From: Eledone cirrhosa
Taxonomy: Eukaryota
Length of the DNA stretch: 64,000 bases
Direction: 5' to 3'
Assembly (NCBI GenBank): GCA_964016885.1
Contig: OZ024743.1
Location: forward strand, 330,584,001-330,648,000
Below the pieces are notes generated by a model that saw nothing but the letters and a program-made list of their open reading frames with translations, searched no databases and was not told where the DNA came from. Made by a program: the position numbers and the translations under genes. This document shows positions 1 through 64,000 of this stretch, piece by piece. How positions within the stretch are numbered: the stretch's first letter is position 1; every line of letters begins with the position of its first letter.

Positions 1-27
1 TAGATAGATAGATAGATAGATAGATAG

Positions 28-590
28 ATTTCTTTATTAGCCACAAGGGCGCACAAGAAAAGGGGACAATACAAAGACATGCCGGGAATTTTACATACAG
101 TCGTGTAAAAAATATAAAATCAAACAATTACAACAATCGAAATCCCCAATAGGGGTGAGGCGCCACAAATGGGTTGTTTTATACCCTGTCAATAGAACAA
201 CCCTCAACTGCAGGAGCGTGTTGTGCAGGTGCTCCTTTCTTCCTTTTGCTCTCTTCTTCAACCTACAGGCTTATAAACAGAGAAGGCCCAATCACTCGGG
301 CCATTTTCGCTTCATTCACCCACCTTTCAGTAAATTTACTGGGGTGCAGTGCCTCTCTCTCCACTCGGATTCTCCTTCTAAAGTGATACTTAAATAGGGA
401 ATCAATTGTTGTTCGGAGAGAAAGGCATCTGTCCTCAGTCCTCTCAATCTCGTCCACCATATAACTTCTTTCACCATAGCCACCGTACAGAGGAAAACCG
501 CCTCTCTTTCGTTTTTGAAAGAGGCTGGCGGTTTGATCCTTACTATGGAGTCGGCAGTCAACTGGATTTGTCCCATACGCGACAGCAGAT
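28..590 (-). mobile_element. 3' fragment of L1/Tx1-type LINE (ORF2 C-terminus and 3' UTR) with (ATCT)n tail at 1-28
   Basis: Minus ORFs give IQLTADSIVRIKPPASF..AMVKEVIWWTRLRGLRTD and FKYHFRRRIRVERE..WVNEAKMARVIGP, homologous to ORF2 end at 24882-25229; ends GCCCTTGTGGCTAATAAA. Confidence 0.85.
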
Positions 591-670
591 AGATAGATAT
601 TAGTGTATTTTTTCTACTGTTTGGCACCTTTCAATATCTTGATAATGTCTTACAAATATAGAAATTCGGA

Positions 671-850
671 TTTAGTTGAAAGGTAAAATAACGCTTTCTT
701 ATATAGGCACAAGGCCAGCAATTTTGGAGGAGGGGAAAGTCGATTAAATCGACCTCAGTGCGAGACTGGTACTTTATTTTATCGACCCCTCCCCCGAAAT
801 TGCTGGCCTTGTGCCTATATAAGAAACCATTATTTTACCTTTCAACTAAA
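671..850. repeat. Foldback palindrome made from a SINE 3' part plus its flank
   Basis: TTTAGTTGAAAGGTAAAATAA..ATAGGCACAAGGCCAGCAATTT is mirrored by AAATTGCTGGCCTTGTGCCTAT..TTATTTTACCTTTCAACTAAA. Confidence 0.85.
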
Positions 851-1487
851 GGTAAACTAATACAGTGGAGCATGGATCGAAATGAAGTTTTGATTAACAA
901 ATTGATAAAGATTAAGATATCAAGTTCTAATTTCGGAGGTGACCTGTTTATATTTTAAATTATCTGTTGAATGTTTTAAATATCATTTTAACACTAGGGC
1001 GGCTTTCATGCGGGATGGGTTGAGCCGGTTCCATCGAGGTAATTCACAGTGTAAGTTTATTTCAATAGAGTTACTTCGGGCGATTAGTTTCACAAGCAGT
1101 GCCCAGCCCCAAATATATGCACTTTAGAATAGTGCAATCGAAGCATTACATCGGCTATAGCGGTGGTAAACACAACCTATTTGAGCCATTCTGTTGGCCA
1201 GCAGGACTTCACCCCACTGCCCAGCTCAGCAATACCGATCCTCGGCACCTATCTACAAAATATTGCAATCAAACATCATTGAAACTATATCATTTCTGCT
1301 AGAAATTGCAGTCAAATTTCCCTCAAGCTACATCTTAGCTATTAGGAATAGCAGTCATATACAGTCCACCACAAACGACGCTCTGTCTACAAAAAATAGA
1401 AGTCGATATTACCGTAAATAACATAGAAATGGCAGTCAAATCTCTTTCAAATCAAACCCTATAGCCTTAAAACTGAACACATTAAAT

Positions 1488-1815
1488 TCATATAAAAATG
1501 AGAAAACTCATAGCTAGAAAAGCCGTTTAAACAGCCAAATGATGTCAATGATAGCGATTGGCAAAATTCCTCAGAGGACAGAGATCAGCGACTACAGGTC
1601 GGCAGAGATATAGAAATATGTTATCTGCTTGCCACCCACCTCGTGGATTGTCTCTCTGGCGACCACTGGTCGCTGGTCTCTGTCCTCTCGGACATTTCTT
1701 TCCCCGCTGATATTGACAGCATATGGCTGTTTAAACGACTGTTCTAGCTATGAGTTTTCTCATTTTTATCTGAATTCAAAAACGTCTCGATCAGAGACAA
1801 CAATATTTATGCATA
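1488..1815. mobile_element. Imperfect palindromic insertion with 13-bp target-site duplication
   Basis: Arms ATAAAAATGAGAAAACTCATAGCTAGAA / TTCTAGCTATGAGTTTTCTCATTTTTAT; direct repeat GAACACATTAAAT at 1475-1487 and 1816-1828. Confidence 0.7.
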
Positions 1816-2271
1816 GAACACATTAAATAATATAATCCGGAGTACAATAAGCTTAAATAAAATGGATAGAATGGCAATAAGTTGAAATAACAAAAGTTAC
1901 AAGATACTAATTCAAGAAAGCGAGAGTTCCGTGGAGAAGAAGATGACTTGTCGACTGTAGACCCTGTTTGGTGAATCTACAAATAAAATAACTCTCAATC
2001 AAAATGTTCCAGATCTGGCATCCGATAGCTGCTTATTGTTCTTGTCTGGATAAGGACGGTGGATTGGCAGTATCGAGAGAGAAACAGAGGAGAGAGAGAA
2101 AAAGAAAGAGAGATAGAGATAGAGAGAAGAGAGAGAAAGAGAAAGAGAGATAGAGATAGAGAGAAGAGAGGGAAATATATATATATGTGTGTGTGTCTGA
2201 TGGTAGCTAAGATGCTTCCATAGGCGGTATGCCAGTTGAGCACTCTATGCTCTTACAGAGCAGAGTATGAT

Positions 2272-2371
2272 AGAATAGAAAACGAAAAATCAGTGATGCA
2301 TCGGAACTCAATTTATTATATTTATTATAATAAATTGAGTTCAGATGCATCACTGATTTTTCGTTTTCTAT

Positions 2372-2374
<3 letters not shown>
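2272..2374. repeat. About 100-bp near-perfect palindrome next to (CT)n(TA)n
   Basis: AGAATAGAAAACGAAAAATCAGTGATGCATCGGAACTCAATTTATTATA followed by its reverse complement. Confidence 0.9.
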
Positions 2375-2460
<86 letters not shown>

Positions 2461-2712
2461 AGATAAGCAGAACAAGTAAAATTCAACCAATTTTTCAAAA
2501 TAAATCAAAATTAATATACAATTTAAATTAATCAAAATTAAAAAATATAATATAAATATTTACCTATTCAAATGGCCCTAACTGTACAGTTTCACGTTGC
2601 AAAACATTAGATATCACGTGGATATTAATGGAAAAGCAAAGATCATCAGAGAAGCATTTTCCTATCCTAGGGTTAAAAACCCCAGGAACGACAAAATATA
2701 TGACCTCACTCC

Positions 2713-2769
<57 letters not shown>

Positions 2770-2774
<5 letters not shown>

Positions 2775-3237
2775 TCAGGTTATCAATAATGTAGTGATAA
2801 TATATCGTTACGTTAGAGATGAACAGCGTACGTGCAGGTTTGCTCAACGAGTATAAATTATATTCCGGAGAAATGTAGAAAGGATGAATATAAAATGAAA
2901 GTGCTTTTGTTAAAAAAGGAATTTATTAGGTATTGACATATGTTTCTGTAACAGACCGAATACCTATGTATCGCTGCTTGCGTAATCATATAATGTTAGC
3001 AAGTATTCGATAGCAAATGTATAATCAGTTGTCACTTCTTCAGAGATTTTGGATAAACTGTTTATCCAAAATCTCTGAAGAAGTGGCAACTGATTATACA
3101 TTTGCTATCGAATACTTGCTAACATTATATGATTACGCAAGCAGCGATACATAGGTATTCCGTCTGTTACAGAAACATATGTCAATACCTAATAAATTCC
3201 TTTTTTAACAAAAGCACTTTCATTTTATATTCATCCT

Positions 3238-3242
<5 letters not shown>
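2770..3242. mobile_element. Foldback element in (TA)n: 367-bp palindrome (2876-3242) plus unpaired tail (2770-2875)
   Basis: 183-bp arms around a 1-nt centre at 3059 with two mismatches seen; hammerhead-like CTGAAGAAG..TCGAATAC at 3075-3115. Confidence 0.75.
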
Positions 3243-3300
<58 letters not shown>

Positions 3301-3513
3301 ATAGAAAACGAAAAATCAGTGATGCATCTGAACTCAATTTATTATAAGAGAGAGAGAGGGGGGAGAGAGAGAGAGTGAAGCAGTCATTGACACGGACGCT
3401 GTCCCCAGGTCACCGTTGACACTGTCAATAAATAAAACCAGAGACAGTTTAACTGTCATCACTTTTATCGTTCTTCACCAATTTCCTGAACTTTCATAAT
3501 TATTGGAAACTCC

Positions 3514-3735
3514 AAGGGCGGTGGATTGGCAGAATCGGTAGAGCGTCGTACAACATGTTTCGCGGCATAGAGTTACGACCCTTTACGTTCTGTGTTCAAA
3601 TCCCGCCGACGTTAGCTTTGCCTTTCATCTTTACGAGGTCGATAATATATAGTACCAATAACGTACTGAGGTCGATTTAATTAACTTTCCCTTCCCTGAA
3701 AATAGTTAGCCTTGTGCCTAAATCAGAAACTCTTA
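3514..3735 (+). mobile_element. tRNA-derived SINE (most common family in the window)
   Basis: A-box-like TGGCAGAATCGGT, B-box GTTCAAATCC, body GCCTTTCATC..GGTCGAT..AGTACC..GCCTTGTGCC shared with more than 10 copies. Confidence 0.85.
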
Positions 3736-4740
3736 TTCTTGTCTGGATAATCATATTGTGGAAATTGAATCACCATTTGATGGTACAACACATAATCAGT
3801 ACCCATGGCTATATTTTCCTCATTCCGCATGCGCCGGATTATTCAGATGAACAATAACAATTTGTTACATCTCAATGTGGTGTTTATTTGTATTTCCTAA
3901 AGAGAAAAAATACACTCAGTACAAACCTTGTCACTAACTATACACATCCATGCGATTCATAGGCAACTGTAGTTGGTGTTGTTAAAATATTTTACAACAG
4001 CACTCTTCATGGTGCACGAACCGTCTTGAAAATAATATATACTGGCAACCATACCTCACACACGGTGTTCTGCAAAGCGCTCCTTCAACGATTTCAGACG
4101 AAGGAAAGCATATGCGAAAAGTGAAAGGAGTCAGAGACACCCAAAATAGTGTGGCATTACTAAATATAAAGTGAAAATAACTCAACATGGCTATTGGTAG
4201 AAATTTTGACAAAATAATTGATATTTTGCGAGTTGCTAAGGTAGAAAACAACATTTCCTTTAAGTTGCATGTTGTGCGATTAACTTGCGTGTTGTTTATC
4301 GCCGAGTGATAAAAATAGATTTTTTATTATTAGAATTTGCAATTTACGTGTAAATTTTCCTGAAAAATCAAACAGGCGTCCTTCTTAACCAAAGAACCCT
4401 ATATTTATTTATACATTTATTTATTTATTTATTTATTCAATTTAAACAACCGTATAGAGCTAGTAAACCACGACAGACTAGGGGAAGTATCGAGTACTCC
4501 TTACAGTTGGTAATCAAAAAGAGCTGGTGAGAGAGAGACAAGTAATAAAAATATAAAATAAAAAATAAATAAAAAATAAAAAACTACAATAAAATAAAAC
4601 TAAAAAAAGAGAAAAAGGGGAAACAATAAAATAACAATACATCGAAATTTATCTTTCTAATAAATCGATCTCCCTCAGTTTCAAAAATGAGCATTTCAAT
4701 TGTTCAATCACCTGATCTGCCAACTCATTAAACTAATCTA

Positions 4741-5111
4741 TACTCTCGGGTCTCCAATAATGACTCCCCCAGTCACTCATTCATTTTCCAGATATTCCCC
4801 CTCACCCACACCATGTTCCCCCACCCACCTCTTATTAAGTTTTGTCAATCTATCTTCGTCGAAATTTTAAATCGTAGCATTCCCGTGACAATTTTCTTGA
4901 TACATCAAAAAACATTATACATGACAAAAATGTACATTACTAGAAATCCCATACGTTATAAAGTAAATAGGATGGGTTGGGGTCTCAATATGTAAACTAA
5001 ACGACTAATTCTGTTATTTTTTTAAATCATCGGAGAAGACCTAAAAAAATTACCGATCCCCCACCTCCACAGCTTTTTCCAATCATCCCTATTATTTGAG
5101 ACCCGAAAATA
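4741..5111 (+). mobile_element. Non-autonomous TIR DNA transposon (MITE), TA-flanked
   Basis: TIRs TACTCTCGGGTCTCCAATAAT / ATTATTTGAGACCCGAAAATA; internal sequence shared with 47198-47600 and 59414-59982. Confidence 0.75.
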
Positions 5112-5162
5112 AGACCTCAACCAATGGCTCCCGACACTTTCTTATATATATATATATATATA

Positions 5163-5186
5163 TATAATTGAATATAAAAAAGAGAT

Positions 5187-5276
<90 letters not shown>

Positions 5277-5566
5277 CCAAATCGTAAGGGACCAGGCTGG
5301 GTTTCTGACTGTTGTCACAAGTTCGGTTTGTATTTTTTTTTTCTTAATTTATTCTTTTCAATTGAGTCTGGCAAACCCTATTGTTCATAGGTAGTATTTT
5401 TTTTCACCCTAGCGAATCTGGTCCCTTACGATTTGAACACATATATGTATATATCTGTGTTTATCTCTCTTTTATATTCAATTATATTACGGCCCGGAAA
5501 CATTTCTTTCCTTGAGCTATTTGATTGTTAGAGACTATTTTGAGTTTCTAACTCAATATATACCTT

Positions 5567-5569
<3 letters not shown>
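5163..5569. mobile_element. Foldback element in (TA)n with 3' tail
   Basis: TATAATTGAATATAAAAAAGAGATAAACAC / GTGTTTATCTCTCTTTTATATTCAATTATA and inner CAAATCGTAAGGGACCAG / CTGGTCCCTTACGATTTG; tail 5488-5569. Confidence 0.7.
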
Positions 5570-5648
<79 letters not shown>

Positions 5649-5814
5649 ATGTATATATATATACGTGTGTATGTGTGTGTGTGTGTGTGTGTGCGTTGTG
5701 TGTGTGTGTGTGTGTGTCTGTGAGTTCAGTAGAAATTGTTTTGGTAAAAGTAGGAGCAGGCAGGAGAAAGCTCTATACATTGTAGTTTGCAGTTACGATG
5801 GAGATTCAGTATAA

Positions 5815-5935
5815 TAATTGTTTCTATTTGTGGCACAAGGCCAGCAATTACCCAGTACATTACTGGTACTTTATTTTATCGACCCCGTAAAGATGAAAGA
5901 CAAAGTCAACCTCGGCGGGATTTGAACTCAGATCG
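5815..5935 (-). mobile_element. 5'-truncated tRNA-derived SINE
   Basis: GGCACAAGGCCAGCAATT..TACTGGTACTTTATTTTATCGACCCC..GGATTTGAACTCAG. Confidence 0.85.
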
Positions 5936-6065
5936 TTATTAAGAAAGATGTAACATCAGCATCTTTCTTCATGTTATTCTTATATATATATATGTGTGTG
6001 TTTGTAAGCGTGTGTAGGTGTGTGTACGGGTGCGCGCGTGTGTGTATATATGTATGTATATATCA

Positions 6066-6152
<87 letters not shown>

Positions 6153-6154
6153 TG

Positions 6155-6186
<32 letters not shown>

Positions 6187-6365
6187 TGTGTGTGTGTAGA
6201 TACACTCAAGAAGTATTGAGACTGTTATCAGAGAGACATTTATTCAACTCAGATAAACTCAAAACTCTCCACTCTAAACTCAGGATCCTCCAACGTCAAT
6301 GTCGTTCTAGAAAACCCTGTTGTACTCCTCCAAACTGTATATATGTATATGTATGTGTGTGTATG

Positions 6366-6436
<71 letters not shown>

Positions 6437-6511
6437 TACCCACTCCACTACCCTAAGTATTGAGTACTCCGGTGCGTTATGGTCATCTGGTTCCTTACCA
6501 CAACTCCTTCG

Positions 6512-6559
<48 letters not shown>

Positions 6560-6758
6560 AGTATATTTGGCAATATACTGTATGTTTAATTAAACATATT
6601 TAGAAGACCATTCACTATGAGTTTTAAAGTAGTGACTATGTCACTTATTTTCGGCAAAAACAAAGGGAGAGTGATTGACAGTCTGTTTCTCACTTGTTGG
6701 CGTTTATGAAAACCACACACTCCCCGGCCTTTGCCGAAAATTATAGAAGCTGGATTCT

Positions 6759-6839
6759 TATAGAGTTCCAGTAATATTTAGGAGCTGAACCGGCAATCGC
6801 TCTGTTTAATCAGCTCCTAAATATTACTGGAATTCTATA
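6759..6839. repeat. 30-bp-arm hairpin at the 5' junction of a CR1 fragment
   Basis: TATAGAGTTCCAGTAATATTTAGGAGCTGA / TCAGCTCCTAAATATTACTGGAATTCTATA. Confidence 0.85.
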
Positions 6840-7455
6840 CTATGGAGGACATTTGTCCTAAGCCACCTGTGCTACTGCTCCTATCTGTGGTCACTCCATA
6901 GTATCAAACTAACCACGGGTCTTGAGACAATCCAACGAAGCTACACCAAGAAGATTGCCACGATAAAGGAGATGAGCTACTGGGAGAGGCTAAAAGAACT
7001 GAAACTCTATTCCTTGGAACGAAGACGGGAGAGATACGCAGTGATATACATACGGAAAATCCTGGAGGGACTAGTACCAAAGTTTGGCATTGAGAGCTGG
7101 ACCAACCCCCTAACAGAACGTCACTGTGTGGTGCTAAAGGTCCCGTCGTTCACATCTAGAATATGGAGCAGATATTGCAATAGCCTGGGGTTCAAAAGCC
7201 CTCAACACTTCAACAAAATGCAAGGAAATTTGAGAGATGTGCATGGTGTGGACGTGGATGTTTTCAAGAAACACCTTGACACTCTGCTATCCAGGATCCT
7301 GGATGAGCCCTCAGCACGGTACGATGGTAACATAAGGGCAGCAACAACGAACTCCCTCTTAACCAATAGCCAGCCAACACAGGCAGGTGATAGAAAGTGT
7401 AGCAACAAGCGCGGTGCCCCAGTATGGCCTCAGCCGGATGGCTGGAACAGGTAAA
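6836..7455 (+). mobile_element. 3' fragment of CR1-group LINE (post-RT region)
   Basis: LETIQRSYTKKI..MSYWERLKELKLYSLERRRERYAVIYIRKILEG..FKKHLDTLL, typical CR1/L2 C-terminal motifs. Confidence 0.85.
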
Positions 7456-7518
7456 AGAATATATATGTATATATATCAACATAAATTAACGGAGTCATAG
7501 ACTCGCGTTATTCTCTGT

Positions 7519-8387
7519 AAATGATGTGCTCAAAGGAAAAGGAATCCCGAGTTCTTCAAAATACAATATGTAGAAAGGATAACACACTAGAGTGAGAGAG
7601 AGTATGTGCGATCAATAAACAGGGAAACCACCAGTGTATGGAATCTATAAACTACGGAAGGTGAGGTAGACACACAATAATTAAAAATATAAATCAAAAT
7701 ATGTATACCCAATCTCTATAACTATATATCACACACGTACAAATCCAAAGATATTTGTTACGCCAAAAAATTATTGACTGAGAAGGAAACACCTATGGGT
7801 CATTAGCGTGTGTTAGGTTGATACATTCCTGACAACTCTAAGAAAATATAAGATGACCGTCCTGCAACACGTGGTAGAGAGATGTGACAGCGTGCATAGG
7901 ACAGTGAACCAGTGGTATTTGAGGGACGAGCTGCTAGAAATGATGTGCTCAAAGGAAAAGGAATCCTGAGCTCTTCAAAATACAATATGTAGAAAGGATA
8001 ACACACTAGAGAGAGAGAGAGTGTGTGCCATCAATAAACAGGGAAAACACCAGTGTATGGAATCTATAAACTACGGCTGCCATGCACGCTGTCACATCTC
8101 TCTACTACGTGTTGCTATTTCTTAGAGTTGTCAGGAATGTATCAACCTAACACACGCTAATGACCCATAGGTGTTTCCTTCTCAGTCAATAATTTTTTGG
8201 CGTAACAAATATCTTTGGATTTGTACGTGTGTGATATATAGTTATAGAGATTGGGTAATACATATTTTAATTATGTGTCTACCTCACCTTCCGTAGTTTA
8301 TAGATTCCATACACTGGTGGTTTCCCTGTTTATTGATCGCACATACTCTCTCTCACTCTAGTGTGTTATCATTTCTACATATTGTAT
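7519..8387. mobile_element. About 419-bp unit, partial direct repeat, then inverted copy ending in (TA)n (pLTR-like arrangement)
   Basis: AAATGATGTGCTCAAAGGAAAAGGAATCC at 7519 and 7938; 8081-8387 is the reverse complement of about 7561-7897 with small indels. Confidence 0.75.
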
Positions 8388-8822
8388 ATATATATATATA
8401 TATAGTTAGGAAGCAGAAAATTACTTATTGTGATCCAGTTCGTGGTTAAGAAAGCCAGTTTCATGATGGTTTCAACGTACGGTTAGGGGTAACTCCACAA
8501 GTTTGTAAGAATTCCGTTCAATCTTGGAGTATAAGTATAAAAAGAGAAACACAGGTAAGCATTAGAGAAGGGATTTTATCCAGGTATTTACGACCGTTTC
8601 ATTGGTAAGTGCAACCTTATATGGCTATACTGCAAATAGCACCCACTCAATGATAATTGTTGTTCACGTCCAAATTTTCAAAATAGTGAGTAGTTACTCT
8701 TGAAATAGTTCTTAATATATAGAGAAAAACATTTTTTGGAATTGTATTTACTAGTAATTATCCATTTTGATATTGTTTTTTGCGATATATATATATATAT
8801 ATATATATATAGTATATAGAGA

Positions 8823-8915
<93 letters not shown>

Positions 8916-8970
8916 GAGAGAGAGATAATAGATAAATATACACGGGTGTGTATGATTGTGTATAGAAGAT

Positions 8971-9202
8971 TATATTAATAAAAGGAATTCCAACTTTGTC
9001 TGATTTACTCGTTTTATTTACAATCCTTTAAAATTTATATAATGGTATTAGAATGAAATAGTATGGTAGAATATTAAATATTAAGTGTTAATTGACACTT
9101 AATATTTAATATTCTACAATACTATTTCATTCTAATACCATTATATAAATTTTAAAGGATGTAAATAAAACGAGTAAATCAGACAAAGTTGGAATTCCTT
9201 TT

Positions 9203-9212
<10 letters not shown>
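8971..9212. repeat. About 240-bp near-perfect palindrome running into (TA)n
   Basis: TATTAATAAAAGGAATTCCAACTTTGTCTG.. centre AAGTGTTAATTGACACTT ..CAGACAAAGTTGGAATTCCTTTTATTAATA. Confidence 0.9.
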
Positions 9213-10666
<1,454 letters not shown>

Positions 10667-10667
10667 A

Positions 10668-12528
10668 ATCTCTGGGCTACCTATGGGCTCTAGTCTGTCC
10701 GGCATACTTGCTGCGATCTCGTACATGGACCACCTGGAACGCAAGGCACTCAATACCTGCCAACCCAACGCCGTCGCCTTCTACTCCAGATACGTTGATG
10801 ACATCCTGATACTCACTTCTTCCCGGGAATGACATTCACCAAATCTTCAACGATACTGACCATCACGTCGATTTCACCATCGAACACCCAGGAGAAGACG
10901 GGTCACTCGCCCTCCTCGACTTCCGTATCAACATCTCGGAAGAAGGAGACATAAACACCACCTTCTACCGCAAAGCAGCGTGCAAGGACTTATTTGTGCA
11001 TTACAACTCAGCCCTCCCCAACAACGCTAAGAGAGGCTATGTCCTAAATGAACTGACACGTATCACTAACAGATGCAGCGACCCGATGGGTGGTCTCACC
11101 CATACCACGCAATTCCGTAATCTACTCAGGTCTAATGGATATCCCAAGCGACTGATTAACGGAATTAGAGACCCCAGACCCAATAGACAGACACCCACTA
11201 GAAACTCAAATAAAAGCAGGTGCTTCTTTAAAATCCCCCACCTGAGTGAATATACCACGAACGCCATCCGCAGGGCCATACGGACGGAGGGACTTGACAT
11301 ACATTTGGCCCACACAGGACCTTCGCTGCGAAGATGCCTCTCCAACAAACCCGACGAGTCAGATGGGACGTGTTCCCCCAGCAACTGCCCGATACGGGGG
11401 GCAGATTGCCTACGCACCTATGTCGTATATAAGATTCAATGCGATAAATGTAACAAGTTTTACATAGGTAGCACCATCCGACCCCTACATGTTCGTATCA
11501 AGGAACATGTCAACACCAACGCATCTTCCTTCCGTAAACACATCCTTAAATGCGGAAACCCACAGGGTAGACCCTTGGTCACAGTCCTAGCGACTGAACG
11601 CAGCATCGGATCCTTAAGGATAAAGGAAGCACTTGTTATTAAGAACCTCAGACCCCCACTTAACAACCGGGCTGAGAGAAATGAGCTGACATGGCTAACT
11701 TAACCATAGTGACCATTCACAGCCCTTACGGCCTGCTATTTTCACACACACGCACGTATATGCATACCCATACGCATACACACACACATCTATATTTATA
11801 CACGCACACATGTTTTTACAACCTACCACCTTTCACACCCTTTGATTTCCAGCTTCTACAGCCCACTATCTTTCGCACACACACGCACACATACACACAC
11901 ACAGTTACACACACATGTATACCCATACGCTTACACACACACATGTTTATACACGCACACATGTTTTACAACCTACCACCTTTCACACCCTATGATTTCC
12001 AGCTTCTACAGCCCACTATCTTTCACACACACTCACACATATACACACTTACACATATACACACACAGTTACACACACATATATATTTACACACATATAT
12101 TTTACGGCTTTCAAACGCTAGCGCACCCTCTTGATTTAACCCATTTGGTCAGTAGCTTTTGCCACAGCCTATCACGCGCACGCGCATTCTTTCCCCCATT
12201 TAAATTTTAAATAATTTTTCTCCCCATAACGGCATTCCTGTTTTAACGACATCACAACTTTCTCCGCTTAGCCTCTTCCCCCCGCCCCCCTTTGGAACTT
12301 TCCCCCGTTGATGGGCGTGAGCCCGAAATATTGGGATTAAATCTCCACTACGGTAACCCTTCTACCTTTGTTTTGTTTTCATCTTTGTCTCTCTCTATTT
12401 TCACTTTCTCCTATTTCTCTTATCTATCATTCACCTCCTACCTCGAGATTTCCCTCTGCATTGTTGTGGCTTTCTAAACTACGTATTTTACACATTTCAC
12501 AATGCTTCAAGCAAACTTTAACACCCTC
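10668..12528 (+). mobile_element. 5'-truncated Penelope-like element (RT C-half, GIY-YIG endonuclease, 3' pLTR) in (TA)n
   Basis: GLPMGSSLSGILA, FYSRYVDDIL and FYRK motifs at 10670-10990 (frameshifted); ORF 10996-11703 has VVYKIQCDKCNKFYIGSTIRPLHVRIKEH..KEALVIK..PPLN. Confidence 0.92.
12302..12335 (+). ncRNA. Degenerate minimal type I hammerhead ribozyme in the PLE pLTR
   Basis: CCC-CCGTTGA-T-GGGC(GTGA)GCCC-GAA-ATAT-T-GGG; stems intact, two substitutions in the CUGANGA box. Confidence 0.65.
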
Positions 12529-13000
12529 ATATATATATTAATATATATATATCGCAAAAACAATATCAAAATGGATAATTACTTTTGACTCAGTTATGTA
12601 TTTCTACAAATGTTTCTGTATTTCACACAATCTTACACTATATTACGTAAATTCGCAATAGCATAAGTTATGGTAACTAAATTGTTTGATGAGAGCATGC
12701 CATCAGAAATTCACAACCATAAATATAATGTTGTATCATTCTATTCAGATTGACGTAGCATTATATTTCAGTCAGCAAGCGTTATGTAATTGGACATTAT
12801 AAATATACATTATATCAATAATTGAGTGAAACAGAACCATTTTAGGAGTGACGTAAGTCTGGTAATTAACAATGGTGGTAGTTTGGTACTGTATAATACA
12901 CACTCATCACACCATCGTATATATCTCCTGCAATAATACACGATACAATGAGCAATGAAAATTGGTTGGAAGCGAAATATATAACATATATATACATATA

Positions 13001-13105
<105 letters not shown>

Positions 13106-13381
13106 CTGTATATATCTATATCTATATATATATATAAATATATATATATGTATATATATGTATATATATGTAGGTATATATATATACATACACACACATA
13201 TACAAACATACATATATATATACAAACATATATATATATTGTTATACTTTGGGAGGGTCATGTTGCCAATAAGAAACACACGCACCAGTTGCTTTCACTT
13301 CAATTTATTATAATAAGTTTATAAATTTAGGAATTTATAAATTTTCGGTTGGTTCCACAACCAGATGGTTGTTTATATATC

Positions 13382-13424
13382 GTCAAAGTTCTTTCGTCAC
13401 ACATTCTGTGACCTCTTCAGTGAC
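13382..13424 (-). ncRNA. Minimal type I hammerhead ribozyme (inverted pLTR copy)
   Basis: GTCA-CTGAAGA-G-GTCAC(AGAATGT)GTGAC-GAA-AGAACT-T-TGAC. Confidence 0.85.
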
Positions 13425-14760
13425 TGGGGATTCTTTTCTTTGTTTTTGTGCCTCTCCTTTGTTCTGTCCTACGCCATCTTCTTTCTACGTGTGTGTTGTG
13501 TGCTCAGTCTGCGCATGCGCCACATCCGGGTGTCTGTGTGTGTTTATATTCGTTTATTTATTTGTTTATTTACATGTTACTGGTTGGTTGTTTGTTCTAT
13601 GTGCGTGTGTATTTTCATTTTGTCCTTAATTGTAAGTTGTGATGTTGCTGTTCCACTCATGTTTTCTATTTAATTTTGGTTGTAATTCTTTTATGTTTAT
13701 TGCTTCTGTGATTTGTCTAAACATTGCGACTTTTCTGTGTGTAGATTCTATTTTTATTTCTATGTTCTCTAATTTACCCTTATGTTCTATTTTAGCATGT
13801 TGGTAGAGTACAGATGATTCTTTACTATCTTGAAGGTCTCGCCAGTGTTCATTTATCCGTTCCCCTACACTACGAGCTGTCTCACCTATGTACACTATAT
13901 TTCTATAGAAATGGTAAATAATGACACAAATGGGACCTGCCCCTTGTATAGGAGCAAATTTTCGAATAGAATAGAAAGAACTAGGAATAAGGCTAATAGA
14001 ATAAACTCATGGTATGATAGCAATAAATACCAGAGTGTAATGTTCATCGCTACAACCCCTAGAGGTGAATTAGCTTACAAATTTAGAAGGGCCCTAGATA
14101 AACATAAACTCAATATTAAGATAGTAGAAAGACCATTAGCAAGACACACCCTTTTCAAAGACCCCCCCCCCCCCCTCTATAGATAAGCAATGTATAACCT
14201 GTAAATTAAGCCCCCATATTAACTCTAAAACTAGAAATGTAGTATATAGCATAAGATGTACTGAAGGACAATATAAAGATAGAAATATAGTGTACATAGG
14301 TGAGACAGCTCGTAGTGTAGGGGAACGGATAAATGAACACTGGCGAGACCTTCAAGATAGTAAAGAATCATCTGTATTCTACCAACATGCTAAAATAGAA
14401 CATAAGGGTAAATTAGAGAACATAGAAATAAAAATAGAATCTACACACAGAAAAGACGCAATGTTTAGACAAATCACAGAAGCAATAAACATAAAAGAAT
14501 TATAACCAAAATTAAATAGAAAACATGAGTGGAACAGCAACATCACAACTTACAATTAAGGACAAAATGAAAACACACACGCACATAGAACAAACAACCA
14601 ACCAGTAACATGTAAATAAACAAATAAATAAACGAATATAAACACACACAGACACACGGATGTGGCGCATGCGCAGACTGAGCACACAACACACACACAG
14701 AAACAAAATGGCGTAGGACAGAACAAAGGAGAGGCACAAAAACAAAGAAAAGAATCCCCA

Positions 14761-14803
14761 GTCACTGAAGAGGTCACGGAATGTGTGACGAAAGAACTTT
14801 GAC
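14761..14803 (+). ncRNA. Minimal type I hammerhead ribozyme (3' pLTR)
   Basis: GTCA-CTGAAGA-G-GTCAC(GGAATGT)GTGAC-GAA-AGAACT-T-TGAC; intact core, stems I and II. Confidence 0.85.
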
Positions 14804-15012
14804 AATATATAAACAACCATCTGGTTGTGGAACCAACCAACCAACCGGAAATTCATAAATTCCTAAATTTATAAATTAATTATAATAAATTGAAGAGAAA
14901 GCAACTGGTGCGTGTGTTTCTTATTGGCAACATGACCCTCCCAAAGTATAACAATATCGGTTTCAACACACGTTTTCAGATAAAGAATCTTGCTAAACAA
15001 ATTCAGAAACGA

Positions 15013-15117
<105 letters not shown>

Positions 15118-15124
15118 AACATAC

Positions 15125-15159
<35 letters not shown>

Positions 15160-15399
15160 CAAACATACATATTAGTATATATATATAGTAATATTAATGA
15201 GAATTATTGTGTACAGTGTTCAGCTTGACTACACCAATTCTGTTAGTGAAGTGCTCTGCTATTGGATACATTCCAGTTGCCATTGACCAAGATGTTACAA
15301 TGACATTGATGCGCATAGACCTCGTAGTAATATGATGTGGTAAATTTGTAGATGTGTTTATATATGTATATGTGTATTTATGTGTGTTTATGTGTGATA

Positions 15400-15458
<59 letters not shown>

Positions 15459-15736
15459 ATGTGTATATGTGTGAATGTATGCCTGTGTGTATATATATAT
15501 ATATTTATTTAGGTTTGTTGGTTCACCACTGGATAGAACTGGTCATTCCGTATCGTCAATCTCGATGTAATATTAGGGAGAGCACTCAACGTAATGCAAC
15601 TCACCCGTCTTCGTTTGTGTAGTTGGTGTTGCGAGTACGGAGTTAATTATTATAAAATTAAAGGAATTACATTAAAGGAATTACATTAAAAGGAATTACA
15701 CCAGTCCAGCCTCCTGTTATTTTATTATATATATAT

Positions 15737-16363
15737 ATGAAAAACAAGGGGAGAAGAATACTGCATGGTTGCACATGGATTACATATTATAAAATTAGTC
15801 CCTCATCAGTGATTTGCCAACCATCATTGGTATTTCATCGCATTAAAAATCAGATACCTCAGGTTGGTGCGAGCTGGTGCGAACTAAAATAAGCTATTGG
15901 GACAAGTGAAACGCGTAAAGCGAGTGAGACAAGTAAACAACAGAAGGAAAAGCAAACCGAAGGTTGGGAAAACAGCAAGCCACATGATAGTTATCCGATC
16001 AGCATAAGCTGGGTGAATTTCATGAGCATGTCAGAGAAGCAGACCGTACGCCGCGAATGCGGTGTGAGAAAGAAGGAACCCTACTACTAGCGAACGGGAG
16101 GAAGTGAAAAGGGGAGAAACAGAGAGTGAGTGAGTGGAAGTGCGAGGAAGAGGTCAGTCGAGAGAAAGTGTTAACTGACAGAGGGGACGAAAGAAGGTAA
16201 GAGAAACAGAGATAACGGGGGAGCAGTAAGAGAGAAAGAGAGAAACAGATAATCGCAGTTTAGGTAAATATATATGAAAAACAAGGGGAGAAGAATACTG
16301 CATGGTTGCACATGGATTACATATTATAAAATTCGTCCGTTATCAGTGATTTGCCAACCATCA
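15737..16363 (-). mobile_element. About 536-bp unit plus partial direct repeat; diverged relative of the 494-bp repeat at 56325-58090
   Basis: ATGAAAAACAAGGGGAGAAGAATACTGC repeated at about 15737 and 16274; shares CTCACTCGCTTTACGCGTTTCA, GGCAAATCACTGATGAGGGACT and other blocks with the 56-kb unit. Confidence 0.8.
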
Positions 16364-16689
16364 TATATGTTATAAAATATATATATATTGTGTATAAAAC
16401 TATGGATTATATACAAGTTGCTACATAACCTGGACATTATTTATCCCAAATTGTAGAAATCTTATAACGAAACGGCCGTCTGGAAGGAAAGAGATATTTA
16501 TTTATGTCTCATATAAAATAATACAACCAGCTATCCACGAAATACTGATTAGTTAGCACCCCAAACACTAAATAGGGATATTACTTAAGTATATCCTAAT
16601 GTTTGTTGAGTGAGATGGAGTTGGTCGGAGTATCGCTTAAGGCTTTCTCTGTTAATGTATTAAATATATATATATATGAGGAGTACTGG

Positions 16690-16778
<89 letters not shown>

Positions 16779-16836
16779 TGCTGATGTACGCTATACATCA
16801 AAACTCTCTTTACAAGTACTCGTCAATCATCTCACT

Positions 16837-17275
16837 TGTGGTGGTGGTAATGATGGTGGTGGTGGTGTTGTTGTTGGTGGTGGTGTTGGTGGTTATGTTG
16901 TTGTTGGTGGTGGTGTTGTTGTCGTTGGTGGTGGTGGTGACGTTGTTGTTGTTGGTGGTGGTGTTGTTGTTGGTGGTGGTGGTGTTGGTGGTGTTGGTGG
17001 TGGTGGTGTTATTGTTGGTGTTGTTGTGGTGGTGTTGTTGTTGCTGTTGGTGATGGTGGTTGTGGTGGTGTTGGTGGTGGTGTTGTTGGTGTTGTTGTTG
17101 TTGTTGATGTTGTTGCTGATGATGATGATGATGATGCTGATGATGATTATGATGGTGATAATGATGACGATGGTGGTGATGATGGTGATGATGATATGTT
17201 GATGATGATGATTATGATGGTGATGATAGTAATGATGATGATGCTGACTATGATGATTATGATTATTATTATCAT
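16837..17275. repeat. (GGT/GTT/GAT/ATT)n compound trinucleotide repeat
   Basis: Direct reading. Confidence 0.95.
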
Positions 17276-17277
17276 TA

Positions 17278-17570
17278 TGACCATGCGCCTATAGGCTAGC
17301 TAACTTGAGGAGAGGGGTGCTCGCCCTGGGTGCCCTAGAACCGCAGGGTGGTTCAGGATTGGTGGGGTACCTGAGTCACCCCTGGGTCATCCACCCGCTA
17401 TAGGGGAATTTATTTTGTTATATTCATGCATAGTTTATTGTATATTTTTTATATCTTCATTGTTAAATTAGTGTTGCCATTGTACACTTTTACTCGACCT
17501 TATTGTAAACCCCCACTGTCCCTGTCTTTGTATAGTCCCCTACATGTTGGCCCTTGTGGCTAATAAATGA
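17278..17570 (+). mobile_element. 3' UTR fragment of the Tx1-type LINE
   Basis: Nearly identical to 25213-25503 (TGACCATGCGCCTATAGGCTAGC..GTGGCTAATAAATGAAAT). Confidence 0.9.
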
Positions 17571-17599
17571 AATCATCATTATTATTATTATTATTATTG

Positions 17600-19330
17600 T
17601 TCCTTGAGTCTCAGTCATTGATGTTATTTAACTGGAAAGTTTGTTGAAATGAATATCAAGCCACTACCTGCAGCCTCAGATATTCAGGACGTATCGGGGG
17701 GTTCTTCCTGTTCCCAGCAAGTATGCCTTTTGAAGTGTTCCAAAAAGCGGGGCTGGACTAATCTTCTTTAACCATCCTTCGAAACTCTTTGAGATAGTAC
17801 CTAGTGCGCCTATGACAATCGGGACGACCTTGATTTCATGGCAGTTCCAAATCCTTTTTACCTCCCACTTTAAGTCCTGGTATCGGTTAATTTTCTCTCT
17901 CTCCTTCTCTTGCACTCTCGTGTCGAATGGGCAGGCCACATCCACAATCAGGCACGATCTTTTTTCCTTGTCCAAAACCACCAGGTCAGGTCTATTGTGT
18001 TCCAGTTTCTTGTCCGTCTGTATCCTAAAATCCCATAGCACCTGCACCTGATCGTTTTCTATCACCGACTCTGGCTTATGCTCATACCACTTCTCAGAAT
18101 GTGGTAAATTGTTTACTTTGCATAGGTGCCAGTGGATCACCCTGCCCATCACATCGTGTCTCCAGCCCTTATAGTGAGTCTGGGCTAGGTGTTTACACTC
18201 GGATACAATGTGAGCCACAGTCTCCTCTCTCTCTCCACAGATCCTACACAGTGAGCTAGCCTCCTCCTTGTCAATATGGTGTTTTACCCACTTCGTTGTG
18301 AGGGTATACTCTTGCGCAGGCATTAGCATTCCTTCTGTAGCTTTTTTTAGGTCTCCTCTTTTTAACCAGTTCCATGTCTGTGGATCTCTAAATTCAGTTT
18401 TCTTAATGAAGGGATTTTTCATGAAGGTTGCTCTTCCTCCTTGCTGTTATTACCTCCTTGCTGTTATTACCTCCTTGGACATCCCCTGGTCTATTGTCCT
18501 CTCCTTCAGTACAATTTTGAGCATTGGCTCCCTACTGTCTGTCACATATTTGTGCAGGTTGTTTTTCTCCATCAAAACACAGTCCTCTATGATGATAAGA
18601 CCTCTTCTACCTTCAGATCTCTTTAAGTAAAGTCTATCGACATCACTCCTCTTGTGGAACATGTTGTAGATAGTCATTAGCTTCCTAGACTTCCTATCCA
18701 TTTCTTTTTGTTCAGCAACACTCCATTTCAGAATTCTCGCACTGTACCTAATAATAGACACAGCTCGGGAATTCACTGCACTTATGACATTCCTACTGTT
18801 CAGATGTGACTTTAATACGCTCCTTACTCTCCTTATGTACTCAGATCTTATCAATTCCTTCATTTTTTTTTCTTGATGTCATCTGCCTCCAGAACACCTA
18901 AATATTTGTATCCCTCTTCAGTGTCAATTTCCTTTATCATCTCACCTGTTGGTACCTGGATTCCGTTGCTTCTGATCAATGTACTCCTCTTCATCACTAG
19001 GACTCCACATTTATTAATACCAAATTCCATACATATATCATTGCTGAAAATACGGATAGTGTCAACAAGTACACCCAACTCCTTCTCACTCTTCCCAAAG
19101 AGTTTAAGATCGTCCATGAAGAGAAGGTGGTTGATGGTAAGCTCTCCTTTTTCCCAACTTGTATCCTTCTCTCACTCTTCGCAATATAACGGTCAGGGGC
19201 ATCAGAGCAAGGACAAGGATTCTCCACCCGATGTTAACTCTGTTTCCCAGACCTTCATACTTTTGCTCAACAACTGTCTGATGTTATCTGCCAGTTTGAA
19301 GATCTCTATGCTTTTGGTTATCCAAGAATA
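17600..19330 (-). mobile_element. 5'-truncated RLE-type LINE, R4/Dong-like (RT C-half, CCHC, restriction-like endonuclease); disabled
   Basis: HLLFMDDLKLF, YKYLGVLE, CRICGEREETVAHIVSEC, RHD, NRPDLVVLDK..IVDVACP..EKINRY; flanked by (TAA)n, the known Dong target; frameshifts and loss of the QGD motif. Confidence 0.9.
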
Positions 19331-19332
19331 AA

Positions 19333-19387
<55 letters not shown>

Positions 19388-19388
<1 letters not shown>

Positions 19389-19550
19389 GAGGATCGGACG
19401 ACATGCTTTGACGCATAGAGTTACGGCTTTTGCCATTCTGAGTTCAAATCCCGCCAAGGTTAACTTTACCTTTCATCCTTACAGGGTCGATAACATAAAG
19501 TACCAGTAATACACTGGGTAATTGCTGGCCTTGTGCCAAAACTAGAAACA
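19388..19550 (+). mobile_element. tRNA-derived SINE with (ATT)n tail
   Basis: CTGAGTTCAAATCCCGCC..GGGTCGATAA..AAGTACCAGT..GCTGGCCTTGTGCC. Confidence 0.85.
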
Positions 19551-19576
19551 ATTATTATTATTATTATTATTATTAT

Positions 19577-19939
19577 TTGAAAAGGAAAATCAGGGTAGAG
19601 AGGGAAGTGCTCTCTTCCCAGCATTTTGTTGAAAGATGGGTGAGAGAAGCAAGAATGGCCCGAGTGAATGGGCCTACTCTGAGTATGTGTCTGTAAATTA
19701 AAGGTGGAAAACTGGGAGAGGGCACTTGCCCTGGTGGTCAGGTTACTGTGGCCTTTTAATGAGCTTTCTCCACAAATGTCCCTCCGAAGTCTCCCTCCTA
19801 TTGGGGAATTTTTCATTTTTATTTTTATTACATCCTCTGTTTTTGTTTTTTACACGCAGAAATGCCCATTTGTACCTCCTGTATTGTCCTGTACTATCCT
19901 TAATGTCTACTTTATGTAAACCATTGTGGTTAATAAAGA

Positions 19940-19940
<1 letters not shown>
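19577..19940 (+). mobile_element. 3' fragment of Tx1-type LINE
   Basis: AGAATGGCCCGAGTGAATGGGCCTACTCTGA..TTGTGGTTAATAAAGAAA then (ATT)n. Confidence 0.8.
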
Positions 19941-19985
<45 letters not shown>

Positions 19986-20216
19986 GAGTCTGAACGGACG
20001 TCTTTTTGCTCGCTCACGTAAGTTTATTTATTTACCTGTCAAAACTTATTTGTTGAATTTTTTGTTGTTGTGTAAGGCATACAAGCTCTTGGAGTTTGCC
20101 CTGTGAAGGGGAAAGAATAATATTTGGGCCTTTTGGCTCAAATATTTGAACTCTTTTACATTTTAACAAAATTATATAAAAAAAAAAAAAACGTAGCTGA
20201 GCAACGCCCCCCAGCG

Positions 20217-21398
20217 ATGTGTCTGCTGTCGTGCGACAACGACGTAAAAGTTGAGAGGAGCGCTACGGCGAAATTAACAGAGATTGATACAACAAACACC
20301 ACCACAAACAATGTGATCAAAGACAGCAATGATAATAACACTGAGAACTCTAATTTTGAAAAAAATGACAGCAACAGCGACAACGAAAATACAGATAACA
20401 AAGAAAATGACAAATGCAACAACAATATCAACAACACTAACATGAAAACAAATAGCGACAACACCAACAGCAACAATACCAACTGCACCGAGAACAACAG
20501 TGGCACCAAAGACAACAATGATAATAGCAACAGTGATAACAACAACACCAACAAGAACAACGACAACAACAACAGCACTCCCAACGAAAACAAGAAGAAC
20601 AGTTTCGCTGCGGCAGCAGCAAAAGAGAGGCCATGCTTCAACTTGGACCTCTCAAACAAAGATGAAAAGTTGGCCCAGGCATGGAAGCTCATCAAGCAAG
20701 AGCAAACCTGGCCAAACATAACTGTCCCGGTAGAAGCTATTGAGGCAGTGGAGCGCAGAACGGTGCATTATAGATGCATCACAGCACAAACCAAAAGGGC
20801 AGCTTTTATTCCACAAGCAGATGTCGAAGTCGCGCTGAGGTGCATCAGAGAAGACAACGAATACATAGCGAGGAGCAGACAGTACGGCACCATTTCGGTG
20901 CTGTTCAAGTCAGCAGCCTTCGCTATGAAACACGCTATGACTCCTTGCAAAACCAACAAGATCATAATGTACCCCTCCCACATGGGAAAAAGAACGGCCC
21001 GTCTCCGCATTCCCAGAGTCCCACCAGGACTTGACATGTGGTGGCTTCTGGGATGTGTGATTGTGGAGGGGACGGATACCGTCCTGATAGAAGTGACAAG
21101 AACGGCCAGAGAGGACTGGTCCGGGGTTGACCTGGAGATACTTCTCCAGATCAGGCCCGAGAATGTGAAGACAATCCCGGACCAGATCCGCCTTCAGAAT
21201 GGGACGGTTATTCATATTATGACCGAGGGCAAAAGGCCGCATTGTTTTGTTTGTGGGGAAAAAACCCATTTGCGAGCCTTCTGCCCTCAACTGCTGAAAG
21301 AGGCAAGGGGTCGAAGGGCTCCACTGTTGCCGACGATGGGGCGAGGACCACAACCAACACCAGCACCGGCAAAACCACCAACAACAACACCAATGTAA
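20217..21398 (+). CDS. Tx1-type ORF1 (Asn-rich N-terminus, SFAAAA motif, CX2CX4HX4C knuckle); C-terminus probably frameshifted
   Basis: CFVCGEKTHLRAFC; first ATG at 20217 within the 424-aa ORF. Confidence 0.75.
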   Translation: MCLLSCDNDVKVERSATAKLTEIDTTNTTTNNVIKDSNDNNTENSNFEKNDSNSDNENTDNKENDKCNNNINNTNMKTNSDNTNSNNTNCTENNSGTKDNNDNSNSDNNNTNKNNDNNNSTPNENKKNSFAAAAAKERPCFNLDLSNKDEKLAQAWKLIKQEQTWPNITVPVEAIEAVERRTVHYRCITAQTKRAAFIPQADVEVALRCIREDNEYIARSRQYGTISVLFKSAAFAMKHAMTPCKTNKIIMYPSHMGKRTARLRIPRVPPGLDMWWLLGCVIVEGTDTVLIEVTRTAREDWSGVDLEILLQIRPENVKTIPDQIRLQNGTVIHIMTEGKRPHCFVCGEKTHLRAFCPQLLKEARGRRAPLLPTMGRGPQPTPAPAKPPTTTPM

Positions 21399-22176
21399 AG
21401 ACCACCACCAACATTGACCACCCAGGGGGGAAACGAGGAAAGTTGTCAAATTCCCCCTCCCCACAAAAATATACACATCAATAAAAACATAAACACACAC
21501 ACAGACCCCCTCTTCTACCAGTAGCGAAGACAGGGAAAACCAAAATCCCCCAAAATACAAAAAAAAGGAAACACAAAAAAGAAAAAAACTTCCACAAAGC
21601 ACAAAATCATCCACAATAAAAATTGCATACACCACCCACGCAAACATCTCTCCAATAACACTAACATCAACACCACCATCACCATCACCAGAATCCCCCA
21701 AACGCAAACAACCGAAACAGACGCAAGAACAAATACACACACAAACATCTGAAACCACAGACACCGCACTCACAACAAACACAGACACAACCGAAACAAC
21801 ACCACCAAAACCATCACCACCACAGCCACGCAAAGAAATAAAATCACACCAACGAAACATACAAAATTTCGTGCTCGTCAGGAGGGCCAACAAGGAACTG
21901 ATGGCCCTCGTAGCACAAAGTGAAAATATACAAATAGAGGGGGAAATTTTTTAATCGATTTTATACATAGAGATTTTATACAAATCGATTTTATACAAAG
22001 AGATACGAGACAGCTTTCCTCGGGACGTGGGAACCCCGAACGTAAAACCCACTTCAATACTTTTAAAGGGGTTCCCAAAAGAAACCCTACCAACTATGGA
22101 GGTTGAACCACCCGACCTTCACAAGAGCCCGGAAGGTAAGTAAACTTTTGCTCTCTCTCTCTTTTAATCTGCCAAC

Positions 22177-25100
22177 ATGGCCGTATTAAGTGTAGGAAGT
22201 TTAAATGTTCGAGGCCTGGGATCGTCCTGGAAGCAGAGTCTTCTGCTCAACGACCTCAGGTCTCTAGAAATGGATGTAATTGCCGTCAGCGAGACCAGGA
22301 TTTCCGACACGCGCGCACTAGCCCCCATTTTCGACGACTATTAGATCTTTGCATCTGTTAGTCGGCCGGGAATGAGAGGTGGGGTGGCAGTGTTGTTTAG
22401 GAAAGGCCTGGATCTCGAGGTGAGGTCGATCTTCCGGGACCCGGACGGGAAGTTGGTGGTCCTGGACGTGAACAATAACGAAGGTGCTGCCTTTAGACTG
22501 GTGGTCGTCTACGCCCCTACTGGAGCAGGATGGCCGAACTTCTTTAGACGCCTGGAAGCCTTTCTGGGTACGTCTCGCCCTTAACTGTTAGCGGGGGACT
22601 GGAACGGCATCTTAGACGCACGCTGGGACTGTGTGGGAGTATCCGATAGGAGCAGGGGGTGCAAAAGCCTCAAGAACCTGATCAGCCAGTTCCAACTGTC
22701 TGACAGGTACCGACTAGATTTCCCTAATGCGCCAGTGTGGACCTGGACTAACCGCATAGTGTCATCTAGATCGTATATAGACAGGATATTCATTAGGAAA
22801 ATAGACAGAAATAGTGTAAGCTATCCACGTTTTAAAGTTTGTGATCTGTATGGTCGACCTAGATAAGACGCGTAGGTTAGGACCAGGTTACTGGAAGCTA
22901 AACATGTCATTTCCGGTATGTAAGGCTTACAGGGACCAGGTCAACAATTTAGTTAAGAAAAAGTTGACAGGGGGAGTCGTCAACAATAGATGGTGGAGGG
23001 CTCTCAAAAGAGAGATTAGAGTAATGTCGATAGAGTATATCCAAGAAGTAGCGTTAGAGAAAAATAGAAAGGAGAGGGAGTTGGTTGATAAGTTAGACGA
23101 GGCTATTGGTAGTGGCATTGCAACTAACGTGCTAGCGGCAAGAATGGCATTAGACCATTTCTTCAATGCGAAACACGAAGAGTGCATTGTCAGACGCTAA
23201 GGCGCGTGCTCTAAGAAACGAGGGAACCAAAGCTGTTCGATGGGTCCAAGTGGCAGAGACGCAGCGTGGTAATAAAACCACGATTCGGTCTTTGACAGAC
23301 CGAGACGGACACGAGCTGAGCCATTCCAAGCGGATGTGTGAGGCCTTTCGCCAACATTTTGCTCGGTTGTTCGGGGGAAGTGGCGGATCAGAGACGGAGG
23401 CGGATTTCAGTCCCTACCTCGATGGCTTGCCGCAACTCGTGACGGCCAACGCTGGGCGCTGCGAAAGGACGATTACTTCAGCCGAGATACAGGATGCCCT
23501 TGTCGGCTGCATGAGGCGCAAGTGACCCGGTTTGGATGGTCTGCCCCACGAGCTTTACGTAAATATGCCAGACTTGTTCTCCAATCTCCCCGAAGCGCTC
23601 TACTGCAACTGGCAGCAGAACGGGGCATTCCCAGTTCTGTGAGCCGGGACGTAGTGACGCTGATAAGGAAAGACGAGAACAAGAGGGACACATTAGACAA
23701 TTAGCGGCACCTGCTCGGTGCTCAAAATTAATGGCCACCTCCCGTAACCGTTTCAGATATCCCGATCGGTCCGTCAAGGGTGCCCTCTCTCCTCCCTTCT
23801 GTACGTATTGACTCTCGAGCCTTTACTGCTGAAGCTGGAGCTGTTGCAGAGCATCCCGCTCGAACCGGGACGTGGAAAGGCTGTGCCGGCTCATGCGGAC
23901 ATCACCGTGATGGTCTCGGACACCTCAGAAATCGAGGTGGAGGAATATGAAAGGTTGACGGGAGCAAAACTTAACCCGGAAAAGTCGGTGGGCTTGCAAA
24001 TCGGCACCTGGAGAGGCAAGTCCATGCCGTCCAACAACGTCGTTAGGCGCTGGACGGACGGACCGGTAAAGTTGCTCGGGGTTTGGTTCTGACCAGACCT
24101 CCAGGTGGAAAAGAATTGGGACGAGGTAACGAGCAGAGCAGCCAGTCTCACCCAGAAATGGGCTGGGAGGAAGCTATCAGTGAAAGGTCGCGCGGAGGTG
24201 GCGAATGCGTACATCGCGTCCGTCATCTACTACCGCCTGACCATCGTGCCTTGCTCCCGTCCGCGCCTCGTCAAGTTGGAACGGCTCCTCTTTAAATTCT
24301 TGTGGAGGGGATCAAGTTCCGTTGGTGAGGCGGTCCATCTGCTGCCAGCACCCTCTACGCGGAGTGCTGGGCATGCCGTGACTAATGATGCGCAGACATG
24401 CGTTGAGGTTGCGACATCTCCAGATATTCTGCCTCAACCGTGAACAGGTGTGGTCGCCGTTTATCAGACGGGCCTTTCCGCAGCTCATTTCCCTGACTGA
24501 GCTGCAGTCCTGGGTCAAGAAGAGACCGAGACTGGGTGACTGGCACCTGGAATGTTGCCAGGCGCTCACTGCACTCTACCAAGCGGGCAATGCGATCAGT
24601 GGAACTTCCACTCTCGAGTTCTATAGAGGATTAGTGGTGGGCAAGTGCGATGACGCACTTGGAGAAGCTTTGGGCCTCGACGAAGTCGAACTGACTAGTC
24701 TGTACCGGAGGACTTTTGAGCCGGGGACGATGGACAATTTTCAGAAATCCCTCGCTTGCCAGTGCTACCGGGGGGCTCTGCCGGTTCGGGATAAACTCTA
24801 CAGGCACGGACCTGCCCAAGATGCGCACAGAACGACGAAACTGTTCTGCACGCACTTGTCCAATGTCCGTGCACTACTGACTTGTGGCGTTATGTCGAAC
24901 AGCTACTGTCGCGTGTGGAACGAATCCGGCTATCGGCCGAGTCCATAGTGAAGATCGACCCACCGCCTTCCTTAGGTCAGGGAGGGCAGGCAATTTTCCT
25001 CTGTCTGGTGGCCGTTGCGAAAGAGGTTATATGGTGGACCAGGTTGAAAGGACTGAAGAGAGACACTTTTCTCTTCGGCCAATCCCTCATCAACTTCTTC

Positions 25101-25229
25101 AAATTTCACCTGGAAAGGAAGGTGAGGGTGGAGAGAAAAGTGCTGCCCCCCAGTACATTTGCTAAAAGGTGGATGAATGTGGCGAGAATGGCTCGTGTGA
25201 ATGGGCCTACTCTGACCATGCGCCTATAG
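22177..25229 (+). pseudogene. Tx1-type ORF2 pseudogene (AP endonuclease, RT with internal deletion, C-terminal Cys motif)
   Basis: SLNVRGL, DVIAVSETR, GGVAVLF, YAP, LAGDWN, SYIDRIF, GPGYWKLN, PGLDGLP, SVRQGCPL; YADD degraded to AHADIT; several stops and frameshifts. Confidence 0.9.
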
Positions 25230-25817
25230 GCTAGCTAACTTGAGGAGAGGGGTGCTCTCCCTGGGTGCCCTAGAAGTGCAGGGTGGTTCAGGATTGGTGT
25301 GGTACCCGAGTCACCCCAGGGTCACCCACCCCCTATCGGGGAATTTATTTTGTTATATTTATGCATAGTTTATTTTATATTTTTATATCTTCATTGTTAA
25401 ATTAGTCTTGCCATTGTGCACTTTTACTCGACCATATTGTAAACCCCCACTGTCCCTGTCTTTGTATTGTCCCCTATATGTCGGCCCTCGTGGCTAATAA
25501 ATGAAATAATAATTATTATTGTTATTATGTTGATGATGATGATGATCCGTATTATGTTAATACTTCTCAACATTATGTTGATCATAACGATAGTGATAAT
25601 GTTATGACGGCTGCCATCTTTATTTCTTTGTTTATTTAATTCTATATTTATATTTTTATTTATTTATTTGTATATTTATTTGTTTATTTATTTTATTGTT
25701 TATTTATTTGTATTTATTTATTCATTTGTTGGTCATGCAAATAATCCTTACATTTGTTGCTGGTTTAGCTTCCAACGGGACATGGATCGATAACAGAGCC
25801 AGGTCGTTTCTCCTCTC

Positions 25818-27340
25818 ACTATCACCACCTCCATCACCACCTCAGCCTTCACCACCACCTCCACCATCATCACCAGCACCAGCCCCATCAGAATCTCTAC
25901 AACCAATAGCATCACCAAAACCAGGGCATTTCCACTCTCACCACCACCACTAGCACCACCTCCGCTACCTCCACCACCACCACCACTGCCATTACCACAA
26001 CCAGAACCTTTCCCCTCTCACCACCACCACAACTACCACATTCACCACCTCCGCCACCACCATCACCTCCAATATCACCTCCACCATCACCACCACCACC
26101 AATGCCATCACCACAGTCAGGGCATTTCCTCCAACACCACCATTACTACTAGTACAACCACCAACACCAATACTCGCACCGACACCACCACCAACCCCAC
26201 CACTACCACCACCACAGTGAGGGCCCCTCCATCCTCCATCTCCATCACAACAGCACAGGGTCCTATTAACACAACCTCGTCCACCACCACACCACTTCTC
26301 CTCTCCACCACCACCATCACCACCACCATCACCACCACCATCACCACCACCACCACCATCACCACCACCACCACCATCACCACCACAATCACCATCATCA
26401 CCACCACCCTCTTCACAAGCACAACCACAACCACCACCAACACCACCACCTTAACCACCATCACCGCCATCATCATCACCCCTCCCCCCACCACTGTCCC
26501 CCCCCCCCACCACGGCCACAACCACCACTGTCTCCACCACCACCACAATCACCACTGTCTCCAGCACCACCACAACCACCACTGCCCCTCCACCACCACC
26601 GCCACCACAACCACCACTGTCTCCACCACCACCACCACCACCACAACCACCAGTGTCCCCACCACCACCACAACCACCACTGTCTCCACCACCACCACAA
26701 CCACCACTGTCCCCACCACCACCACAACCACCACTGTCACCACCACAACCACCACTGTCTCCACCACCACCACAACCACCACCACAACCACCACTGTCCC
26801 CACCACCACCACAACCACCACTGTCACCACCACAACCACCACTGTCTCCACCACCACCACAACCACCACCACCACCACCACAACCACCACCACCACCACC
26901 ACTGTCTCCACCACCACCACAACCACCACCACAACCACCACTGTCCCCACCACCACCACAACCACCACTGTCTCCACCACCACCACCACCACAACCACCA
27001 CTGTCTCCACCACCACCACCACCACAACCACCACTGTCTCCACCACCACAACCACCACAACAACCACTGTCTCCACCACCACCACCACCACACCCACCAC
27101 TGTCTCCACCACCACCACAACCACCACTGTCTCCACCACCACCACAACCACCACCACCACCACCACAACCACCACCACCACCACCACCACAACCACCACC
27201 ACAACCACCACACCACTGTCTCCACCACCACCACAACCACTACTGACTCCACCACCACCACCACAACCACCACTGACTCCACCACCACCACCACCACAAC
27301 CACCACTGACTCCACCACCACCACTGACCCCACCACCAAC
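25818..27340. repeat. (CAC/CAA)n-rich low-complexity repeat with ACTGTCTCC interruptions
   Basis: Direct reading; open in most frames on both strands. Confidence 0.9.
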
Positions 27341-27553
27341 TTCCTCTCTTCTTCAACTAGCCACATGACTCCCCCTTCCCTTAACCATTATGTTGCTATT
27401 TCTCTTTTCTGTCTTCCACTTTTTCTCTCACTTCCATTCGTCTCCTTTTTCCTCCTATTTTCTTCGTCTCTCTCTCTCCCTCCCCCTCTCCCTCTCCCCC
27501 TCTCTCTCCCTCTCTCTCTGTCTCTCTGTCTCTCTCTCTGTCTGTACACACAC

Positions 27554-27616
<63 letters not shown>

Positions 27617-27723
27617 CGTGTGTGTGTTAGTGTGGTGTGTCTGTATTTGTGCGTCTCTGTGTGTGTGTGTGTATATGTGCCGTTTCCCAACGGCCGGACC
27701 TCAGCCGTTGGGGTCCTGAATCT

Positions 27724-27783
<60 letters not shown>

Positions 27784-27792
27784 CCATCTCTG

Positions 27793-27839
<47 letters not shown>

Positions 27840-28019
27840 TAATTACTCTTATTGCTTCTTCCTCTCCTTCCCCTCCTTTCTCTCCTTCCTCTCATCCCTC
27901 TCCTCTCCTCCCTCCCTCTCCTATTAATCCACACACTTTATCCACCAGCCGCCATCTTGTTGCCGCCAACAGCTCATCCTTTCTACTTGTGTATGTCTGT
28001 CACAATCTCATTGTGGATG

Positions 28020-30620
28020 TGCATGTAGGTGTGTGTCAGTGTGAGGGGTAGGTCTATATATCAGTGCATATGTGTGTATCAGTGTGTGTGTCAGTGTGTG
28101 TACTAGTGTTTCTGTGTGCATGTATGTGTGTAGGTGTGTGTGTGTGTGTGTATGTGTGTCAGTGTGTGTGTCAGTGTGTGTGTCAGTGTGTGTGAGGGGT
28201 AGGTCTATATATCAGTGCATATGTGTGTATCAGTGTGTGTGTCAGTGTGTGTACTAGTGTTTCTGTGTGCATGTATGTGTGTAGGTGTGTGTGTGTGTAT
28301 GTGTGTCAGTGTGTGTGTCAGTGTGTGTGTCAGTGTGTGTGAGGGGTAGGTCTATATATCAGTGCATATGTGTGTATCAGTGTGTGTGTCAGTGTGTTTA
28401 CTAGTGTTTCTGTGTGCATGTATGTATGTAGGTGTGTGTGTGTGTATGTGTGTCAGTGTGTGTGTGTGTGTCAGTGTGTGTGTAGGTCTATATATCAGTG
28501 CATATGTGTGTATCCGTGTGTGTGTGTCAGTGTGTGTACTAGTGTTTCTGTGTGCATGTATGTGTGTAGGTGTGTGTGTGTGTGTGCATGTGTGTCAGTG
28601 TGTGTGTCAGTGTGTGTGTGTAGGTCTATATATCAGTGCATATGTGTATCCGTGTGTGTGTGTGTCAGTGTGTGTACTAGTGTTTCTGTGTGCATGTATG
28701 TGTGTAGGTGTGTGTGTGTGTGTGTGTGTGTGCATGTGTGTGTATATGTGTGTCTGTGTGTATGTGTGTTTATCTGTTTGTATGTGTTAGAAACTGTATG
28801 TATGTACGTAATTTAGTGTGTGCATGTGTGCATGTGTGTGTGTGTAGTGTGTGTGTAGGTGTGTGTTCATGTGATTGTAATTATGTGTGTTTGTGTGCGT
28901 GTGCGTGTGTGTGTGCATGTGTATGTGTGTAATTTTATGGGCATGATTATACGTGTGTGCGTCTGTGCGTGTATGTGAATGAATATGTGTGTGTGTCTGT
29001 GTGAGTGTATCTGTGTGTGAGTTTGAGTGTATGTCTGTATGTGTGTGCATGTATCTCAGTGCGGGAGCAAGTGTGTGTATGTATATGTGTGTGCGGCTGT
29101 GTCTATGCATGGATTAGTGTGTCAGTCTCTGTGTGTATGTGTGAGTGTGTGTATCTGCATCACAGTGTTTTAATGAATGTGTTTGCCAGTATATATATAT
29201 GTATATAAATGCTTGTGTGTGTATGTGAGTGGATGCATTTGTCGTCAGTGTGACTGTATGTGTGAAAGTGTATGTGTGTATGTGTGCTTCAGTGTGTGTG
29301 TTTGTCTGAGTGTGGCGTCAGTGTGTGCGTGTGTATGTATATGTGTGAGTGCATGTGTGTACCATAAGTGTACGTTTGTAATTGTATATATGTGTTCGAG
29401 TGTGTGTGTGTATGTGTGTGCGCGTGTATTTGTGTATGTCTGTATGCAGTTTTTTGTATCCGTGTGTATTTTTCAGCATGTGTATGTGTGTGTGTACCAG
29501 TGTATGTGTCTGTGTGTGTATTTGTATGCATGTGTATGTGTGTGTATCAGTGTGTGTGTGTGTTCCAGTGTATGTGTGTATTATGTCAGTGTGTGTGTGT
29601 CAGTGTGTGTGTGTGTGCCAGTGTATGTGTGTCTGTGTATGTGTATAGGTGTGTATTTGTATGCATGTGTATGTGTGTGTGTGTGTCTGTGTATGTGTCT
29701 GTGTGTGTATTTGTATACATGTGTGTGTGTCTGTGTATGTGTGTGTCTGTGTATGTGTCTGTGTATGTATTTGTATGCATGTGTATGTATGTGTGTCTGT
29801 GTCCGTCTCTGTGTGTGTATTTGTATGCGTTTGCATGCGTGTGTGTCTGTGTCTGTGTGTGCTTACATGTGTTTGTCCATGTGTGTATATTTCTATGCGT
29901 TTCCAAACATGTGTGTGTTTCTGCATGTGTGCCAGTGCGTGCCTGTGTGTGTGTGTAAATGTGTATACATGTGTGTGTATATTTGTATACATGTGCGTGT
30001 GTATGTGTGTGTGTGTGTGTATATTTGTATACGTGTGCGTGTGTATGTGCGTGCAACAATGTCTACCAGTGTTTCTGTATGCATATATGTGTGTAGGTAT
30101 ATGTGTGCATGTGGGTGTAGATGTGTGTCCGTATTTGTGTATGTGTGTGTAATAATGTGTATGCGTCTATGTGTGTGTGTAGATGAATGTGTCAGTGTGT
30201 GCGTATGTGTCTGTTTGTGTACATGTGTGTGTATGTATCGGTTTGTGTGTGTGTATGTGTGTGTGTATGTGTGTCTATATACCAGTGTGTGTGTATCAGT
30301 GTGTGTGTGTGTGTGTGTAATATATCAGTCTGTGTATGTATTAGTGTGTGTATGTGTGTGTGTCTATATATCAGTGTGTGTGTGTGTGTGTGTATGTGTG
30401 TGTGTGTGTGTGTGTGTCTATATACCAGTGTGTGTGTGTTTATGTGTATGTGTGTGTGTGTCTATATACCAGTGTGTATGTGTGTGTGTCTCTATATATC
30501 AGTGTGTATGTGTGTGTGTGTCTATATACCAGTGTGTATGTGTGTGTGTCTCTATATATCAGTGTGTATGTGTGTGTGTGTCTATATAACAGTGTGTATG
30601 TGGATGTGTGTATGTGTACA
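28020..30620. repeat. (TG)-rich compound repeat; about five 140-150-bp units at 28020-28740
   Basis: Recurring GTAGGTCTATATATCAGTGCATATG..TACTAGTGTTTCTGTGTGCATG. Confidence 0.85.
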
Positions 30621-30674
30621 GGTATTAATCAGAGCAATTTCTTGTCTGTCCTTCTATCTGTGTACTCGGTGAAA

Positions 30675-31500
30675 CTCTGGGCGTAGAGGAGGACGAACTG
30701 GCCAGTCAGTTCGGTAGGACCGTCCGCCCGGGACCGATGGACAACTTCCAAAAGTCCCTGGCCTGGCAGTGCTACCGAGGAGCTCTACCAGTTCGAGACA
30801 AGCTCTACAGACATGGGCGCCCGGGAAGGGACCCTGCAAAAAAGATCTGTCCGAGGTGCGTGCGAGACGAACAAACCGTCGCGCACGCATTCATACACTG
30901 CCCGGGCGTCACCAACCTGTGGGGCTATGTAGAACGACTATTGTCGCAGGTGGGACCAATCCGGTTGACCACTGAGTCCATTGTCATGATCAAACCGCCA
31001 CCCTCCTTCTAAAACGAAGGAGAAGCGGTTTTCCTTTGTATGATAGCTATGGCGAAAGAGGTTGTATGGTGGACAAGGTTGAAAGGGCTGAGGTCAGACA
31101 CCTTTCTCTCCGGCCAACAACTGATTCTTTTTTTCAAATACCACTTTGGAAGAAGAATCAGGATGGAGAGAGAGGTGCTGTACCCCAGCAAGTTTTATGA
31201 AAGGTGGGTGAAAGTGGCGAGAATGGCCCGAGTGAATGGGCCTTCTCTCTATTTCAGCCTGTAGGTTGAGGAAAAAGCGGAGGAGAGGAAAGGAGTGCAA
31301 ACTCTTCGTAAGCTGGAGATGAGGGTTGCACATTTTTTTTCGGGGGTATGTGTTACCCATATGTAATGTCTCCCCCTATTGGGGAAAATCGACTAATTTT
31401 TAAATTACATTTGTGATAATATTTTACACGTTTTTATTGTACATAAACTCCCCCCTCTGTAATTGTCCCCTTCTTTTGTGCCCCTGTGGCTAATAAAGAA
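30675..31500 (+). mobile_element. 3' fragment of Tx1-type LINE
   Basis: MDNFQKSLAWQCYRGALPVRDKLYRHG..CPRCVRDEQTVAHAFIHCP; KEVVWWTRLKGL; ends GTGGCTAATAAAGAAA. Confidence 0.9.
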
Positions 31501-31588
31501 ACATATCTATTACTAATACTTATTCAAAGCAACAGGTACAAATGCATCCTTGTTGTTGGAATGTGAGGAAAACCGTTATTCCCTGTAA

Positions 31589-32697
31589 AATATGGTCGAC
31601 TATTGAGGCACCCTCAATATGGTCGACTATCGAGGCACCCTCAATATGGTCGACTATTGAGGCACCCTCAATATGGTTGACTATTGAGGCACCCTCAATA
31701 TGGTTGACTATTGAGGCACCCTCAATATGGTCGACTATTGAGGCACCCTCAATGTGGTCGACTATTGAGGCACCCTCAATATGGTCGACTATCGAGGCAC
31801 CCTCAATATGGTCGACTATTGAGGCACCCTCAATATGGTCGACTATCGAGGCACCCTCAATATGGTCGACTATCGAGGCACCCTCAATATGGTCGACTAT
31901 TGAGGCACCCTCAATATGGTCGACTATCGAGGCACCCTCAATATGGTCGACTATTGAGGCACCCTCAATATGGTCGACTATCGAGGCACCCTCAATATGG
32001 TCGACTATCGAGGCACCCTCAATATGGTCGACTATTGAGGCACCCTCAATATGGTCGACTATCGAGGCACCCTCAATATGGTCGACTATCGAGGCACCCT
32101 CAATATGGTCGACTATTGAGGCACCCTCAATATGGTCGACTATCGAGGCACCCTCAATATGGTCGACTATCGAGGCACCCTCAATATGGTCGACTATTGA
32201 GGCACCCTCAATATGGTCGACTATCGAGGCACCCTCAATATGGTCGACTATTGAGGCACCCTCAATATGGTCGACTATCGAGGCACCCTCAATATGGTTG
32301 ACTATTGAGGCACCCTCAATATGGTCGACTATTGAGGCACCCTCAATATGGTCGACTATTGAGGCACCCTCAATATGGTCGACTTTGAGGCACCCTCAAT
32401 ATGGTCGACTATCGAGGCACCCTCAATATGGTCGACTATCGAGGCACCCTCAATATGGTCGACTATTGAGGCACCCTCAATATAGTTGACTATTGAGGCA
32501 CCCTCAATATGGTTGACTATTGAGGCCCCCTCAATATAGTTGACTATTGAGGCACCCTCAATATGGTTGACTATTGAGGCACCCTCAATATGGTTGACTA
32601 TGGAGGCACCTTCAATATTGTTGACTATCGAGGCACCCTCAATATGGTCGAATATGGAGGCACCCTCAATATTGTTGACTATCGAGGCACCCTCAAT
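31589..32697. repeat. 27-bp minisatellite, about 41 copies (AATATGGTCGACTATYGAGGCACCCTC)
   Basis: Direct reading; no spacers between units. Confidence 0.97.
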
Positions 32698-32786
32698 GGA
32701 GAGTCCCACACTAGTTTTGTTGATTTCTTTATTACCTTTCTTTGCTAGGTGTTTCACTTAATATATCTATAGCTATTACTTCATGT

Positions 32787-32900
32787 CTGGCTTAGTGGTT
32801 AGAGAAGTGGATTCGTAATCGTTAGGTTGCGAGTTCGATTCCAGGACCGGGTGGTGCATTATATTTAGAGCAAGACTCTTTACTTCCCGTTGATCTTTCT
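32787..32900 (+). mobile_element. tRNA-derived SINE head (second family)
   Basis: TGGCTTAGTGGTTAGAG..GAGTTCGATTCC. Confidence 0.65.
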
Positions 32901-33342
32901 GCCAGGAGTTGCAATCAGTAATGGAAAAAAAAACAAACAAAGGAAAGACTGTTCCCTTGGTCTGGTTTGGCAAGTTCTACCTCAAACTGTCAGCAAATCG
33001 AGCAATTACATCGACTCCACTTCTTGACTTAGTAACACATCTCACACAACACATACACTACCCAACCACCATCTAACACTGTAACACACAACACAACCAA
33101 CAAAACTCTACACAATTACCAGTGTCTCCTAAAGTGAATTCTACGAAACATTTTGGTTTTCCACAAAATAAGATTTCACTTTTCAAAAATTTAATGTTGT
33201 TTTGTTTTGTAGATAAATTCTCTTTAAATCAATTTTTGTTTCACTTAATTGCAAATAGTCTTAAATTAAAACGATGAGGTTTGTCCGTAAAATATAGGTA
33301 TGGGGTCACACAATTTAGGATGCCCTATACAAGTGAGTCGTG

Positions 33343-33500
33343 AAGGCACGTGACCTAGTGATGAGGGTGTTGGACCTACGATCATAATGTCATGTGTTAG
33401 ATTCCTGGGCTGGGTTGTGTGTTGTGTTCTTGAGCAAAACACTTCATTTCACGTTGTTCCAGTATACTCAGCTGAAAATGAGTACCAGCAATAGCTGGCG
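33343..33500 (+). mobile_element. tRNA-derived SINE with CORE-like domain
   Basis: GTGTTCTTGAGCAAAACACTTCATTTCACGTTG..ACTCAGCTG..ATGAGTACC. Confidence 0.7.
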
Positions 33501-33959
33501 GTTTAATGCTAAACACCGACCGAACGAACCTTCTGGTGTGAGACAGACTTTAGACTTAGACTTTATACAAGTGTGATATCCTAACCCTTGTCATGACCTA
33601 TTTTATAGCCATGTCGTATTTTTTGTCATGTCCTATTTTATTGTGATGATCTATTTTATTGTGATGCTCTATATTATTGTGATGTTCTATATTATTGCCA
33701 TGATGTTCTATAGAACCGTTGAGATATTCTATAGTGGTATTGAACTTGAAAGCACATAATAATCAGTGGATGCTCCATAGAGTAATCAAATTAACTAATT
33801 TTAGATCTATTTTAGCGGCTTGGCATTAAATTTAAATCAAACAAGTTGCATTTAGATGTGTGTCATCACTGTTTTGATGAATCTTTAATTATACTTCATG
33901 TTAACGTGTTCCTCAACGACAGCAAGAAATGTCCATCTAAATTATAAATTAGCTTTTTT

Positions 33960-36900
33960 CGTTAATCAACTCAAATGTCTAACTGTAATAACACCAAGAA
34001 GGTGGACATTTTGTCACACTGGATGGCGGAAGACTAAATTGAATTGATGATTTTCTATATTTGGGCAGCTGGATGAGTTCATCATAAAAGGACATTGACA
34101 TTATAGTTTCCAAAGTCTGGGCTACAGTGAACAAAATGGTAAGGATATGGAAGTCAGATCTTCCCCAAAAAATCAAAATATTATTCTTCAGGACATCTGT
34201 TGAGTCAGTATTATTGTATGGATCAAGTACATGGAACCTGACACAGGTACTTGAGTCAGTATTATTGTATGGATCAAGTACATGGAACCTGACACAGGTA
34301 CTTGAGTCAGTATTGTTGTATGGATCAGGAACATGGACCCTGACACAGGTACTTGAGTCAGTATTGTTGTATAGATCAGGTACATGGAACCTGACACAGG
34401 TACTTGAGTCAGTATTGTTGTATGGATCAAGTACATGGAACCTGACACAGGTACTTGAGTCAGTATTATTGTATGGATCAAGTACATGGAACCTGACACA
34501 GGTACTTGAGTCAGTATTATTGTATGGATCAAGTACATGGAACCTGACACAGGTACTTGAGTCAGTATTGTTGTATGGATCAGGAACATGGACCCTGACA
34601 CAGGTACTTGAGTCAGTATTGTTGTATAGATCAGGTACATGGAACCTGACACAGGTACTTGAGTCAGTATTGTTGTATGGATCAAGTACATGGAACCTGA
34701 CACAGGTACTTGAGTCAGTATTATTGTATGGATCAAGTACATGGAACCTGACACAGGTACTTGAGTCAGTATTATTGTATGGATCAAGTACATGGAACCT
34801 GACACAGGTACTTGAGTCAGTATTGTTGTATGGATCAGGAACATGGACCCTGACACAGGTACTTGAGTCAGTATTATTGTATAGATCAGGTACATGGAAC
34901 CTGACACAGGTACTTGAGTCAGTATTGTTGTATGGATCAGGAACATGGACCCTGATACAGGTACTTGAGTCAGTATTGTTGTATAGATCAGGTACATGGA
35001 CCCTGACACAGGTACTTGAGTCAGTATTATTGTATAGATCAGGTACATGGACCCTGACACAGGTACTTGAGTCAGTATTGTTGTATGGATGAGGTACATG
35101 GACCCTGACACAGGTACTTGAGTCAGTATTGTTGTATGGATCAGGTACATGGACCCAGACGCAGGCACTTGAGTCAGTATTGTTGTATGGATCAGGTACA
35201 TAGAACCTGACACAGGTACTTGAGTCAGTATTATTGTATGGATCAGGTACATGGACCCTGACACAGTCACTTGAGTCAGTATTGTTGTATGGATCAGGTA
35301 CATGGACCCTGACACAGGCACTTGAGTCAGTATTGTTGTATGGATCAGGTACATGGAGGCTGACACAGGCACTTGAGTCAGTATTGTTGTATGGATCAGG
35401 TACATGGACCCTGACACAGGCACTTGAGTCAGTATTGTTGTATGGATCAGGTACATGGAGGCTGACACAGGCACTTGAGTCAGTATTGTTGTATGGATCA
35501 GGTACATGAATCCTGACACAGGCACTTGAGTCAGTATTGTTGTATGGATCAGGTACATGGACCCTGACACAGGCACTTGAGTCAGTATTGTTGTATGGAT
35601 CAGGTACATGGACCCTGACACAGGCACTTGAGTCTGTATTGTTGTATGGATCAGGTACATTGACCCTGACACAGGCACTTGAGTCAGTATTGTTGTATGG
35701 ATCAGGTACATGGAACCTGACACAGTCACTTGAGTCAGTATTGTTGTATGGATCAAGTACATGGACCCTGACACAGCCACTTGAGTCAGTATTGTTGTAT
35801 GGATCAGGTACATGGAGGCTGACTCAGGCACTTGAGTCAGTAGTATTGTATGGATCAAGTACATGGACCCTGACACAGGTACTTGAGTCAGTATTGTTGT
35901 ATGGATCAGGTACATCGACCCTGACACAGGTACTTGAGTCAGTATTATTGTATGGATCAGGTACATGGACCCTGACTCAGGCACTTGAGTCAGTAGTATT
36001 GTATGGATCAAGTACATGGACCCTGACACAGGTACTTGAGTCAGTATTGTTGTATGGATCAGGTACATCGACCCTGACACAGGTACTTGAGTCAGTATTA
36101 TTGTATGGATCAGGTACATGGAGGCTGACACAGGCACTTGAGTCAGTATTGTTGTATGGATCAGGTACATGGACCCTGACACAGGCACTTGAGTCAGTAT
36201 TGTTGTATGGATCAGGTACATGGAGGCTGACACAGGCACTTGAGTCAGTATTGTTGTATGGATCAGGTACATGAATCCTGACACAGGCACTTGAGTCAGT
36301 ATTGTTGTATGGATCAGGTACATGGACCCTGACACAGGCACTTGAGTCAGTATTGTTGTATGGATCAGGTACATGGACCCTGACACAGGCACTTGAGTCT
36401 GTATTGTTGTATGGATCAGGTACATGGACCCTGACACAGGCACTTGAGTCAGTATTGTTGTATGGATCAGGTACATGGAACCTGACACAGTCACTTGAGT
36501 CAGTATTGTTGTATGGATCAGGTACATGGACCCTGACTCAGGCACTTGAGTCAGTAGTATTGTATGGATCAAGTACATGGACCCTGACACAGGTACTTGA
36601 GTCAGTATTGTTGTATGGATCAGGTACATCGACCCTGACACAGGTACTTGAGTCAGTATTATTGTATGGATCAGGTACATGGAGGCTGACACAGGCACTT
36701 GAGTCAGTATTGTTGTATGGATCAGGTACATGGACCCTGACACAGGTACTTGAGTCAGTATTGTTGTATGGATCAGGTACATCGACCCTGACACAGGTAC
36801 TTGAGTCAGTATTATTGTATGGATCAGGTACATGGAGGCTGACACAGGCACTTGAGTCAGTATTGTTGTATGGATCAGGTACATGGACCCTGACACAGGT

Positions 36901-38320
36901 ACTTGAGTCAGTATTGTTGTATGGATCAGGTACATCGACCCTGACACAGGTACTTGAGTCAGTATTGTTGTATGGATCAGGTACATCGACCCTGACACAG
37001 GTACTTGAGTCAGTATTATTGTATGGATCAGGTACATGGAACCTGATACAGGTACTTGAGTCAGTATTATTGTATGGATCAGGTACATGGACCCTGACAC
37101 AGGTACTTGAGTCAGTATTGTTGTATGGATCAGGTACATGGAGGCTGACACAGGCACTTGAGTCAGTATTGTATGGATCAGGTACATGGAACCTGACACA
37201 GGCACTTGAGTCAGTATTGTTGTATGGATCAGGTACATGGACCCTGACACAGGCACTTGAGTCAGTATTGTTGTATGGATCAGGTACATGGACCCTGACA
37301 CAGGTACTTGAGTTAGTATTGTTGTGTGGATCAGGTACATCGACCCTGACACAGGTACTTGAGTCAGTATTGTTGTATGGATCAGGTACATGGACCCTGA
37401 CACAGGCACTTGAGTCAGTATTGTTGTATGGATCAGGTACATGGAACCTGACACAGGCACTTGAGTCAGTATTGTTGTATGGATCAGGTACATGAACCCT
37501 GACAAAGACACTTGAGTCAGTAGTGTTGTATGGATCAGGTACATGAACCCTGACACAGGCACTTGAGTCAGTATTGTTGTATGGATCAGGTACATGGACC
37601 CTGACACAGGCACTTGAGTCAGTATTGTTGTATGGATCAGGTACATGAACCCTGACAAAGACACTTGAGTCAGTAGTGTTGTATGGATCAGGTATATGGA
37701 CCCTGACACAGGTACTTGAGTCAGTATTGTTGTATGGATCAGGTACATGGACCCTGACACAGGCACTTGAGTCAGTATTGTTGTATGGATCAGGTACATG
37801 GACCCTGACACAGGCACTTGAGTCAGTATTGTTGTATGGATCAGGTACATGAACCCTGACAAAGACACTTGAGTCAGTATTGTTGTATGGATCAGGTACA
37901 TGGACCCTGACACAGGCACTTGAGAAGAAACTAGATGGTGACACACTAAAATGCTAAGGTTGTACAAAACATAACCTGGCGTCAACTGATTACAAATGAA
38001 ACTTCATACAGAGACTTGCCCAAGATAACAACTACAATTGCTCAAAGACAGTTATGATTATCAGGACATTGCTGGAGAAGTAAGCAGGAAGTTATACACA
38101 AGCTACTGTTGTGGGAACCAACTCAGGAAGTTATATACAAGCTACTATTGAGGGAACCAACTCACAGGAGAAGCAGTAGAGGAAGACCTGCTCAAACCTT
38201 CATCGATCAACTCTCAGACGACACAGGCATCAGTATGGAGCAGTTTCCAGGAGCAATGGAAAATCGGGAATCATGGAGAGATTTTGTCAGGAATGTTCGA
38301 CTGTGGACACAATGATGATG
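33960..38320 (+). mobile_element. RTE-clade LINE 3' fragment containing an internal 51-bp tandem expansion
   Basis: DDFLYLGSW, IWKSDLPQKIKILFFRTSVESVLLYGS before the array; LEKKLDG, GHCWR, LLLWEPT, GRPAQTFIDQL..ENRESWR and (TGA)n tail after it. Confidence 0.9.
34200..37925. repeat. 51-bp minisatellite, about 73 copies, derived from RTE coding sequence
   Basis: Unit TTGAGTCAGTATTGTTGTATGGATCAGGTACATGGACCCTGACACAGGYAC = ESVLLYGSGTWTLTQ(V/A)L. Confidence 0.97.
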
Positions 38321-38685
38321 AGTAACACCATCTTTTGATAAGGCTATGTAACAGGTTGGTTTGTGACTTTGAAATGTTATGACTAGTGTTTGTTACTGTC
38401 TATTTGACACGCAATAGTCCCATGCAAGCGTCTCCTCTTGGAATTTATAGGCCAGAGCCGTTGGTTTTAATAGGTAAATATACGATGACTTTATAAAAGT
38501 TCTTTGTGTTAATAAGCAACAATTTGGCAGATAGGACATCTGAATAAATGCTTCAGTATTTGCTCCATCTGACTGCAATCTCAGTTCAAATCCCACTGAG
38601 GTCAACTTTGCCTTTCAGCCTTTTATGGCTACTAAATCAAGTACCAGTCAAATACTGGGGGCGATTCATCCTCTAACTCTCTTTA

Positions 38686-38733
<48 letters not shown>

Positions 38734-38863
38734 ACACGTTCACTCTCTATCTCTCTCTCTCTCTCTCCTACTCTCTCTGTCTCTCTCTGTCCCTTTCTCT
38801 CTCTCTCCTACTCTCTCTGTCTCTCTCTGTCCCTTTCTCTCTCTCTCTTTCTTTATATATGTA

Positions 38864-38916
<53 letters not shown>

Positions 38917-39046
38917 CTTCTTCCAAATTCAAGTGTTAAACTAATATATTCTTTCCATATACTGTACCGTTTGTGTTGTTATTTCTGTTAACCTTTCACA
39001 TATATGTGTGTGTGTGTCTGTCTGTGTGTGCGTATGTTTATGTGTG

Positions 39047-39122
<76 letters not shown>

Positions 39123-39566
39123 TGTGTGTGTGTTTGCATATTTGACTGGTTGATTGACTTCATATTCTGTATAGTAACTGCAATAACTCTTTATTTTCCT
39201 TCTATGTTGGTTTGTCTTGTCATTATTTGATGTTTGTTTAGAGAGTTAAACAAAGGTACAAAGACAAAATAGGTTTCAATGGCAGATATCAATAAGATAC
39301 TCTTTAATTGTATTATAGTAGGAAACGGCTTTACCTATGTCAATATGACACAGGAAAATATTTCTATGTATTTCATATAAAATGTTTAGCTAGATTCTAG
39401 CCTCGCTTAGAAACACATGCAATCTAATGAAATTATTCTGTGCTTTCATCTCATTCTAACGGAAACCCGTTGTTGATGTACTTTATTTAGCCGCAAGTCA
39501 TTTCTGATTGAGTATTGTGAATTTCTAAGAATATTTAGTAAACCATATTACCATACTCTTACTCTC

Positions 39567-39604
<38 letters not shown>

Positions 39605-39829
39605 ACGTTAATATAGATTCCAGCCAAACTGCCCATAGTTTTTAGAAACCTATTTAGTTAAATGTTAGTTGTCACTATCACTATCGTATTGTCTAATAAG
39701 AAAATCTTGCTCATGGCTGCGCCTTACTACAATAGCACACTAAAAGTTAGCGGGCGGGAATTAAGATATATTTATAACCCTAACACCCTGTCAACAGAAG
39801 ACATGTTGTATTATTATCTAGTCCCACGG

Positions 39830-40320
39830 GTTGTGGATTAGTAGAATTGGTACAGGGTTGGATATAACATCATTGTGCTAATGTTTCTCGCTCCTTAACG
39901 TTCTTAGTCCCAAATACAGCCGCGGTCAATTTTGCCTTTCATCTTTCCGAGATCGACAAATGAAAGTACCAGTCAAATACTGTGTGTGTGTGTGTGTGTG
40001 TGTGACAGCTCACACCTATGCAGGTTTAGCTGGCCTCCTCCAAGGTATATCTCGTTGGAGGTGTCTTGGGTAATTTAATGATAGGGACCCCAGTCCTATT
40101 ATCTCATTTCTACAGCTGAGTAAACTGGAGCAACGTGAAATAAAGTGACTTGCTCAGGGAAACAACACATCACGCGGCTCGAGAATTGAACTCACAACCT
40201 TTCGATTGCAAGCCCAATGTTTTAACCACTAAGCCATACGCCTTCACAGTCAAATACTGGGGTTGATTTAATCTACATTGCTCATCATCGAAATTCTGCT
40301 GGCCTTGTGCATAAAATAGG
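39830..40320 (+). mobile_element. tRNA-derived SINE interrupted by a second SINE
   Basis: Body TTTGCCTTTCATC..AAAGTACCAGTCAAATACTG resumes at 40247 as CAGTCAAATACTGGGGTTGAT..GCTGGCCTTGTGC. Confidence 0.8.
39983..40246 (-). mobile_element. CORE-like SINE with (CA)n tail and 13-bp TSD
   Basis: Minus strand GGCGTATGGCTTAGTGGTT..GAGTTCAATTC..CTGAGCAAGTCACTT; TSD CAGTCAAATACTG at 39970-39982 and 40247-40259. Confidence 0.85.
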
Positions 40321-43235
40321 CATCAATTTATCTGAGCTAACTGTGGATTCTCATTAAATCTAATATAGTGAAAGTTTCCTCTCCTTAATAAATAAGTATT
40401 TCGCCGATAACCACTATTAAATGAAAGTATTAATTAGGAATCCATTTACATGAGCAATATATGTTACTAACAGCAGGATAAATACTAATCCTAACTAATC
40501 AAAGCAAAAACACATCCTATCACAGTTTGACTAAAAGGTAAAAGCCAGTCATGGAAAATTTTAAACAGTTTTGTATGAAACAGAAATCACCACCTCGAAA
40601 TTAAATCTAGATACCGAAAGCAATCATTATGTCGGTATAATGGAGGGTACGTTTAAACTTCAATATATCAACCATACATCCTACCCTGATCACATATTAA
40701 ATAAAAACGTGACTCAGACATCCAACCGTATTTGGATATTGCCCAAAAAATGCGAGTGCATTGTATAATAAAAGGAGTGTACTTGAAAGAGGCAACCCGT
40801 ACATAACTGGAGCAAAAATCTGAGAATTCTTTAATTCTAAGAAAAAATTCAAACGTATGGGCCTATTCATAACATTATATATTAAATATATGAGATTTTC
40901 AATAATAACAAACACTTTGCAAAATTTATTTCGGGTAGATGAAAATAAGTATACAAGACGGCCTCTATAGAGGTTCTTTATCTTAACAAAGATATTAGCA
41001 AGTCCAAAACTATCCATCACACATTGGTTTGATTTGTATCTCGCTATTCTTACGAGGTAGTATCGAGCACTCACTAATATCATGTTTGGCTTGCAAAAAC
41101 AGTCGCTGTGTAGCACAAAATATATATTTTCATACATGATTTATGTGAGTTCTTTAACTCTGATCTGTATTTATCATGTAGGCTAATGTAATAACTCAAT
41201 CTATCAATTTAATACTAACTATTAATCGAACACTATTATGCTGTAGATTACATCGATCGGAATATGTCTAAATTATATCACTGCCTCTTCGGTAAATATA
41301 CATATATGCACACACACACATATGTGTATATATATGTATGTGTGTGTGTGTGTGCCGTGGTGACCGTGATTGCTTAACATATTACACAACTTTATCTAAA
41401 ATATTATTATAAGCTATTACAGTAACCTCAACTTTATTTCGTACACATTTCTTCTTTTTATTCTTCACCTTTTTCTGTTCTTTTTCTTCTTCTTCTTCTT
41501 CTTCTTCTTCTTCTTCTTCTTCTTCTTCTTCTCAATCTTCTTCTTCATCTTCTTCTACCCCTCCTCCTCCTCCTCCTTCTTCTTCATATGTATTTCTACT
41601 GCACACGGCCACAAGCCTTGTCACTAGTTTGCCCCCGGGCCAGACCAGGCCCATGTTTGATAGATCTAGATATTCTAGAAAACCCGTTGTGGTTTTAGAA
41701 GCAGACTGTTGCACTGTACTACAAATTACGTTTTCTGTTAGAAGAAAAAATAGTACGGCGAGCTGACTCATATTATTTGCTTGGTCTCTCTGTGCTCAGA
41801 GTTCAAATCTCGGGGATGTCGATAGATAAAGTACCATCGCTGTACTGATGTTCATCCTTCCTTTCTTTCTCTCACTCTCTACCTCTTTCTCTTTCTCTCT
41901 CTCTCTCTCTTTCTCTCTCTCCCCTCTCACCCCCTCTCTCTCTCTCTCTCTCTCTCCCCTCTCACCCTCTCTCTCTCTCTCTCTCTCTCTCTCCCCTCTC
42001 ACCCTCTCTCTCACACTCTCTCTCTCTGTTTATCACTCACTCTTTCTCTTACTCTCTTGATTTCATTCTCTATCTTTATCTCTCTTTCTTTTCTTTCTTT
42101 GGAAGAAATTTGCTGCGCTCAGACATGGAGAAGGAAGGTTTTTTTTTTCGTTAGGTTTATATCACTACAACGCTCCCACGACTCTATTAGAAGCTAAATC
42201 TTCTGTCCCATCCCCTCAACACATAATGAATATACAGAAAATACTTAGGGACCATTCTACTGGGAAATGATTTGACACCAATATCTAAAAAAGAATACAC
42301 CATGATTAACGATATGATGAAGTACGTTGTATTAGTTAACACCATCCGTCGTGTCTTTTGGTGAATGTAGATTTTTTATGCATTTTCAGAGAGAAAGAGA
42401 GAGTGAGTTGCGTACTTTTAAACTGCCTTGCTCCCCTGTCTCGCGTCTCGCACAGATATTTAACATTCATCATATGTAGGGCAAAAGAGGTCACTTTCCT
42501 ATTGTAAATCGATAAAGCAAGGGGTGTGTCCTACAATACCTTATTAACATCTGAATTAAACAAAAGAAAAAAAATAACAATGATGATAAAAGCAAAAACA
42601 ACAACAACAATGACGATTATTACTATTGTTATTGTTGTTGTTGTTCTTCTTCTTCATATTATTATTATGTTTCTGTCTTTTTTTTCCCTTCTTTATATAA
42701 ATAATAAAAATCTCTACACACACAAAACCCACATCGTCCTGTGCCGTCTGTAATGTTTTTTCTTGATGTCAGCCCTTGTGGCCAATATATAAATCATTAT
42801 TATTATTATTATTATTATTATCACTAGAAATAATCACCTATCTATAAATTAGACAATGTCGCCAAGTTTTTAATCACAGAAAGCGTCAGTAAACCGTGGG
42901 GCAAATGCCATTTACATTTGATTTATATTTTCTTTTCTGCGGCCATTTTGTCTCGCACATAAATCACATGACTTTATGGGTTTTCTTTCCATCTCTGCCA
43001 AAACGCCATTCCTTCCCTTTTCTCCTTCAATTCTTCACTCCCTATCGTGATTTGATTTCTGTTGTTCGTTTTCTTTCAATTACTAAAAACACTCAAACAT
43101 ACATACACATCCAGAGACACGCGCACACGTACAGACACACACACACACACACACACACACACATTCATTCATTCATAAACACATAGACACATTCAGAAAC
43201 ACATACACACAGAGACATAAACACGCACACACACC

Positions 43236-43270
<35 letters not shown>

Positions 43271-43272
<2 letters not shown>

Positions 43273-43345
43273 AAAAGTATCTTGGTCAGACTATGAACTT
43301 TTCTGCCGACCATCGTATGCATACACACACACACACACACACACG

Positions 43346-43404
<59 letters not shown>

Positions 43405-43451
43405 AAAAGTATCTTGGTCAGACTATGAACTTTTCTGCCGACCATCGTATG

Positions 43452-43491
<40 letters not shown>

Positions 43492-43509
43492 TATATATAT
43501 ATATGTATA

Positions 43510-43561
<52 letters not shown>

Positions 43562-43610
43562 CATACGATGGTCGGCAGAAAAGTTCATAGTCTGACCAAG
43601 ATACTTTTAC
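43271..43610. repeat. About 52-bp unique segment present as two direct copies and one inverted copy, separated by microsatellites
   Basis: GTAAAAGTATCTTGGTCAGACTATGAACTTTTCTGCCGACCATCGTATGCATAC at 43271 and about 43403; reverse complement at about 43557-43610. Confidence 0.92.
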
Positions 43611-43639
43611 ACACACACACACACACAATCGCACACACG

Positions 43640-43694
<55 letters not shown>

Positions 43695-43791
43695 GTGTGT
43701 GTGTGTAAAAGAAAACCAGAAGTAACAACACAATCGGTACAGTATATGGAAGGAATATATTAGGTTAACGCTTGAAATAACAGGAAGAAGG

Positions 43792-43827
43792 TCTTAACGT
43801 TTCGGACGCTAGTCCTTCACCAGAAGA
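43792..43827 (-). ncRNA. Minimal hammerhead ribozyme with one core substitution, in a pLTR-like fragment
   Basis: TCTT-CTGGTGA-A-GGAC(TAGC)GTCC-GAA-ACGT-T-AAGA. Confidence 0.75.
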
Positions 43828-44114
43828 AAGAATGAAAAATTAGAAAGTTTGAAGGGATGAACCGGGCGGAATCAGAAGAAAGAACTCAATATTTTTAATA
43901 GAGTTAATATATCAGTTGAATTTTTTCATCCATTGTCTTACAGGGAAGCGGGTGTTCGTTAAGCTTCTTCGTGGATGTAATCTGAAATTGCTTGACGCAC
44001 ACTTGCTTTGCTGAAACATCGTTGATATGTTGTAAGAAAATAAATCAACACACACACGTAACACACGATCTCTTTCTCTCACTTTCTGTCATATACACAT
44101 AGTACACACACACA

Positions 44115-44161
<47 letters not shown>

Positions 44162-44350
44162 ACTCACACTCACAACACACGCTCTCTGTCACACACACAT
44201 ATAACACGCCCCCTCCCCCCTCTCTCTATCTGATACACCCACACCCACATACATATTTATATACGAAAGCTCAATGAGGAAAATCAACACTGTAGAACGA
44301 CACAGTACAATAATGTATGTTATTTTAACGCTTGATATTGTAGGAAAAGG

Positions 44351-44390
44351 GCCGAAATGTTTCGGACGTTACTCCTTCATCCGAAGACAG
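44351..44390 (-). ncRNA. Degenerate hammerhead-like motif in a related pLTR fragment
   Basis: CGGATGA-A-GGA(GTAACG)TCC-GAAACAT; stem I not intact; downstream TCAAGCGTTAA shared with the 43.8-kb copy. Confidence 0.5.
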
Positions 44391-44443
44391 AATAAGAAAT
44401 GGATTATAGAAAGATAGATGAGAGTAAGGAAGGAACGTGTCTG

Positions 44444-44517
<74 letters not shown>

Positions 44518-44749
44518 GTACACGTACACACACACACACATATATTCAATATATTAATAAATGGAAACTATATTTATAAAACCCTAATTATTTTATTATA
44601 TATATTTCAAGGGCAACCAAGGCAGTCTTGGTGCGCTTTCATCAGATAAAATACAAAATTTGTTTTATAAATAGTGACATAGAAAACAACCTTGACGGTT
44701 GAAAATTCTCTGACTATCCAACAACAACAAGAACAACAACAAGAACGGC

Positions 44750-44781
<32 letters not shown>

Positions 44782-44954
44782 ACCTGAAAGCTGAGAACCA
44801 AACTGTGTCATTAAATAATTATTTGGTGACAGGAAAAAAACTATACAAGGCCGACGACAAAGTGTTATAATGTCAACCAAAATATTTCCTGCTGTCTTTT
44901 TTTTTTCCTTTTTAGTAATTTTTTTCCATTTTGTTTTAGATTACTTATTTATTT

Positions 44955-45284
44955 TTGGCTTTTGCTATTGTTACTAATGTTGTTGTTGTTGCTATTGTTG
45001 CTGTTGTTGTTGTTTTTGTTGTTGTTGTTGCTAATGTTGCTATTGTTGTTGTTGTTGTTGTTGTTGCTATTGTTGCTGCTGCTGCTGCTGTTGTTGTTGC
45101 TATTGTTGTTAATGTTGTTGCTATTGTTGCTGTTGTTGTTGCTATTGTTGCTGTTGCTGTTGCTATTGTTGCTAATGTTGTTGTTGCTATTGTTGCTGTT
45201 GTTGCTGTTGTTGTTGTTGCTATTGCTATTGTTGCTGTTGCTAATGTTGCTAATGTTGTTGTTGCTATTGTTGTTGATGTTGTT

Positions 45285-45317
<33 letters not shown>

Positions 45318-45335
45318 ATTGTTGATAATGCTGCT

Positions 45336-45383
<48 letters not shown>

Positions 45384-45654
45384 ATTGTTGCTAATGTTGC
45401 TGTTGTTGCTGTTGCTATTGCTGTTGCTGTTGTTGTAGTCGTGGTTGCTGTTTTCCTTGTTGTTTTTGTTGTTATCGTAGCTATTGCTGCTGGCATTGTT
45501 GTTATGATGCTGCTGTTGCTTTTGCTTTTGCCATCGTTGTTGTTGTTACTGTTTTATTGTTATTCATGTACCTGTTGATGTTATGTTGTTGTTGATGTTG
45601 TTGTTGTTCTATTGCAGTTGTTGTTATTGTCATCGTTGTTATTATTATTGTTGT

Positions 45655-45690
<36 letters not shown>
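44955..45690. repeat. (GTT/GCT/GAT)n trinucleotide repeat
   Basis: Direct reading. Confidence 0.95.
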
Positions 45691-45691
<1 letters not shown>

Positions 45692-45711
45692 ATTCAAGAA
45701 ATTGTTGACGT

Positions 45712-46385
45712 TGCCAACAATTTCGGGTGGGGTGAAAGTAGATTAAATCGACCCCAGTGCGTTACTGGTACTTTATTTTATCGACCCTGTAAGGATGAAA
45801 AGCAAAGCTAACCTCTGTGGGATTTGAACTCAGCAGTTAAAGGGATGTAACACTATGCCACAAAGCATATTTTCCGACGCTCTACAGATTCTGCTAATCC
45901 ACCACCCTAATAGTAATAGTAATGATTTCTGATTTAGGAACAAGGCCAGCAATTTTGGGTGAGGTGAGAGTCGATTAAATTGACCCCATTGTATTACTGG
46001 TACTTTATTTTATCGACTCCGTAAGCATGTAAGTTAACCTTGGCGGGATTTGAACACAGACCGTAAAGAGCGGTTATGTGATAATAATAATTGTTTCTAC
46101 TTTAAGCACAAGGCCAGCAATTACCCAGTGCATTACTGGTACTTTATTTTATCGACCCCATAAGGATGAAAGGCAAAGTTAACCTCCACGGGATTTGAAC
46201 TCAGACCGTAAAGGGACGTAACTATGCTGCAAAGCATGGCGTCCGACCCTCTACCGATACTTCTACGATAGGCACAAGGTAAGCAATGTTGGATGATGGG
46301 TAAGTCGATTAGATCGCCCCCAGTAACTCTATGCCGCGAATCATGTTGTACGACGCTCTACCGATTCTGCCAATCCACCGCCCTT
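45712..46385 (-). mobile_element. Head-to-tail cluster of about four tRNA-derived SINEs
   Basis: Repeated TACTGGTACTTTATTTTATCGAC..GGATTTGAAC blocks and CAAGG(C/T)(C/A)AGCAAT ends. Confidence 0.85.
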
Positions 46386-46578
46386 GCAGTTTCCAATAAT
46401 TATGAAAGTTCAGGAAATTGGTGAAGAACGATAAAAGTGATGACAGTTAAACTGTCTCTGGTTTTATTTATTGACAGTGTCAACGGTGACCTGGGGACAG
46501 CGTCCGTGTCAATGACTGCTTCACTCTCTCTCTCTCTTTCTCTTTCTTCTCTCTATCTCTCTTTCTATTTCTCTCTCT

Positions 46579-46626
<48 letters not shown>

Positions 46627-46627
46627 G

Positions 46628-46682
<55 letters not shown>

Positions 46683-46731
46683 CTCTCTGCTCTCTTTCCC
46701 ATCTATTTTCTCTTCTGTTTTCTCTCTTATC

Positions 46732-46770
<39 letters not shown>

Positions 46771-47197
46771 CTCTCTCACTCTCTCTCTCTCTCTCTGGTC
46801 TCTTCTCGTTTCTCCTTCTCAAATCCCATTCTTTTCACTCCTTTTTCTCTTTCCCTTCTTTTTTCTCTCTCTTTCTCATCCCCCCCCCCCCACACACTAT
46901 TTGTTCCCTCAATCCACCTGCTTCCATCCCCCATTCTATTCTTCATTCTTATTTCTCTTCCTCACCCCTCATCCTAACGTTATCGTCTTTACCAACTGCA
47001 GAACATACAGAAAGAATTGCTCGAGCGTTGTATAAACTATGTTGCCATATTTACATACTTCTGTTGACGCCACGAGTCGAAATCCTGTCGAGGGCGTGGC
47101 GGTCAACCATCATTCCAGGATCGATATCGACCGCAACATACCTTCCTCAAAACATGTCCGTTACATCAGTGGTAGTCTATTTTAAAGAAGATAAATA

Positions 47198-47600
47198 CGG
47201 GTCCCAAATAATAGGGGATAGAATAAACGGGGGAGTTTGAATAAGCGGAAGGTGAGATGGAATAAGTGAGGGTGGGGCTGGAATAAGTGGTGGTGTTGGA
47301 ATAAGCGGGGATGCGGGGACTGGAAAAACAGTAATTTTTCTAGATCGTCTCCATTGATTTTTAAAAAACCTAGAATTAGTCGTTTAGTTTACATATTGAA
47401 GCCCACAACTCAACCCATTTATTTTATAACGTATGAGATTTCTACTAATGTACTTTTTTGTCATGTATAATGTTTTTTAATGTCTAAAGAAAATTAATTG
47501 TCGCATGAATGCTACCACTTAAAATAAAATTCCGTTGGAGATAGATTAGCAAACCTTGATAACTGGGGATTAGAACGGGGGCGTTGAAAAACATCTGAAA
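47198..47600 (-). mobile_element. MITE family copy (partial)
   Basis: CGGGTCCCAAATAATAGGGG, GGAATAAG subrepeats and AGAATTAGTCGTTTAGTTT match 59414-59982 in reverse. Confidence 0.75.
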
Positions 47601-47604
47601 AAGT

Positions 47605-47975
47605 AATAATTGTTCCTACTTTTGGCACAAAGCCAGCAATCCCCCAGTGTATTACTGGTACTTTATTTTATCGACCCCGTGAAGCTAACTTCACGGGATA
47701 TGAACTCGGAATGTAAAAGGCCATAACTTTATCCTGCAAAGCATGTGGTCCGACACTATACTGATACTTTCAATCTAAAAGTAATACTGAGTTCTAGTAT
47801 AGGCACAATGCCAGTAATTTGGGGGGAGGGGAAAGTCGATTAACTCGACACCAGTGCATTACTGGTACTTTATTTTATCGACCCCGTAAGGATAAAAAGG
47901 AAAGCTAACTTCACCAGGATTTGAACTCAGAACGTAAAAACATGTGGTCCGACGCTGCAGTGATACTTCCAATCC
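47605..47975 (-). mobile_element. Two tandem tRNA-derived SINEs
   Basis: Two GGCACAA..GCCAG..TACTGGTACTTTATTTTATCGACCCCGT..TGAACTC blocks. Confidence 0.85.
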
Positions 47976-48054
47976 AAAAGTAATAACAACACTTCATCAA
48001 CCACCTGACTGTAATGCAATTTCGCACATTAAATTGGTAGAGCATTTGTAATGA

Positions 48055-48460
48055 CATCATCATCACTCGTCGACTACTGTCGAGACGATGGATCTCACTC
48101 TCATGCCCCAGAATGCCCTGTCCCCCATCGCTGCCCCCAGGTCCCGTCTACTGATTCCCGTATCCCTAGAGATAACGTCAGGGAATGACAGCTTCCTACT
48201 CCTAGTCAGGCTGGAGTCAGGGTTCCAGAGCAAGAGAGCGGATATGATTTCATTGCTGGCACGGTGACAGTGGCCAGCAAATTGAGCCCTCCGGGATTTT
48301 AGAAGGGCAGAGGCTCGAGAGAGCTTGCCATAGATTTTAGACAAGGTGGGATGTCGTTTCCAGGATAGGTTTTGCACTCTCATTAAGAGGCGGGTATATG
48401 TGCCATCCAATCTCCTCTCAAGTTGTGATGTTAGTGTCCAAGTTTCGGATCCATAAAGTA
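48055..48460 (-). mobile_element. RTE-clade LINE 3' fragment
   Basis: [55 protein letters not shown]; (GAT)n tail. Confidence 0.9.
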
Positions 48461-48483
48461 ATGTATATACATATATATATATG

Positions 48484-48548
<65 letters not shown>

Positions 48549-48723
48549 CATATATATATATATATATATACATATATATATACATACATACATATATATA
48601 CATATATATATATACATATATATATACATATATATATATATACATATATATATATACATATATATATATACATATATATACATATATATATACATATATA
48701 TATACATATATATATATATATAA

Positions 48724-48767
<44 letters not shown>

Positions 48768-48768
48768 T

Positions 48769-48852
<84 letters not shown>

Positions 48853-48854
<2 letters not shown>

Positions 48855-48990
48855 CTTAAACCAGTATTAAACTAGTCAGACCATAATAACAGAGAACTCG
48901 ATATTTGGGTTAGTAAAGTGTGACTATATTAGAAAGATTTGGGGCCCGACGGCTGAGCTCAGCCGTTATGCCCCAACTCTTTCTAATATA
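48853..48990. mobile_element. Short foldback (48925-48990) with tail, ending in (TA)n
   Basis: TATATTAGAAAGATTTGGGGC..ACGGCTGAGCTCAGCCGT..GCCCCAACTCTTTCTAATATA. Confidence 0.65.
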
Positions 48991-49004
48991 TATCAATATA
49001 TACC

Positions 49005-49069
<65 letters not shown>

Positions 49070-49072
49070 CAC

Positions 49073-49104
<32 letters not shown>

Positions 49105-49206
49105 GTATATATATTAATATATATATATATTTGTGTGTGCGTGAGTGCATGTACACACACATATAAATACACACGCACGCAAACACACAAACACATATAT
49201 ATATAC

Positions 49207-49307
<101 letters not shown>

Positions 49308-51839
49308 CAGGGAGAGAGAGGGGGAGAGAGAGAAAGAGGGGGTAGGGATAGAGAGAAATGGATAGGCAGACTTTATCCACATCTAAATTTCAGCAAGTCG
49401 TCGGAATGTCTTTGATGACTGGTGAATTATGCATAGATGAAAGCTTATAGATTAATGCCTTGTATGTGTAAAGCAGCCAGCAGATAGATGCCTGCATTAA
49501 TTCAACGGAAAATCATTGAGAATTTCCCCTCAATAATCATCTGCTTCAAACAACCATGCATTATTGAGTTCATCGTATACTGAAGTAAAGTCTTCAATCA
49601 TTTCCGGCAGTTTGTTCCTTATAAAATATTTTCAAAGATGTCTTTACTTTTGACTATTCCACATCGAAAAATTGAACATTTGAAAAGAAAATTACATAAA
49701 TTGAAGAGAAGATTTGTAAAAACAAAAGACAAAACATATATAAAAAAGTAATATAAATAGGCAAAACTAGTTTGTTTTAGTGAAACCAAATAAATCTACA
49801 TGGGCGATTTGTTATCTTTGATGAGCAAATCACAATCTAGTATTTCACCAACAAACTGAATTACCAATAAATATGTAAACCTACAATGTATGATGATGTA
49901 AGAGGCCACTAACTCATCAACACTATATTATCGTAACAGTAAATATATCCAGGCCGCTTATGATAATACTAGTGAACGCATTCCAACAATAATGACGGCT
50001 TACAGCTTTGAACATGTTTTAATTTTTGGAGTACAGAATTGCTATGCCAGATATATTAAGATTACCAGATATATAAATAATTGTACCATACAATTATAAG
50101 TTAATGATTCGTATCAGAGAAACTCTATATGGGGTTGCCGAGTTCTTTGATAACATTCCCATGAATTATCACTAATTTTCTGCATATTTCATACAATGTT
50201 CGGTATATATGTTCATTATGTTAGGATAATTAATCAATCCTAATTAAATATAACAGCAGCAAATTGGCAAAGTCATTAGAATTTCGGATAGATTGCTTCG
50301 TAATATTTATTCTGGCACTCTAAGCTCAGAGTTTAAATCATATAGAGGTCAACTATGTCTTTCATTTCTAAGCCAATAAAGAAAGTACCAGTCCAGTATT
50401 AAAGTTGATTCTTCCTCTATATCACGTTCACACTTCCTCTCTTTCGCATTTACTCTGTTGCATTCTCTCTACTCCTTTCTGTCTATCTACCCCTCTCTCA
50501 CTTTCTAGAAGAAGTCGGCTATGTTCAGACCTGGACAGCGATGGACTTTATCTAGTGTAAATGACCAAGACATGCTACCACGGCACCTCTACGACTTAAT
50601 CAGTGTTTATTAGTTCATGGTAATTAAACGTCAGTAAATGGAAGCTGTAGTGAAGGCTGTATTATCCCATTGCCGAGCAGCCGGATTTTCAAACATTTCG
50701 GAGCCACTCAATGGCACTTCAATTTTTCACTCCACTACATAAAAAAAAACTTTGACAGGTTCCTTTTTCCCGAGCAGTCCCTAATATTCAGCCTAGTCAG
50801 TTTCATGAATAATATGTCCTGGTTGTAGTGGAAAGCTGAAAATAGACCAGATCTCGTATAATGTCAGATATAGCACAAAACGTTGTATAACAACCATCGG
50901 TCATTCCACAAGGGACGGCCAGTGCGACCATGAAGGCCAACTGCGAAGTCACCTAGGACAAATACCTCCTAAAAGTGCGTTTCTGAAACTGAATGGATAA
51001 CAGCTTTGTATAATTATATTATAACAATTTATTGCAAACATTTTTGCCTTGTGAGAATATTCAAAGCACTAGAGATGGTTGAATAGTGTTATAATCTATA
51101 TGATTTAGTGTAGGCGGGTGTGGACTGTATAGTGGAAAAGGCAAAGTTAGTAAGATTCTTAATATGATAAGATCAACTAGTGTAGGGAAACTAGGTTCCT
51201 CAGCTTTCCAGACGCTATGCTGAAATTATTTTATTTGGGAGAATGGAGCGGACGTTATAGAGCTAGGTCTATCCCCAGATTCACGCTCTGACCAGGAGTC
51301 TAACTAAAACATGTACTGGTATTTCCACTGATCTGAGTATAACATTGGTATTATCAGAGTTCTTATTACAAATCTAGTCTTACCGTTACAGCTTTGCGGT
51401 ATTCGTTTCGGCTCTCTGATCTGAGTTCAAATCCTTCTCATGTCAACTTTGTCTTTTATCTGTTCAGGTCGATAAAAAAATGTCAGTTTAGTACTGGGGT
51501 CGATTCTTTCTCTATATCTCCTTATCGTTTCCATTCTCTCACACTATTCTTCTCTGGGAGAAATCTCCTATATTCGAACCGGAAGAGAGGAATGGTTCTG
51601 CCATGTTTAAAATATACTCTAGAAACGCCATATGTCCGGCCTTCCATCCATCCAACCAGCCAGCCAGCCAGCCAGCCATACATACATAGTCTTACCGTTA
51701 GTCTGAGTATAACACACACTGGCATTAGGATAACGGTTAATGTTCTTACTAATGGTCTTAACATAACAATTGATCTTATTATAACAACCATTGGTCTTAT
51801 TCCCATCCTCATTTCACCATCGTCTCCACAACAAAAACC

Positions 51840-51840
<1 letters not shown>

Positions 51841-51895
<55 letters not shown>

Positions 51896-52057
51896 GCTAC
51901 TACTACTACTAATACTACTACTGCTACTACTACTACTAATACTACTACTGCTACTACTACTACTACTACTACTAGTAGTACAGTTACAGTTTATGAAATC
52001 AACACCACCACAAACACAACTACAATCACCATCAACTACAACATCATCACCACAAGT

Positions 52058-52088
<31 letters not shown>

Positions 52089-52520
52089 CCACCACTACCA
52101 CCATCACCAACACCGATACCATCACCAACACAACAACAACAACAACAACAACACCATCACCGACACACCACCACCACCATCACCAACACCGACACCACCA
52201 ACAACAACAACAAGAACAACACCACCATCACCGACACCACCACCACCACCATCACCGACACCACCACCACCGACACCATCACCACCACCAACACCAACAC
52301 CGACACCACCAACACCACCACCACCACCACCACCGCCACCACCGACACCATCACCACCATCACCACCACCACCACCACCACCGACACCACCGACACCACC
52401 ACCACCACCAGCACCACCACCACCACCCACACCACCACCACCACCACCGCCACCACCGACACCACCACCACCACCACCACCACCACCACCGACACCACCA
52501 CCAACAACAACAGCAACAAT
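51841..52520. repeat. (TAC)n and (CAC/CAA)n repeats
   Basis: Direct reading. Confidence 0.95.
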
Positions 52521-52989
52521 ACAATTAATATCAATCCCTCAATTAAAGTTAAGCTTCAAACTGTTTGTGAAAGTATCTCAGACATAGTATAGTTCTTTCT
52601 TACTTTCTTTCCTCCTTCTTTTCTTCTTTTTTTTTCTTTCTTTTTCTTTCCTTCTTCCTTTCTCTCTTTTTCTTCTTTCCTTTCTTATTTCTTACTTCTT
52701 TTTGTCTTTTTCTTTCTCTACTTCCTAGATTTACTTCTTTATTTTCTTCTTTCCTTTCTTTCTTTGTTCCTCACTTTCTTCTTTCCTACACTTCTTTTTC
52801 TTTCCTTTCTTTATTCTTTCTTTCTGTCTTTATTCTTCCTTTCTTTATTTTTCTTACTCACTTTCCTTCTTTCCTTCAATATATTCTTCCTTTTAGTCCC
52901 GACCCCCGTTCCTCCTCCCTCCTCTCCCACACTACCCCCTCCTGTCTCTTTCCCTCACAATCACACACACATTTATGGTTTATTCTCTC

Positions 52990-53137
52990 ATACTCTCACA
53001 CACACACACTCGTTCTATATATCCCCCTCTCTCTACCTCACACGCACACACTCGTTCTCTCTCTCTCCCTCCCTCACACACACACACACACTCGTTCTAT
53101 ATATCCCCCTCTCTCTCCCTCACACGCACTCACTCGT

Positions 53138-53183
<46 letters not shown>

Positions 53184-53275
53184 CCTCACACGCACACACA
53201 CACTCGTTCTATATATCCCCCTCTATCTCCCTCACACGCACACACTCGTTCTCTCTCTCGCTCACACACACACAC

Positions 53276-53349
<74 letters not shown>

Positions 53350-53585
53350 ACACACACTCGTTCTATATATCCCTCTCTCTCTCCCTCACACGCACACACT
53401 CGTTCTCTCTCTCTCTCCCTCACACACACACACTCGTTCTCTCTCTCTCTCCCTCACACACACACTCGTTCTCTCTCTCTCTCCCTCACACACACGCGCA
53501 CACTCGTTCTATATATCCCTCTCTCTCTCTCCCTCACACCCACACACTCGTTCTCTCTCTCTCTCTCTCCCTCACACGTACACAC

Positions 53586-53641
<56 letters not shown>

Positions 53642-53754
53642 TGACACTGCCGTATTGTATGCTACATCTCTCTACTTGTTGCCCACCGGCTGTGAAGACA
53701 TCAAGGCACATGACTGAGGTCCGTGCAAGTTGTTTGAGGAGGAAAACACACACA

Positions 53755-53845
<91 letters not shown>

Positions 53846-53999
53846 GCATACACATACACATATGTGTGCGTGTATATTATATACAGATATACAAGCACAC
53901 AAACATATACGCACACACAGACATATATATATATACACACACAGATATATATGTATATATCACACACACATACAGATATATATATGTGTATATATACAC

Positions 54000-54042
<43 letters not shown>

Positions 54043-54245
54043 GACAGATATATATGTATATATATATATATATATATACACACAGATATATATATATATA
54101 TATATATATATCTGTGTGTATATATATATATATATACACACACACAGACAGATATATGTATATATATATACACACAGATATATATATATATATATACACA
54201 CACAGACAGCTATATATGTATATATACACACAGAGATATATACAC
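52990..54245. repeat. Compound (CT)/(CA)/(TA) repeats with recurring CACTCGTTCT
   Basis: Direct reading. Confidence 0.9.
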
Positions 54246-54631
54246 TATACACTCAACAAGGAACTAAATAACCAAACAAACAGAATATAATAACAAGACA
54301 GACTGATTGAGTCGGAATAAAAATATAGAAAAGAATCTACCCAAAAAGTCTAAAACATAAAACATCTGTACGGCTGTAATGTGTAGCAATGGTGTAACTG
54401 TGGCGTCTTTGGAACTGGTTACTTGCTAGGTTGATGTCAAAGAGAGCTGTGTCGTCACAACTATTTCGTCAATTATCGCTCTCTACCCACTCTCTCACCT
54501 TCTATATCTCTAGCTCTATCTCTCTATCTATCTATACTTTTGGCGAAATTCCAAACAAGAAACGAACGAATCAGTTGGCGTCTTTTTGACCACCCATACA
54601 CTTCTTCATGCTATATATACGTGTATATATA

Positions 54632-54738
<107 letters not shown>

Positions 54739-54739
54739 G

Positions 54740-54796
<57 letters not shown>

Positions 54797-54798
<2 letters not shown>

Positions 54799-55709
54799 AA
54801 GACAATGGGATGGCGGAGTTTCTTTGAGATGCTGGCTGGAGTGCTCCAGGGAGATACATTGGCTCCCTACCTTTTTATCATCGCAGTGGACTATTGTATG
54901 CGCCTTGCAGTGGAGAAACACCAGGACTCTGGCTTTACTGTAACATTGGCTCAGAGCAGGAGAGTTAATGCGAAAAAGATATCAGATGCTGAATATGCCG
55001 ACGCCATAGATCTGGTGACAAACAGAGTGAAGGAGGCAGAGGAGTTGATGCAGGAGGTGAAGACTGTGTCGATGAGTGTGGGGCTGAGAATGAATGAGAT
55101 TAAGACGAAGTATCTAGTAAAGAATATTAGGAAGCCAGAGAAGATTATGAATGTAGGCGGGAAGCCGCTAGAATTGGTTGAGGACTTCCTGTATCTGGGA
55201 GCAAAGATTGGAAACACAGAGGATGCTGTGGTTAAGAGGAAGAGCAAAGCCTGGGTGGTGTGCCACAGTTTGAGATCGGTCTGGAAGTCGGACCTTCGTA
55301 AAGACCTGAAGATCCGTCTCTTCGTTGCTACAGTGGAGTCTGTGCTGCTGTATGGGTCTGAGACTTGGACACTGACCAAGAAACCCACTCAGATGGTGGA
55401 TGGGTGCTACACGAGAATGCGGAGGATGGCTCTGAACACTGAGGATAAAGAACTCAGAGCTGTACGGGAGCCTCCTGAAAGTCAGCTCGAAGGTGGCACG
55501 GAGGAGACTGAGGTTAGCTGGACATGCTCACCGAGTTGACACTGCACTCAGTGCTCCTGTGGGAGCCCCTACACGGACACACTATAAGAGGGAGAACGAG
55601 GTTCATATATGTTGATGCCCTAAGGACAGACACCGGACTCTTGGAGACGCAGGACATGACAGCGATGATGAGGGACAGAGACCGCTGGAGACAACTCATC
55701 CATGAATAA
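54797..55709 (+). mobile_element. RTE-clade LINE fragment (RT C-half to 3' end), disabled
   Basis: [68 protein letters not shown]. Confidence 0.92.
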
Positions 55710-55882
55710 AAGAAAATACAAGATCAATTAATTATGATTTATCCAACATATTCCCCTCTCAAATCCACTCATTAATTCTAACAGACCTTCAGTTTTTTCT
55801 GATACCTGTAAAAAGTACTGTAAAAAGAAATGTGTGCCTCTAACCAGGTCCTTAAATACCCAGAAACATTTCAGCACCCTCT

Positions 55883-55945
<63 letters not shown>

Positions 55946-56059
55946 TATCCCGGGTTCAATTGGGAGTAACCATAGTAAGTAAGGTACTCAATACATATAT
56001 ACATACATATATACATAATACATACATACATACATACATACATACATACATACATACAT

Positions 56060-56117
<58 letters not shown>

Positions 56118-56258
56118 GGTAAAAATACACCACACAGAAATAATTTAAAGATTATTTTTTCTTTAATCCAACAGAATAAATAATATTATAATTGTTTCAT
56201 TAAATGTAATCGGTGTTGATTGACTTAACAATCTTATCAAATATTAGATATTAAATGT

Positions 56259-56302
<44 letters not shown>

Positions 56303-56324
56303 ACATTTAATATCTAATATTTGA

Positions 56325-58086
56325 TAAACGCGCTCATATATTCACCTAGCTTATGCTAAACAGAATAATTTTTGAAGCTTGTTTCTTTCCCCTACGGTTA
56401 GCTATACTCTTTGTTGTTCTCCTGTCTCACTCGCTTTACACGTTTCAATTGTCCTAATAACTTATTTTGGTTATTATTGCACCGACGTGAGGTATATGAT
56501 TTTTAATGCAATGAAATATCTATGATCGTCGGCAAATCACTGATGAGGGACTCATTTTATTACATGTTATCCATGTGCTACCTGCAGTATTTTTCTCTAT
56601 ATTTTATTACATATATTTACCACTGCGATTCTGTGTTTTTTTCTCTCTCTCTCTTACTGTTCCCCCATTCTCGCTGCTTCTCCCCCTCTGTCATGTCAGT
56701 TAACTCTTTCTCACACTTTCACTCACTCACTGTTTCTCTTCTCTTCATTTCATCCTGTACACCACGAAGGCTATTTTTCTCTCTTCTCACATAGCCTTCG
56801 CTCGTGTCGGGTCTGTTCTAAACGCGCTCATATATTCACCTAGCTTATGCTAAACAGAATAATTTTTGAAGCTTGTTTCTTTCCCCTACGGTTAGCTATA
56901 CTCTTTGTTGTTCTTCTGTCTCACTCGCTTTACGCGTTTCAATTGTCCTAATAACTTATTTTGGTTATTATTGCACCGACGTGAGGTATATGATTTTTAA
57001 TGCAATGAAATATCTATGATCGTCGGCAAATCACTGATGAGGGACTCATTTTATTACATGTTATCCATGTGCTACCTGCAGTATTTTTCTCTATATTTTA
57101 TTACATATATTTACCACTGCGATTCTGTGTTTTTTTCTCTCTCTCTCTTACTGTTCCCCCATTCTCGCTGCTTCTCCCCCTCTGTCATGTCAGTTAACTC
57201 TTTCTCACACTTTCACTCACTCACTGTTTCTCTTCTCTTCATTTCATCCTGTACACCACGAAGGCTATTTTTCTCTCTTCTCACATAGCCTTCGCTCGTG
57301 TCGGGTCTGTTCTAAACGCGCTCATATATTCACCTAGCTTATGCTAAACAGAATAATTTTTGAAGCTTGTTTCTTTCCCCTACGGTTAGCTATACTCTTT
57401 GTTGTTCTCCTGTCTCACTCGCTTTACGCGTTTCAATTGTCCTAATAACTTATTTTGGTTATTATTGCACCGACGTGAGGTATATGATTTTTAATGCAAT
57501 GAAATATCTATGATCGTCGGCAAATCACTGATGAGGGACTCATTTTATTACATGTTATCCATGTGCTACCTGCAGTATTTTTCTCTATAATTTATTACAT
57601 ATATTTACCACTGCGATTCTGTGTTTTTTTCTCTCTCTCTCTTACTGTTCCCCCATTCTCGCTGCTTCTCCCCCTCTGTCATGTCAGTTAACTCTTTCTC
57701 ACACTTTCACTCACTCACTGTTTCTCTTCTCTTCATTTCATCCTGTACACCACGAAGGCTATTTTTCTCTCTTCTCACATAGCCTTCGCTCGTGTCGGGT
57801 CTGTTCTAAACGCGCTCATATATTCACCTAGCTTATGCTAAACAGAATAATTTTTGAAGCTTGTTTCTTTCCCCTACGGTTAGCTATACTCTTTGTTGTT
57901 CTCCTGTCTCACTCGCTTTACGCGTTTCAATTGTCCTAATAACTTATTTTGGTTATTATTGCACCGACGTGAGGTATATGATTTTTAATGCAATGAAATA
58001 TCTATGATCGTCGGCAAATCACTGATGAGGGACTCATTTTATTACATGTTATCCATGTGCTACCTGCAGTATTTTTCTCTATATTT

Positions 58087-58090
<4 letters not shown>
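56325..58090 (+). repeat. 494-bp tandem repeat, about 3.6 near-identical copies, ending at (TA)n
   Basis: Identical ORFs at 56522 and 57016; CCGACGTGAGG at 56482, 56976, 57470 and 57964. Confidence 0.97.
56482..56532 (+). ncRNA. Kink-turn stem-loop (one per 494-bp unit; homologue on minus strand at 15817-15867)
   Basis: CCGACG-T-GA-GGTAT..ATATC-TAT-GA-T-CGTCGG versus CCAACC-T-GA-GGTAT..ATACC-AAT-GA-T-GGTTGG; two compensatory pairs. Confidence 0.65.
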
Positions 58091-58136
<46 letters not shown>

Positions 58137-58141
<5 letters not shown>

Positions 58142-58312
58142 AACCAGTAAGACCCCGACAGCTGAGCTCAAGCCGTTTCCAGAATTAGCCGTCGAAACAG
58201 CTTGAGCTCAGCTGTCGGGGTCTTACTGGTTCCTATTACCCACTCTACTACCTCAATTATTGAGTACTTTGGTGCGTTATGGTCCACCTGGTTCCTTACC
58301 ACTTTTCCTTCG

Positions 58313-58314
<2 letters not shown>
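58137..58314 (+). mobile_element. Foldback (58137-58236) plus tail in (TA)n; tail homologous to 6435-6514
   Basis: AGGAACCAGTAAGACCCCGACAGCTGAGCTCAAGC / GCTTGAGCTCAGCTGTCGGGGTCTTACTGGTTCCT; CGAAACAGCT at the centre. Confidence 0.75.
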
Positions 58315-58389
<75 letters not shown>

Positions 58390-58649
58390 AGAATGAATGA
58401 AAAACATGTTTTTAATATTTAAGATTTAATATCTAACATTTGATAACATTTTTACACCAATTGACACCGATTACATTTAATGAAACAACTAGAAAATTAT
58501 TCTTATTGTAGGATTAAAGAAAAAATAATCTTTAAATTATTTCTGTGCATTTTTTCATATATACGGTATATATATAGAGAGAGACTTAATCTATCACCGG
58601 GTGTAAGACCAATATGCGACACTTGAGGGCCTTTGCTTTGTTATTCGGG

Positions 58650-58860
58650 TTAAATGGTTGGATAAGATCCACGAGCTTGGCTGGTGTCGCTTGGGGAACG
58701 AGCCGGTTGCTTCTGATAGGACCTGCTGGAAGAAAGATGGTTTGAGGACTCTGCCACCACGAGCCTCTCAGGAATAAGTGGGCGAAGAAGAAGAAGAAGA
58801 AGAAAAACAACAACAACAACAACAGCAGCAGCAGCAGCAGCAGCAACAACAACAACAACA
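58650..58860 (+). mobile_element. Probable RTE-type LINE extreme 3' end with (GAA)n(CAA/CAG)n tail
   Basis: WLDKIHEL..ASDRTCW resembles the RTE terminal W.D.I..A.DR..W motif. Confidence 0.5.
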
Positions 58861-58884
58861 CCTACATCATATCTTCTTTCTAAT

Positions 58885-59105
58885 TAATGGTTTTTGATTC
58901 AAGCACAAGGTCAATAATTTTTGGAGGAGACGAGTAAAGTTGATTAAATCGACCCAGGAGCGTTACTGGTACTTTATTTTATCGTCCTCGTAGGGATGAA
59001 AAGCAAAGCTAACACCGGTCGGATTTGAACTCAGAACATAAAGGGACATAACTATATGTGGCAAAGCATATTGCCCAACGCTCTACCAATACTGCCAATC
59101 CACCT
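58885..59105 (-). mobile_element. Full-length tRNA-derived SINE
   Basis: GCACAAGG..TACTGGTACTTTATTTTATCG..GGATTTGAACTCAG..CTCTACCAATACTGCCAATCCACC. Confidence 0.85.
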
Positions 59106-59413
59106 CACTTGTTTTTAATTTATCACTTGAGGAACATTAAACAGCCTTGTTAAAGATGTACATTAACAAACTACAAACTTTCTGTGATTATTTTCCCTAT
59201 AAGTCTACATTTAATAACCCCAATGTCGCTATTTAAGTTCTTTTTCATGTCACTTTTTTATTTCCGTAAAATCTAAATTAATAAATTTAGTTACCGCGAT
59301 GAAAGAATGAGGTTCACGGTTATGATTTACACTCCCTTTAACAAGGAAGGCAAGAGAACGAGAGTCCCCGTGTTTTCTAGTTGAAATATATCCGAATAGT
59401 GATACATTTCAAC

Positions 59414-59982
59414 TATTCTCGGGTCTCGTCTACACGTCACCGCACCCGCTTATTAATTTTTTAGACCCCCCTCCCCCCCCACACACACACACTTATTTTT
59501 TTTTAAAGATTTCTTCCAAACTTACCACACCCCAAAGCTTATTAAATTTTGCTAATCAGGTGAAATTTTATTTTAAGTGGTAGCATTCCTGCGACAATTA
59601 ATTTTCTTTATACATTAAAAAACATTATAGTACTTTACTAGAAATCTCATACGTTATAAAATAAATAGGATGTGTTGGAGGTCTCAATATGAAAACTAAA
59701 CGACTAATTCTGTTTTGTTTTTTTTAAATCAATGGAGACAACCTAAAAAAATTACCGATTTTCCAACCCCGCCGCCATTCCAACTCCTTCGCTTATTCCA
59801 ATTCCCTGCTTATTCCAACTCCCTCCCTTATACCAGCTCGCCCGCTTATACCAGCTCACCCGCTTATTCCAACTCTCCCCTACTTATACCAGCTCCCCCA
59901 CTTATTCCAACCCTTTCCCCCGTTTATTCCAAACGTCCACTTATTCCAACCCTCTTCCCCTATTATTGGGGACCCGAGAGTA
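59414..59982 (+). mobile_element. MITE family copy with TIRs and CTTATTCCAA subrepeats
   Basis: TATTCTCGGGTCTC..GGGACCCGAGAGTA; internal homology to 4741-5111. Confidence 0.75.
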
Positions 59983-60656
59983 AAATAAAACAGTGAACGA
60001 GCTTCTTTGGTTACAGTAATTACATTTATTTAAACAACCATATTTCCTCATGGATTATTTCTTACCGACATAAAACCCTCACCTCTTTCCTCTAACAATT
60101 CTAAATGGGCATGAGAGTGAGAAGAGGGGGAGGGGGAAACCTCTAAACACTTGGCTGTGTGATATACTTCAGCTGCTCCTGCGCCACACGAACAAGATGG
60201 CGGAAGCATTGCGACGGAGAACTGCAACCAACGACATCCGCTTTATACATCAATTAATACAGACCTTCACGTCAACATAATACAACAAAGTATCATCATT
60301 AATGCCTGGCAGCTTTATTGTTGAACGTAGAGAAGGTGACTTTAGTTCATAAATTCTGGGATTAGTTGCAGTGTTTTCAATAAAGCATACACAAGCTAGT
60401 CTCAATTATTTTGATTTCATTATTACGACAGATTTATGGCGTCTTTCTCTTCCTCTGTCAACAACACACCGGTTTTGTTTTAGTCTTGTATTCTTTTATT
60501 CTATCAATTCCTTCCACTCATTAGACTGCGGCCATGTTAAGACATCGACTATAATGCGAGTTTTCTTTTTTTTATAAATCAATCATATTGAGCCCAGCAC
60601 AGTAATAATTTTTGTTGAACCGTGAATTATGGGATATAAGCACACACACATATATC

Positions 60657-60745
<89 letters not shown>

Positions 60746-60924
60746 TTATGTATATATGTGTGTGCGTGTGTATCTTTATATATATCTTTATTTTATACAG
60801 AAATAACTTATACAGGACCAGAACTGTTTCATTCGTATAAAATCATCCCTTCTTTTATTGTTGCCACCTCCCGATCTCCTTCGCGAATCTAGCTATTATA
60901 TATATATATATATATATATATATT

Positions 60925-61190
60925 TAAAGGTTAAACAAGGTTCAATGAATAAATCAATGAATAAAGTTTTACAATAGATTAGAAGCATTCCACAGTTTTG
61001 GTTTTCCGGAGTTATTAATATTAATTCAAAATATTAACAAATATAGACATTCGTGTGATCAAGTATATTTTATTATACATATTTCAGAGGTACTGAGTTA
61101 TCTTCAACAGTACGTCCTCATCAGTACCTCTGAAATATGTATAATAAAATGTACTTGATCACACGAATGTCTATATTTGTTAATATTTTG

Positions 61191-61195
<5 letters not shown>
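60925..61195. mobile_element. Foldback (61022-61195) plus tail in (TA)n
   Basis: TAATTCAAAATATTAACAAATATAGACATTCGTGTGATCAAGTA and its reverse complement; CTGATGAGGAC on the minus strand at the centre. Confidence 0.75.
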
Positions 61196-61229
<34 letters not shown>

Positions 61230-61283
61230 GTAAATGTATGTAAATATATAAATTTGTTAAACGTGTGCATATATATATAAACG

Positions 61284-61348
<65 letters not shown>

Positions 61349-61355
<7 letters not shown>

Positions 61356-61748
61356 ATCAAAAGATGGTTAAAAGAGTTCCATGTATTTTATTATGCGCAT
61401 TTCAAAAACAAATATCATGCAATAACATTTGCGTTTTCGTTAGATAAAATAGGGAGACATGATATGAAGGTTAAAACACACTTGTGAATAGTGCAGTTTT
61501 AAATCAACATATTTTAAATCAACTGCACTATTCACAAGTGTGTTTTAACCTTCATATCTGACGAAAACGGAAATATTATTGCATGATGATATTTGTTTTT
61601 GAAATGCGCATAATAAAATACATGGAACTCTTTTAACCATCTTTTGTTCTTATATATTATTTATACTCCAGTCCTACAAACTGTAGAGTGTTTCTTATTC
61701 GATATCTTCATTGCTTTATTGTACTACAATAAAACTCACCTCCTACAT
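61349..61748. mobile_element. Foldback (61349-61655) plus tail in (TA)n
   Basis: CAAAAGATGGTTAAAAGAGTTCCATGTATTTTATTATGCGC / GCGCATAATAAAATACATGGAACTCTTTTAACCATCTTTTG. Confidence 0.75.
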
Positions 61749-62109
61749 ATATATATACACACGTTTACCAAATTACACTGATAAGGCAATGGTCAACCGA
61801 AAAAACATAAGCTCAATGTGCTTTTGGGGAGGACGGAACTCAGAACCTCGTAGATGTGAAGCGAACTCCTTAACTACAAAGTCAAGATTTAGTTAATAGT
61901 TTATTTTTAACTTCTCAGTTATATATAAAACTGATATTAGAATTATTTACAATTGACATAACTTAAAGGACAAAGATATGAGAACAATACTGTATTACTT
62001 TCTATCACGTGGTTTGCTGTCTATGTGTTGCACTTTCTGTTTGGTGACGTCATCATACTGTAAGTCTTTTGGTACAATGTGTCGCCATCTTGTCTCAGTC
62101 TCTTTCCGT

Positions 62110-63091
<982 letters not shown>

Positions 63092-63182
63092 AACACACAT
63101 GCACTGATACTCTCTCTGTCTGTCTCTCTCTTTCTCCTTCACTTTCTAACATACATATTCACCCCCCCTCCTCACTGTCTTT

Positions 63183-64000
63183 CACACACACATACACAGA
63201 CAGAGGTAGCCACACACACACACACAGACAGAGGTAGCCACACACACACACACAGACAGAGGTAGCCACAGACACACACACAGACAGAGGTAGCCACATA
63301 CACACAGACAGACAGAGGTAGCCACACACACACAGACAGACAGAGGTAGCCACACACACACACACAGACAGAGGTAGCCACACACACACACACAGACAGA
63401 GGTAGCCACATACACACAGACAGACAGAGGTAGCCACACACACACAGACAGACAGAGGTAGCCACACACACACACACAGACAGAGGTAGCCACACACACA
63501 CAGACAGACAGAGGTAGCCACACACACACAGACAGACAGAGGTAGCCACACACACACACACAGACAGAGGTAGCCACACACACACAGACAGACAGAGGTA
63601 GCCACACACACACAGACAGAGGTAGCTACACACACATACACAGACAGATGTAGCCACACACACACACACAGACAGAGGTAGCCACATAGACACAGACAGA
63701 CAGAGGTAGCCACACACACACACACAGACAGAGGTAGCCACACACACACACACAGACAGAGGTAGCCACACACACACAGACAGACAGAGGTAGCCACACA
63801 CACACACACAGACAGACAGAGGTAGCCACACACACACAGACACAGACAGAGGTAGCCACACACACACAGACAGACAGAGGTAGCCACACACACACAGACA
63901 GACAGAGGTAGCCACACACACACATACACAGACAGAGGTAGCCACACACACACACACAGACAGAGGTAGCCACACACACACAGATAGACAGAGGTAGCCA
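63183..64000. repeat. About 28-bp minisatellite (GAGGTAGC(CA)n(CAGA)n), runs off the window
   Basis: GAGGTAGC at 63203, 63231, 63259 and onward. Confidence 0.95.

Follow-up and report, generated by a model that had tools for sequence, protein, structure and literature searches.

The window analysed here comprises 64,000 nucleotides of the genome of Eledone cirrhosa (contig OZ024743.1), which has a size of 3.0 Gb and is rich in microsatellites. It contains a tandem array of repeat units and an insertion of a second subfamily in the opposite orientation (Table 1). The units of the array vary at only 2 positions, and the longest ATG frames of the unit encode 90 aa on the plus strand and 25 aa on the minus strand. 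Searching the genome with the stem I and core pattern of the motif described below gave 6,728 matches, compared to 0 for the reversed control. At least 40 genome copies are identical to the window motif over 111 nt, which suggests that the repeat family is young. Long perfect palindromes adjoin the array (58140-58215 and 56120-56330), and many loci have comparable fold-back segments beside their (TA)n runs (L004, L206, L207). Further repeats in the window are two minisatellites, 51 bp x 73 (34200-37924) and 27 bp x 41 (31589-32697), and an AC-rich short repeat at its end (63000-64000).

Table 1. Repeat insertions, predicted ribozyme motifs and structural elements in the window
Feature	Position	Strand	Remarks
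Tandem array, 494-bp units x 3.6	56326-58101	+	Non-coding, retrozyme-like, (TA)n at 3'-end
Second-subfamily insertion, one unit and partial unit	15751-16371	-	(TA)-rich flanks, approx. 79% identical
Predicted permuted hammerhead ribozyme, copy 1, whole cage	56476-56546	+
Predicted ribozyme, copy 2	56970-57040	+	Predicted cut after 56990
Predicted ribozyme, copy 3	57464-57534	+	Predicted cut after 57484
Predicted ribozyme, copy 4	57958-58028	+	Predicted cut after 57978; array end approx. 115 nt on
Complete predicted ribozyme cage, second subfamily	15803-15873	-	N17 = C
5'-truncated motif without blocks S and G	16330-16371	-	G8 of core changed; predicted inactive
Stem II 5' strand (X)	56476-56481	+	Upstream of K-turn; pseudoknot with 56507-56512
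K-turn non-bulged strand and NC helix 5' strand	56482-56490	+	NC helix strand 56482-56487; 3n U, 2n G, 1n A
Block S	56491-56502	+	Stem III/C-helix 5' strand (U16.1 = 56495), N17 = 56496, stem I 5' strand 56497-56502
Block G	56507-56520	+	Stem II 3' strand (11.1 = U56512), GAAA 56513-56516, stem III 3' strand 56516-56520
K-turn bulged strand	56521-56532	+	3-nt bulge, G1b A2b U3b, NC helix 3' strand
Block C	56534-56546	+	Stem I 3' strand 56534-56539, CUGAnGA core 56540-56546

The K-turn hairpin of the repeat unit

The initial annotation of this locus described the segment 56482-56532 (+) as a canonical kink-turn (K-turn) showing covariation with a homologue at 15817-15867 (-). This reading is borne out by our analysis. 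Exactly 8 positions distinguish the two segments (56484, 56487, 56496, 56510, 56519, 56521, 56527, and 56530). Two compensatory pairs are found at 56484/56530 (G-C vs. A-U) and 56487/56527 (G-C vs. C-G), and the difference at 56519 results in G.U in one copy and G-C in the other. The segment contains a C-helix, a 3-nt bulge, tandem G.A (1b.1n) and A.G (2b.2n) pairs, U.U, and a 6-bp NC helix, as standard K-turns do, and both helices covary. Three differences had been regarded as unpaired. One of these, 56510, pairs and covaries with 56478 outside the segment, and 56496 is N17, the cleavage nucleotide of the motif described below. That the RNA corresponds to the plus strand is supported by four pair positions at which G.U but never A.C occurs, and the proposed setting in a non-autonomous mobile tandem repeat with non-coding units likewise agrees with our data.

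Conservation of the K-turn was assessed in a set of 80 distinct, ungapped and non-truncated copies, referred to as family A. Both GA dinucleotides, on whose conservation the initial reading depended, are present in 72 of these copies. In the bulged strand, 1b is G in 76 and 2b is A in 79 copies. The 3b.3n pair is U.U in 44, C.U in 18, A.G in 9, U.G in 3, and other in 6 copies, whereas G-C or G-U, towards which U4 K-turns are biased (PMC4382518), occurs in none of the 80. Hence, the label "U4-type" given to this K-turn was abandoned. At 4b.4n, G:C is found in 43 copies and at -1b.-1n, C:G is found in 76. An Rfam search of the window yielded no match at the gathering score; a local search yielded 7 weak matches, the best with an E-value of 2.8, none of them a ribozyme although the threshold extended to E 10. 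On the basis of this result, the block order, the pairing, and the absence of a U4-type 3b.3n pair, identity with a box C/D snoRNA or U4 snRNA was rejected.

A permuted hammerhead around the K-turn was missed in the initial annotation. Its CUGAUGA (56540-56546), standing eight bases 3' of the K-turn hairpin, and its pseudoknot partners lie just outside the segment described.

Core, wiring and covariation of the predicted hammerhead

GAAA (56513-56516) is located in the loop of the K-turn hairpin, and its last A pairs with U56495 on top of the C-helix, which is followed by A56496. Judged from these letters, the 51-nt hairpin appears to represent an extended stem III within a hammerhead fold, with the C-helix as stem III, and a cut is predicted between 56496 and 56497. 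Cleavage site, GAAA, and CUGAnGA follow one another in the non-circular order S, G, C. The chain is open just after CUGAnGA, the partner strand of stem II being situated upstream, and block C is thus split. A hammerhead of type I, II or III was rejected, because these need the circular orders CGS, GSC or SCG, and Rfam gave no hammerhead match. HDV-like and SECIS readings were dropped after inspection by eye. For a helix that would close the motif by joining the strand following CUGAnGA to the one preceding X, only partial pairing was found. A rod-like circle was not seen in minimum free energy folding, which cannot show pseudoknots (circular MFE -81.0 vs. -66.7 +/- 5.0 in 30 shuffles).

Stems I, II and III lie around the core. 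CUGAnGA, GAAA, U16.1-A15.1, and an N17 other than G are all kept in 67 of the 80 distinct copies. U16.1 is found in every copy, N17 is A in 66 and C in 14 but never G, and N7 is U in 66, C in 12, and A in 2 copies. Variation of the core is confined to N7 and N17, positions that a hammerhead leaves free. The weak point of the hammerhead assignment is position 11.1. This position normally is a C, and the G10.1-C11.1 pair is lacking in family A, in which 72 of 80 copies have U at 11.1. In 45 copies the X strand has C opposite this U, so that the 10.1-11.1 pair would have to use the base after CUGAnGA (A-U in 37, G.U in 35). C11.1 is present in the families B and C and in the REL copies described below.

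The order S, G, C is known from the SGC (HRIMA-1) hammerheads, non-circularly permuted ribozymes that were found only in metatranscriptomes and cleave in vitro (Eckert et al. 2023, PMC10085705). According to this report, they share with our motif the block order, a short linker between stems I and II, and a helix bridging these stems, one strand of which precedes the 3' strand of stem I. In contrast, their stem II directly follows CUGAnGA and their ends are open at stem III, whereas in the repeat one strand of stem II lies upstream and the K-turn connects both strands of the bridging helix with stem III. Within the NC helix of the repeat, the 3' strand is located before stem I and the 5' strand after the strand of stem II. 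By position, the NC helix probably corresponds to the bridging helix of the SGC ribozymes, and the motif can be read as an SGC fold with a new opening just behind CUGAnGA, in which the K-turn provides the closure at stem III. It would work like an SGC hammerhead but stand outside the published class, since block C is split. As given in PMC10085705, the SGC descriptors require CGAAA and stem II after the core and would therefore miss the repeat motif. The geometry of the bridging junction is named there as the one SGC feature not obviously compatible with the hammerhead structure and is left unexplained, and the term "kink" does not occur in the text or supplement as accessible. By analogy, a K-turn, which bends helices at an included angle of approx. 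50 degrees (PMC5061560), would supply the turn needed at this junction.

Covariation was analysed in 32 rows, hand-picked as subfamily representatives from 83 distinct copies; two of the rows lack the X strand. The four crossing helices (I, II, III, and NC) were paired in 98.2% of 664 cells, compared to at most 46% in slid controls. Double changes were found in 8 of 21 pairs, and none of the four helices lacks them. Covariation of the helices over collected copies, which the initial annotation had left to be checked, was thus found, in counts that include related copies, ignore kinship and carry no phylogeny correction. Stem I was 100% paired with 3 double-change pairs and covaries across subfamilies; stems III and II were paired to 97.5% and 96.7%. 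Among the 80 distinct copies, 56478/56510 is C-G in 57, U-A in 19, and other in 4. Thirty loci (L056-L085) were picked by core and stem I letters, which makes the conservation of these letters there partly circular; the K-turn letters were outside the pattern.

A descriptor of cleavage site, GAAA and CUGAnGA without K-turn letters matched 5 times in the window and not once in 100 shuffles. From loci matching a loose pattern, a strict descriptor passed 12 of 30 in the genome and 16 of 55 in metagenomes, and 0 of 80 among the viral matches listed. We are highly confident that the fold is real.

Other carriers of the fold and anatomy of the insertions

A generic pattern matched 938 times in this genome, compared to 11 times in the control, and yielded two further families with the same knotted cage. 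Family B (L147-L176, L197) is old and degenerate and has the cage with K-turn. Family C (L178-L205), with a unit of approx. 753 bp, has kept the cage, with a K-turn in 0 of 8 rows; the GA of its bulged strand is Watson-Crick paired, resulting in a plain bulge or loop. Head-to-head inverted copies were observed in this family (L180/L181, L201). Family D (L198/L211/L213) and the loci L207, L210 and L212 are further repeats with the cage or parts of it.

The cage was also found directly 3' of RT/REL ORFs in this genome (L208, L209, L222-L251). These copies have A at 2n and a canonical K-turn in 0 of 9 cases. The closest listed relatives of the ORFs are RT proteins of fish and lancelet, including Q7T1J8_TETNG and Q76IN2_TAKRU, which we take to belong to the clades named HERO and Zebulon. 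Like the repeat, these non-LTR retrotransposons have the cage with a similar stem I, in their case just after the ORF. They differ in being autonomous, in having one motif each and C11.1, and, in L208 and L209, in the absence of (TA)n at the 3'-end.

Of 55 loci in metagenome contigs, 17 could be parsed into the cage motif, among them loci with RT/REL elements (e.g. L253, L299, L302). Of the others, 3 were incomplete, 5 remained unparsed, and 30 were dropped for a mismatch in the context of stem II. The GA of the non-bulged strand, which was absent from the search pattern, is present in 14 of the 17 parsed copies. Together with two copies of our own, these show 96.2% pairing in the four helices and double changes in 6 of 22 pairs, none of them in stem II.

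Naiads, a group of Penelope-like elements (PLEs), were reported to lack canonical hammerheads, with 8 "half core" cases including Naiad_Ovul (PMC8557442). In the sequences of the supplement to this report, inspection by eye revealed the same cage with a canonical K-turn at the 3'-ends of Naiad_Obim and Naiad_Ovul. Further tails, three plus two, have a cage with a bulge, and one has a nearly continuous helix; in the tail of Naiad_Esco the cage was not seen. In the section of the same supplement that contains nematode elements, several Naiad tails read by eye as CUGAnGA first and GAAA later, and one as CSG order. Judged from these sequences, Naiads may hold several hammerhead permutations.

What is constant across the families is a join at the site of the K-turn, which usually is bent, and the K-turn is the commonest solution. 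The bend looks architectural, since in some families the cage is kept although the K-turn is absent.

The insertions of the repeat have fixed 3'-ends and variable 5'-ends. In L001-L085, the distance from the cut site to the array 3'-end is 90-129 nt in 57 of 59 cases, the end being at a (TA)n or (CT)n run, and 31 further motifs run on into another unit. Arrays comprise up to six or more units, inverted 5' copies occur (L007, L063), and most insertions read through the predicted cut site. The (TA)n target together with tandem and inverted 5'-truncated copies is the pattern described for Naiads (Craig et al. 2021, PMC8557442), although Naiads encode EN-RT whereas the repeat is non-coding. By analogy, this anatomy is as expected from a PLE that targets (TA)n and acts by target-primed reverse transcription, and it also matches the model of cut, circularised, and re-copied units proposed for retrozymes (PMC7229834; bioRxiv 10.64898/2026.07.22.740005). 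Genomic 5' junctions fall on the cut site in 73 cases. Counted by hand against control sites 20 nt downstream, the two subfamily types disagree, with 37 vs. 6 junctions in one and 36 vs. 36 in the other.

Searching for an autonomous partner with matching ends gave no candidate in this genome, and no Naiad ORF was found beside any motif. For this purpose 150 GIY-YIG matches were scored, of which the top 30 had the endonuclease at the end of the ORF. PLE fragments near repeat copies were rejected as partner, being separate insertions. Cephalopod Naiads are described as long inactive (Craig et al. 2021, PMC8557442), and another PLE clade may therefore be the mover. PLEs with a C-terminal GIY-YIG domain are abundant in the genome (10,596 candidates; L117-L146, L002, L010, L052, L078). 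By eye they are Neptune-like and Hydra-like and represent candidate mobilisers, and some have hammerhead cores of ordinary order nearby (L127, L139, L143, L146). The window itself contains a Penelope-like RT-thumb/GIY-YIG fragment at 10810-11700 (+), in which PF01541 scores just at the cut-off. It also contains a 594-nt inverted repeat (13313-13906/14279-14872, 96% complementary) with a GIY-YIG-like peptide inside, which looks like an inverted PLE copy.

Interpretation and relation to known systems

Core letters, four crossing helices, K-turn, thousands of copies, fixed 3'-ends at (TA)n, and variable 5'-ends form the sequence and covariation basis of our interpretation. The K-turn probably is the bend in stem III of an SGC-order hammerhead fold that self-cleaves after 56496 once per 494-nt unit, and the repeat is likely a retrozyme. 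According to this model, the K-turn would fold the extended stem III back, bringing the NC helix to the distal ends of stems I and II. These ends and the bent stem III would form a second three-way junction, which may do the job of the tertiary contact between stems I and II. Read-through transcripts would be cleaved into single units, which probably become circular by ligation. Reverse transcription of the units would be due to a Penelope-like element that targets (TA)n, Naiad-type to judge from its motif, and would start at a fixed site approx. 115 nt past the cut, giving rise to tandem insertions with truncated 5'-ends. The K-turn may be bound by host 15.5K, although the data can be explained without it.

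Poor or absent cleavage in family A is an unlikely alternative, in which the hammerhead fold is kept, likely as an RNA shape recognised by a retroelement protein. It would account for the frequent U at 11.1 and for 5'-ends that show no consistent excess at the cut site, and it is in line with the in vitro insertion of uncleaved RNA by PAc, hammerhead cleavage of a Poseidon PLE being reported as dispensable for insertion in vitro (PMC11167929). It does not explain why all catalytic letters are kept with only N7 and N17 varying, and C11.1 is found in families B and C and in the REL copies. Read-through insertions are also predicted from ligated circles under the published retrozyme model (PMC7229834).

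Alternatively, strands of neighbouring tandem units might pair in trans to form a dimeric hammerhead, in which case the knotted single-unit cage would not form. Pairing in cis and in trans between identical units cannot be distinguished by covariation, and dimer-dependent hammerheads are described for axolotl retrozymes (PMC7229834). However, the motif occurs as a single copy after RT/REL ORFs and in Naiad tails, its linkers and helix lengths are short and fixed across families, fitting one compact fold, and monomeric SGC ribozymes are reported to cleave (PMC10085705). Hence, we consider dimer formation improbable.

A further proposal is that the K-turn mainly recruits a host protein of the L7Ae family (15.5K) for protection or transport, with the hammerhead letters being secondary. 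Likeness to box C/D K-turns and Kt-7 (PMC4382518, PMC5689011) comprises the 3-nt bulge, G.A/A.G and C:G at -1. At 3b.3n, U.U is box C/D-like and A.G is Kt-7-like. Canonical bulge and GA/GA are found in 72 of 80 copies, and U.U at 3b.3n together with G:C at 4b.4n resembles the protein-needing K-turns of box C/D RNAs; moreover, L7Ae folds even K-turns that ions cannot fold (PMC4382518). On the other hand, C:G at -1 would, by the published rules, favour folding in ions alone, and by the same rules protein-free folding is possible for 33 of the 80 copies of family A, owing to 3b=C or 3n=G (PMC4382518, PMC5689011). The window copy is mixed, combining ion-folding and box C/D-like letters. In addition, families without a canonical K-turn (0/8 in family C, 0/9 in the REL copies) have kept the cage, and recruitment of a protein leaves core and pseudoknots unexplained. 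A role mainly in L7Ae recruitment is therefore very unlikely. By analogy to other standard K-turns, binding of 15.5K to the repeat is plausible, whereas a requirement for this protein is not supported.

DNA-level hairpin conversion as the cause of the covariation, with no RNA structure under selection, is already contradicted and has next to no probability. Although insertion does produce inverted segments (L007, L063), the covariation extends over three mutually crossing sets of helices, more than a single DNA hairpin can account for. The GA/GA and the bulge, which are not complementary, have been kept and have escaped conversion, wobbles appear as G.U on one strand, and the layout recurs in unrelated families whose stem sequences differ.

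As a self-cleaving retrozyme, the repeat would join the metazoan non-LTR retrozymes (PMC7229834; bioRxiv 10.64898/2026.07.22.740005), with which it shares non-coding AT-rich tandem units with one hammerhead each, dispersed in thousands of copies with a PLE-like insertion pattern. As described in these reports, those hammerheads are of type I and were found by type I descriptors, in contrast to the SGC order seen here, and circRNA was shown for some of them. A survey of titles, abstracts and term counts that included few subscription journals revealed no publication in which a K-turn is connected with a hammerhead, or hammerheads of SGC order with animal retroelements.

The wider proposal is that this motif represents a fourth hammerhead wiring, a closed cage of two junctions with split block C, overlooked in many Naiads, in HERO-type elements and in their retrozymes throughout animals, and that in the K-turn-bearing families host 15.5K folds the bend and gates cleavage. 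Taken as a whole, this is speculative and rather doubtful. If the motif cleaves, non-circularly permuted hammerheads, so far described from metatranscriptome RNAs, would be present in an animal genome thousands of times, and the assumption that CUGAnGA and stem II are inseparable would break down. Cleavage would also offer an explanation of how stem III and the bridging helix of SGC ribozymes can be connected (PMC10085705) and of why Naiads seem hammerhead-free yet show half cores (PMC8557442), and it would place a hammerhead in the 3'-UTR of a restriction-like-endonuclease retrotransposon. Retrozymes would then be undercounted by type I descriptors. With a K-turn built into a small ribozyme, an RNA of 90 nt would suffice to test whether a protein controls cleavage, and if 15.5K gates cleavage, the repeat would constitute a natural protein-switched ribozyme.

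What the first reader, a model, noticed from the sequence alone, without database searches (positions are those of the whole stretch)
56325..58090. 494-bp head-to-tail multimer that looks like a retrozyme or pLTR-type element
Seen: 3.6 almost identical units start mid-unit and end at (TA)n. The diverged relative at 15737-16363 is also more than one unit long and ends at the equivalent position at (TA)n. There is no credible coding frame. Each unit has the K-turn, a 10-bp hairpin (CGAAGGCTAT/ATAGCCTTCG), CTGATGAGG 8 nt after the K-turn, and GAAACGCGTA on the opposite strand (GAAACGTGTA in unit 1). Established: non-LTR retrozymes and PLE pLTRs form such multimers. Inference: a fixed 3' end with variable 5' end fits reverse transcription of a circular or multimeric RNA primed in (TA)n. 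I could not assemble a complete hammerhead, because the two half-motifs lie on opposite strands.
Basis: partly seen in the sequence, partly recalled or inferred. Interest (0 to 1): 0.7.

Follow-up and report, generated by a model that had tools for sequence, protein, structure and literature searches.

The report
Mobile repeat with scrambled hammerhead ribozyme
This is a very young four-unit insertion of an abundant non-coding mobile repeat in an animal genome; each unit carries all the parts of a hammerhead ribozyme in a scrambled order, braced by a kink-turn, so it is predicted to cut its own RNA and likely spreads by borrowing the enzyme of a Penelope-type jumping gene.

Summary
The 494-bp multimer is real (3.6 units, 1-2 substitutions apart). 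It belongs to a dispersed superfamily: 11,720 exact matches to one core pattern, control 0. Copies have fixed 3' ends in (TA)n, scattered 5' ends and some inverted 5' arms, the Penelope-like (PLE) footprint. Stems I and III, the kink-turn stem and two extra helices covary. Stem II is one base pair opening into a four-way junction, unlike published SGC ribozymes. The same fold ends published octopus Naiad consensus sequences. New here: I found Naiad RT only as decayed remnants, so a different, intact PLE is the likelier helper. No copy of 100 starts at the predicted cut, and long arrays show 2- and 4-unit periods, so plain monomer rolling-circle copying is not shown. Cleavage and expression are untested. 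This scan reported the same RNA motif before on other DNA (11 notes, at least 3 genomes); those notes gave me the SGC lead.

The parts
56325..58091 (+). Whole insertion, 3.6 head-to-tail units of a 494-bp non-coding element (my label: family A); + strand is the inferred RNA sense
   Evidence: 39% GC
56451..56551 (+). Rearranged (S-G-C order) hammerhead-like motif, copy 1; copies 2-4 at +494, +988, +1482
56451..56481 (+). 5' arm of the junction replacing stem II: helix Y 5' strand (56451-54, pairs 56548-51), hairpin P0 (56455-76), helix X 5' strand (56477-81, pairs 56507-11)
   Evidence: Y 93%, P0 91-94%, X 87% of cells paired; folds Y and P0 unaided
56482..56532 (+). Box C/D-type kink-turn: NC stem 56482-87/56527-32, U-GA 56488-90, bulge-GA-U 56521-26; its C stem is hammerhead stem III (56491-94/56517-20)
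   Evidence: NC 6 of 6 and stem III 4 of 5 pairs with two-sided changes
56495..56496 (+). U16.1-H17; predicted cut after 56496 (also after 56990, 57484, 57978), which would release 494-nt monomers
   Evidence: U in 87 of 87, A or C in 87 of 87 copies that keep the upstream GA in register; cleavage itself untested
56497..56539 (+). Stem I as a pseudoknot: 56497-56502 pairs with 56534-39
   Evidence: 6 of 6 pairs with two-sided changes; at least 5 of 6 pairs in 87 of 87
56512..56516 (+). N11.1 and GAAA (block G)
56540..56547 (+). CUGAUGA and N10.1 (block C); 10.1-11.1 is the only stem II pair
   Evidence: contiguous 5-bp stem II reaches at most 3 pairs; 10.1-11.1 pairs in 81 of 87
56765..56800 (+). 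10-bp hairpin with pyrimidine loop (also 57259, 57753); sequence not kept in family B; role unknown
58043..58091 (+). Tail between the proximal end point (about 58043-45, used by inverted arms of family A) and the distal end point (58091); holds a short motif shared by the subfamilies
58090..58139 (.). (TA)n target at the 3' end
56233..56327 (.). Left flank: inverted repeat around (TA)n from another small element; 3-nt overlap (56325-27) with the array start
15737..16371 (-). Family B relative (about 533-bp unit), with an intact motif at 15798-15903 and a 5'-truncated second copy whose CUGAUGA is mutated

Best explanation
The array is a recent insertion of a non-coding, Penelope-type mobile repeat whose + strand carries a complete hammerhead core in S-G-C order held by a kink-turn; the RNA is predicted to cut itself once per unit and is likely copied into (TA)n by the reverse transcriptase-endonuclease of another Penelope-like element. 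Steps: (1) read-through transcription of an array (inferred). (2) Folding: stem III and the kink-turn stem nest, stem I and helix X cross them, and stem II is one pair opening into a four-way junction (shown by covariation, not by structure); the kink would bring the far ends of stems I and II together in place of the usual loop-loop contact (inferred). (3) Cut after 56496 and each +494 gives 494-nt monomers, some of which would be ligated to circles as in type I retrozymes (inferred by analogy, PMC7229834). (4) A PLE enzyme nicks (TA)n and primes at one of two TA-like spots 45-50 and 95-105 nt after the GAAA (end points shown; enzyme inferred). (5) Copying runs through the cut site into further units and stops at random (shown), sometimes with a second inverted arm (shown). 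(6) The ribozyme tail descends from the same ancestor as the 3' end of Naiad elements (shared fold shown by eye), but Naiad here looks dead, so the current helper is likely one of the young C-terminal-endonuclease PLE families (inferred).
For: Ends: 16 of 16 distinct family A insertions among the 30 loci fetched end at unit position 273-294 before (TA)n, with 5' starts scattered. In the first 100 of 11,720 pattern matches, 73 end in (TA)5 or longer within 130 nt, 24 run into a next unit, 3 other. Inverted arms in L378, L383, L384 all end at the proximal point. These are the PLE features named in PMC8557442 (passages). Structure: 37 gap-free core sequences, 89.6% cells paired, 17 of 18 pairs with two-sided changes, covariation 0.542 against 0.230 shuffled and at most 0.151 slid; 35-pair model on 29 sequences, 92% paired, 18 pairs with two-sided changes. 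Core positions not imposed by the search hold: U16.1 87 of 87, H17 A/C 87 of 87; CUGAYGA in 19 of 20 loci fetched by a pattern that lacked it (read by eye). Ribozyme columns vary less than the rest of the unit, 13 of 101 against 99 of 393, P = 0.008, 28 loci. The 3' ends of Naiad_Ovul and of the record before it (Naiad_Obim by file order) form all the same helices, with a near-identical P0 loop, read by eye. Naiad RT: 0 exact matches for three motif patterns; 19 matches with two mismatches, of which the 16 I fetched are stop-riddled fragments mostly 64-83% alike around the motif. Young intact PLE frames are plentiful.
Against: No cleavage or RNA data. 0 of 100 sampled copies start at the predicted cut; 1 of 16 long-array loci plus window does (L379), at a TA microhomology. 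Stem II of one pair, unpaired (A-C, A-A, A-G) in 6 of 87 copies and in 10 of 37 diverse representatives, and lacking the usual G-C pair, could cripple catalysis. Long arrays have 2- and 4-unit periods and two loci have units further apart from each other than from another locus (L387, L388), which means uncut multimer templates, template switching or later duplication. Covariation counts are sequences, not events, and GAAA, the second GA and CUGAYGA were imposed by the patterns used for those alignments. No autonomous element with this 3' end or tail motif was found among the 70 PLE-centred loci examined.
Confidence: 0.72

Rival explanations
1. The fold is a hammerhead-derived but catalytically silent or very slow recognition structure: a kink-turn RNP handle by which a PLE enzyme binds the RNA. 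Multimers then come from uncut read-through transcripts and template jumps.
For: No pile-up of 5' ends at the cut; heterogeneous and periodic arrays; one-pair stem II; Naiads were reported to prosper without canonical hammerheads (PMC8557442).
Against: U16.1 and H17 (never G) are kept in 87 of 87 copies and position 7 alternates U/C as in active hammerheads; published SGC ribozymes cleave (PMC10085705 passages).
Confidence: 0.17
2. As the best explanation, but the helper is an intact Naiad that my motif searches missed or that was lost or is unassembled.
For: The fold is that of Naiad 3' ends; Naiads target (TA)n; pattern searches cover only a few motifs.
Against: Three exact patterns gave 0 and the relaxed one gave only decayed copies; none of the 49 short-linker matches resembles the Naiad_Ovul end; the paper itself says cephalopod Naiads are remnants. 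This rival overlaps the best explanation in all but step 6.
Confidence: 0.25
3. A satellite or DNA-mobilised repeat (rolling-circle DNA, unequal exchange) with no RNA stage; the structure is a relic.
For: Higher-order periods in long arrays look like DNA-level duplication.
Against: Thousands of dispersed short copies with strand-polar fixed ends, random 5' truncation and inverted arms; strand-specific G-U pairs and G-A kink-turn kept across subfamilies.
Confidence: 0.04

Closest known systems
Type-SGC hammerhead ribozymes (HRIMA-1 and variants; Eckert et al. 2023, PMC10085705; sections 13 and 15 and passages read, supplements not seen)
   Same: Block order S-G-C, all core nucleotides, stems I and III as crossing helices, short linker between stem I and stem II strands (4 nt here, typically 3 there).
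   Different: Stem II strands do not pair with each other beyond one pair but each pairs with an upstream strand (helices X and Y, closed by hairpin P0); a kink-turn joins stem III to an extra stem ('kink' occurs 0 times in that paper); it lies in an animal genome repeat, whereas the paper reports none of its motifs from genomes of known organisms except one GCS candidate.
Metazoan non-LTR retrozymes (Cervera and de la Pena 2020, PMC7229834, passages; Li et al. 2026 preprint 10.64898/2026.07.22.740005, parts 1-2 of 5 read)
   Same: Short, low-GC, non-coding head-to-tail units, one ribozyme motif per unit, dispersed monomers to multimers, proposed PLE origin.
   Different: They are defined by a type I hammerhead; none is present here on either strand. 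Unit 494 bp is just above the 150-450 bp given in the 2020 paper but within 51-972 bp of the preprint.
Naiad PLEs and non-autonomous Chlamys elements such as MRC1 (Craig et al. 2021, PMC8557442; passages, section 7, supplement table rows and part 24 of 59 read)
   Same: (TA)n targets, 5' truncation, partial tandems, inverted 5' copies, a tail present at one end, multicopy head-to-tail non-autonomous forms; octopus Naiad 3' ends have the same RNA fold and were flagged only as 'HHR_half_core'.
   Different: No ORF; tail about 45-50 nt rather than 30-40; tail sequence differs from Naiad_Ovul; the matching autonomous Naiad looks extinct in this genome.

Membership tests
Non-LTR retrozyme | Short low-GC non-coding tandem units, dispersed | tested here: met
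Non-LTR retrozyme | Type I hammerhead in each unit | tested here: not met
   descriptor finds 6 type I-like motifs elsewhere in the window and many in other loci, none in this superfamily on either strand; Rfam no hit, but Rfam also missed the other motifs
Non-LTR retrozyme | Expressed as unit-length linear and circular RNA | not testable with these tools
   no RNA holder listed
Type-SGC hammerhead | Block order S-G-C with all conserved core nucleotides | tested here: met
Type-SGC hammerhead | Stems I and III supported by covariation | tested here: met
   6 of 6 and 4 of 5 pairs
Type-SGC hammerhead | Continuous stem II between the strand after CUGAnGA and the strand before GAAA | tested here: not met
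   at most 3 of 5 pairs, 2 in 74 of 87; replaced by helices X and Y
Type-SGC hammerhead | Site-specific self-cleavage | not testable with these tools
   indirect test (5' ends at the cut) negative, 0 of 100, but a circular template predicts no stop there
Non-autonomous Penelope-like element | 5' truncation with fixed 3' end, partial tandems | tested here: met
Non-autonomous Penelope-like element | Inverted 5' copy lacking the 3' tail | tested here: met
   L378, L383, L384; L033, L044; L109, L119, L124, L129; not present in the window copy itself
Non-autonomous Penelope-like element | Microsatellite (TA)n target | tested here: met
   73 of 76 terminal ends
Non-autonomous Penelope-like element | Target-site duplication | tested here: inconclusive
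   masked by (TA)n
Non-autonomous Penelope-like element | 3' end shared with an autonomous partner | tested here: inconclusive
   fold shared with published Naiad consensus ends (by eye); no intact partner found in this genome
Kink-turn (box C/D type; definition recalled) | 3-nt bulge, tandem G-A/A-G, U-U, flanked by C and NC stems | tested here: met
Kink-turn (box C/D type; definition recalled) | Binds an L7Ae-family protein and kinks | not testable with these tools
   none

The most novel reading that the evidence does not exclude
An active, protein-assisted hammerhead of a new architecture (non-circular order, stem II opened into a four-way junction, closed by a 15.5K/L7Ae-type kink-turn) that is the missing Naiad ribozyme, and that has outlived its Naiad parent in this genome by switching to another Penelope clade's enzyme, spreading as a family of RNA circles in over ten thousand copies.
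Probability: 0.4. Interest if true: 0.85.

Novelty: new variant of a known kind. Interest (0 to 1): 0.7.

Why it matters
If it cleaves, it breaks the assumption in Eckert et al. that the CUGAnGA and GAAA blocks carry a shared stem II, gives the first natural kink-turn-braced and possibly host-protein-tuned hammerhead that my searches could find, and explains why Naiads were scored as lacking hammerheads. It also means retrozyme censuses based on type I descriptors miss a whole class. The 494-nt unit with four predicted cut sites is a ready-made test substrate, and the dead-Naiad, live-parasite pattern makes helper switching among Penelope clades testable.

Tried and rejected
Type I hammerhead on either strand: none. 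Types II and III and a long-range stem II with the in-loop GAAA: no pairing by eye; contiguous stem II fails. Opposite-strand GAAAC: not conserved. Rfam: nothing at gathering level, only a weak snoRNA score of 21-23 bits against a cut-off of 50; one search was swamped by microsatellite noise. tRNA-derived SINE: no tRNA gene in the window. Family C copy next to a Neptune-like ORF (L087, L089) first looked like a PLE 3' UTR but is an independent insertion with its own multimers. The 784-aa PLE family and the Neptune-like families lack the motif and the tail. Twenty loci with rare, old motif variants had no Naiad-type RT motif upstream. Short-linker pattern: 49 matches, none like the Naiad_Ovul end; control 8. 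RNA editing signature: A>G only 3 of 72 array-shared changes. Expression: no RNA holder listed; four contig sets of unknown type laid, uninformative. Rows dropped: for alignments A1 and A2 I kept 29 and 37 of 45 representatives, leaving out truncated or out-of-register ones; one search counts use 87 of 100 copies that keep the upstream GA in register; L392 gave no family A match. Searches by sequence and nearby in the scan's notes returned nothing.

Full report
Observation. The array runs from 56325 to 58091: three 494-bp units and 285 bp of a fourth, differing by three substitutions in all, then (TA)n. The relative at 15737-16371 is on the minus strand, 76-79% alike, and ends at the same point. 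No credible coding frame was seen.

A dispersed superfamily. The window lies in a 3.0-Gb animal genome; earlier scan notes call it a cephalopod, which I did not test. The unit gave 2,424 first-look candidates, of which 39 were scored; the relative is its own family with 3,223 candidates; a third family gave 2,781; more subfamilies came from pattern searches. One exact core pattern has 11,720 matches, reversed control 0. Family letters are my labels.

Insertion footprint. All 16 distinct family A insertions among the 30 loci fetched end at unit position 273-294 before (TA)n and start at scattered points. In the first 100 matches, a sample not chosen for 5' length, 73 end in (TA)n within 130 nt, 24 run into another unit and 3 do neither. 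Ends cluster at two points per subfamily, about 45-50 and 95-105 nt after the GAAA in families A-C, where the unit itself has TA-like bases. Inverted 5' arms end at the nearer point, although many copies without a visible inverted arm also end there (only 6 of 31 had one). 5' truncation, partial tandems, inverted copies, a one-sided tail and (TA)n bias are the PLE traits described in PMC8557442.

The ribozyme. A type I descriptor found many hammerheads in other repeats, six in this window, and none in this superfamily. At that stage I read it as a half-core. Three earlier scan notes pointed to type-SGC hammerheads (PMC10085705), and I then tested that order. On the + strand the cut block comes first (GGUA-UA, 56491-96), then GAAA (56513), then CUGAUGA (56540). 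Stem III is the C stem of the kink-turn; stem I crosses it. On 37 gap-free representatives 89.6% of cells pair and 17 of 18 pairs show two-sided changes, against shuffled and slid controls far lower. Adding helices X, Y and hairpin P0 gives 92% paired on 29 sequences; support for X, Y and P0 is thinner (2 of 5, 1 of 4 and 3 of 8 pairs with two-sided changes). Positions that the search did not impose are kept: U16.1 in 87 of 87 and A or C at 17 in 87 of 87. A continuous stem II does not form; only the 10.1-11.1 pair does (81 of 87), switching among U-G, U-A and A-U. So it works like an SGC hammerhead but fails one defining feature. Counts are of related sequences, not independent events.

Link to Naiad. 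In the Craig 2021 supplement, Naiad_Ovul and the record before it end with the same set of helices and a near-identical P0 loop, with a 1-nt linker (read by eye); Naiad_Ovul was flagged 'HHR_half_core'. In this genome, exact patterns for three Naiad RT motifs found nothing. A two-mismatch pattern found 19 places (control 3); the 16 fetched are decayed fragments with many stops and no motif retained nearby. The paper also describes cephalopod Naiads as remnants. By contrast, RT plus C-terminal GIY-YIG elements are abundant and young, yet none of those examined carries this motif or the tail motif. The helper is therefore unidentified; a non-Naiad PLE is my best guess.

How multimers arise. The window's units differ by 1-2 substitutions while the nearest other locus sampled differs by 4-5, and L382's three units are identical, as expected from repeated copying of one template. 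But L379 has a 4-unit period and L386 a 2-unit period, and L387 and L388 have units more distant from each other than from another locus. No sampled copy begins at the predicted cut (0 of 100), unlike a claim in note e1-8669858 for another genome. Copying passes through the cut site, so the template was a ligated circle or an uncut transcript; these data cannot separate the two.

Literature. Type-SGC appears in one paper of the library. 'Naiad, hammerhead, permut' gave nothing on this motif (listing only); 'kink-turn, Penelope, retrotransposon' gave 0; 'k-turn, hammerhead ribozyme, L7Ae' and 'octopus, Penelope, hammerhead' listings showed no natural case (titles and abstract starts only). Supplements of Eckert 2023 and of the 2026 preprint were not seen and could hold related variants. 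The scan itself holds 11 earlier notes on this motif.

Verdict. Real; a young insertion of a non-autonomous Penelope-type, retrozyme-like element with a rearranged, split-stem-II, kink-turn hammerhead. New variant of a known kind; cleavage, expression and helper untested. Interest 0.7.

Noticed in passing
window 14765 (+), 13420 (-), 61558 (+), 61124 (-), 44645 (-), 2649 (-): Six type I hammerhead-like motifs from other repeat families in the same window; Rfam at gathering level missed them.
   Followed up: no
window 58140-58230: Near-perfect inverted repeat right after the array's (TA)n; the same sequence flanks several other loci (L131, L135, L260), so the site is a nest of TA-targeting elements.
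   Followed up: no
window 56120-56327 and 58416-58545: Two diverged, oppositely oriented copies of another small element flank the array.
   Followed up: partly
L091 8068-9553: Tandem units of about 490-510 bp each with a canonical type I hammerhead: an ordinary retrozyme multimer.
   Followed up: no
L151-L180 (query L145:4305-5216): Very abundant young PLE family, about 784-aa frame with RT and C-terminal GIY-YIG-like end, 45,147 candidates, 3.5-kb tandems, ending in (TA)n; no CUGAnGA seen by eye in the printed 3' UTRs. Candidate helper.
   Followed up: partly
L081 4809-7622 (-), L087, L093: Neptune-like PLEs (RT, Cys linker, GIY-YIG); the L093 family ends in a type I hammerhead.
   Followed up: partly
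L181-L210: A further subfamily of the motif with different stem III and stem I sequences and the same tail motif.
   Followed up: partly
L379 (G000:C4:43.23-43.24 Mb) and L386: Arrays of 14 and 8 full units with 4-unit and 2-unit higher-order periods.
   Followed up: partly
window 31589-32697 and 34200-37924: Homogeneous minisatellites of 27 bp x 41 and 51 bp x 73.
   Followed up: no
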